Below are positions 1-32,000 of a stretch of DNA of 32,000 nucleotides, in pieces. The first letter of the stretch is position 1, and each line of letters opens with the position of its first letter. The stretch is from Wallemia ichthyophaga EXF-994 (taxonomy: Eukaryota; Fungi; Basidiomycota), in the NCBI RefSeq assembly GCF_000400465.1, contig NW_008806295.1, forward strand, positions 60,001 through 92,000. Reading direction: 5' to 3'. The position numbers and the translations under genes are program-made. The notes under the pieces were generated by a model. The model did no database searches, was not told the DNA's origin, and was given only the letters and a program-made list of their open reading frames with translations.

Positions 1-1572
1 ACTGACCTCAAGTTGCGCAAAACGATCTCTTTCACTGTCACTGAAGATGTGGCTCGGTATTTGTGCAACGACTATGCACCAATAGAGTGGGTAAATTTGG
101 CTTAGAATTACATTTCTGACAACCATGCCAGATTCTTTGCAGCAGTTAAACCCTCGTTTATGGATGGTCTGCAAAATTCAGACATCTCGAGAGAGCAAGC
201 TAGACTGTCCCCAAAAGTTGGAAGACATTCTAAGAATATGTCAATGTCATCATCTGGTCGCAAATCAGAAGTTGAGTTGCTTCATGAAGAAAAGCACGAC
301 ATCTCAACTTGGCTGCAAGTCCAGGAGTTGGATGCAAGCGGGGAATACAAACCAGTTCAAGTCTCTTCAAACGGATCACTTGATCCTGGTAGCTTCAGTT
401 TGAGACAGGGTCTTCAAAGAAGAATTGTGCTCACTATGAGTCATCAGTCTGGTCGGCAATTGCGTTGGAGGCGTGTGAACAAGCTTTCTTTGGGTGATAT
501 TCGCCTCCTTGATTCTAAAGGTCGTTTGCATGAAAGCTCTTCCAGTGGTGACATAGATATACCACTTCCCAAGCACCAAGAACCACGATACAATGCCGAT
601 GGGTCATCTCATCTTACAGTCACTTGTGGATGGGATTCTGGTAGGCATGACGCCTTATACCTCAATAGAGTTACTGGAAGTGGTCATCGTGTTTTAATGA
701 GACTGAAATGGAGAGTCGATATTGAGAATTGCGAAGAGAGTGCATCATTTGCGATGGATGTGGCAGTCAACATTTACGGCAGAGACAGCAGCGGGCCATC
801 AAAACTCATGTCATTCTTATCTTCAACTAAGTTACTCCATAAAACCAGCTCGCTATTCACCTTGAAAATGAGTCCACACCCATCACGATCGGCCAAGGCG
901 TTGTGGAGAACAGATACCAATGGCAGATACATCAGAGGAGAAGAGAATCTCGGCGGCTGGAAAGTTAGGGGGATATCCCTAGTAGAAGATTTCGATGCTT
1001 TGAAGAAGCGCGAGAAATTGATTGCAGACGTTCAAGCTACAAAATCAGTGATGAACGCCATAGGAAATTCAAAAACAATCAAGAGGACGAATACAGAAGA
1101 TGCTGATAAGCTTGCGAAGAAGGTAGTGCAATGTTGGGAAGAAACAGCAAGAGGACCAACTATCGTCTCAGTGAGCGATCCAATCGGTCTAGAGAATGAA
1201 AATGAACCATTGACACCGCTGGATCTTGGATATACACCAACAGTCACATTGCAACCGCGATCAGATTCAAGATCAAAAGCTGGATATATGTTGCATCTTA
1301 CAGATGCACATAATGACAGCTGGTCTAGACGATTCTTCGTTTTGAAGAGACCTTGGTTGTACATCTATACATCATCGAATGAGTTGGATGAGGTTGGTGT
1401 AGTCAATCTGTCGTCAGTCAAGTTGGAGAGGAGCAAAGAGGTTGAAGAGCTCTTACAAAGAAAAAACACGTTTACAATATACTCACAGTCTAACTCTTAT
1501 ATCCTACAAACAGCCAACGAAAAGGATTTGGATGATTGGTGGCGCAAAATAAACCCATTACAGTTTACTTGA
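1..1572 (+). CDS. unc104: Kinesin-3 (Unc104/KIF1-type) motor, C-terminal part with DUF3694-like region and terminal PH domain; 5'-truncated by window edge; intron 87..131
   Basis: Frame is open from base 1. Splicing a GTGGGT...CAG intron (87..131) gives ...YAPIE/FFAAVKPSF and joins ORF 160..1572. LRQGLQRRIVLTMSH resembles the KIF1 stalk motif. The C-terminal KAGYM...WSRRFFVLKRPWLYIY...DWWRKINP is a PH domain as in kinesin-3. Confidence 0.82.
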
Positions 1573-1866
1573 TTAACACAACGCTTTTTTTTTATCAAAC
1601 AATTTGTTCTTATAATACATCGTTAGATACCATAATAAGAGACTAATTCTGTTTAACTAAATAAATATGAGTAGAGCAAAATTTAAGACAAACCCTAAGC
1701 ACAGAATAGTTCAGATTGTCTAAACAGTATTTAAAGTTATAATGATCGTTTATAAGTTTGACATATACAAAAAAAAGTGAGATATAAATTGTGTATTCCG
1801 AATTTAGACTTAAGCAAATTTTCCGTAATTACTGAAACTCGAGAAAAATTAGAATTATCTGCAACA

Positions 1867-3886
1867 TTAGAAGTGATTTTGTTGGTTGGAAAGGATATTG
1901 ATAAGAGCATCAATATCGATCAATTGGCCACCGCGCTTGTGGGTCTTGATGTTTGAGAGGGCGTCGACGACAGCATCAACATCGATGAGAGAAGGCTGAG
2001 AGCCGCCACGCTTCAAAATGTTGGAGAGAATGTTTGCGCCAAGATCTAAATCAAGGAGGCCACCGCCGTTGTCATCGTTTGATTGCTTGTCGCCCCATTG
2101 GCCACCGCTGCTTCCGCAGTTGTCGCCACAGGATTGATCGTCACCCCATTGACCGCTGTTGTTTTGCTCGTAAGAGCCGCTGTTGTTTTGTTCAGATGAG
2201 CCATCTTTGTTCACTTCGTATGAGCCATTTTGGTTCTGGTCCACAGTGGTCGCCACAGGATTGGTCGTCACCCCATTGGCCACCGTTGTTGTTGGATGAG
2301 TCACCGTTGTTTTCACCCCATGAGCCGCCGTTGTTGTTGTTGGATGAGCCACCGTTGTTTTCACCCCATGAGCCGCCGTTGTTTCCGCCAGATTGGTCAT
2401 CCTTGTTCTCATCACAGTCGGCATCGTCCTTGTTCTTGTCTCCGCCGTTGTTTTCACCCCATTGGCCATCACCGCAGTTGTCACCACAGGATTGATCGTC
2501 ACCCCATTGACCGCTGTTGTTTTGCTCGTAAGAGCCGCTGTTGTTTTGTTCAGATGAGCCATCTTTGTTCACTTCGTATGAGCCATTTTGGTTCTGGTCA
2601 TAAGAGCCATCTTGGTTACCGTTCCATTGGCCGTCTTTGTGTTGCTCGTATGAGCCATCCTTGTGTTGCTCGTATGAAGAATCTTTGTGTTGCTCGTATG
2701 AAGAATCTTGGTGGGTGCTCCATTGACCATCTTGACCACCTTGCTGGTCTTCTGGACAGTCTTCACCGCGCTTGTGGTGGTAACCGTGAGACTTCTCCTT
2801 GTTGGAAAGGATATTGATAAGAGCGTCAATGTCGATCAATCCACCGCTGCGCTTGTGGCCTGAGAGGTTTGAAAGAACGTTGACGAGAGCGTCGATATCA
2901 ATCAAACCGCGCTTGAAGTGACCTTGTTGGTTGGAAAGGATGTTGATAAGGGCGTCAATGTCGATCAACTCCCCACGACGTTAACGAGAGCGTCGATATC
3001 AATAAAACCGCGCTTATGGCTGTTGTTGAGAACGTTGGCGACAACATTGGCGTCGATAAGCTCGCCGCCGCGCTTGTGGTGACCGTGACCATGACCATGA
3101 CTGTTTTTTTCCTCGTTGGAGAGAATGTTGATAAGGGCGTCAATGTCGATCAACTCCCCACCACGCTTGTGGCTCTTGAGATTTGAGAGGAGGTTGACGA
3201 TGAGGTCAATGTCGATCAGAGAGCCGTCACGCTTAAAGTGACTTTGTTGATTGTTGAGAGCATTGATAACTGCATCAATGTCGATCAACTCCCCGCCACG
3301 CTTGTGGCTCTTGAGGTTTGAGAGGAGGTTAATGATGAGGTCAATGTCGATCAGAGAACCACCGCGCTTGTGATGGTTAGTGAGTATGTTTGCGACAACG
3401 TTGGCGTCAATGAGTTTACCATCCTGGTAGTGAGCTTCCTTGTGTTGCCATTGACCACCACGCTTGAAGTGGTGACTTTCCAAGTTTGAGAGCAAGTTGA
3501 CAACAGCGTCGATGTCGATTAATTGGCCATCACCACGTTTGTGTCCTTTGAGGTTTGAAAGGAGGTTGAGGACGAGGTCGATGTCGATAAGAGAACCTCC
3601 ACGCTTGTGGACTTGTTCGTTTGAGAGGGCGTTAACCAAAGCATCGACGTCGATGAGTTCATCATCGGAACGCTTGTGGTAACCGTGATGACTGTGGCTT
3701 TCGTTGGAGAGAATGTTGATGAGTGCGTCAATGTCGATCAATCCACGCTTGTTGGTCTGGCTGATAGCGCTGATGTTCTGTGCAAAAGTTAGACTGTAGT
3801 GACAGCAACTAGATACAACCCACCTCCACTGGAGCAGCGAGAACAGAGGCGCTGAGGGCCATGAGAGCGACGACTGAAAATTTCAT
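1867..3886 (-). CDS. Secreted Kex2-processed repeat protein (KEP): signal peptide plus ~17 KR-delimited LIDIDALINILSN-type peptides and a central G/N/D/Q-rich block; intron 3778..3823; two frameshifts (~2978, ~2242) in this sequence
   Basis: ATG at 3886 gives MKFSVVALMALSASVLAAPVE (signal-peptide-like). A GTGGGT...CAG intron of 46 nt follows, then NISAISQTNKR-GLIDID... in frame with ORF 2965..3741. The same repeat continues in ORFs 2192..2968 and 1867..2562. Almost every repeat ends in (H/F)KR. Confidence 0.85.
2114..2599. repeat. 128-bp near-perfect direct repeat (2114..2241 and 2472..2599) inside the KEP gene
   Basis: The two copies match at offset 358 with one mismatch seen. Both encode DQNQNGSYEVNKDGSSEQNNSGSYEQNNSGQWGDDQSCGDNC. 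Confidence 0.9.
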
Positions 3887-3954
3887 TGTAACGAGTGTTG
3901 TGTTGTGAAAAGGTGAGAGTTTGAGATGGAGAAGAGAGAATAGAATGCGCGTAA

Positions 3955-3960
3955 TTTATA
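3955..3960 (-). promoter_or_regulatory. Putative TATA box of the KEP gene
   Basis: TATAAA on the minus strand ~70 nt upstream of ATG 3886, followed by a pyrimidine-rich (CT) tract. This is typical of strongly expressed fungal genes. Confidence 0.4.
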
Positions 3961-4592
3961 GTCAATGGAAATTCTGCCTGTCACTCATTTTCATTACCGT
4001 TCCTGTGAACGTGAAATGTCTTGACATTGACGTAAATTGACATCTCTTCCGCATAAATGAAAGTCTGTAAAATCATGGAAAGGTCATTACGGCGTATACG
4101 CAGCGTGTATTTATACCTTTGAATCATTGTGAATTCGTTAGGGTGCACCCTCATCCTTGGCCGACTTTAAGGTACGGTGACTGTCCCGAGCCGTCTCAGG
4201 GTGCTTGATAGGATTGATCGGGGGATACCATTGGTTAAATAAGGTGTACGCGTGTTTCATAGTCAATTTAACCACATTCCAGCCATATTGAGAATCTGAT
4301 TAATTTCCGGTAGTATTTCGGATAGCTGACACTCATTCCCGGCAAACCAGCTGACGAAACATGCGTCGTTCTAATCACATATCCGTAGCCATTCCAAGTT
4401 TATTGAGTTGAAGTAGGCATGTGTAGCTTGCTTAGCGGGTGTGGATAGGAGTGTGCCAGTTGAACGATAAGCGTGAATATATACGGCGATTCAATATATA
4501 CCACTAAGCCTCACGGATTTAGACGCGGAGCGTGGCTGGAGTGTACTCCCTCTCCAGCGCTTATTTGCTTCTCAGCTGTGTTCCATCTAGCA

Positions 4593-4624
4593 GCGTCCTC
4601 CAGGCGTCCTCCAGGCGTCCTCAG
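4593..4624. repeat. 11-bp tandem repeat (GCGTCCTCCAG x ~3)
   Basis: Read directly: gcgtcctccag gcgtcctccag gcgtcctcag. Confidence 0.85.
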
Positions 4625-4865
4625 GTAATGCAATAGTCACGTAATTCAATTTGGGCGAGTACTCTATCGTTCCTAAGGCACCTATTGCTGTCAAAGTTGT
4701 GGAAGCGAAGCGAGCAGTGAAATGGGGAACTTTAGTTGCGATGCGGGCAGATGCGGGCGAGTGCCTGTTAGTTCCTGATGAGTAAAATATGAGTAAAATT
4801 AATTCTACAACATTCAAGTCCGTTCTATTCTCAAGCCTAGCAGTTTTACGTGTCTTACAAATCCA

Positions 4866-6416
4866 TCAGCTGTGGCAGGCGCGCTCAATGTCTGCAATCT
4901 CCTTAGGTGCCTCTTGAGTGAGCACTAGTGGATCATTCTTCCCGACAAGGACATCATCCTCAACTCTAACGCCGAGATTATGGAACCACTTGGGGAATCG
5001 TTCATTTGGGAAGACATAGCAACCTGGCTCAATAGTGATTACGTTACCGTCTACCAGCTTCTGAGAGCGATCGAACGACGGTGTATCGTGCAAGTCCATG
5101 CCTAGTGGATGACTAATGTAGTGTGGATATAGGATACGTTCTAGGTCGCCAAAGCGTAGATTGTTGAAGCCAATCTGCTTCAATTCGATGCCCAATAATC
5201 TCACGCTTTCTCTGTGAATATTGTTCAACGACACCCCCGAGTCTTCCGTACACAATTTGATGCATTGCTTCTCGACATTGAGAACAGCCTGATAGAGGTC
5301 GCGTTGAGGCTGAGAGAAGGTGCCATTAACGGGCCAAGTGCGAGTGATATCGCTGCAATAGCCATGCAACTCACACCCGGCGTCCATCAGCATCATGTCG
5401 TCTTTATCAATGAGCATAGTGTTAGCAGTGTAGTGCACAGCGAGGCCGTTCGCGCCTGATGCGACAACGGGGACGTAAGCCTGACGCTGCGAGCCAGCCA
5501 TTGCGCAGTGGTATTCGAACCTTGCGGCCACCTGATGCTCTGAGAGACCAGCGTGAGTGTTCTTCATCGCATCTCTGAACCCTAACCCGGCAATGCGACC
5601 ACTGGAGCGCATCAGCGCGCGTTCAGCAGGACTCTTACGCGAGCGCATTTTCTCCACTAACGGACCGAGCGGGCGGACGTTGGGAAGACCGAGAGTAGCG
5701 AGCACAGAATCACCCTCGCTGGTCGTCTGCCCGCGTATCGCACTGCTAAGGTAGTCGACGAGTGCCTTGGCGGGGTTGCTGCTGCTGCTTCCACTGCTGC
5801 CACTAGATGCGCCCCGCTTTCTCGGCCTATCTGTGAGACGTGGGTGGGATGCGTATACCGTCTTGTGTGCGCGCAGTGTGTTTTTCAGATACGCAGCTAG
5901 ACTGGCTGCAGGTTTTGACTATGTGGAGGAGTTTAGAGTGAGACTTACGCGTTTTATAGACATTCTCACCTCATCTGCTTTGAATATACTCATTGCAGCT
6001 TCCTGTCCTGTGCGCGCACCATCCCATAGCTCGATGTGGGGGTCCTTGGGGCGGACAAAGAGGACCATTTTGTAGCCACGTGGAGTGCTGTCATCGCGCT
6101 CGAGAACTACAGCGGAATCAGGCTCCTGGAAGCCTGTCAAATAGTTGAAATCTGTTGCTTGTCTGAACGAGTAGAAGATCTGCTGGGACATCATCTTCAC
6201 GTGTCCAGAGACGCACACAACCGAATCCCCTGGATTGAGCTGGGACATGAGATTTTTGCGTCGCTGCTCGTATTCGTGCGTCGAAATTCCAGGCGTTAGG
6301 TCTGTCTCGCTCATCATATAGCCATGCGTAGACGCCACAGGCTGGCCATAGTTGGCTGGCTTAGAGAGCAGCTTCGAGGTATTTTGGATGGATCGTTTGA
6401 GCGTCTGGTTGAGCAT
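4866..6416 (-). CDS. ICP55: Mitochondrial Xaa-Pro aminopeptidase family peptidase (intermediate cleaving peptidase 55, M24B); intron 5919..5969
   Basis: MLNQTLKRSIQNTSKLL is presequence-like. The AMP_N region shows YEQRRKNLM and FRQATDFNYLTGFQEPDSAVVL. The intron GTGAGA...TAG joins ORF 4866..5705, which has the M24 motifs DAGCELHGYCSDITRTWP, HYISHPLGMDLHD, TIEPG and GVRVEDDVLV. Confidence 0.9.
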
Positions 6417-6765
6417 CGTATTCGCCACGCGATGGCTGTTTGCGTTGGAAGCAGGCGTCTTCTCTCTTGGCAGATTTCGACCTTTTTGGATTTTTAAAAA
6501 CTGCTTTACACAGCTGGCATGGGTTTGTGTCACTAAGTTCAATTTCAGCCATTTAGACCCGCAAACAACGGGCGGCGTATCCGAGAATGGCTTGCGTGAT
6601 CTCTGCAGGAGCCAGTTGAGGTAATATAAAATTTCCATAGCATCCTCCCAATGAATTCAACTACCCACAAAATTAAATAAAAAATCTGATTTTTATCGGC
6701 CGTTGATCAGATTATCGAGATAATCAGATCTGACTTGTTTTCTTTATTCTCTACGACGAGCAGCG

Positions 6766-7998
6766 ATGGCAACAACCGGAGAAATAAAGCTGAGCGACAC
6801 AGCGAGTATTCGAGTGGAAGCGACTGATGAGGCGCTTGCTATCCACACCGACGCAGCAACGCACCACATACACACACTTACCCACAAAACTACGCCAATT
6901 TCTCCATTCTCCATCCTCAATGATGAAAGAATAGCGCGCGATAAAATATATGTGTTACCAGCGTTGCCAGAAGCGGACAATCTCACGCTCTGGGCGATAC
7001 TCCGCGCGATGTGGCATGTCTTCTCGCGCCGGGAGTATATAGCGATCGAGCGACCCAGCGCGCCGATTCACACCTATCTAACGCAGACAGGGCTAGGATT
7101 TGGCAGTCCCGTAGACGAAGCGGTTGTCATTCTCGCGCGCGAGTCTTTCTGGCAGGGTGCGGGTGCACCTGAGACCTACGACTGGTTGCGCCGGGAGAAT
7201 GACAGCAGCACTCCCAACGCTCCCAGCAGACACGTATTTCCGCAGATACAATCGTTTACGAAGAACGAGCTCGTCGCAACGGTGCATCCTCTCCGCCCGC
7301 CCAAGCCGACACCAGGGAGTGTGTTCTACACCCGCTACGTACCTGCTATAGGACAAACAATCTCGTTTGTGCATATGGACGGCTCAAACGCGACCCATTT
7401 CGAACATTACAAGAGATGGCAGAATAGCGACCGTGTTAACACGGGGTGGCGGGAGAGAGGGAGTGATGAGAAACACCACAAGTACATCGCAGATAGACTC
7501 GCCGATAAGCATATGATGGGCTTCCTTTTCGCCTGGGATGGTAACCTCGCCGGGTATGGCGAGCTGGCGTGGGTGATGGAGGACCCTATCAACGTCTACT
7601 GCGGAGGTATGCTTCCATTCGATCAGGGCATTCACCTTCTCGTCGGTGAAGAACATTTCAGAGGCAAGGAGAGATGTGAGTTGGTGAAAGTTTTCGTATG
7701 GACTCACACTCACACTCTCACTCTCACTCAGTTATCGCTACCGTCACTAGCATGATGCATTGCTGCTTCTTGCGTGAGCCGCGCACGCAGAACGTTGTCG
7801 TTGAGCCCAGAGCAGACCTCGGACTCGTGCCGCGCTTGGCTAGCTTGCTGCCGATTGAGATGAATAGAGTGGGTGAAATGCGTGCTATGAATCCCTGCTA
7901 ATCATAATACCACGCAGGAGTTCGAATTCCCCCACAAACGCGCTGTCTTCTTTAGACAACACCGCCAACGTTTCTTCCAGGCTGCTTCGCTGGAGTGA
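6766..7998 (+). CDS. GNAT acyltransferase, siderophore-biosynthesis type (IucB/AlcB; SidL/SidF-like hydroxyornithine/lysine N-acyltransferase); introns 7676..7731 and 7869..7917
   Basis: ORF 6766..7755 contains RWQNSDRVNTGW, GYGELAW and FDQGIHLLVGEEHFRG. Spliced exons add HCCFLREPRTQNVVVEPRAD and EFEFPHKRA, which are hallmark motifs of this family. Stop at 7996..7998. Confidence 0.8.
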
Positions 7999-8045
7999 TG
8001 CAGTAATGGGTAATTAGGATAAGTATGGATAAAAACACATGCATC

Positions 8046-8073
8046 GTATAGTATAGTATAGTATAGTATAGTA
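8046..8073. repeat. (GTATA)n microsatellite, ~5.5 copies, between convergent genes
   Basis: Read directly at 8046..8073. Confidence 0.9.
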
Positions 8074-8138
8074 CTCTATGAAATGAGACAGTGAAACAGT
8101 GAAAGGATGACAGCATCGCAAACATGAAACACTCCACC

Positions 8139-9912
8139 CTACACACCCAAACTTCGTTTAGCGTTCTCGTAACAAAGGTAAGATATGGACACTGCAGGAA
8201 CAACTTTGGCGAGTGTGGGGATGAGGCCGCGATAGAAACCTCTAAGCCCCTCATTGGAGTAAGTCTTGTTGAGCACATCGACAAAACCAGTGTAAGATTG
8301 AGGATGGGCGGGTGTACCACTAGCCTGAAGGCGAGTGCGTAGGAGATTGAGTGGATAAACGGATGTAGCGCCGATAGAGCCTGATACACTCCCGCACGCC
8401 AATAGTTCAATGTTGGAGGGATCCTCTCCCTCGTGGTATCGCATAGAGGCTATTTTGAGAGCTTCGAAGGTGGACATATCGATTGCTGGTGAGTTGTTAG
8501 CGGTGATCGTAACATTAATATTGCTACACACCACTATACGGAAATACACCACAGAGTCCGGCTGGCAAACCTCTGTAGAAGGCACGTCGTCCTGCTTTTT
8601 GGTATATGTCACGCGCTGTTTGCAGGACTGTTGTTTTGGAAGTGTGCGACGCTGTGCTCATCATGCGCGTCTTGACCGTCTCCACGGGGTAGATGACGAA
8701 TTGAGATGTAATACCGCCTAATCCACCAGCTATGAAGCGCGATGTACCACTTATGTCGGTCTGGTCAGCCACTTTATCCCAATGTTTGGCAAAAATCCTC
8801 TTGGCAGTCTCATATGAGAGGAATTTGATGGCAGATTCGGGGAATATTTTGACTATGTTGAGACCATTTCCCACCCAGAAAGCCGTCAAACCCCCACCTT
8901 GGATGTAAATTTTGTGCATTGCACTGGATAAGGCGGAGAGACCGCTCATGTTGGTCTTTTTAGTGGTAGTTATCAAATACACTTTGAGTCTGTCGAACGG
9001 GGCGGTAGATGTGCGACTGACAGCGCCAGCTATACCACCTGCGAGAAGAAACCTGAGAGCCTGACTACCTCGGAGGAGACCGGTGGTGCAATTGTCGATA
9101 TCATTGTCACTGTCGTTGTCGTCTGGTTGTTGATCGTATTCTATGTGTTTGATGTGTTTATCTTGGCGGTGATCGACGTTTGGGGAGATTGACCTTGCGG
9201 TTAGCTTAGTTTTCGGTTTAGATCGACTTGTAGATTCGTCGGCGGTGAGAATGACGTCAGCGTCGGAGGTGAGTTGGGAAGCGCCTCTGGATTGATTTTT
9301 GACGGTGTAGTATCTATAGATTTCAGTAATGTGGGGGTGCCTCGGGAGGAGAAGTAGGTAATCTCTAAAGTCAGCGAATTCGATGACGCCAGAGTTGTTT
9401 TGATCGAGGGTGTTAAAGAACTTGGTAAAATTTTCATCATCAAGGTGAATATCAGCTTTTTTGAGAGCTTGTCTAAGATCTAGTTTGTCTAGTTTCATAT
9501 CGTTATTTGAGTCAAGTTGCTTGTAAATGTTCCACAATTCGAATTCCTTGTTGAAGGTGTATTCACAGAAATCCTGCCATGATTTGTTGGAGTTGAGGAG
9601 TTCATAGTCGTAGTTAGAATGGATTTTAATAGATTTGTTTGTAGGGAGGCTATTCCAAACCTTTTTAAGCCTATCCCTGCGAGCAGTAGCGCCTTCTATT
9701 CGCCTATAGTCAGCGAGGGAAGGGGGAGTTGAGCTGTTAGACCTTCTAAGCTCAGGATCCTTCCAGTTGAAAGTACCACAGTTTCTGTCACCCCAGCCAC
9801 CCCTCCAAGTACCATCAAGTGTACCATAAAATCTATCTGCAGCGTTTATAGTGTGAACTGGGGAGTAGGAGGGGAATGGCGGTGGTGGGATTTGATAATA
9901 GAAATCCGACAT
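8139..9912 (-). CDS. SAL1: Calcium-binding mitochondrial carrier (SCaMC/Sal1-type ATP-Mg/Pi carrier); intron 8486..8531
   Basis: EF-hand loops (LDSNNDMKLDKLDL, LDQNNSGVIEFADF) precede carrier repeats (TAPFDRLKV, IYPVETVKTR, VYPLNLLRTRLQA). The intron joins FPYS/AIDMSTFE across ORFs 8524..9912 and 8139..8612. Confidence 0.9.
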
Positions 9913-9992
9913 TTGATTAGTAAATTATAATGAAATCTATTTATTTATAGTGAATTGTTGGTTGATGGATGGGTTGAAAGAGACCGCCCATC

Positions 9993-11050
9993 ATGTCAAC
10001 CGGGTTAGTATTGGACTAGTAATAAATCCTAATAATCCTTATAAAACTTATAGTCAAACTGAGCAGAGTAATAAGGGTACAGATGTTAGATCTTTGATTG
10101 ATGCTGTTGGAAATGCAGGCGTGGATATTGAAGTCAGTGGGCTTGTAAAATTCAAGTGTTTAGACTAACAACTGGGACAGGCTGAGCACGAAGCTATCCT
10201 CCAATCAAATGATATTCTACAATCCAGATATGGCTTACCCACCAGGCACAACAGATCACGTACTCAAGACTTTCTCAACAACTCCATCCTCAGGGATAAA
10301 ATTAGAGCAGCTGCCGCTCCACACCAGTTGCAACGCGTCGACGAGGATTGCTTGCAGTTTCTAGCCCTAGCAACCCAAGCACGCTTGAGGCACTTAATTG
10401 AACTTATGATCCAAGCCAATCACCATCGCAGTGCATCATCACATGTAAACGCACCTACAATTATACACGGTGATCCTCTATACTCCCAGTCTATTCGCAC
10501 TGACACGGATAAACAACTTCAAGCCCTCGAGAAGATTGAAAGGGAGGATGAGACAAAGGCTAGACGTGAGCGTGTCGAGCGTATCACGGTAGAAAGAGAA
10601 GAAAAACAATTCCTTCAATCTCAACAACAACAACAACAACTCGTCGAAGAAGACGACCAGAAGAAAAAAAAGAGGAAAAAAGATATGTCTACAGCCAAGA
10701 ACATGTCCGATGACGTACAGAAGAAGTTATCTGACCAGACTGCTTTAAGGAGTGCTGGTTTGGCTCCCAAGTACAGCTGGCTCACTGGTGGTGCTGTTCC
10801 TTCCCCCCGGTCCTCATCGAACCTCCCAAAACCAAAATTTCAGCCACAACAAAGTAATTTAAATATAAAGACATCACAGCAGAAAACTCTTGGTCCACCG
10901 CCACACGATGCACACCTCGAAAGTGGCACAATCAACTTGAATGACGCTCTATTCGCGTTGGAGAGGGAGCGAGGTATGGGCGCTGGACGTGGGTCAGGCC
11001 AGATGACGGCGTGGAAGAGGTACATAACCTCTGCGCCTGAGGAGTATTAA
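9993..11050 (+). CDS. TAF4: TFIID subunit TAF4 family; introns 10004..10053 (probable) and 10133..10180; alternative start at 9965 possible
   Basis: LIDAVGNAGVDIE/AEHEAI matches the TAF4 'DAL..AGVDL.EE' region. The histone-fold segment reads DCLQFLALATQARLRHLIE. ANxTAL-like DQTALRSAG...KYSWL and the C-terminal INLNDALFALERE also fit. Confidence 0.8.
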
Positions 11051-11126
11051 CGGTTTAATTGATATTGTAATTTTATTTATTCTAATAATTCAAGTGTTGT
11101 TGCTGCTGGCTTGCTGCTAGGATCCC

Positions 11127-12106
11127 ATGAGCACCTACGCACGCCCCACGTACACGGGCAGTCCGAGCTGGCAGGCGAATGATTTCTTCAACGCCCATAG
11201 CCGCAGCCTTGGTTTGAGTCGGGAGCGCTATCCGCACTCGCGCTTCTCTGAGTTGTTTGCTGTTATCAGAAATGTGAGTGGGGACAGCACGAGCGAGCCG
11301 AACGAGCCGAACGAGACGAACGAGACTCACGGATAACATTGCAGATACTCCGAATTGGTGGCTCACACATCGAAGAAGCCCAGCTGGCGCATTCCAAGTA
11401 CTACTACATGGGATGCATAGAAGCACCGTACTCGTCGCGCGAGCTAGCCGCTGCAGCAGGCTACCAGGCATTCCTAGTATGGGAGAACCACCACCTCGTC
11501 CTGATGCCCTCTTTCGTCCCCGGCCTCAAGCAAGTCCTCGAATGGATCGCTGGGATCGCCATCGCTGAGAGCTGCAAACTCTGCGAGGAGCTCGCCTTCA
11601 CTAACGAAAAGGAAATACGCGAGGCTTGCGAATGGGCTGCTAAAACTGCTCAAATCGCTTACGAGGAGACTCACTCGCGCATTGGTCGCATCAGACGTCA
11701 TAGCGTTGGTAATCAGCGTCAACATCAGGAATTTTATAATAGCAGATATCTCCCAGGTCAGCCTGATACCGTGTACGGCGGATACCAAGGTTATCCCGCT
11801 GGTTACGGCAGTTACCCAGAAGAATTTGGTCCGGCGTACATGGGCGATTACTACGGTGGTTATGGCATGCCAATGCCCCAGCATTACGGTGGTATGAGTG
11901 GTATGGGTGGTGGTATGGCTGGTGGAATGCCTGGAATGGGCAGTATGGGCAACATGGGTATGGGTACAGGCACAGGAATGAATGGTATGATGCCCAATAT
12001 GGGCATGAACGGTATGAGCAATATGAATGGCATGAACGGCATGAACGGCATGGGAATCCCTCAATCCTCGTCCATGTACATGCCCTACAATCACTACCCG
12101 TACTGA
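11127..12106 (+). CDS. Uncharacterized protein; possible distant CipC/DUF3759-like core with a Y/G/M/N-rich low-complexity tail; intron 11274..11344
   Basis: ORF 11127..11336 joins ORF 11339..12106 in frame through a GTGAGT...CAG intron. The family call is from recalled motif similarity only. Confidence 0.7.
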
Positions 12107-12217
12107 CATAGTAGCACAATAAAACCCACACTAACACCCACACGGATCAAACTAAGTTATAGAAACGTTTGCACTCAACACAGTTGTATTTGTATGTATA
12201 TCATCCATCTTGACATA

Positions 12218-13398
12218 TCAAGACATATCCACCACACACCTCACACACTCACCACCGTGTAGATGCTCAAAAGCCTCATTCATCTCGCTCAGGCTGCGCG
12301 TGTGAGTGTGGAACGAATCCACGTCGAGTTTGTTATTGAGGTAGTCCACAACAATCCCCGGCAGCTCGCTCTTGCCTTTAACACCACCGAAGACGCTACC
12401 TTTCCACACTCTACCGGTGATGAGCTGGAGGGGATTAGTGGATATTTCGTCGGACATTGGCGCAAGACCGATGATGACGCTCTGGCCCCACCCCTTATGG
12501 CAGGCTTCGAGGGCGGATCTCATCACGCCGACGTTTCCAATACATACGATAGTGTGGTCGAGACCGCCTCCAGTGATATCAATCAGGTGCGATTCGATGG
12601 TCCTGTCGATGTGAAGGGGATTTACAAAGTCTGTTGCGCCGTGTTTCAAGGCGTGTTGCTCTTTGTTGCTGTTGGTATCTACTGCAATGATCCTGCGCGC
12701 TCCCGCCGCTTTCGCCCCTTGTACAGCGGCCAGACCTACGCAGCCGGCGCCGAAGACAGCGACCGTCTCGCCCTGCACCTTCTGCTTAGTAGCAGCGCCG
12801 TAGCCGGTAGTTATGCCGCAGCCGAGCAAGCAAGCTTTTTGTAGAGGAGCTTTCTTATCGACCACTGCAACAGAGTGCCTGCTAAGTACGCTGTACTGAG
12901 CGAAAGTGGAAGTGCCCATAAAGTGATTAACAGGGGTACCGCGGCAAGAGAAGCGGGTGCTTCCATCGCTCATAAGGCCCTTGTACTGTGTAGCAACGAG
13001 ACGCTGACATAGATTAGTTTTGCCGGAGATACAGAATGTGCATGAGGTGCACTCGCTGATGTACAGCGGGATCACGTGGTCGCCGGGTGCTATGTCGTCG
13101 ACACCTTCACCTACGCTCTCCACTACGGCACCACCTTCATGACCCAGTATGCACGGGAAATTGCTCAGTAAATCCTTTCCTGTCATGGCGAAAGCATCCG
13201 TGTGGCATACTCCTGTGTGCTCTACGCGCACTCGCACTTCGTCACGCAACGGCGGTGATACTTGTATTTCTTCGACCACGAGCGGAGTGTTGGCTTCCCA
13301 TGCTACGGCTGCCTTGCATGTTATCACTTGCTGCAATCTGTTTAGTGTGCCTGTCTTCTCTGATCTACACTCCCCCTCACATTGGCTGTGTTAGACAT
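12218..13398 (-). CDS. Zn-dependent alcohol dehydrogenase, class-III-like (divergent paralog of S-(hydroxymethyl)glutathione dehydrogenase); intron 13331..13380
   Basis: MSNTAN/QVITCKAAVAW after splicing. Motifs GVCHTD, ILGHEG, structural Zn cysteines (CTSCTFC...NLC), [10 protein letters not shown] and VFGAGCVG are present. Confidence 0.9.
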
Positions 13399-13590
13399 TT
13401 TCAATTTTTTTTTCTTGAGTTGTCGCTTGTATCGAATAGACAATGGAACATCTCGCATGCTTAATTTTGCTTTCGTAAACGTCATTCGTGCCTGTGCGTC
13501 ATGTTTTTCCCTTTAACGTCACTAACATCTCAAGGGGTTCGTGCACCAACAGAAAATGTATACGACGAGTATAAAACATAACAACAAGAT

Positions 13591-13644
13591 AAACAGAATC
13601 AATAAACAAGATAAATAAAACAGAATCAATAAACAAGATAAATA
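13591..13644. repeat. Perfect 27-bp tandem duplication spanning the stop codon of the adjacent minus-strand gene
   Basis: aaacagaatcaataaacaagataaata occurs at 13591..13617 and 13618..13644. Confidence 0.9.
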
Positions 13645-14492
13645 GCTGAGAGGATTACGGATAGGGTCGCAAAGACGTAGGACACGCCGTGCGCAACAGC
13701 CCAGCTATCAGCATTAACTTGGTTGTTGCCGCTCTTAATGCTGACTTTGAGCAAAGCAACCAGACCATCCTGGGGAGGGTTACCATTCACGGATACCTGT
13801 TCATTGTGGTTGACCATTGAGCTGTTGTAGGTGGTTAGGTTGGATTTAAAGCTCAATTCAGTTTCGTATGTGAAAGAGACGTTGGTGGCTGCATCGCCAT
13901 TCCTCGTCCAGTATCCCACCGTCTGCCCTTTCTGCGTGAGGTCTGCAGTTGCGTTGTTTATAGCCTTGGCTGTGGCATTACCTGCGATCCAATCCCTTCC
14001 GAGATTGTAACCATTAGGGATAATCATGTGATTTGCCTCTTTGTCCATTTCAGCAGAAGCAGCAATAAACAGTGCATTCGTGCTCGATTGGTTCCAGTAG
14101 CGAATATGATTACCGCCGTTTCTCGATTCATACAGCGTTCCGCCATTGCGGTCGTTGTAATTATAGCGCAGGATGCCTTGCTGGGCCACCAGTCCATCGC
14201 CGACATTCGCTAGCTGGTCGCCGCCCAAGTGGATTCCGGCGAATTCTTGCTGGAAGTGAAGCGAGTCCCAGTACGTGTAGAATCCACCAGGCGTCGAGTC
14301 ATCCACTTGCATCACTAGTGGATCGCTGTCGCCGCTAATGACGATATTCAGTGGCTCGCCAACCTCGTCATCACTGTTGGCTCGTGTGAGCCACCGCCCG
14401 CCATTTTCTGCTGGGTCGTTAAAGGCCTTTGCTTGTGATGGCTGCGATAGCCCCAGTAGTGCTGCTATTCCTGCTAGTATCAAACCGCGCAT
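13626..14492 (-). CDS. Secreted, probably GPI- or TM-anchored uncharacterized protein (GEPLNIVIS / GGNHIRYW motifs; LssY-C-like by recall)
   Basis: Lies within ORF 13626..14807. MRGLILAGIAALLGLSQPSQA is a signal-peptide-like start at 14492. There are multiple NxS/T sequons and a hydrophobic C-terminus (YVFATLSVILSAIYLVY). Confidence 0.75.
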   Translation of the reverse strand: MRGLILAGIAALLGLSQPSQAKAFNDPAENGGRWLTRANSDDEVGEPLNIVISGDSDPLVMQVDDSTPGGFYTYWDSLHFQQEFAGIHLGGDQLANVGDGLVAQQGILRYNYNDRNGGTLYESRNGGNHIRYWNQSSTNALFIAASAEMDKEANHMIIPNGYNLGRDWIAGNATAKAINNATADLTQKGQTVGYWTRNGDAATNVSFTYETELSFKSNLTTYNSSMVNHNEQVSVNGNPPQDGLVALLKVSIKSGNNQVNADSWAVAHGVSYVFATLSVILSAIYLVY

Positions 14493-14550
14493 GGCTGTAA
14501 TAAGAAGAAAGAAGGGATAAATAGAAATACATATATTGGAGTACATGTTG

Positions 14551-15345
14551 TTATCTGCGTGTTGTGCTGCCTCTGCTGGTGCTAGTGGTGTTGCTCGCAC
14601 CGCCAGTGCCGCGTGTGGAAGGTATTCTCGATCCAGGTGGCGGAATGCGCGATTGCGGGCGCGGTTGGGACGACGACGAGGAGGAATATGAAGAAGACGC
14701 AGACGCGCCTCTGGCCCCTCTAGCGCTCCCTCTAGTACTCCCTCTAGCACTCGCACTAAGTACGCGTCCCCTGCCACGAACACTACCACGAACATTACCA
14801 TTGGCACCCATCGCAGCTCTCAATTGAGCATCCTTCTCGCTTTCCACTCGATTCCTCTCCGTTTCTGCCTCCTCCGCCTGCCTCCTCCTCGACTCTTGCG
14901 CCTCCGCCTCACGCTGAATACGCTGATTCTCGCGCTGTCTGTGCTCTTGGACGCGCATATCATCCGTAGCTCCCTTCCAATGCTCATTCAGCATCAAGTT
15001 ACGCGTGTGCTCCTGTTGGCCAAGTATTCGCGTGTATTCATCGAGCAGCGTCGACGTCTGCTCTACGCGCTCAGCCAGTCTGTGGTTGTGTGTCTGGGCG
15101 ATACACAACGCGTCTACTGATTTCTGCAGCGGTTCGCGGAACTTGCGTAAAGCTTTCAATTCAGCTTGAAGCGCTTGTACGCACTGAGCGGGGTGAGCGG
15201 GGTGTTGTGGTTCATCGTCGTGCTCTGGGTTATCCACATTCAAATCCACATCTTCCTCCTCCTCACGCCTCGCTAGATCATTGAGGCTGAGCGCATGCTG
15301 GGTATCGTCTGCAAATGTAAAGGATTGCTGTTGGATGTCTTCCAT
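14551..15345 (-). CDS. DUO1: DASH/Dam1 kinetochore complex subunit Duo1
   Basis: TSTLLDEYTRILGQQEHTRNLMLNEHWKGATDD matches the Duo1 core (LL..WTRILSQTEH...LILNP.W.GA..D), followed by a coiled coil and an R/G/S-rich tail. Start taken at MEDIQ (15345). Confidence 0.75.
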   Translation of the reverse strand: MEDIQQQSFTFADDTQHALSLNDLARREEEEDVDLNVDNPEHDDEPQHPAHPAQCVQALQAELKALRKFREPLQKSVDALCIAQTHNHRLAERVEQTSTLLDEYTRILGQQEHTRNLMLNEHWKGATDDMRVQEHRQRENQRIQREAEAQESRRRQAEEAETERNRVESEKDAQLRAAMGANGNVRGSVRGRGRVLSASARGSTRGSARGARGASASSSYSSSSSSQPRPQSRIPPPGSRIPSTRGTGGASNTTSTSRGSTTRR

Positions 15346-15713
15346 CGCCCGCGGTAGTTGGTGGTGGATAGAGGAGAGGCGATGTGGGTGGTGGTATTTC
15401 CTTGTAAGCGTGTTGGACTCTACTAGTGGCTTTTTGTATTTCCACCGCCTGATGCTCCAACTCGACGATGAAAGACATTTGAAAATCTGCTCGATATGAA
15501 AATACACAAGCAATTAGTAGAGACTGACTCCTACAAATGAACATATATCGACAAACCTGCACTTTTGAAAACATATTATTTTTTTCCCTCTCAAGATTCC
15601 CAAAAACTGTTTCCCGCCTACGACCATCTTTATCAGATTCCAAGGAACGCTGTAGGTTTCGTTGATAGCCCTGTAAGCAAGCTAAATATCTACAGCCACG
15701 CGCGAGGATAAAT

Positions 15714-16094
15714 ATGTCAGCACCAAACCCAAAAGCCTTCCCATTAGCAGATGCAGGACTCACCAACAAGATACTGGATTTAGTCCAGCAATCCTCCCAC
15801 TACGCACAGCTTAAGAAAGGTGCAAACGAAGCTACAAAGACTCTCAACAGAGGAATTTGCGAGTTCATCATCATGACCGCAGACACTGAGCCAATTGAAA
15901 TTCTTCTTCATTTGCCACTTCTCTGCGAGGACAAGAACGTTCCGTACGTCTTTGTACCTTCAAAGACTGCTCTGGGTAGAGCTTGTGGTGTCAGCAGACC
16001 AGTGATTGCTGCATCCGTCACCACCAACCAGGCCACTGATCTCAACACGTCCATCAACCAGATCAAACTGGAAATTGAAAGATTGTTGGTTTAA
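15714..16094 (+). CDS. SNU13: Snu13/15.5K (L7Ae family) U4 snRNP and box C/D snoRNP protein
   Basis: [44 protein letters not shown] and [13 protein letters not shown] are near-canonical. Intronless, 126 aa. Confidence 0.97.
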
Positions 16095-16141
16095 TTTTTG
16101 TATTAGGAGTGTTATAACATGTTATTTGGTATTATATCGTG

Positions 16142-16904
16142 TTATAAGAACTTCCAGTACAATACAAAGCATATTACTATCGCTATTCCCACCAATGGAC
16201 TGTACTTTCTTATCAGCGCATCCAGATTGACCTTCTTGGCTGCCCTTTTATACTTGAAACTCTCGTCTTTAAGGGATGTAGACAGATGAGACATTTTATC
16301 GAGACTATCACCTCTCCAAAGCAAATCTTCAATGTTTTTAGTCATGATTCGTGTCACGTCTTGAAGGTCGTCATTGAGTTGTGAGTATGGTGATTGCTGT
16401 TGTGTTGCTGTAGCAGCGCGAGGATCTATATAAACCCTTTGTGTCTTTGAGATAAAATTTTCAAAAGATTGAGCAGCGTATGGACGTTTAAACGTGGGCA
16501 ATTGAGTGGTATATGACTGCTTGAACTCCTTATCCAGCTCATCCAAGTAGCTGAAAGCCAAGTTGCGCGGATAGGATTTGTCTGATATGCACAAGTAGCA
16601 AACCACATCAGATAACAGGTAATGTATCGTGTAGCTACCCGATTCAATTGAGCATTTAGATTCTGACTGCGGGGATATTCTGCGAAGAATGAGTTTTGAC
16701 TGCTGCTTTTGTTCCTTCAGGCTGGTTTCTGTCTGTGTGCCATTTCAATGGGGCTATACATGTACACGTGTCTCTACCCACTTGATCATCATCGATCGAC
16801 GCAGCCAAAGGAAGCTGGTCTATTGTGCGTATTAGATGATTCTACAGCACAAATCCCTTTCCTCGCCCACCTGAAATCCTCGTTATCGACGTTGAAAGTG
16901 CCAT
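16142..16904 (-). CDS. SEC22: R-SNARE Sec22; introns 16820..16870 and 16733..16781
   Basis: The spliced N-terminus reads MALSTSITRIS/DQLPLAASIDDDQ/TETSLKEQKQQSKLILRR...SIESGSYTIHY (longin domain). SYPRNLAFSYLDEL, the SNARE motif DVTRIMTKNIEDLLWRGDSLD and a C-terminal TM follow. Confidence 0.95.
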
Positions 16905-16919
16905 TGTACTGGTCAAGCC

Positions 16920-17387
16920 ATGACGACGACGGCGTTCAATTTGGTCGAGCAACTTAATTTTTACAAAGCCTATCACAGCAATAGGTGGAATGTGTTTATC
17001 CACAGGTTATTTGTCCCACTTATCGTTTGGTCTGCACTTGGTTTATTGGATTACGTGGGCTGGGAATGCGCTGCGATAACAGCAATCCTTTATCAGTTGT
17101 ATTACGTCATTCTATCTCCATCAATTGGATTGAGCTACCTACCTCAATTACTGATTATGCTCTATTCGGCGCACTCACTTAACGCGTACACTGGCAATGC
17201 AGTAGCCATCTTCACAATAACGCACGTTATTTCCTGGATAGCACAATTCTACGGTCACGCTAAGCACGAAGGTAGAGCTCCTGCTTTGCTCGATAACCTT
17301 ATTGGCGCCTTGCTTCTCGCGCCGCTATTCGTGCACATTGAGAATCTCGTAAATTTGGGATATTGTAGGGATATAGGTGGATCATAA
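16920..17387 (+). CDS. MPO1: Mpo1/YGL010w (DUF962) family ER membrane protein, 2-hydroxy fatty acid dioxygenase-like
   Basis: EQLNFYKAYHSNRWNVFIH and SWIAQFYGHAKHEGRAPALLDNL are diagnostic motifs. Confidence 0.88.
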   Translation: MTTTAFNLVEQLNFYKAYHSNRWNVFIHRLFVPLIVWSALGLLDYVGWECAAITAILYQLYYVILSPSIGLSYLPQLLIMLYSAHSLNAYTGNAVAIFTITHVISWIAQFYGHAKHEGRAPALLDNLIGALLLAPLFVHIENLVNLGYCRDIGGS

Positions 17388-17413
17388 TACACGGTGTACA
17401 TTAGTTAATATAT

Positions 17414-17981
17414 TCAATTACCTGACTCAACCACCTGGCTCAGTTCTGTGAAATTTTCAGATAAAGCGACGGCGAGCATATCGTGGTAAGTCTGGGTGTG
17501 TTTGTGAGTGGTTTATAACATGGTAAACAACCACCTGACCCACCTTGATCGTACTCAGCTTGCCATTCATGAACATATTCTCACCAGCCACCTGCTCGAT
17601 GTACTCCTTGGTGTACAGGTTAGGATTCTTGCCCTGATCGACGTGGTCGATGGCTTCGAGCGGCACGCGCGTGGTTGTGTGCCGCCTGAGCGTGTCGATG
17701 TGGGCTAGATGGTGCATGCTCTGCTGCACTTTCTCGCTAACGACGGTGCTGGTGGGTGAGGGCGTGGAAGTGTCTGTGTTTGCGTCTGCGTCTGCGCCAG
17801 CGTGCGCGTGCGTGTGCGTGTCTGTGTCGTTCTCAGCGCCGTTCACCTGGCTAGCTGCGACGCCCAATTCCAGCAGCGACTGGCTCAATCCCGTCAGCCT
17901 CCTCTCTAAACCATCGAGGACTTTTTCTTCCTGCTGTCTTCCCTGGGAATTGTCTGCGTCTGTGTCTGTGTATTTCGTCAT
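17414..17981 (-). CDS. MED10: Mediator subunit Med10 (Nut2); intron 17492..17543
   Basis: RVPLEAIDHVDQGKNPNLYTKEYIE...ENMFMNGK matches the Med10 core. The spliced last exon is TYHDMLAVALSENFTEL..., with the stop at 17414..17416. Confidence 0.88.
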
Positions 17982-18132
17982 GGTCGCTGTGGTGAGCGAG
18001 AGGGCTGACTGGATTTGGTGTTATCAGGGCCCACGGGGCAAGTCGCAACAGAGGAGAACTTACAAGCGCGGTGCCACCGGTCTCTCCCCAGCACCTCGCA
18101 GCTTCTGGTACTCGCGCTAGTCTTCTCGAACC

Positions 18133-19587
18133 ATGGCCGTCACTCTAGGAGAATACCAAGCGGGGGGACTGCGGATGCTCGATGGGGAGGAAGTCGATGA
18201 GCATGGCGTGGGGACGATACCGCTCGCTGCCGCCCTCCCCAGCGGACACGCTCCCGTGAAAGCGCGTAAGAAGGGCGTGATCGACAACAGCAAGGAGCAT
18301 CGCAAGGAGTACTGTCCCAACGAGCCAGCCAGCGCGCGTCTGCGGGCGGCGGTTGCAGATTTCCAAGCTGCGTACCGCCTCACTGCGAACGAGCACGCCG
18401 TTCTACAGGCATTCACGACGTACATCAAACTCCCGATGAATGTACCGCGCGACCCTCGTTACGGACACACTCTCAAGCCCAACGGGGAACGCGAGTACGC
18501 CGACATCGACACCTTCCTCGCAGATCCACCGACGCTCGTCGCGACATTCGCCGAGGTCTTCTTGGATCAGTTCGCATTCGACGTGGATCGCATCGCCTGT
18601 CTCCCGGCTCTCCTCAGCTCTTTCTTGAGCTTCGTCAGCGCGTCCGGGGCTGTGGAGGAGTGTACAAGTGGGCTGAGCAGGGCGTTGGATGTAGTGCGCG
18701 GCCCTCTGCGCTCTTTTCTGGCTTCTGCCGCCCGGATACTGAGTGCTCCCCACCTCGGCGCTTTCAACCGCGCCGCCCTCTTCGCTTTCGATATCTGGAT
18801 CGATGCTCCTCAGTACGGCGTGTTGCGCTATGTCGACGATATCGAGCGAGTGGAGGTCCTCGAAGAGGATCGGGTGCATTGCGATGCTTCCACTGCTAAC
18901 ACACCCAACAGCCTCCTCTCCCCTCTCGCTAGAGACCAGGTGTACTCGCAGCTCCTCGCCAAAAGCCTCGACGACATACCGTTACTGGTGCAGCACGCGG
19001 CAATGAAGATGCTAGGCGAGCCAGTGCAGTACACGCCCACCGTAGACACACTGCCCGACGCGGTGCTGTGCGAGTTGAGGAGGGTGTTTGCGGAGAATAC
19101 CGCCACGCACCAGCTCATACTCAACAAAGACGGCGTACAAGTGCTCAACAGATACCTGAGCGGGGGTGGGAGTGACACCAACAACGGCACCAACAACGGC
19201 AATGTGAGACACTCATACCGCCACGTCTTCATCGAGAGAAGCGTGCGGCAGATCAGCAGGCTCGACCGCTACAGCGAGGATTTGTGGCTCGTCGCTCTCG
19301 ATTCTGTGGCGGGGAACGAGGAGACACGGCGAAGCAAAGCCGTTGGCTGTTCTCGCGGTGAGTCTGTCGGTAACTCCACACATACCACGCACTCCGCCAT
19401 CGTCACTCTGTGGGATACCTCTTTCGTGCAATACGTAGGTGGCGTTGACGCACTTATCGGAATCAAGCTCGACGCTTTCTTTCACAAGGTGCAGCAGGTG
19501 CAACAACAGCGCGAGCATGTGCCCGGACTTCCTGAGTCGTGGTGGGTGGTGAATCTCGTCCATGTATTGAGGCAGCGACAGCTGTAG
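18133..19587 (+). CDS. Uncharacterized 484-aa protein, possibly a divergent Arb1 (Argonaute chaperone ARC complex subunit)
   Basis: Long intronless ORF. The family guess comes from recalled similarity of EYCPNEPASARLRAAVADFQAAYRL, FLSFV and LIGIKLDA..F to Arb1 blocks and is unverified. Confidence 0.7.
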   Translation: MAVTLGEYQAGGLRMLDGEEVDEHGVGTIPLAAALPSGHAPVKARKKGVIDNSKEHRKEYCPNEPASARLRAAVADFQAAYRLTANEHAVLQAFTTYIKLPMNVPRDPRYGHTLKPNGEREYADIDTFLADPPTLVATFAEVFLDQFAFDVDRIACLPALLSSFLSFVSASGAVEECTSGLSRALDVVRGPLRSFLASAARILSAPHLGAFNRAALFAFDIWIDAPQYGVLRYVDDIERVEVLEEDRVHCDASTANTPNSLLSPLARDQVYSQLLAKSLDDIPLLVQHAAMKMLGEPVQYTPTVDTLPDAVLCELRRVFAENTATHQLILNKDGVQVLNRYLSGGGSDTNNGTNNGNVRHSYRHVFIERSVRQISRLDRYSEDLWLVALDSVAGNEETRRSKAVGCSRGESVGNSTHTTHSAIVTLWDTSFVQYVGGVDALIGIKLDAFFHKVQQVQQQREHVPGLPESWWVVNLVHVLRQRQL

Positions 19588-19624
19588 ACTGCGTATAGTA
19601 AATGACATGCATGCATATCCATCC

Positions 19625-20862
19625 CTACGCAGGCGGTAAGAAAGCAGCCCAGAGGACACAAGCGACGCAGCCCCATAGCCGGGACCACGCGACGAACGAG
19701 CGAGCGAGTCTGCTATCTGTGTGCGCCGCCACCCACCACCACAGAGGGGGAAGGGCAGTCGCGAAACGCAGGGCGATCTGTACATTTGAAAAGCAGAGGA
19801 GGAGTATGAGAGTGAGTGTGTGCAGGACATAGTGGGGGAGAGCGCGCAGAGTCATGTGGGGATTGCAGATGGCTACGATCCCCACGACATACACCGGCAA
19901 CGATATGAGGAAATTGGGTATTTGCGATACATTCCAGTAGCGCAATAGCCCGTTATCCCAGTACGTTCCTTGCACATAGCTGTATGCGAGGGGGAGTGTG
20001 CGCGTGCAAAAAGGTGCTTGCGGACATAGCCGCGCGTATGCCTCCGTCTGCGTATATCCGAGTGGGGCGAATGATGCAATGGTGCCGAGAGACGCAAATG
20101 CTATGCGCTGAGAGGGGAGTGTCAGTGAAAGCGTTGGGCGAGAGAGAGTCTGTGCTCGCTGCCCACATTAATTATTCTCGGGGGGAAACACAGACGCCGC
20201 GTTTCTAGGACGGGGCGGATGAGTATTTCGTAGAGGAAGAAGCCGGCGAGGAGACAGCCGTTTGCGCGGGTGGAAGCGGCAGCGAAAGCGACGAGCGATG
20301 CCGTCAGCCAGGAGCCCTCGGCCACCATTCGCGCCGTCATGAGTGCGAGCGGCGTGTACACGGCCTCGGTGTACGGCACGAGCAGGGAAGGCGGCGAGGG
20401 AGGACACGCGGCCATTAGCAACGCTGGTGCAGCTGCCTGTGCGGGAGTGTAGTGCGGATACACGACGCGCGTCAGTCTGTACAGCTCGAGTGGTGCCAGT
20501 AGGCTGATGAGGTTCGCGAGGAAGGCACTCGCTATGAGCGTGTCGGAGAGCGTGAGCGTGTGGGCGTCGCGTATCGTGGCCATAACTAACCCGCATCCCC
20601 GCATCAGCAGTGGAATTCCAGGCATAAATGCTATTTCGTGCTCGCTGCGCCACCCCCCGTAAGAATTCATAGCGCGGCTGAGGAAGTGGAATACATCCCA
20701 GCGCAGAATCGATCGCGTCAACGCGTTCGTCTGGCTGCCCAGCAGAATCTCAGCGCTGGTATCGAATGAGGAGAGAATGGCGGATGCAACGAGGACGATG
20801 GACGCGTGGACTGCCTTGCACTTGATCGTCGTCTTTATTATTTCCTTTTCCCACTTTTTCAT
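19625..20862 (-). CDS. GPI18: GPI mannosyltransferase II (PIG-V/Gpi18); intron 20108..20166
   Basis: Motifs LRWDVFHF, EHEIAFMPG, PYTEAVY and TRANG are present. The spliced exon adds AYSYVQGTYWDNGLLRYWNVSQIPNFLISLP and ends WAAFLPPA. Confidence 0.9.
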
Positions 20863-20892
20863 TTGGTGGTGCCCTCGAGAAGACACACTGCC

Positions 20893-21597
20893 ATGGCCAC
20901 ATACATCCCTGCAGACGTTCAGACACCCATCGACAAGCACTGGATGCGGCTGGCCTTGCAGATGGCCCAGGAGGCTTACGACGCTTCCGAGATCCCCGTC
21001 GGCTGTGTCTTCGTCGAGCAGACGGAGCCAGCGACGGCGTTGCACACACAGACGCAAGGCTATGGCCGCATGATAGCCAAGTCGCGCAATCGCACAAACG
21101 AGCTGCGTAACGCAACGCTGCACGCTGAGCTAGAAGCGATAGGACAAATCCTGCGCACCTCCGACGATCACAGCCTTCTCCACAGGACGACGCTCTACGT
21201 TACCATCGAGCCGTGTATTATGTGCGCTTCTGCTCTCAGGCAGGTCGGTATCAATCACGTCGTCTACGGCGCTGGAAACGAGCGTTTCGGTGGCTGTGGC
21301 TCTGTCGTGCCGATCAACGACGAACCCTTGCTTAAATACCAAAAAGCATATACTGCACTCGGTGGCGTGTTCAGAGACGAGGCTATCATGCTCCTTAGAC
21401 GGTTCTACATGACTGAAAATTCTAACGCTCCTCAACCTCGCAAGAAACAGACTAGAATACTTAAAACTGAAATTCCACCCGTTCCACCGACTAGCAGGAT
21501 GCATACGCCTAATGGCAGCGTCGTGCCCAGTCCGTCTAACACACCCACTCCGTCACCTGTACCTGTTTCCTTCACACCTACATTGGAGAATGTATGA
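20893..21597 (+). CDS. TAD2: tRNA-specific adenosine-34 deaminase catalytic subunit Tad2/ADAT2
   Basis: EIPVGCVFV, TLHAELEAI, LYVTIEPCIMCASAL and YGAGNERFGGCGSV are present, with LLRRFYMTENSNAP near the end. Confidence 0.92.
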   Translation: MATYIPADVQTPIDKHWMRLALQMAQEAYDASEIPVGCVFVEQTEPATALHTQTQGYGRMIAKSRNRTNELRNATLHAELEAIGQILRTSDDHSLLHRTTLYVTIEPCIMCASALRQVGINHVVYGAGNERFGGCGSVVPINDEPLLKYQKAYTALGGVFRDEAIMLLRRFYMTENSNAPQPRKKQTRILKTEIPPVPPTSRMHTPNGSVVPSPSNTPTPSPVPVSFTPTLENV

Positions 21598-21674
21598 TTT
21601 GTCGTGTGTGTTGTGTTCCTCTCTTCCCGTTTAATGCATTTTATTCATCTTGTTGTTACACTAGCTCATCGCTG

Positions 21675-22801
21675 CTATAGTTGTACGCCGTTAGATTGTT
21701 GCAGCGTTTCAAAGAATATTGGTATGACTAGCTGCTCAACATTCAATCCCTCTTCATCTTCTATCTCTGTTATCATGTGCTCAGTGTAGTAAACACGTTG
21801 CAACAATACTACACCCTCCTCCACGCTGTGCACCTTGGCAATCATCATTTCCAACTCAGGTACATTTTTGCTATTGAGTTGGAGTTCCTGGGGAGATGTG
21901 AGGTGTGAGTAATGTGAGTGGTAATATAGCTCACTTTATACGCCACGAACGATCCAACTGGAGGTATTTCTGTTAGTGTCTCACCGTGATGCATTTTTTC
22001 ACTAGCTACTGATTTGAAATGTTCAACAGCGAGCAGATGGGATGGTGATAGAGATAAGATAGCACTTGTTGCTGGTTGATTGGATCTGCAGTTGAGTATC
22101 TCTTGGAGGTCATCAATTCTATAACCACTTGTAGTTGCAGTAGTTGAGTCCATGTATGACTGTTCGGCATCAGCATGGTAGTCCTGGTACTCATCTTGTT
22201 GATCATGATGGCCATAATCCATCTCTTGCTCCTCCTGCTCCTCCTGCTCGCCTCGATCCCCACGCCAATCGACGTGCATTGTGTTATTTCCAGGCTCGAA
22301 ATTCTTGTCTTCAACGTCAATTGAAGTGAGTTTGATGTTCTTGGGTATCCTGTTTGTTGGTAGGGAGGTGTATGGAATGGCTCTGTTATTTTCTAGCTTG
22401 AAAAATTTCAGCTTTTTCTTATTTCTCGCGTTTCTTTTGTGAGTATGGGTAGAGCCAGAGTGAGGTGGGGTAGGATGGGTGAATTCAGGGTGACTTGTAT
22501 GTTTTTTGGCTTCTTTAGGGGTTTCCTCACTGGTGCTGCTAGACTCAGACTCAGACTGAGAAGACAACTGTGAATCACCATCAGAGACCTTTCTACGTCT
22601 CTTATTAGATAATGCAACAACATCGACAATATCATCATCCTTCAAACTTCCCTGAGTAACTTTAAAGCCATCGAGATAGAGGGAAATGGACCAATCAATA
22701 TCAAAGAACTCGCACAGAAATTCCTTTACATAGTTGAGATTGTCTGAAGTGAAATTTATCAAATATTTCTCATTTTTGTATTTAACTTTAAGACGGAGCA
22801 T
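21675..22801 (-). CDS. Coilin-like protein (N-terminal ubiquitin-like domain, acidic/basic linker, C-terminal Tudor-like domain); intron 21888..21934
   Basis: N-terminus MLRLKVKY...SLYLDGFKV...LKDDDIVDV. After splicing, IPPVGSFVAYK/ELQLNSKNVPELE resembles the coilin Tudor motif P.VG..IAFK.LEL...Y.PE. The call is from recall only. Confidence 0.55.
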
Positions 22802-22856
22802 TTGATATATTTGATAAGTGTGGTGGGTGTCGTACAAAGCTATAGCTGGTTGAGAC

Positions 22857-23207
22857 CTAGACAGACTTGATATAATTTGAAGGAACCAAACCAATTCTGC
22901 CATTCAAGTTGCAGTTCCACCAATCCCCACTGGGTTTATCAATCACTGACATTCTATCACCACATCTGAAGGTTAAATCTTCACCTGTGGTCTGCTAATA
23001 GTGAGTTGAAATGCCCATCAAATCAAACCATCTCACCCCATTATAATCATATAGCCCTACAACCTGTTCTTGCTTTGGCTGGTGCGATACTCCAGGTTTT
23101 GGCTTTGGCTTTTGTCCGCTAAACAACCCAGGTCTGCTCTCAAAATACTCATCCAACAGCTCAAAGAATGCCTCCTTATCCTCTTGTGAAAAATTAGCAA
23201 AAACCAT
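22857..23207 (-). CDS. Small (~102 aa) SH3-domain protein; intron 22995..23036
   Basis: After splicing: VVGLYDYNG/QTTGEDLTFRCGDRMSVIDKPSGDWWNCNLNGRIGLVPSNYI, which has the canonical SH3 ALYDY, WW and PSNY motifs. The N-terminal helix is DKEAFFELLDEYFESRP. Confidence 0.85.
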
Positions 23208-23255
23208 TGCAATTTGAACGTTGAGTGCAACGTCCATCATCTAATAAACTCAGAG

Positions 23256-25863
23256 ATGGCAAAGGGGTGTGTGGGGACTAAGAGATGGCTATCCACGAAC
23301 ACTCACACTGCACAGTTACGGTTTAGACGATGACAGCGATGAAGATATCGTGCAATTTGACCAAGTTTATCAAGATCATATCGACGGTGATGCCGATGCC
23401 CCACCAACTCTATCTCTATCTCTAGATGGCCATGGTGATGACCACGGCAACGTCCACAGTGATGACGAGGTTATGCTCGACGACGACGACGACGACTACA
23501 ATCATCTTCACAACGACTCGTCTTTCGCGTTTGAAAACACGTTCGACGGTCGTGATAGACCTCATTCAGATAAATTCCCTGCCACTCTCGGTTTACAGCC
23601 TCAGAGAGTACATGTTATGCAGACTTCTTTCTTCCACAACGACGACGACAACGATGTGGGCGACGTCGATACTAAGCGCGGTATTGCCCCGCCCAAGCAA
23701 CACCTCCCAAAGCTGGTACACAACACGCAACACGCAAATCATACAGAGCATGACACACAAAACTCAGATATACAACCTACACCATCTCAATCACCCTTCA
23801 GACCTCCAATTCTGCGTAAATTCAAACACACTGACACCATTTTCCCCAATAATGCCATTTTTCATGATGAAAACTTAGCCCTAGGGAGGTCATTTAGAGT
23901 TGGATTTGATAATTTTGATCAGTTCACTCATATATCCTCTGTATCACCCACTGCAGTCTCATTCAGCAGCTTCTCGAGCCCCACAAGTAGCATTCAGAGT
24001 ATAGAAAAGTCACTCGCACTGCAATTGAAACACACCACCATCACTTTCGATGAGGGTGCTGAGATACCAGCTGCAACAACCAGCCACACGCTCAGATTCG
24101 CTAGCTTTGTCGATACGTTCAACCTCGATGACTTATCCCACGAACCGTCGTATTGGCGACTAGGAAGGGCGTTATTCGACGAGATAGATGTGCGTCTCCC
24201 CGACGACGCTCCCGATACCCTCCGAAACAGAGTGATGGCGGTCCGTCGAAAGGAGGCACTCTCGCAATGGCTACAGAGCACCTTATCCCAAGTGGTGGAA
24301 TCGGAAATGAAACATACTGATGCTGAACCAATTGCACGTATATTCACTCTTCTCAGTGGACACCAAATCGCTCGCGCCGCCCATCTCGCAGCAAGCAACG
24401 GTGACTACAAACTAGCTACCCTAATAACGCAGACACCTGGCGATGCGCAATACAGACACGACCTCACAACGCAGCTACAAAGATGGAAAGAATGCAAAGC
24501 TGATGCGCAAATAGACGGGGGTTACCGCAAGGTGTACGGGTTATTAGCGGGTGTAGTGAATAATCTCGACGGCAATAGTAGCTTCGACGCAGCTGACAAA
24601 GCGGAAGAAATTAATGTATCTGAGGACTTAGATTGGCTGAGATGTTTCGGGCTGAGGCTGTGGTACGCGACGCTTGACGAGGAGGGAGTGAACGAGGCTG
24701 TGAGTGCGTACGACACAGCACATAGCGATGAGGATGGTCGATTCGTACCTACTGCTGCTCCGCCTATCGCGCCTCACTTCCATGTCCACTCCCACTCTAC
24801 CAGCAAACAAGAACCCATCGACGCTCTCTATTCTCTCCTAAAACTATTCATCGACCCCGCGTACACACTCGAAAAAGCCCTCGAGCCTATAGGATTCACC
24901 AGCTCGAAAATGGACTGGCGCGTTAGCTGGCATGTCTACACTATCCTCTCGCGCGTCCTGCGCGTGCGAGATTTCGGCCGTTTTGCCGTGGGGCTGGAGG
25001 AAGAGGAAGGAGTAACGAGCGAGGAGCATTCAGAGGAAGAAAAGGTAGTCCAAGGACATTCGCAGAAGGCCGATGGACTCACAGTGAGCTACGCCGCGCA
25101 AGTTGAGCAGATGGGGCTAGCCGCGTGGAGTGTGTTCATACTACTACACATCGAGCTCGACGAGATGCGAGAGTGGTCCGTGAAGGAGAGTCTAACGCGC
25201 AATGTAGCAGGATACACAGCGGCTGACGAGGCATTCCTCACTGAAACCCTCCTTGTACCCGCCACCTGGCTGTTTAGGGCGAAAGCGACGCATGCGCAGT
25301 ACAAAGGCGACAGATACGCGCAGTACAAGCTGCTGCTAGCGGCGGAGATGCACAGCGAGGCACACGCGGTGGCGGTGGACGTGCTCGCTCCAGAGGCTAT
25401 TATACGCGACGACCTCGCTCTTCTCAGACGCCTGCTCGAGCCACTGGTCACCGAATCCGTCGATGGCTGGGCTAGCAGGGGCAAGTTACTGTGGGAGTAT
25501 GTGGACGTCGTTGAGAAGGTCCCGCAGATGGTCCTCGGCGGGGCTAGAGAGACGGCTGATGCGGCTGAACGGACACACCTTCGCGACATGTATCGCAGAC
25601 TGCCGATACTGATCAAGTCGTTAGGTGGCGTGTGGAAGGGAGACAGCGTGCAGTATCAGATAACGCTTTGTGAAATGACAGAGAGGCTGCTCAATATGGA
25701 GAGAGTACTGCGCGGATACATGAGCACACCGCGCGAATCGCAGAGTGACGTCATGGACCCATTCTACTCGTCCACCTCCACACACCTCCTCCTCACTGAA
25801 GGCGCCAGGCTCGGTTTGCTGGAGAATGAGTCGTATAGCGTATTGAAGACGTCATTAATGTAA
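23256..25863 (+). CDS. NUP96: Nucleoporin Nup96 (Nup145C), apparently without the Nup98 moiety; intron 23267..23315
   Basis: The spliced start is MAKG/YGLDDDSDED. Nup96 motifs LQPQRVHVMQTSFF, LALGRSFRVGF, GDYKLATLITQ, LDWLRCFGLRLWY and LAAWSVFILLH are present. Confidence 0.88.
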
Positions 25864-25914
25864 TCTGTGATGTAATCGACTATTTATTCATTCCTCCTTC
25901 TCGACGACGATGAA

Positions 25915-27231
25915 ATGGGCGTTAAAGATCTAACGGCGGTGATAAAGAGGTTTTGGTGGGTGGATGTGGCCGTAGAGCTGGAGATACACAGCTAACACCT
26001 CGTACAGCCCGGACGTTATAACGAATCTCAGCGGGCGGTGGTGGGCGATCCGCGGTGCTACTGTTGCCATGTGGGGGTGGTTAGACGCGTACACACCGAG
26101 TGAGCACTGACAGCCCACAGCGACACGACGTTGCTCACACAGCGCTACTACTACGGACGGGTGCCGCATCTAGAAGCCCTTGCGCGGCTGGTGCACGACG
26201 CAAACGCCGCCAACGTCCGCCTGATAGGCGTGTTCGACGGTGACGGCCGTCTCGATCAGAAGGGGCGGGAGAGGGAGCGACGTGAGCGCACACGCGCCGT
26301 CCACCGCTCCCGTCTGGCTGGCGAGGAGGCGAGGCTCCACCGGCTCGTGGGTTTCGAAGCGGCTTTCAAAGCGGCAGTGGAAAGCAAGGACTATACGCGC
26401 GTCTGCGGTTATGTGGATAGCGTGGTTATACCCCGCTCGCCCGCCCAGGCACAGCAGCTGCGCGACTTGGAGGAGCGGCGGGTGTATGGGAGTGTGCAGA
26501 GCCACAGAGAGGCAGAGGCATACACACAAACACACCTCAACCACCTCAAGAACTCTACTAACTCGGCTATCACCCGCTACAGCAAGCGTCCACCGAATAG
26601 CGCCGTGTATAGCCGCGTTAAAGACCTCCTCGGGGCTGCTGGTGTTCCTGTAATCACCGTCGACCAATCGCCAAAGCAACTGCACGAGGGGGAAGCACTG
26701 GCTAGTGCACTTGTCTTGCGTGGTTTGGCAGATTACGTGCTTAGTGAGGACACTGATGTGCTCATTTACGGTGCAAAGTTGATTCGCGATGGCGGTGAAG
26801 GCGGTATTGCTAGAGTGTTTGATGGTACTCAACTACACCACGCACTTCACCTCACCCACACGCAACTTATAGACTTTGCACTCCTCGCTGGCACAGATTT
26901 CGCCCTAACCGTTCCTTCTGTTGGACCAATTCGGGCATTAGACTACATTAGGAAGTTTGGCAGTGTCGAAGAGGTACTTATCCAGAATACACCACTCAAG
27001 CAGCTCATCGTGGATAAACACGCACTCAGCATTGATGCCTTCTTGGGTGAATTGAGACAGGCTAGGAAGGTGTACGAGACTTTACCATCGACGCCCCACT
27101 CGATACAGTTTGGTGTGTATAACCAAGATGCTGTTAACAGTATTCTCCACCAAGACAAGATTGAAAGAGGAACCAAGTCTTGGGGAGAAGACGACCATCA
27201 CTACAAACACCTTAAAGAATGGGGAATGTAA
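25915..27231 (+). CDS. FEN1/XPG (Rad2) family 5' nuclease-like protein (PIN plus H3TH); introns 25956..26007 and 26071..26120
   Basis: The spliced N-terminus is MGVKDLTAVIKRFC...TVAI/DTTLLTQR. Motifs GVFDG, EGEALAS, VLSEDTDVLIYG, FALLAGTDF and SVGPIRALDYIRKFGSVE follow. Confidence 0.8.
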
Positions 27232-27305
27232 TTTATATGTACTTATGTATACTGCTTTTGATTTTATCTACCAGTGTATAGAGAGGAAGGTGAGAGGGAG
27301 AGTGC

Positions 27306-28455
27306 TTACGACTTGTAGAGAACTCTCTTTGCAACGCGGTGAACAACCTCACCATTAGGGAAAGCGAGAGTTTCCAAGTTTTGTGCGTAAGGAGTTGGGA
27401 TATCAGCGCCGGTGACTCTGATTGGTGGAGCGTCAAGGTAGTCGAATGCGGAAGATTCCATAACTTGAGCGCAGATTTCAGAACCGACACCGAACTTTGG
27501 GAAACCACCCTCGACGGTGACCAGTCTGTTAGTCTTCTTGACGGAGCTAATCACAGTGTCGATATCGAGAGGTCTGATAGAGCGAAGGTTGACAACTTCA
27601 GCCTCAACACCCTCTTGCTCCTTAAGGGTTTGTGCGGCGTCGAGGGCGTGGTGGACACCCAAGCTGTGGGCGACAAAAGTAATATCCTTGCCTTCTCTTT
27701 CAACCTTTGCCTTGCCGATTGGGAGGTAGAAGTCATCCTTCATAGCCTCCTCGGACATAGGGAAACTGAGACCATAAAGAACTTCATTCTCGAGGAAACA
27801 AATTGGGTTAGGATCTCTAATAGCCGACTTGAGAAGACCTTTACAGTCTTCTGAAGAGTAAGGAGAGAGAACCTTGAGACCGGGGACAGAGCCATACCAA
27901 GCGGCGTAGTCTTGCGAGTGCTGGGCAGCGACACCCAAAGCAGCGCCGTTTGGACCTCTGAAAGTGACAGGGCAAGGTACATTACCACCGCTCATGTAGT
28001 AAGTTTTACCTGCGCTGTTTATGATTTGGTCCATTGCTTGCATGGCAAAGTTCCAAGTCATGAACTCGCAAACAGGTCTCAAACCAGCCAAACCAGCGCC
28101 GACAGCCAAACCAGCAAAGCCAGCCTCGGTGATTGGGGTGTCTATGACCCTCTTTTCACCGAATTTGTCGAGAAGACCTTTGGTGACTTTGTAAGCGCCG
28201 TTGTACTGAGCCACTTCCTCGCCCATAACATAGACGGTCTCGTCTTTAAGCATTTCTTCTTCCATTGCCGCGTTAAGGGCTTCTCTGACTTGCATCTGGG
28301 GTTTGTTAGGGATTTCTAAGTCGTGCGTTCAAACACCCCACCATAACAGGTCCATTATCAGATGCGTATCTGCGTGGCGTAACTGAGATTGAACTTCTAA
28401 GATTATTAACCCTTCCAGCTCCTCTAACTGCACTTCTGAATATTCCCAAGGACAT
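27306..28455 (-). CDS. PDB1: Pyruvate dehydrogenase E1 beta subunit, mitochondrial; intron ~28296..28341
   Basis: Presequence [15 protein letters not shown]..., then [41 protein letters not shown] and FRGPNGAA. Confidence 0.96.
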
Positions 28456-28729
28456 GGTGGTGAAAGTATGAGAATTATAACAAATAAAAATATTTATTTT
28501 CTTTGGTTTTTTTGGATTTGTGTTTATAGCCACTCAAGGTATACGCCCCGTGGCTCACAATCCACCGATATTTCACCGACAATACCGACAACACCGAGTT
28601 GTAGTGAGGTGCTTCAATTATTCAACCCTATCATCTTATTACATCTCTTATATGTCCGTCTATCGGAGTTTTCTTTGCCTTTTAAATATAATTCAATCGA
28701 GCCAATTTTCAGCTTGAACTGATACAATT

Positions 28730-29908
<1,179 letters not shown>

Positions 29909-30143
29909 ATGTCTTGTACGTTGATTTATGACTTTGTTATGATGCAACTGTCAATTAGCTTAAATCCACCTCTTAACTGTAATGAGTACTACAACAGTCA
30001 CCCTTTTGTGCAAAATTTCACCAATTAGACACGTCACAGCCATCACAGCAAATCATCAAGTTCAATTCGATAACGTGGGTTATTCATATAAATCATATTT
30101 CAAGATAATTGTTTCTTCGCATCACCCTCCGCAAGTTTTCAAG

Positions 30144-31739
30144 CTAAGCTGCCTCGACTAAGACACCGCCGTTTTGAGCGACTTGTGCCTGCTTCTTAAT
30201 CATCTCAGCCTGCTTAGCGTTACCGTCGACCTTTTCCTCATCGTCGAGCTCCCAAGACAAATACTCGTTCGTGTAGTTAGGTTGGAGTTCCTCGGGGAAG
30301 ATACCGAGACGTTGAGAGTATCCAGTAACCTTTCTCCAGTCACGGTCGACGTTAGCCAGGTCCGAGCGCATATAATTGAATGATCTGGCGAATTGGAGAG
30401 ATGCAAGGGTACTTCTCATAGCGGGCTGGGGTGGGTGTGAGGAATAGCCTTGCAATATACCTTTAATAAAAACCCACCTTCAACTCTTGGAAGAGTTCCC
30501 AAGTGCCCTTTGGATCGCGAATGAGATCGTCGGCAGCTCTCTTGACAGCTTTCATAAAGCCACGAGCTTCGTTGGGGTGTGCTTCAAGCCATGCTGGTGG
30601 GTGGGGTGAGCATCGCGCAAGCAGAACCCGCGCTCAATCAACTAACCTTCATTACCAATGTAGAGGATTGAACAGAAGCAGCAGCATCCCAGTTCGGCAA
30701 GTTGGTCAATACTGTTTGTCATCGTGTTATCAACTTGGTCAGCCCGAACAAGTGTACCACGCATACCGCAGCATCTGCACATCCGTCGCAGGACGATTGA
30801 CAGATTTACACCACTCCTCGAGCTACAAAGCGTTTCTGTTAGTATATGAAAAAAAGCAGTTAGTATAACGTTATCGATGGAATATAACGGGGTTATAAGG
30901 ACTTGTTGCCATGAAGGCATCCCTTCGCATGCATGACCATGGACAGGTTCGGACCGTATTATCTCAGCAGCTGGCTGACGGATGGGTGTGCAAGTTACAC
31001 TCAGCCATCTATCTCCAGCTGCACCGGCAGCTCCATTGCAACAAGCTCCCGTTAGGAGATGTGCGTACCTTTTTGTGTACCGTGTACTGTGTACCGTGTA
31101 CCATCGATATCAAGACACCATTACAGAGCCCCAGTCATATTCCAGTCGATGTTCGCAGATAAAAAGACAATAAAGAGTGGAACCCTTATCTCACCTCTAC
31201 TTGTTGCATGTTCTCGAGACCGATACCAGCATGAATCTTGCCATCGATGAGTGCCTGGAGTTGCTTAAGTGGAAATGTCTCACTGCGGATACTCTACCCA
31301 CCTTGGAGATATTCATTCCACATCTAACAGCCTCGTACTCATCATCGCGCATGCCATGTGCTTGGGCAAGCTCAGCTACTTGAACCTTACCAAATTCGCC
31401 GACGTAGCCAATCTTCTTGCCCTTAAGCGAGGTAAAGTCATTTGTGACGCCATTGCCTTTGAGGTAGAGCAGACCTGTGAAGGGCTCGTCCATGAGTGTA
31501 CCAATGGATTTGATCGGGTAGCCGCGGGCTTTACCAGCAAGCGTGTGGATCATAGCCTTCAATCCGAGGTCTGCCTTGCCCGAGCCAACTATCTCGGTGA
31601 CGTCGGAAACATCCTCGGGGTGGATCGTCGCCACGCGAAGGTTTTCGTCTTTGAAGTAGCCCTTGTACTTTGCCACGATTAGCGGGACGTGGTACGCGGT
31701 GAGCTCCCAGTTTGTGCAGCAAACGATATCAATTGACAT
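30144..31739 (-). CDS. THI5: HMP-P synthase (Thi5/Nmt1), six exons; introns 31255..31301, 30823..31194, 30712..30766, 30594..30646, 30426..30477
   Basis: [15 protein letters not shown] (PLP-binding Lys and substrate His), [31 protein letters not shown] and [12 protein letters not shown]...NYTNEYLSW. All hand-spliced junctions keep frame. Confidence 0.95.
30902..31045 (-). promoter_or_regulatory. TPP riboswitch aptamer within THI5 intron 2
   Basis: Minus strand: P1 CUUGUUGC-A-AUGGAG / CUUCAU-G-GCAACAAG; P2 GCCG/CGGU; perfect 8-bp P3 GCAGCUGG/CCAGCUGC; J3/2 CUGAGA-UAAUA; P4 CCU/AGG after GAA; P5 CAUG-GUCAUG-CAUG followed by CGAAGGGA. This is the canonical TPP aptamer architecture. Confidence 0.92.
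31074..31101. repeat. 7-bp tandem repeat (YGTGTAC x4) in THI5 intron 2
   Basis: tgtgtac cgtgtac tgtgtac cgtgtac read directly. Confidence 0.9.
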
Positions 31740-31804
31740 TCTTGTGAGTTGTATGAATGATAGTGTTAGACAAGCTGTTGGCCGATTTCTTAAATTTAAT
31801 TCAA

Positions 31805-31818
31805 TGACTCAATGACTC
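31805..31818. promoter_or_regulatory. Tandem Gcn4/CpcA (AP-1-like) motifs upstream of THI5
   Basis: TGACTCA at 31805..31811 and TGACTC at 31813..31818, ~65-80 bp upstream of ATG 31739. Short motifs, could be chance. Confidence 0.3.
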
Positions 31819-32000
31819 GATCACTCTACGTCATATCTGGCATGACGTGATGCTAGGGCGACACCAGGGTAGCGTGGATATTCCGGAATCTATCCATTTA
31901 CAGTCTAGCCTTATTACCCCATCCACAGCCCAATTCTTCTTACAGCTGCAACAGGATGAAAAATCATAATCAATGTTTTAATAGTACAAGAGATCCGTAA

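Follow-up and report, generated by a model that had tools for sequence, protein, structure and literature searches.

The repellents of Ustilago maydis, released from the precursor Rep1, are wall-bound amphipathic peptides that form surface-active fibrils, and their deletion gives a hydrophobicity phenotype. Rep1 resembles the gene described here in being a basidiomycete secreted polyprotein that yields about a dozen KR-separated amphipathic peptides in bulk (PMC6339444). MF-alpha precursors have the plan in common too, with a signal peptide, a pro-segment, and tandem peptides freed at KR by Kex2 and Kex1, and Ece1 of Candida albicans, the candidalysin precursor, is likewise secreted and cut at KR into short helical peptides. 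Kex2-processed repeat proteins (KEPs) are defined by a signal peptide with no transmembrane segment, at least three similar KR- or RR-bounded fragments, and repeats making up at least 15% of the protein (Le Marquer 2019). Two KEP surveys, Le Marquer et al. 2019 (PMC6339444) and Umemura 2020 (PMC7329392), included the Wallemia ichthyophaga genome and counted 6 and 7 KEPs in it; one of the two speculates on a Rep1-like wall role in xerophiles. The hydrophobins of Wallemia are likewise secreted, combine strong expression with a response to salt and an unusually acidic composition, and are candidates for surface-active components of the wall in the same organism (PMC3849046). W. ichthyophaga is described as the most halophilic fungus known, and its genome paper, which found no unusual ion-transport or osmolyte traits, points instead to the cell wall; at high salt there is wall thickening together with acid-rich hydrophobins (PMC3849046).

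We analyzed a 32,000-nucleotide window of W. ichthyophaga EXF-994 (contig NW_008806295.1, positions 60,001 to 92,000), whose coordinates are used throughout. It contains what is, judging from the sequence, probably a single gene encoding a secreted KEP on the minus strand (ATG 3886, stop 1867; Table 1), represented by the published model GME4426_g. The original prediction of a signal peptide followed by about 17 core-bearing units, nearly all ending in KR, holds for the parts list: 17 units of the LIDIDALINILSN type are present, 15 of them end in KR (the exceptions being unit 11, interrupted by a frame break, and unit 17, which forms the C terminus), and there are 16 KR sites in total. It does not hold for their arrangement, as the units occupy three frame segments and no single open reading frame, and a nonrepeat spacer of ~700 nt lies inside the array. 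The first segment carries units 1 to 11 and ends at TGA 2967-2965; the second, shifted by one, carries units 12 to 14 and most of the spacer and ends at TGA 2194-2192; and the third, back in the first frame, carries the end of the spacer and units 15 to 17. As assembled, the product in frame with the signal peptide is 291 amino acids (aa) long, with 10 complete units and 1 truncated unit.

Table 1. Features of the candidate KEP gene, 5' to 3' on the minus strand, in window coordinates
Feature	Position	Strand	Basis or remark
TATA-like box TATAAAT	3954..3960	-	~70 nt upstream of ATG; a CT-rich leader comes next
Exon 1, signal peptide MKFSVVALMALSASVLAAPVE	3824..3886	-	Translation
Intron 1, 46 nt, canonical GTGGGT..CTAAC..CAG	3778..3823	-	TAG met in frame if unspliced
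Pro-segment NISAISQTNKR, ending at the first KR	3745..3777	-	Translation
Units 1 to 10, all KR-ended	3010..3744	-	Same frame as signal peptide
Unit 11, truncated, GFIDIDALVNVVGS, then in-frame TGA 2967-2965	2965..3009	-	Translation
37-nt perfect copy of 3125-3161	2940..2976	-	Frame break 1 at its upstream edge, 2976/2977
Units 12 to 14, intact with KR	2768..2974	-	One frame off units 1 to 11
Acidic low-complexity spacer between units 14 and 15	2068..2767	-	No KR; holds frame break 2, 2241/2242
Unit 15, degenerate, GGGLLDLDLGANILSNILKR	2008..2067	-	Translation
Units 16 and 17 and stop TAA 1869-1867	1867..2007	-	Last unit without KR

Syntenic orthologues are present in two other Wallemia-like genomes, with the gene order kinesin-3 tail, KEP gene, Icp55-type aminopeptidase, GNAT, and mitochondrial carrier. 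L007 and L016 belong to a closer species, with neighboring proteins 86 to 87% identical, and L017 and L018 to a distant one (68% identical), in which a single unbroken frame encodes a 359-aa protein of 15 units that is the same in both of two independent samples; a phmmer comparison of the window protein with that of L017 scores 360 bits. The signal peptide, intron position, core, and KR sites are all kept. By inspection, the signal peptide opens with MK as its n-region, continues with a hydrophobic core of 15 residues, and has the small residues V-L-A ahead of A-P and of the likely cleavage site, with counterparts MKFSIIALMALGATVLAVPVE in L007 and MRFSTIVSLFAVGATVLAAPIQ in L017, and inspection revealed no second hydrophobic stretch of membrane-spanning length in the protein. 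The intron is 46 nt in L007 and 49 nt in L017, and a final unit without KR directly precedes the stop codon in the orthologues as well (..NNEAH* in L017 and ..LSKQH* in L016). The TATAAAT sequence is a putative promoter element; CTATAAATTACGC is kept in L007, and L017 has a TATAAATATAAA. The spacer, roughly 230 residues rich in Q, N, G, S, D, and W and with a net charge near -40, has no peptide repeat of the unit type, is built in part of the subrepeats SSYEQHKD, GGSWGENNG, and QWGDDQSCGD(N/H)CG, and is missing from the L017 orthologue. All cysteines of the protein are confined to this species-specific spacer, and the units have none.

As in other KEPs, there is a signal peptide and no membrane segment (by inspection and by conservation in three species), the KR-bounded fragments are many and similar (10 complete units are contiguous with the signal peptide, the count rises to 17 when all three frames are taken together, and the intact gene of L017 has 15), and repeats make up most of the protein (~85% of the in-frame product of 291 aa consists of units, as does almost the whole of the 359-aa protein). 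All of the sequence-level features of the class are present, and cleavage is predicted. The regularity of repeats and KR sites is far beyond chance: L1, D3, and L11 are invariant in 34 units from the three species, and KR stands at 30 of their 31 internal boundaries, the remaining one being QR in the distant orthologue. The peptide core is under purifying selection, with pS of 0.70, pN of 0.21, and dN/dS of ~0.12 (synonymous sites are saturated), and the cores of units 12 to 14, downstream of the first break, give the same result against segment A (pN 0.17, pS 0.70). Conservation of the signal peptide, core, and KR together with purifying selection supports the proposed Kex2-type secreted repeat precursor, the reservation being the limited set of units in frame with the signal peptide as assembled.

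The two frame breaks are, we think, somewhat more probably assembly errors than real mutations, because the window was assembled from short reads (SOAPdenovo, K=21). Each break coincides precisely with the boundary of a perfect repeat, of 37 nt and 116 nt (2126-2241, identical to 2484-2599); seven of the nine repeated 21-mer blocks of the window fall in the gene, and the breaks adjoin the two longest. The locus also fails in other assemblies, as among 10 metagenome contigs carrying the distant orthologue, 7 break off within the array and one has an N gap. It is possible, though we doubt it, that the breaks are real and that EXF-994 carries a recently truncated allele with units 12 to 17 and the spacer as an untranslated relic, so that the strain would make only 10 or 11 peptides. 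The stop codons at 2967-2965 and 2194-2192 are present in the sequence, and no canonical intron restores the frame at either break (only short, implausible GT..AG pairs do so); the copies of the 116-nt repeat lie 358 nt apart, a distance not divisible by three, as could occur in a real segmental duplication; and even at 291 aa the product would qualify as a KEP. Nonetheless, the units beyond the breaks show no damage at all, keep their KR sites, and carry the same dN/dS signature, and the array closes with a KR-less unit right before the stop, just as it does in both orthologues.

The predicted mature peptides are 18 to 30 aa long with a pI of 4.1 to 6.4 and a net charge of -1 to -6, in agreement with the acidic peptides originally proposed. 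The His-rich C termini ascribed to them are a W. ichthyophaga feature: H or HF directly precedes KR in 14 of 14 KR-ended LIDxD-type units (the degenerate unit 15 ends in ILKR), and one unit carries HGHGHGHH, but the tail is not kept in the distant orthologue, which has GGKR or NGKR at the end of 6 of its 14 internal units. Support for amphipathicity is no more than moderate: across residues 4 to 14 the mean helical hydrophobic moment is 0.47 (z about 1.7), although over the 14-residue core it is unremarkable (z 0 to 0.8). AlphaFold predicts one helix per unit with KR-GG in loops, with a pLDDT of 62 from a self-alignment of the window units and 34 from a single sequence, and both models are of low confidence.

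It is plausible that the precursor enters the endoplasmic reticulum and later meets Kex2 in the late Golgi, where it would be cleaved behind every KR, with Kex1 trimming the K and R. This would release about 15 to 17 acidic peptides and, in W. ichthyophaga, also the spacer as one large, highly acidic fragment. A released peptide would form one short helix, with Asp residues in its first turn, His or Lys at the C-terminal end, and an a/d-like hydrophobic stripe made up of L1, L11, and the residues at positions 4 and 8. In such peptides the hydrophobic face could mediate self-association and the acidic face could keep them solvated in brine, and they could contribute to wall changes at high salinity.

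The gene is one of the most strongly transcribed in the organism, with GME4426_g ranking 61st of 4,884 genes (the top 1.3%) and its mRNA at ribosomal-protein level. Its RPKM is 2038 at 10% NaCl and 4477 at 30% NaCl (PMC3849046, Tables S4 and S6), an induction of log2 1.14, or only 2.2-fold (FDR 0), and RPKM over a repeat array may be distorted by multimapping reads. The gene has never been discussed, because its induction is below the log2 > 2 cutoff of the genome paper and it has no domain. We consider it a strong candidate for W. ichthyophaga wall biology, since it is in the top 1.3% of expression, doubles its expression at 30% NaCl, is confined, across the collections searched, to Wallemia-like genomes, and codes for ~17 acidic peptides per transcript.

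The core has no match in Pfam, the PDB, or the literature searched, nor in the readable text of either KEP catalogue, whose tables are legible only in part. An exhaustive search of 1.84 billion representatives gave only five weak matches to LRR/TPR-type repeat proteins, a word-indexed protein-library search gave zero, and neither detected similarity to Rep1. The empty protein-library searches are weak evidence of rarity, because the libraries also miss the gene's own annotated 616-aa product, although a match as strong as the 360 bits to the orthologue would be trivially detectable. Two metagenome scans, one with peptide patterns and one with back-translated LIDIDALIN, gave no relative, the eight single matches being attributable to chance. 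The original prediction supposed that lack of a transcript or a strong hit to a characterized family would count against it; the transcript is abundant and salt-induced, and the few library matches are weak. Its suggestion of an undescribed peptide system fits the lack of a match to the core but applies to the gene only in part, since the gene is already annotated as a hypothetical protein with published expression values. Wallemia KEPs are counted in two surveys, and we class the gene as an uncharacterized, genus-restricted member of a known precursor class.

The described precursors also differ from this one in several respects. Compared with those of Rep1, the predicted Wallemia peptides are about half as long and acidic. 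Unlike MF-alpha precursors, the gene has no STE13 dipeptides, its copies are heterogeneous, its units are far more numerous, and its expression is at bulk level. The peptides of Ece1 are, by description, mutually unrelated, one of them being a cationic lytic toxin, whereas the Wallemia units form one anionic family. A hydrophobin consists of one small folded domain that bears eight conserved cysteines, in contrast to the cysteine-free Wallemia units and the peptides predicted to be released from them.

By analogy with the Ustilago Rep1 repellents, and from the expression level and salt induction, we tentatively propose that the peptides may be bulk cell-surface or wall material. A bolder version, unlikely in our view, is that they are a new class of brine-adapted self-assembling surface material peculiar to the xerophilic and halophilic Wallemia lineage, in which short acidic helices would use the Asp pair and the His tail to adjust their association to salt, pH, or metals. 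Together with hydrophobins, they would build the thickened wall and cell clumps that enable W. ichthyophaga to live in saturated NaCl. Peptides that are surface-active in brine would be of interest for the same applications as hydrophobins.

Other fates and functions of the product can be weighed against surface material. If the protein were left uncleaved, as a folded or disordered wall repeat protein such as an LRR-like solenoid or helical repeat, KR would be just a part of the repeat; the core does fit L-x-x-L-x-L-x-x-N-x-L, the units are 20 to 25 residues long as in LRRs, and the sole exhaustive-library matches, all weak, are to LRR- and TPR-like repeat proteins. We think this very improbable, as KR is so constant at the boundaries while the surrounding residues vary, the linkers (2 to 13 residues) have no hydrophobic positions, and capping modules are absent; the LRR reading itself was rejected on the lack of any Pfam LRR match at E<=10 and on the models, low in confidence as they are, which show helices and no beta-solenoid. 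A repeat precursor with KR sites could also be that of a dikaritin-type modified RiPP (ustiloxin, phomopsin), a likeness drawn in the original prediction, but this is extremely improbable and was rejected: Pfam scans and gene lists show no UstYa/DUF3328, tyrosinase, or methyltransferase gene in the window or the orthologous flanks, where the neighbors are housekeeping genes, and the cores are long and have no aromatic residues for cross-linking. That the peptides are diffusible pheromone- or quorum-like signals with a receptor is quite unlikely, even though alpha-factor precursors are built on the same KEP plan and Basidiomycota include KEPs with hormone-like features. The residue after KR is G, S, or D, never starting an STE13-type XA or XP, and the units vary in core sequence and in tail length (2 to 13 residues) where pheromone copies are near-identical; ribosomal-protein-level mRNA multiplied by 17 copies is bulk production, and the genome paper reports that sexual reproduction has been lost in W. 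ichthyophaga. Metal-dependent anionic antimicrobial peptides exist, and the Wallemia peptides might act on other organisms or metals, oligomerizing with Zn or Cu to permeabilize the membranes of competitors or buffer metals in brine. The broad hydrophobic face of the helices, the His residues before KR, and the high expression fit such a role, but it is unlikely overall, with a His tail that is not conserved in the distant orthologue and a net negative charge that disfavors membrane attack.

The gene illustrates how repeat precursors are mishandled, with the signal-peptide start lost and an assembly break bridged by an invented intron in the published model, and the orthologue skipped by gene callers. 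GME4426_g is annotated as a 616-aa hypothetical protein that starts at the second ATG (3862), so that the first eight signal-peptide residues are absent, omits most of unit 12, and bridges frame break 1 with a 47-nt ab initio "intron" (..VVGS|HFKR..); the exon junction in the published protein reads ..APVE|NISA... We note that prokaryote-style gene callers miss the orthologue entirely because its exon 2 contains no Met.

The minus-strand gene GME4426_g codes for a signal peptide followed by 17 units that follow the pattern GG(S/E)-LIDIDALINILSN-tail-KR, and the units, core pattern, and coordinates of the original prediction are borne out when the units are tabulated on this strand. [quoted passage not shown] The predicted peptides without KR are 18 to 30 residues long with pI values of 4.1 to 6.4 and are net negative in all cases, as had been proposed. 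H or HF terminates all 14 of the KR-ended LIDxD-type units, and the degenerate unit 15 ends in IL; the His tail is general in Wallemia ichthyophaga, but not in a more distant species, in which several units end in GGKR or NGKR.

Features of the GME4426_g gene (window coordinates)
Feature	Position	Strand	Remarks
Exon 1	ATG at 3886, 21 codons	-	encodes MKFSVVALMALSASVLAAPVE
Intron 1, 46 nt	3823-3778	-	canonical GTGGGT, CTAAC, CAG signals
NISAISQTNKR	directly after intron, before first unit	-	same frame as exon 1
Units 1-10 complete, truncated unit 11	3744-2968	-	
Units 12-14	2974-2768	-	
Acidic spacer	2767-2068	-	Q/N/G/S/D/W-rich, no peptide repeat
Units 15-17	2067-1870	-	
Stop TAA	1869-1867	-	
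37-nt perfect repeat	2940-2976 = 3125-3161		adjoins first break
116-nt perfect repeat	2126-2241 = 2484-2599		adjoins second break

Orthologues were reached through the closest matches to the neighboring aminopeptidase and kinesin, whose contigs share the gene order of the window. A closer species (contigs L007 and L016) has neighboring proteins 86 to 87% identical; its gene starts with MKFSIIALMALGATVLAVPVE, has the intron at the same place followed by KLADVDAQVNALSKTHKR GGSLIDIDALINVLSGGKKR (L007), and ends with ..SEGELIDADVVANVLSKQH and a stop (L016). The distant Wallemia-like fungus (neighbors 68% identical, GC 33%) has a 359-aa gene, identical on two independent metagenome scaffolds (L017 and L018), in which a signal peptide and an intron of 49 nt precede 15 units in a single unbroken frame, the last closing with NNEAH at the stop; the window protein matches the L017 orthologue with 360 bits (phmmer). 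Among 34 units from the three species, there is no variation at core positions L1, D3, and L11 and very little at I2, D5, and N13, and nearly all carry hydrophobic residues at positions 4, 6, 7, 8, and 10, with tails of 2 to 13 residues and KR at 30 of the 31 internal boundaries (QR at the other). The window unit cores are under purifying selection (dN/dS ∼0.12), and because synonymous sites have reached saturation (pS 0.70) at a pN of only 0.21, the substitution pattern indicates that the repeat is old and maintained by selection on the peptide, and is not a young DNA repeat.

The 15 units of L017 (9955-10962, minus strand) fall into few types (cores AVVEALNN, AVVKALNN, AFISLLSN, LFVSILNN, and ADVEALNN), whose recurrence in the same order suggests that groups of several units make up a higher-order repeat. 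We also note that at L017 9952-11077 (same coordinates in L018) the intact 341-codon exon 2 was missed by prokaryote-style gene calling because it has no Met codon; the distant exon 2 is called only where the array runs off a contig end.

The original prediction missed that the 17 units of the window gene are spread over different frames. The frame from the ATG stops at a TGA (2967-2965) within unit 11, units 12 to 14 and most of the spacer are shifted by one frame as far as a TGA at 2194-2192, and the first frame resumes for the end of the spacer and units 15 to 17; no plausible intron mending either shift was found. The two breaks (2976/2977 and 2241/2242) fall exactly on the upstream edges of perfect repeats. 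Illumina reads were the sole input to the reference assembly (SOAPdenovo 1.04, K=21), with genes called ab initio by GeneMark-ES, and seven of the nine repeated 21-mer blocks of the 32-kb window are inside this gene, the two longest adjoining the breaks. Units 3' of the breaks are intact, keep KR, and have the same selection signature as those upstream, and a KR-less last unit directly precedes the stop in the window gene and both orthologues. Other assemblies also fail here: 7 of 10 metagenome contigs with the distant orthologue end within the array, where L019 carries a 100-N gap, and the Logan contigs L007 and L016 overlap by ∼29 nt where they meet, indicating a branch in the assembly graph. 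For these reasons assembly error is probably the cause of both breaks, and more units may exist in the true gene than were assembled. Should the breaks be genuine, strain EXF-994 would still make a precursor of 291 aa that includes ten complete units.

The spacer between units 14 and 15, also missed previously, spans ∼230 residues that include no KR and carry a net charge of about -40. It contains three kinds of sub-repeat, (D/G)SSYEQHKD, GGSWGENNG(G/D)SSNNN, and QWGDDQSCGD(N/H)CG, the last in three copies. It has no Pfam match and no counterpart in the L017 orthologue, and may represent an acidic module of the halophile type.

The product in the NCBI record, of 616 residues, begins at 3862, the second in-frame ATG, instead of 3886, and the annotated protein (MALSASVLAAPVE..) consequently lacks the first 8 signal-peptide residues; SignalP-based secretome pipelines could miss the gene owing to this shortened signal peptide. 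The genome-paper supplement (PMC3849046) lists GME4426_g with 1851 nt and a protein beginning MALSASVLAAPVENISAISQTNKRGLIDID. Across the first break this protein runs from ..ALVNVVGS directly into HFKRGLIDID.., a reading which indicates that GeneMark bridged the break with an invented 47-nt intron, deleting most of unit 12.

Absence of a transcript had been named as evidence that would count against the peptide model, but transcription is high and salt induced, with RPKM values of 2038 at 10% NaCl and 4477 at 30% NaCl (log2 1.14, FDR 0; PMC3849046). By expression at 30% NaCl the gene ranks 61 of 4884, among ribosomal proteins; it was passed over in the genome paper because the discussion there is restricted to absolute log2 ratios above 2. 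Outside the window, the 282-nt GME4675_g has the top expression at 30% NaCl (RPKM 59,657; log2 +4.5 versus 10% NaCl; PMC3849046 Table S4) and no GO term; the gene numbered next to it, GME4674_g, ranks among the top five as well (same table). GME4675_g may encode a further small secreted product of the salt response.

The gene has no detectable homology to the Ustilago repellent precursor Rep1 or to any Pfam family, and the core motif is absent from searchable publications and from the accessible parts of two KEP catalogues (PMC6339444 and PMC7329392), which count 6 and 7 KEPs in the W. ichthyophaga genome. The gene represents an uncharacterized family within a well-defined precursor class, and in the collections searched this family was confined to Wallemia-like genomes. 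Negative results from the protein libraries are weak evidence for this window, because neither the gene's own 616-aa product nor, with a 100%-identical exon query, the W. ichthyophaga aminopeptidase was returned, though other proteins of the species are present. The gene is of interest for its organism, for its expression level and response to salt, and for an acidic spacer peculiar to the species, rather than for any new principle.

AlphaFold modeling of the 261-residue array alone is uninformative (pLDDT 34), although each core still forms a short helix; when a four-unit construct is modeled with an alignment of the window's own units (pLDDT 62), each of the four units has one helix and KR-GG falls in the intervening loops. 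The conserved positions L1, 4, 8, and L11 line up as an a/d-like stripe. The amphipathic character proposed for the peptides is moderate over residues 4 to 14 (mean hydrophobic moment 0.47, z ∼1.7 versus shuffles), and the moment is unremarkable over the whole 14-residue core. The core is also compatible with L-x-x-L-x-L-x-x-N-x-L, and the only protein-library matches are weak LRR/TPR-type proteins. We reject an LRR fold, as there is no match to a Pfam LRR model even at E ≤ 10 and no PDB sequence match to the unit core, the linkers are polar and variable in length, and capping modules are absent.

By the established Kex2/Kex1 pathway, the precursor would enter the ER and, in the late Golgi, be cut after each KR, with K and R then trimmed. 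This would release 15 to 17 acidic, presumably helical, peptides and, in W. ichthyophaga, a large acidic spacer fragment with unit 15 at its end. A role for these products as bulk surface or wall material is the one we favor, tentatively, over signaling peptides, metal-dependent or antimicrobial peptides, an uncleaved repeat protein, or a RiPP precursor. A transcript at ribosomal-protein levels that would give ∼17 peptides each suits bulk material, and the units vary conservatively, as expected of physicochemical rather than receptor constraint; the STE13 signature is absent. [quoted passage not shown] A Rep1-like wall role for KEPs of Wallemia and other xerotolerant fungi is likewise a speculation in the KEP survey. 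Against a RiPP precursor, no RiPP-tailoring gene is present among the window neighbors, all of which are housekeeping (kinesin-3 tail, Icp55-type aminopeptidase P, GNAT acetyltransferase, EF-hand mitochondrial carrier, TAF4, Duo1, Nup96, and others).

Elsewhere in the window are two zinc-type alcohol dehydrogenase paralogues (ADH_N plus ADH_zinc_N; 12218-13336, minus strand, and 28787-29908, plus strand), 15 kb apart. A 484-aa single-exon ORF (18133-19587, plus strand) with no significant Pfam family lies where the window reaches its highest GC content (59 to 61%, 18 to 21 kb). Its 90% cluster contains nothing but W. ichthyophaga strains plus a single Logan sequence, and the ORF is residue-for-residue the same on scaffold KE007245.1 (GCA_000400465.1; 78133-79587) and in two further assemblies.

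What the first reader, a model, noticed from the sequence alone, without database searches (positions are those of the whole stretch)
23256..25863. Nup96 appears encoded as a stand-alone gene, split from Nup98 at the autoproteolysis site
Seen: the gene starts MAKG/YGLDDDSDED. The 48 bp upstream run into the start of an opposite-strand gene, leaving no room for GLFG repeats or an autoprotease domain, and no HF|S site is present. Established: yeast Nup145, S. pombe Nup189 and human NUP98-96 are single precursors self-cleaved at HF|S, and mature human Nup96 begins SKYGLQDSDEEE. Inference: gene fission occurred right at the cleavage junction, with a new ATG and micro-exon added, so cleavage is no longer needed and the two nucleoporins can be regulated independently.
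Basis: partly seen in the sequence, partly recalled or inferred. Interest (0 to 1): 0.7.

Follow-up and report, generated by a model that had tools for sequence, protein, structure and literature searches.

The report
Stand-alone Nup96 gene in Wallemia
In the salt-loving fungus Wallemia ichthyophaga the nuclear-pore protein Nup96 has its own gene that starts at the point where other fungi and animals cut it out of a Nup98-Nup96 precursor; the same split turns up separately in two other basidiomycete groups, giving natural test cases for why self-cleavage is usually kept.

Summary
Window 23256-25863 (+) encodes an 852-aa Nup96 (Pfam PF12110, E=1.4e-89; human Nup96 structures, E=1.8e-55). It has an 11-nt first coding exon (ATGGCAAAGGG), a 49-nt GT..AG intron and one long exon. 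The product begins MAKG-YGLDDDSDED.

An SH3-domain gene starts on the opposite strand 48 bp upstream. No GLFG repeats, autoprotease domain or HF|S site occur anywhere in the 32 kb.

The window is Wallemia ichthyophaga. Three other Wallemia-clade assemblies show the same neighbours, the same stand-alone state and the same intron position.

The split is not phylum-wide. Nup98-Nup96 is one continuous ORF with HF|[ST][KR]YGL in Ustilaginomycotina, Tremellomycetes, Cantharellales, Auricularia, Puccinia, Mixia and Atractiella. It is split in Wallemia, Microbotryomycetes and crown Agaricomycetes. The Nup96 tree needs three changes of state, and one clade of all split forms is rejected (AU p=0.003).

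In the two other split groups the separate Nup98 gene stops right after the F of HF (58 of 58 sequences), and 20 of those 58 have lost the His. Their Nup96 starts M-[A/T/V]-[K/R]-F.

I did not find Wallemia's own Nup98. The gene is an ordinary Nup96 orthologue in an arrangement already known from plants. The recurrent, exact fission in fungi appears undescribed in the literature I could search.

The parts
23208..23255 (.). 48-bp gap between the divergent start codons of the SH3 gene (-) and Nup96 (+). Any promoter and 5'UTR must fit here or overlap the neighbour.
   Evidence: The same gap is 27 bp in W. mellicola L001, 48 bp in Wallemia sp. L005 and about 100 bp in L004.
23256..23266 (+). Nup96 exon 1, an 11-nt coding micro-exon ATGGCAAAGGG (M-A-K plus the first two bases of a Gly codon).
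   Evidence: Homologous exon 1 is ATGGCACGGGG (W. mellicola), ATGGCAAGGGG (L005) and ATGCCAATAAATAGAAGAGG (L004). The public model P0001 uses the same start.
23267..23315 (+). 49-nt phase-2 intron (GTGTGT...CACAG) splitting the Gly codon just before Y-G-L.
   Evidence: Position and phase are the same in L001, L004 and L005, while the intron sequences differ. Splicing was not confirmed with RNA data.
23316..25863 (+). Nup96 exon 2 including the TAA stop. Together with exon 1 it gives an 852-aa protein.
23317..23346 (+). YGLDDDSDED, the motif that follows the HF|[ST][KR] cleavage site in fused Nup98-Nup96. In human and yeast this is the Nup96 N-terminal segment reported to dock non-covalently on the Nup98 autoprotease domain.
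   Evidence: Alignment of junctions. The docking role comes from the literature cited in PMC4483485 and was not tested here.
23881..23907 (+). LGRSFRVGF, a motif conserved in all Nup96/Nup145C relatives seen (GRSFRVGWGP). It probably belongs to the beta segment that binds Sec13.
   Evidence: The motif is visible in P0005, P0022, P0031 and P0032. The Sec13-binding role is my own knowledge of Nup145C-Sec13 structures and was not tested.
24337..25293 (+). Pfam Nup96 domain (PF12110), the alpha-helical scaffold part.
   Evidence: residues 357-675 of the ORF translation starting at 23269, profile 2-295 of 295. (human Nup96 5a9q E=1.8e-55; yeast Nup145C E about 1e-16).
22857..23207 (-). Divergent neighbour: a 101-aa SH3-domain protein. 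Exon 1 is 23207-23037, the intron 23036-22992 and exon 2 22991-22857. It is not part of Nup96 but blocks any upstream Nup98 exon.
   Evidence: The orthologue carries Pfam SH3_1 in L001 and L004.
25915..27231 (+). Downstream neighbour: an XPG_I-domain nuclease-like gene (starts MGVKDL, with introns). One public model wrongly merges it with Nup96.

Best explanation
This is the Wallemia ichthyophaga orthologue of Nup96/Nup145C, the Y-complex scaffold nucleoporin, encoded by its own gene rather than as the C-terminal half of a self-cleaving Nup98-Nup96 precursor.

How it works:
- Transcription starts in or next to a 48-bp divergent intergenic region.
- A 49-nt intron joins an 11-nt first coding exon to the main exon.
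- Translation gives M-A-K-G-YGLDDDSDED.... The protein therefore begins about where autoproteolysis would have left it, and no HF|S site or protease domain is needed.

Origin: the arrangement arose by gene fission exactly at the scissile bond in the Wallemia lineage. The micro-exon, the phase-2 intron and the extra Gly are that lineage's own signature. It is one of about three parallel fissions in Basidiomycota; the others are in Microbotryomycetes and crown Agaricomycetes.

Inferred, not shown:
- The initiator Met is removed, because Ala is at position 2, leaving a small residue followed by K/R, like the natural S-K/R end.
- The retained YGLDD+acidic segment still docks on the autoprotease domain of a separately encoded Nup98.
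- Wallemia's Nup98 ends at or near the F of HF, as it does in the other split lineages.
For: Identity: PF12110 E=1.4e-89. Human Nup96 and yeast Nup145C structures match.

Stand-alone state:
- An opposite-strand SH3 gene starts 48 bp upstream.
- No FG region or autoprotease coding sequence occurs in the 32 kb.
- The order SH3(-)|Nup96(+)|XPG_I(+)|E1-beta(-) is the same in W. mellicola, a Logan Wallemia sp. and a 47%-identical ENA relative.
- Exon 1 and the intron position are conserved across these genomes.

Junction:
- All 47 fused relatives read HF|[ST], followed by [KR]YGL in most.
- The ORF is continuous across the junction in Ceratobasidium and Vanrija.

Distribution:
- Fused and split states were named.
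- The tree needs 3 changes of state.
- AU tests reject all split forms as one clade (p=0.003) and Wallemia plus crown Agaricomycetes as one clade (p=0.02).

Partner genes in the other split lineages:
- 58 stand-alone Nup98 sequences end exactly at xF-stop: 38 HF, 14 EF and 6 others.
- TTC TGA was verified in Trametes and Rhodotorula, with no Nup96 within 8 kb downstream.

Experimental support from the literature (S. pombe, PMC4483485):
- Nup98 and Nup96 expressed from separate loci rescue nup189 deletion.
- An uncleavable Nup98 with a tail does not rescue.
Against: - Wallemia's own Nup98 was not found; it was absent from the 120 listed of 181 hits.
- There are no RNA data for the 49-nt intron or the transcription start.
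- The extra Gly shifts the register by one residue relative to S-K-Y-G-L. The distant relative L004 starts MPINRRG-YGL, so a fixed free N-terminus is not strictly conserved in this clade.
- The Nup96 gene tree alone does not reject a Wallemia plus Microbotryomycetes clade (AU p=0.11). The count of three origins therefore leans on accepted taxonomy.
- The groups tested with AU were chosen after seeing the tree.
Confidence: 0.85

Rival explanations
1. Annotation or assembly artefact. On this reading the gene is really the 3' part of a fused Nup98-Nup96 gene whose upstream exons were missed or lie across a misassembly, and the acceptor at 23315 is spliced to a far-upstream Nup98 exon.
For: The first coding exon is only 11 nt and the intron is unverified by RNA data. 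Micro-exon starts are a common gene-model artefact.
Against: - There is no FG or autoprotease coding sequence in the 23 kb upstream or the 6 kb downstream.
- A conserved gene on the opposite strand starts 48 bp upstream.
- Four independent assemblies show the same layout.
- The exon 1 reading frame is conserved while the intron sequence diverges.
Confidence: 0.03
2. The split is ancestral and general in Basidiomycota, from one old fission, so the window shows only the ordinary phylum-wide state.
For: About 25 basidiomycete Nup96 models of 740-1019 aa with PF12110 only came up in the first search. That search could not return fused proteins longer than 1,512 aa.
Against: - Continuous fused genes with an intact HF|[ST] occur in Ustilaginomycotina (including Malassezia), Tremellomycetes, Cantharellales, Auricularia, Puccinia, Mixia and Atractiella.
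- One clade of all split forms is rejected (AU p=0.003).
- Re-fusion that restores a working protease site several times over is implausible.
Confidence: 0.03
3. Translation really starts at the first in-frame ATG of the long exon (Met57, 23473). On this reading the MAKG-YGLDDDSDED segment is untranslated 5' leader.
For: No protein or RNA evidence was available here, and the region 23316-23472 is acidic and of low complexity.
Against: - The YGLD[DE]-S-SDE[DE] segment and the short exon-1 ORF are conserved at the protein level in four Wallemia-clade genomes, down to 47% overall identity.
- The segment matches the motif that follows the cleavage site in every fused relative.
Confidence: 0.04
4. 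Wallemia did not split the gene independently but shares a single fission with Microbotryomycetes. That gives two origins in the phylum rather than three.
For: - AU p=0.11 for a Wallemia plus Microbotryomycetes clade on the Nup96 tree.
- Both start M-A-K/R and keep [F/Y]GL.
- Strongly supported branches force only 2 changes.
Against: - Taxonomy places Microbotryomycetes in Pucciniomycotina, alongside fused Puccinia, Mixia and Atractiella. Wallemia sits in a separate subphylum.
- Wallemia has an extra Gly and a phase-2 intron at the start, whereas Microbotryum has neither.
Confidence: 0.1

Closest known systems
Nup98-Nup96 autoproteolytic precursors (human NUP98-96, S. cerevisiae Nup145, S. pombe Nup189; peptidase family S59)
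   Same: The Nup96 part is orthologous. The N-terminal YGLDD+acidic motif is the one that follows the HF|S bond.
   Different: There is no GLFG region, no autoprotease domain and no HF|S in the gene or the window. The N-terminus is made by translation initiation plus splicing, not by self-cleavage.
Separate Nup96 (MOS3/SAR3) and Nup98a/b genes of Arabidopsis and most land plants
   Same: Nup96 and Nup98 are encoded by separate genes, usually at different loci (PMC8685260).
   Different: This is an independent event in a fungal lineage. The same review states that animals and fungi use one gene. Here the start is a micro-exon placed one residue from the ancestral cleavage position.
Engineered split in S. 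pombe (Asakawa et al. 2015, PMC4483485)
   Same: Nup98 and Nup96 expressed from two loci rescue nup189 deletion. A Nup98 that keeps an uncleavable tail is non-functional. This matches the natural stand-alone Nup98 genes, which stop exactly after F.
   Different: That split is a laboratory construct. The Wallemia arrangement is natural, fixed and conserved across a clade.
Stand-alone Nup96 and Nup98 of Microbotryomycetes and crown Agaricomycetes (found here)
   Same: The boundary is the same: Nup96 starts M-[A/T/V]-[K/R]-F and Nup98 ends ...xF-stop.
   Different: Those lineages have no intron or extra Gly at the start (Microbotryum). They form separate clades on the Nup96 tree.
S. cerevisiae Nup100 and Nup116 (own knowledge)
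   Same: They are GLFG nucleoporins with a C-terminal autoprotease-fold domain and no attached Nup96 part. This shows that such a domain works at a protein's C-terminus without cleavage.
   Different: They are paralogues that coexist with a fused Nup145. They were not examined here.
Dynein heavy chain encoded by two genes in Agaricomycetes (PMC4540427)
   Same: It is a precedent for fission of an essential large gene in basidiomycetes.
   Different: It is an unrelated protein and no protease site is involved.

Membership tests
Nup96 / Nup145C (Y-complex scaffold nucleoporin, Pfam PF12110) | Nup96 domain above Pfam's gathering score | tested here: met
   300.5 bits against a cut-off of 25, E=1.4e-89, profile 2-295 of 295.
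Nup96 / Nup145C (Y-complex scaffold nucleoporin, Pfam PF12110) | Sequence homology to experimentally solved Nup96/Nup145C | tested here: met
   Human Nup96 5a9q E=1.8e-55; Xenopus Nup96 E about 1e-50; yeast Nup145C 4xmm/3bg0 E=1e-14 to 1e-17.
Nup96 / Nup145C (Y-complex scaffold nucleoporin, Pfam PF12110) | N-terminal [S/T]-[K/R]-[Y/F]-G-L followed by an acidic/Ser run (the post-cleavage end) | tested here: met
   A-K-G-YGLDDDSDED after the initiator Met, with one extra Gly relative to the fused consensus.
Nup96 / Nup145C (Y-complex scaffold nucleoporin, Pfam PF12110) | Binds Sec13 and assembles into the Nup107-160/Nup84 Y-complex | not testable with these tools
   Only the conserved GRSFRVG[WF] motif is present (23881-23907).
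Self-cleaving Nup98-Nup96 precursor (peptidase S59) | Nucleoporin2 autoprotease domain (PF04096) N-terminal to Nup96 in one ORF | tested here: not met
   The only Pfam hit is PF12110. tblastn with two autoprotease domains found nothing in the 32 kb.
Self-cleaving Nup98-Nup96 precursor (peptidase S59) | HF|[S/T] scissile site | tested here: not met
   It is absent from the gene. It is present in 47 of 47 fused relatives.
Self-cleaving Nup98-Nup96 precursor (peptidase S59) | GLFG/FG repeat region | tested here: not met
   No GLFG is present in any frame of the window.
Split Nup98 / Nup96 gene pair (as in most land plants) | Nup96 ORF with its own start codon at or near the ancestral cleavage position, bounded upstream by another gene | tested here: met
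Split Nup98 / Nup96 gene pair (as in most land plants) | A separate Nup98 gene (FG region plus autoprotease domain) elsewhere in the same genome | tested here: inconclusive
   It was not found for Wallemia; no named Wallemia hit appears among the 120 listed of 181. It was found for Agaricomycetes and Microbotryomycetes.
Split Nup98 / Nup96 gene pair (as in most land plants) | Independent transcription of the Nup96 gene | not testable with these tools
   No transcript data were available. Only the 48-bp divergent gap argues for a separate promoter.

The most novel reading that the evidence does not exclude
Nup98-Nup96 has been split at exactly the scissile peptide bond at least three separate times within one fungal phylum (Wallemiomycetes, Microbotryomycetes, crown Agaricomycetes), in addition to plants.

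Each time the result is a Nup98 that stops right after the F of HF and a Nup96 that starts M-[small]-[K/R]-[F/Y]. The catalytic His then drifts, being lost in 20 of 58 stand-alone Nup98 sequences.

This would mean that what selection preserves is the pair of termini that autoproteolysis creates, not the proteolysis itself. Closely related fused and split fungi would then serve as natural experiments on why the precursor is otherwise kept.
Probability: 0.7. Interest if true: 0.6.

Novelty: new member of a known kind. Interest (0 to 1): 0.48.

Why it matters
Why Nup98 and Nup96 are made from one self-cleaving precursor in most eukaryotes is unresolved. The requirement for cleavage differs between human cells and yeasts (PMC4483485).

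Fungal lineages that have dispensed with the precursor keep the two termini to the residue and let the catalytic His decay. That points to the termini, and the Nup98 to Nup96 docking they allow, as the constrained feature.

Split groups such as Rhodotorula, Schizophyllum and Wallemia sit next to fused ones such as Ustilago, Cryptococcus-type yeasts and Ceratobasidium. Stoichiometry, regulation and assembly order can therefore be compared between relatives.

A review states that fungi use one gene (PMC8685260), so the fungal split seems not to be common knowledge. On the practical side, one public Wallemia gene model merges Nup96 with the next gene and needs correcting.

Tried and rejected
- Bird autoprotease domain as query. 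All 120 listed hits were vertebrates and no fungus was shown, so one capped search was wasted.
- Synthetic consensus autoprotease domain as probe. It was joined to the Ceratobasidium FG region to set the length window and was used only as a search probe. It recovered stand-alone Nup98 genes of Agaricomycetes and Microbotryomycetes, but no named Wallemia protein among the 120 listed of 181.
- P0425/L003 as a possible Wallemia Nup98. It is an ENA metagenome sequence that ends GVPGF-stop. I set it aside because its KRLRNLDG..F.DF segment resembles the Rhodotorula and Sporobolomyces sequences. Its GC of 55%, against 30-49% in the Wallemia-clade loci, gives no link to Wallemia either.
- Adjacency test: I asked whether the split partners sit next to each other, as after an in-place stop codon. 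They do not in Trametes or Rhodotorula. Gautieria Nup98 and Nup96 lie on contigs of different length.
- Ancestral-intron test: I asked whether the Wallemia intron is inherited from the fused gene. Ceratobasidium and Vanrija have no intron within 60 codons of the junction.
- The intron's 3' end, read in the exon-2 frame, spells H-S before YGL in the window and in L005, which looks like a relic of HFS. W. mellicola reads Y-R there, so this is most likely just the CACAG acceptor.
- Literature searches for a described fungal split found none. The library lacks most subscription journals.
Full report
**What is in the window**

The region 23256-25863 on the + strand holds a two-exon gene.
- Exon 1 is 11 nt (23256-23266, ATGGCAAAGGG).
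- The intron is 49 nt (23267-23315, GTGTGT...CACAG).
- Exon 2 runs from 23316 to the TAA at 25861-25863.

The spliced product has 852 residues and begins MAKGYGLDDDSDED. Read unspliced, the ATG frame stops after 25 codons. The long ORF has no in-frame ATG before residue 57 (23473), so splicing is needed to translate the conserved N-terminus.

Pfam gives one family, Nup96 (PF12110), at E=1.4e-89 over the whole profile. The protein matches solved human Nup96 (E=1.8e-55), Xenopus Nup96 and yeast Nup145C.

**Surroundings**

A 101-aa SH3-domain gene lies on the opposite strand (23207-23037 and 22991-22857, with a 45-nt intron).

Downstream, an XPG_I-domain gene starts at 25915, followed by a pyruvate-dehydrogenase-E1-beta-like gene on the minus strand.

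A six-frame scan found no GLFG run and no HF[ST] within a gene frame. tblastn with two autoprotease domains and one FG region found nothing better than E=0.1 anywhere in the 32 kb. The other ORFs I scanned are unrelated housekeeping genes.

**Source and close relatives**

The protein is 100% identical over its length to a Wallemia ichthyophaga entry (P0001), apart from two substitutions and a divergent last three residues.

Three further assemblies carry the same gene order, SH3(-)|Nup96(+)|XPG_I(+)|E1-beta(-):
- W. mellicola (56% identity),
- a Wallemia sp. from a Logan assembly (about 70% identity),
- an AT-rich relative from an ENA metagenome (47% identity).

In all of them a short first coding exon ends in two G's, and a phase-2 intron sits directly before Y-G-L. 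Exon 1 reads ATGGCACGGGG, ATGGCAAGGGG and ATGCCAATAAATAGAAGAGG in the three. The intron sequences do not resemble each other.

Conservation of the tiny ORF and of the splice position, against a diverged intron, is comparative evidence that the start and splice are real. I had no RNA data.

**Is the split general in the phylum?**

No. The first homologue search could only return proteins up to 1.75 times the query length. It showed about 25 basidiomycete stand-alone Nup96 models.

An unfiltered HMMER search of 1.84 billion representatives showed both states among the closest relatives. Naming the representatives gave the following.

| State | Lineages |
|---|---|
| Fused, 1,600-2,100 aa | Ustilaginomycotina: Ustilago, Tilletiaria, Tilletiopsis, Malassezia |
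| Fused | Tremellomycetes: Vanrija, Kockovaella, Naganishia |
| Fused | Cantharellales (Ceratobasidium, Tulasnella) and Auricularia |
| Fused | Pucciniomycotina: Puccinia, Mixia, Atractiella |
| Fused | Outgroups: Calcarisporiella, Basidiobolus |
| Split | Wallemia |
| Split | Microbotryomycetes: Microbotryum, Meredithblackwellia, Sporobolomyces, Rhodotorula, Rhodosporidiobolus |
| Split | Crown Agaricomycetes: Gomphales, Hymenochaetales, Gloeophyllales, Polyporales, Russulales, Boletales, Agaricales |

All 47 fused proteins keep HF|S (32) or HF|T (15), followed by [KR]YGL in most. In Ceratobasidium and Vanrija the ORF runs uninterrupted for 60 codons on each side of the junction. These are therefore real fused genes, and they have no intron where Wallemia has one.

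**How many fissions?**

Trees of the Nup96 part follow the accepted classification and need three changes of state (113 rows with FastTree; 39 named rows with IQ-TREE).

AU tests gave these results:
- All split forms as one clade: rejected, p=0.003.
- Wallemia plus crown Agaricomycetes as one clade: rejected, p=0.02.
- Wallemia plus Microbotryomycetes as one clade: not rejected, p=0.11.

The third origin therefore rests on two things. Taxonomy places Microbotryomycetes with the fused Puccinia, Mixia and Atractiella in Pucciniomycotina, and Wallemia in its own subphylum. The gene structures also differ: Microbotryum starts ATGGCCAAGTTTGGCTTG with no intron and no extra Gly.

The groups were defined after I had seen the first tree, which weakens the formal p-values.

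**The partner gene**

I searched with a synthetic consensus autoprotease domain, used only as a probe, with a length window that excluded fused proteins. This returned stand-alone Nup98 genes carrying PF04096 plus FG repeats and no PF12110.

- Every one of the 58 that reach their true C-terminus ends exactly at the residue matching the F of HF.
- The last two residues are HF in 38, EF in 14 (Phallomycetidae and Microbotryomycetes), and WF, SF, QF, RF or GF in 6.
- In Trametes and Rhodotorula the DNA reads TTC TGA, and no Nup96 lies within 8 kb downstream.
- The matching Nup96 genes start MARF (29), MTRF (8), MAKF (3), MVRF (1), MAKG (1) or MARG (1).

So both halves of the cut are reproduced to the residue, and the catalytic His is free to change once there is nothing to cleave.

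I could not find Wallemia's own Nup98. It was not among the 120 listed of 181 hits, and the capped searches were then exhausted.

**Mechanism**

Shown:
- The gene is autonomous.
- It encodes a full Nup96.
- Its N-terminus corresponds to the post-cleavage end plus one Gly.

Inferred from established rules and the literature:
- Ala (or Thr/Val) at position 2 leads to removal of the initiator Met, leaving a small residue followed by K/R, much like the natural S-K/R end.
- The YGLDD+acidic segment docks non-covalently on the Nup98 autoprotease domain, as proposed for human and yeast (cited in PMC4483485).
- The fission probably went through duplication and complementary loss. A Nup98 with an uncleavable tail is non-functional in S. 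pombe, while separate Nup98 and Nup96 genes are functional. That would explain why only boundaries at the scissile bond survive.

The distant Wallemia-like relative starts MPINRRG-YGL. In this clade the conserved element is therefore [K/R]-G-YGLD, not a fixed free end.

**Comparison with what is known, and verdict**

- The protein is an ordinary Nup96 orthologue.
- It fails every defining feature of the self-cleaving precursor: domain, site and FG repeats.
- It fits the split arrangement known from most land plants (PMC8685260).
- That review says fungi use one gene, and seven literature searches found no description of a fungal split. The library lacks most subscription journals, so this is absence of evidence only.

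I rate the window's feature a new member of a known kind. Interest is moderate, and it comes mainly from the recurrent, residue-exact fission and the decay of the His, which make the purpose of Nup98-Nup96 autoproteolysis testable in related fungi.

Noticed in passing
window 25850-27231: The public W. ichthyophaga model E3P98_00468 (P0001, 1,239 aa; Pfam Nup96 plus XPG_I) merges Nup96 with the downstream XPG_I gene. It does so through a predicted intron that removes the last three codons and the TAA. The W. mellicola annotation keeps the two genes apart.
   Followed up: partly
window 23208-23255; L001 9974-10000; L005 9901-9948: The start codons of the divergent SH3 and Nup96 genes are only 48 bp apart (27 bp in W. 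mellicola). The promoters and 5'UTRs of the two genes must overlap or lie inside each other's coding sequence.
   Followed up: no
P0321, P0361, P0374, P0380, P0386, P0390, P0415 and others: In the split lineages the catalytic His of the Nup98 C-terminal HF is replaced in 20 of 58 sequences. It is EF in Phallomycetidae and Microbotryomycetes, QF in Agrocybe, WF in Mycena and RF in Jaapia. All 47 fused proteins keep HF[ST].
   Followed up: partly
L003 1-3917 (ENA metagenome scaffold, P0425): A stand-alone Nup98 ends GVPGF-stop and is followed by more than 700 bp without a called gene. The locus is 55% GC and of unknown lineage. Its KRLRNLDG motif resembles the Rhodotorula and Sporobolomyces sequences. 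It may be a further split group in or near Pucciniomycotina.
   Followed up: partly
P0331, P0338, P0341, P0349, P0352 (Logan contigs): These ORF-level calls end ...AHF|SRYVC-stop. That looks like an intron donor three codons after the scissile bond in an unidentified fused lineage. The known S. pombe alternative intron yields Nup98 plus a short tail, so this could be related.
   Followed up: no
window 23301-23316; L005 about 10002-10012: Read in the exon-2 frame, the last bases of the intron spell H-S before YGL (CAC AG|T). This mimics a relic of HFS. W. mellicola reads Y-R at the same place, so it is probably only the acceptor consensus.
   Followed up: yes
window 12218-13336 (-) and 28787-29908 (+): Two zinc-type alcohol dehydrogenase family genes (ADH_N plus ADH_zinc_N) lie 15 kb apart in the same window.
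   Followed up: no
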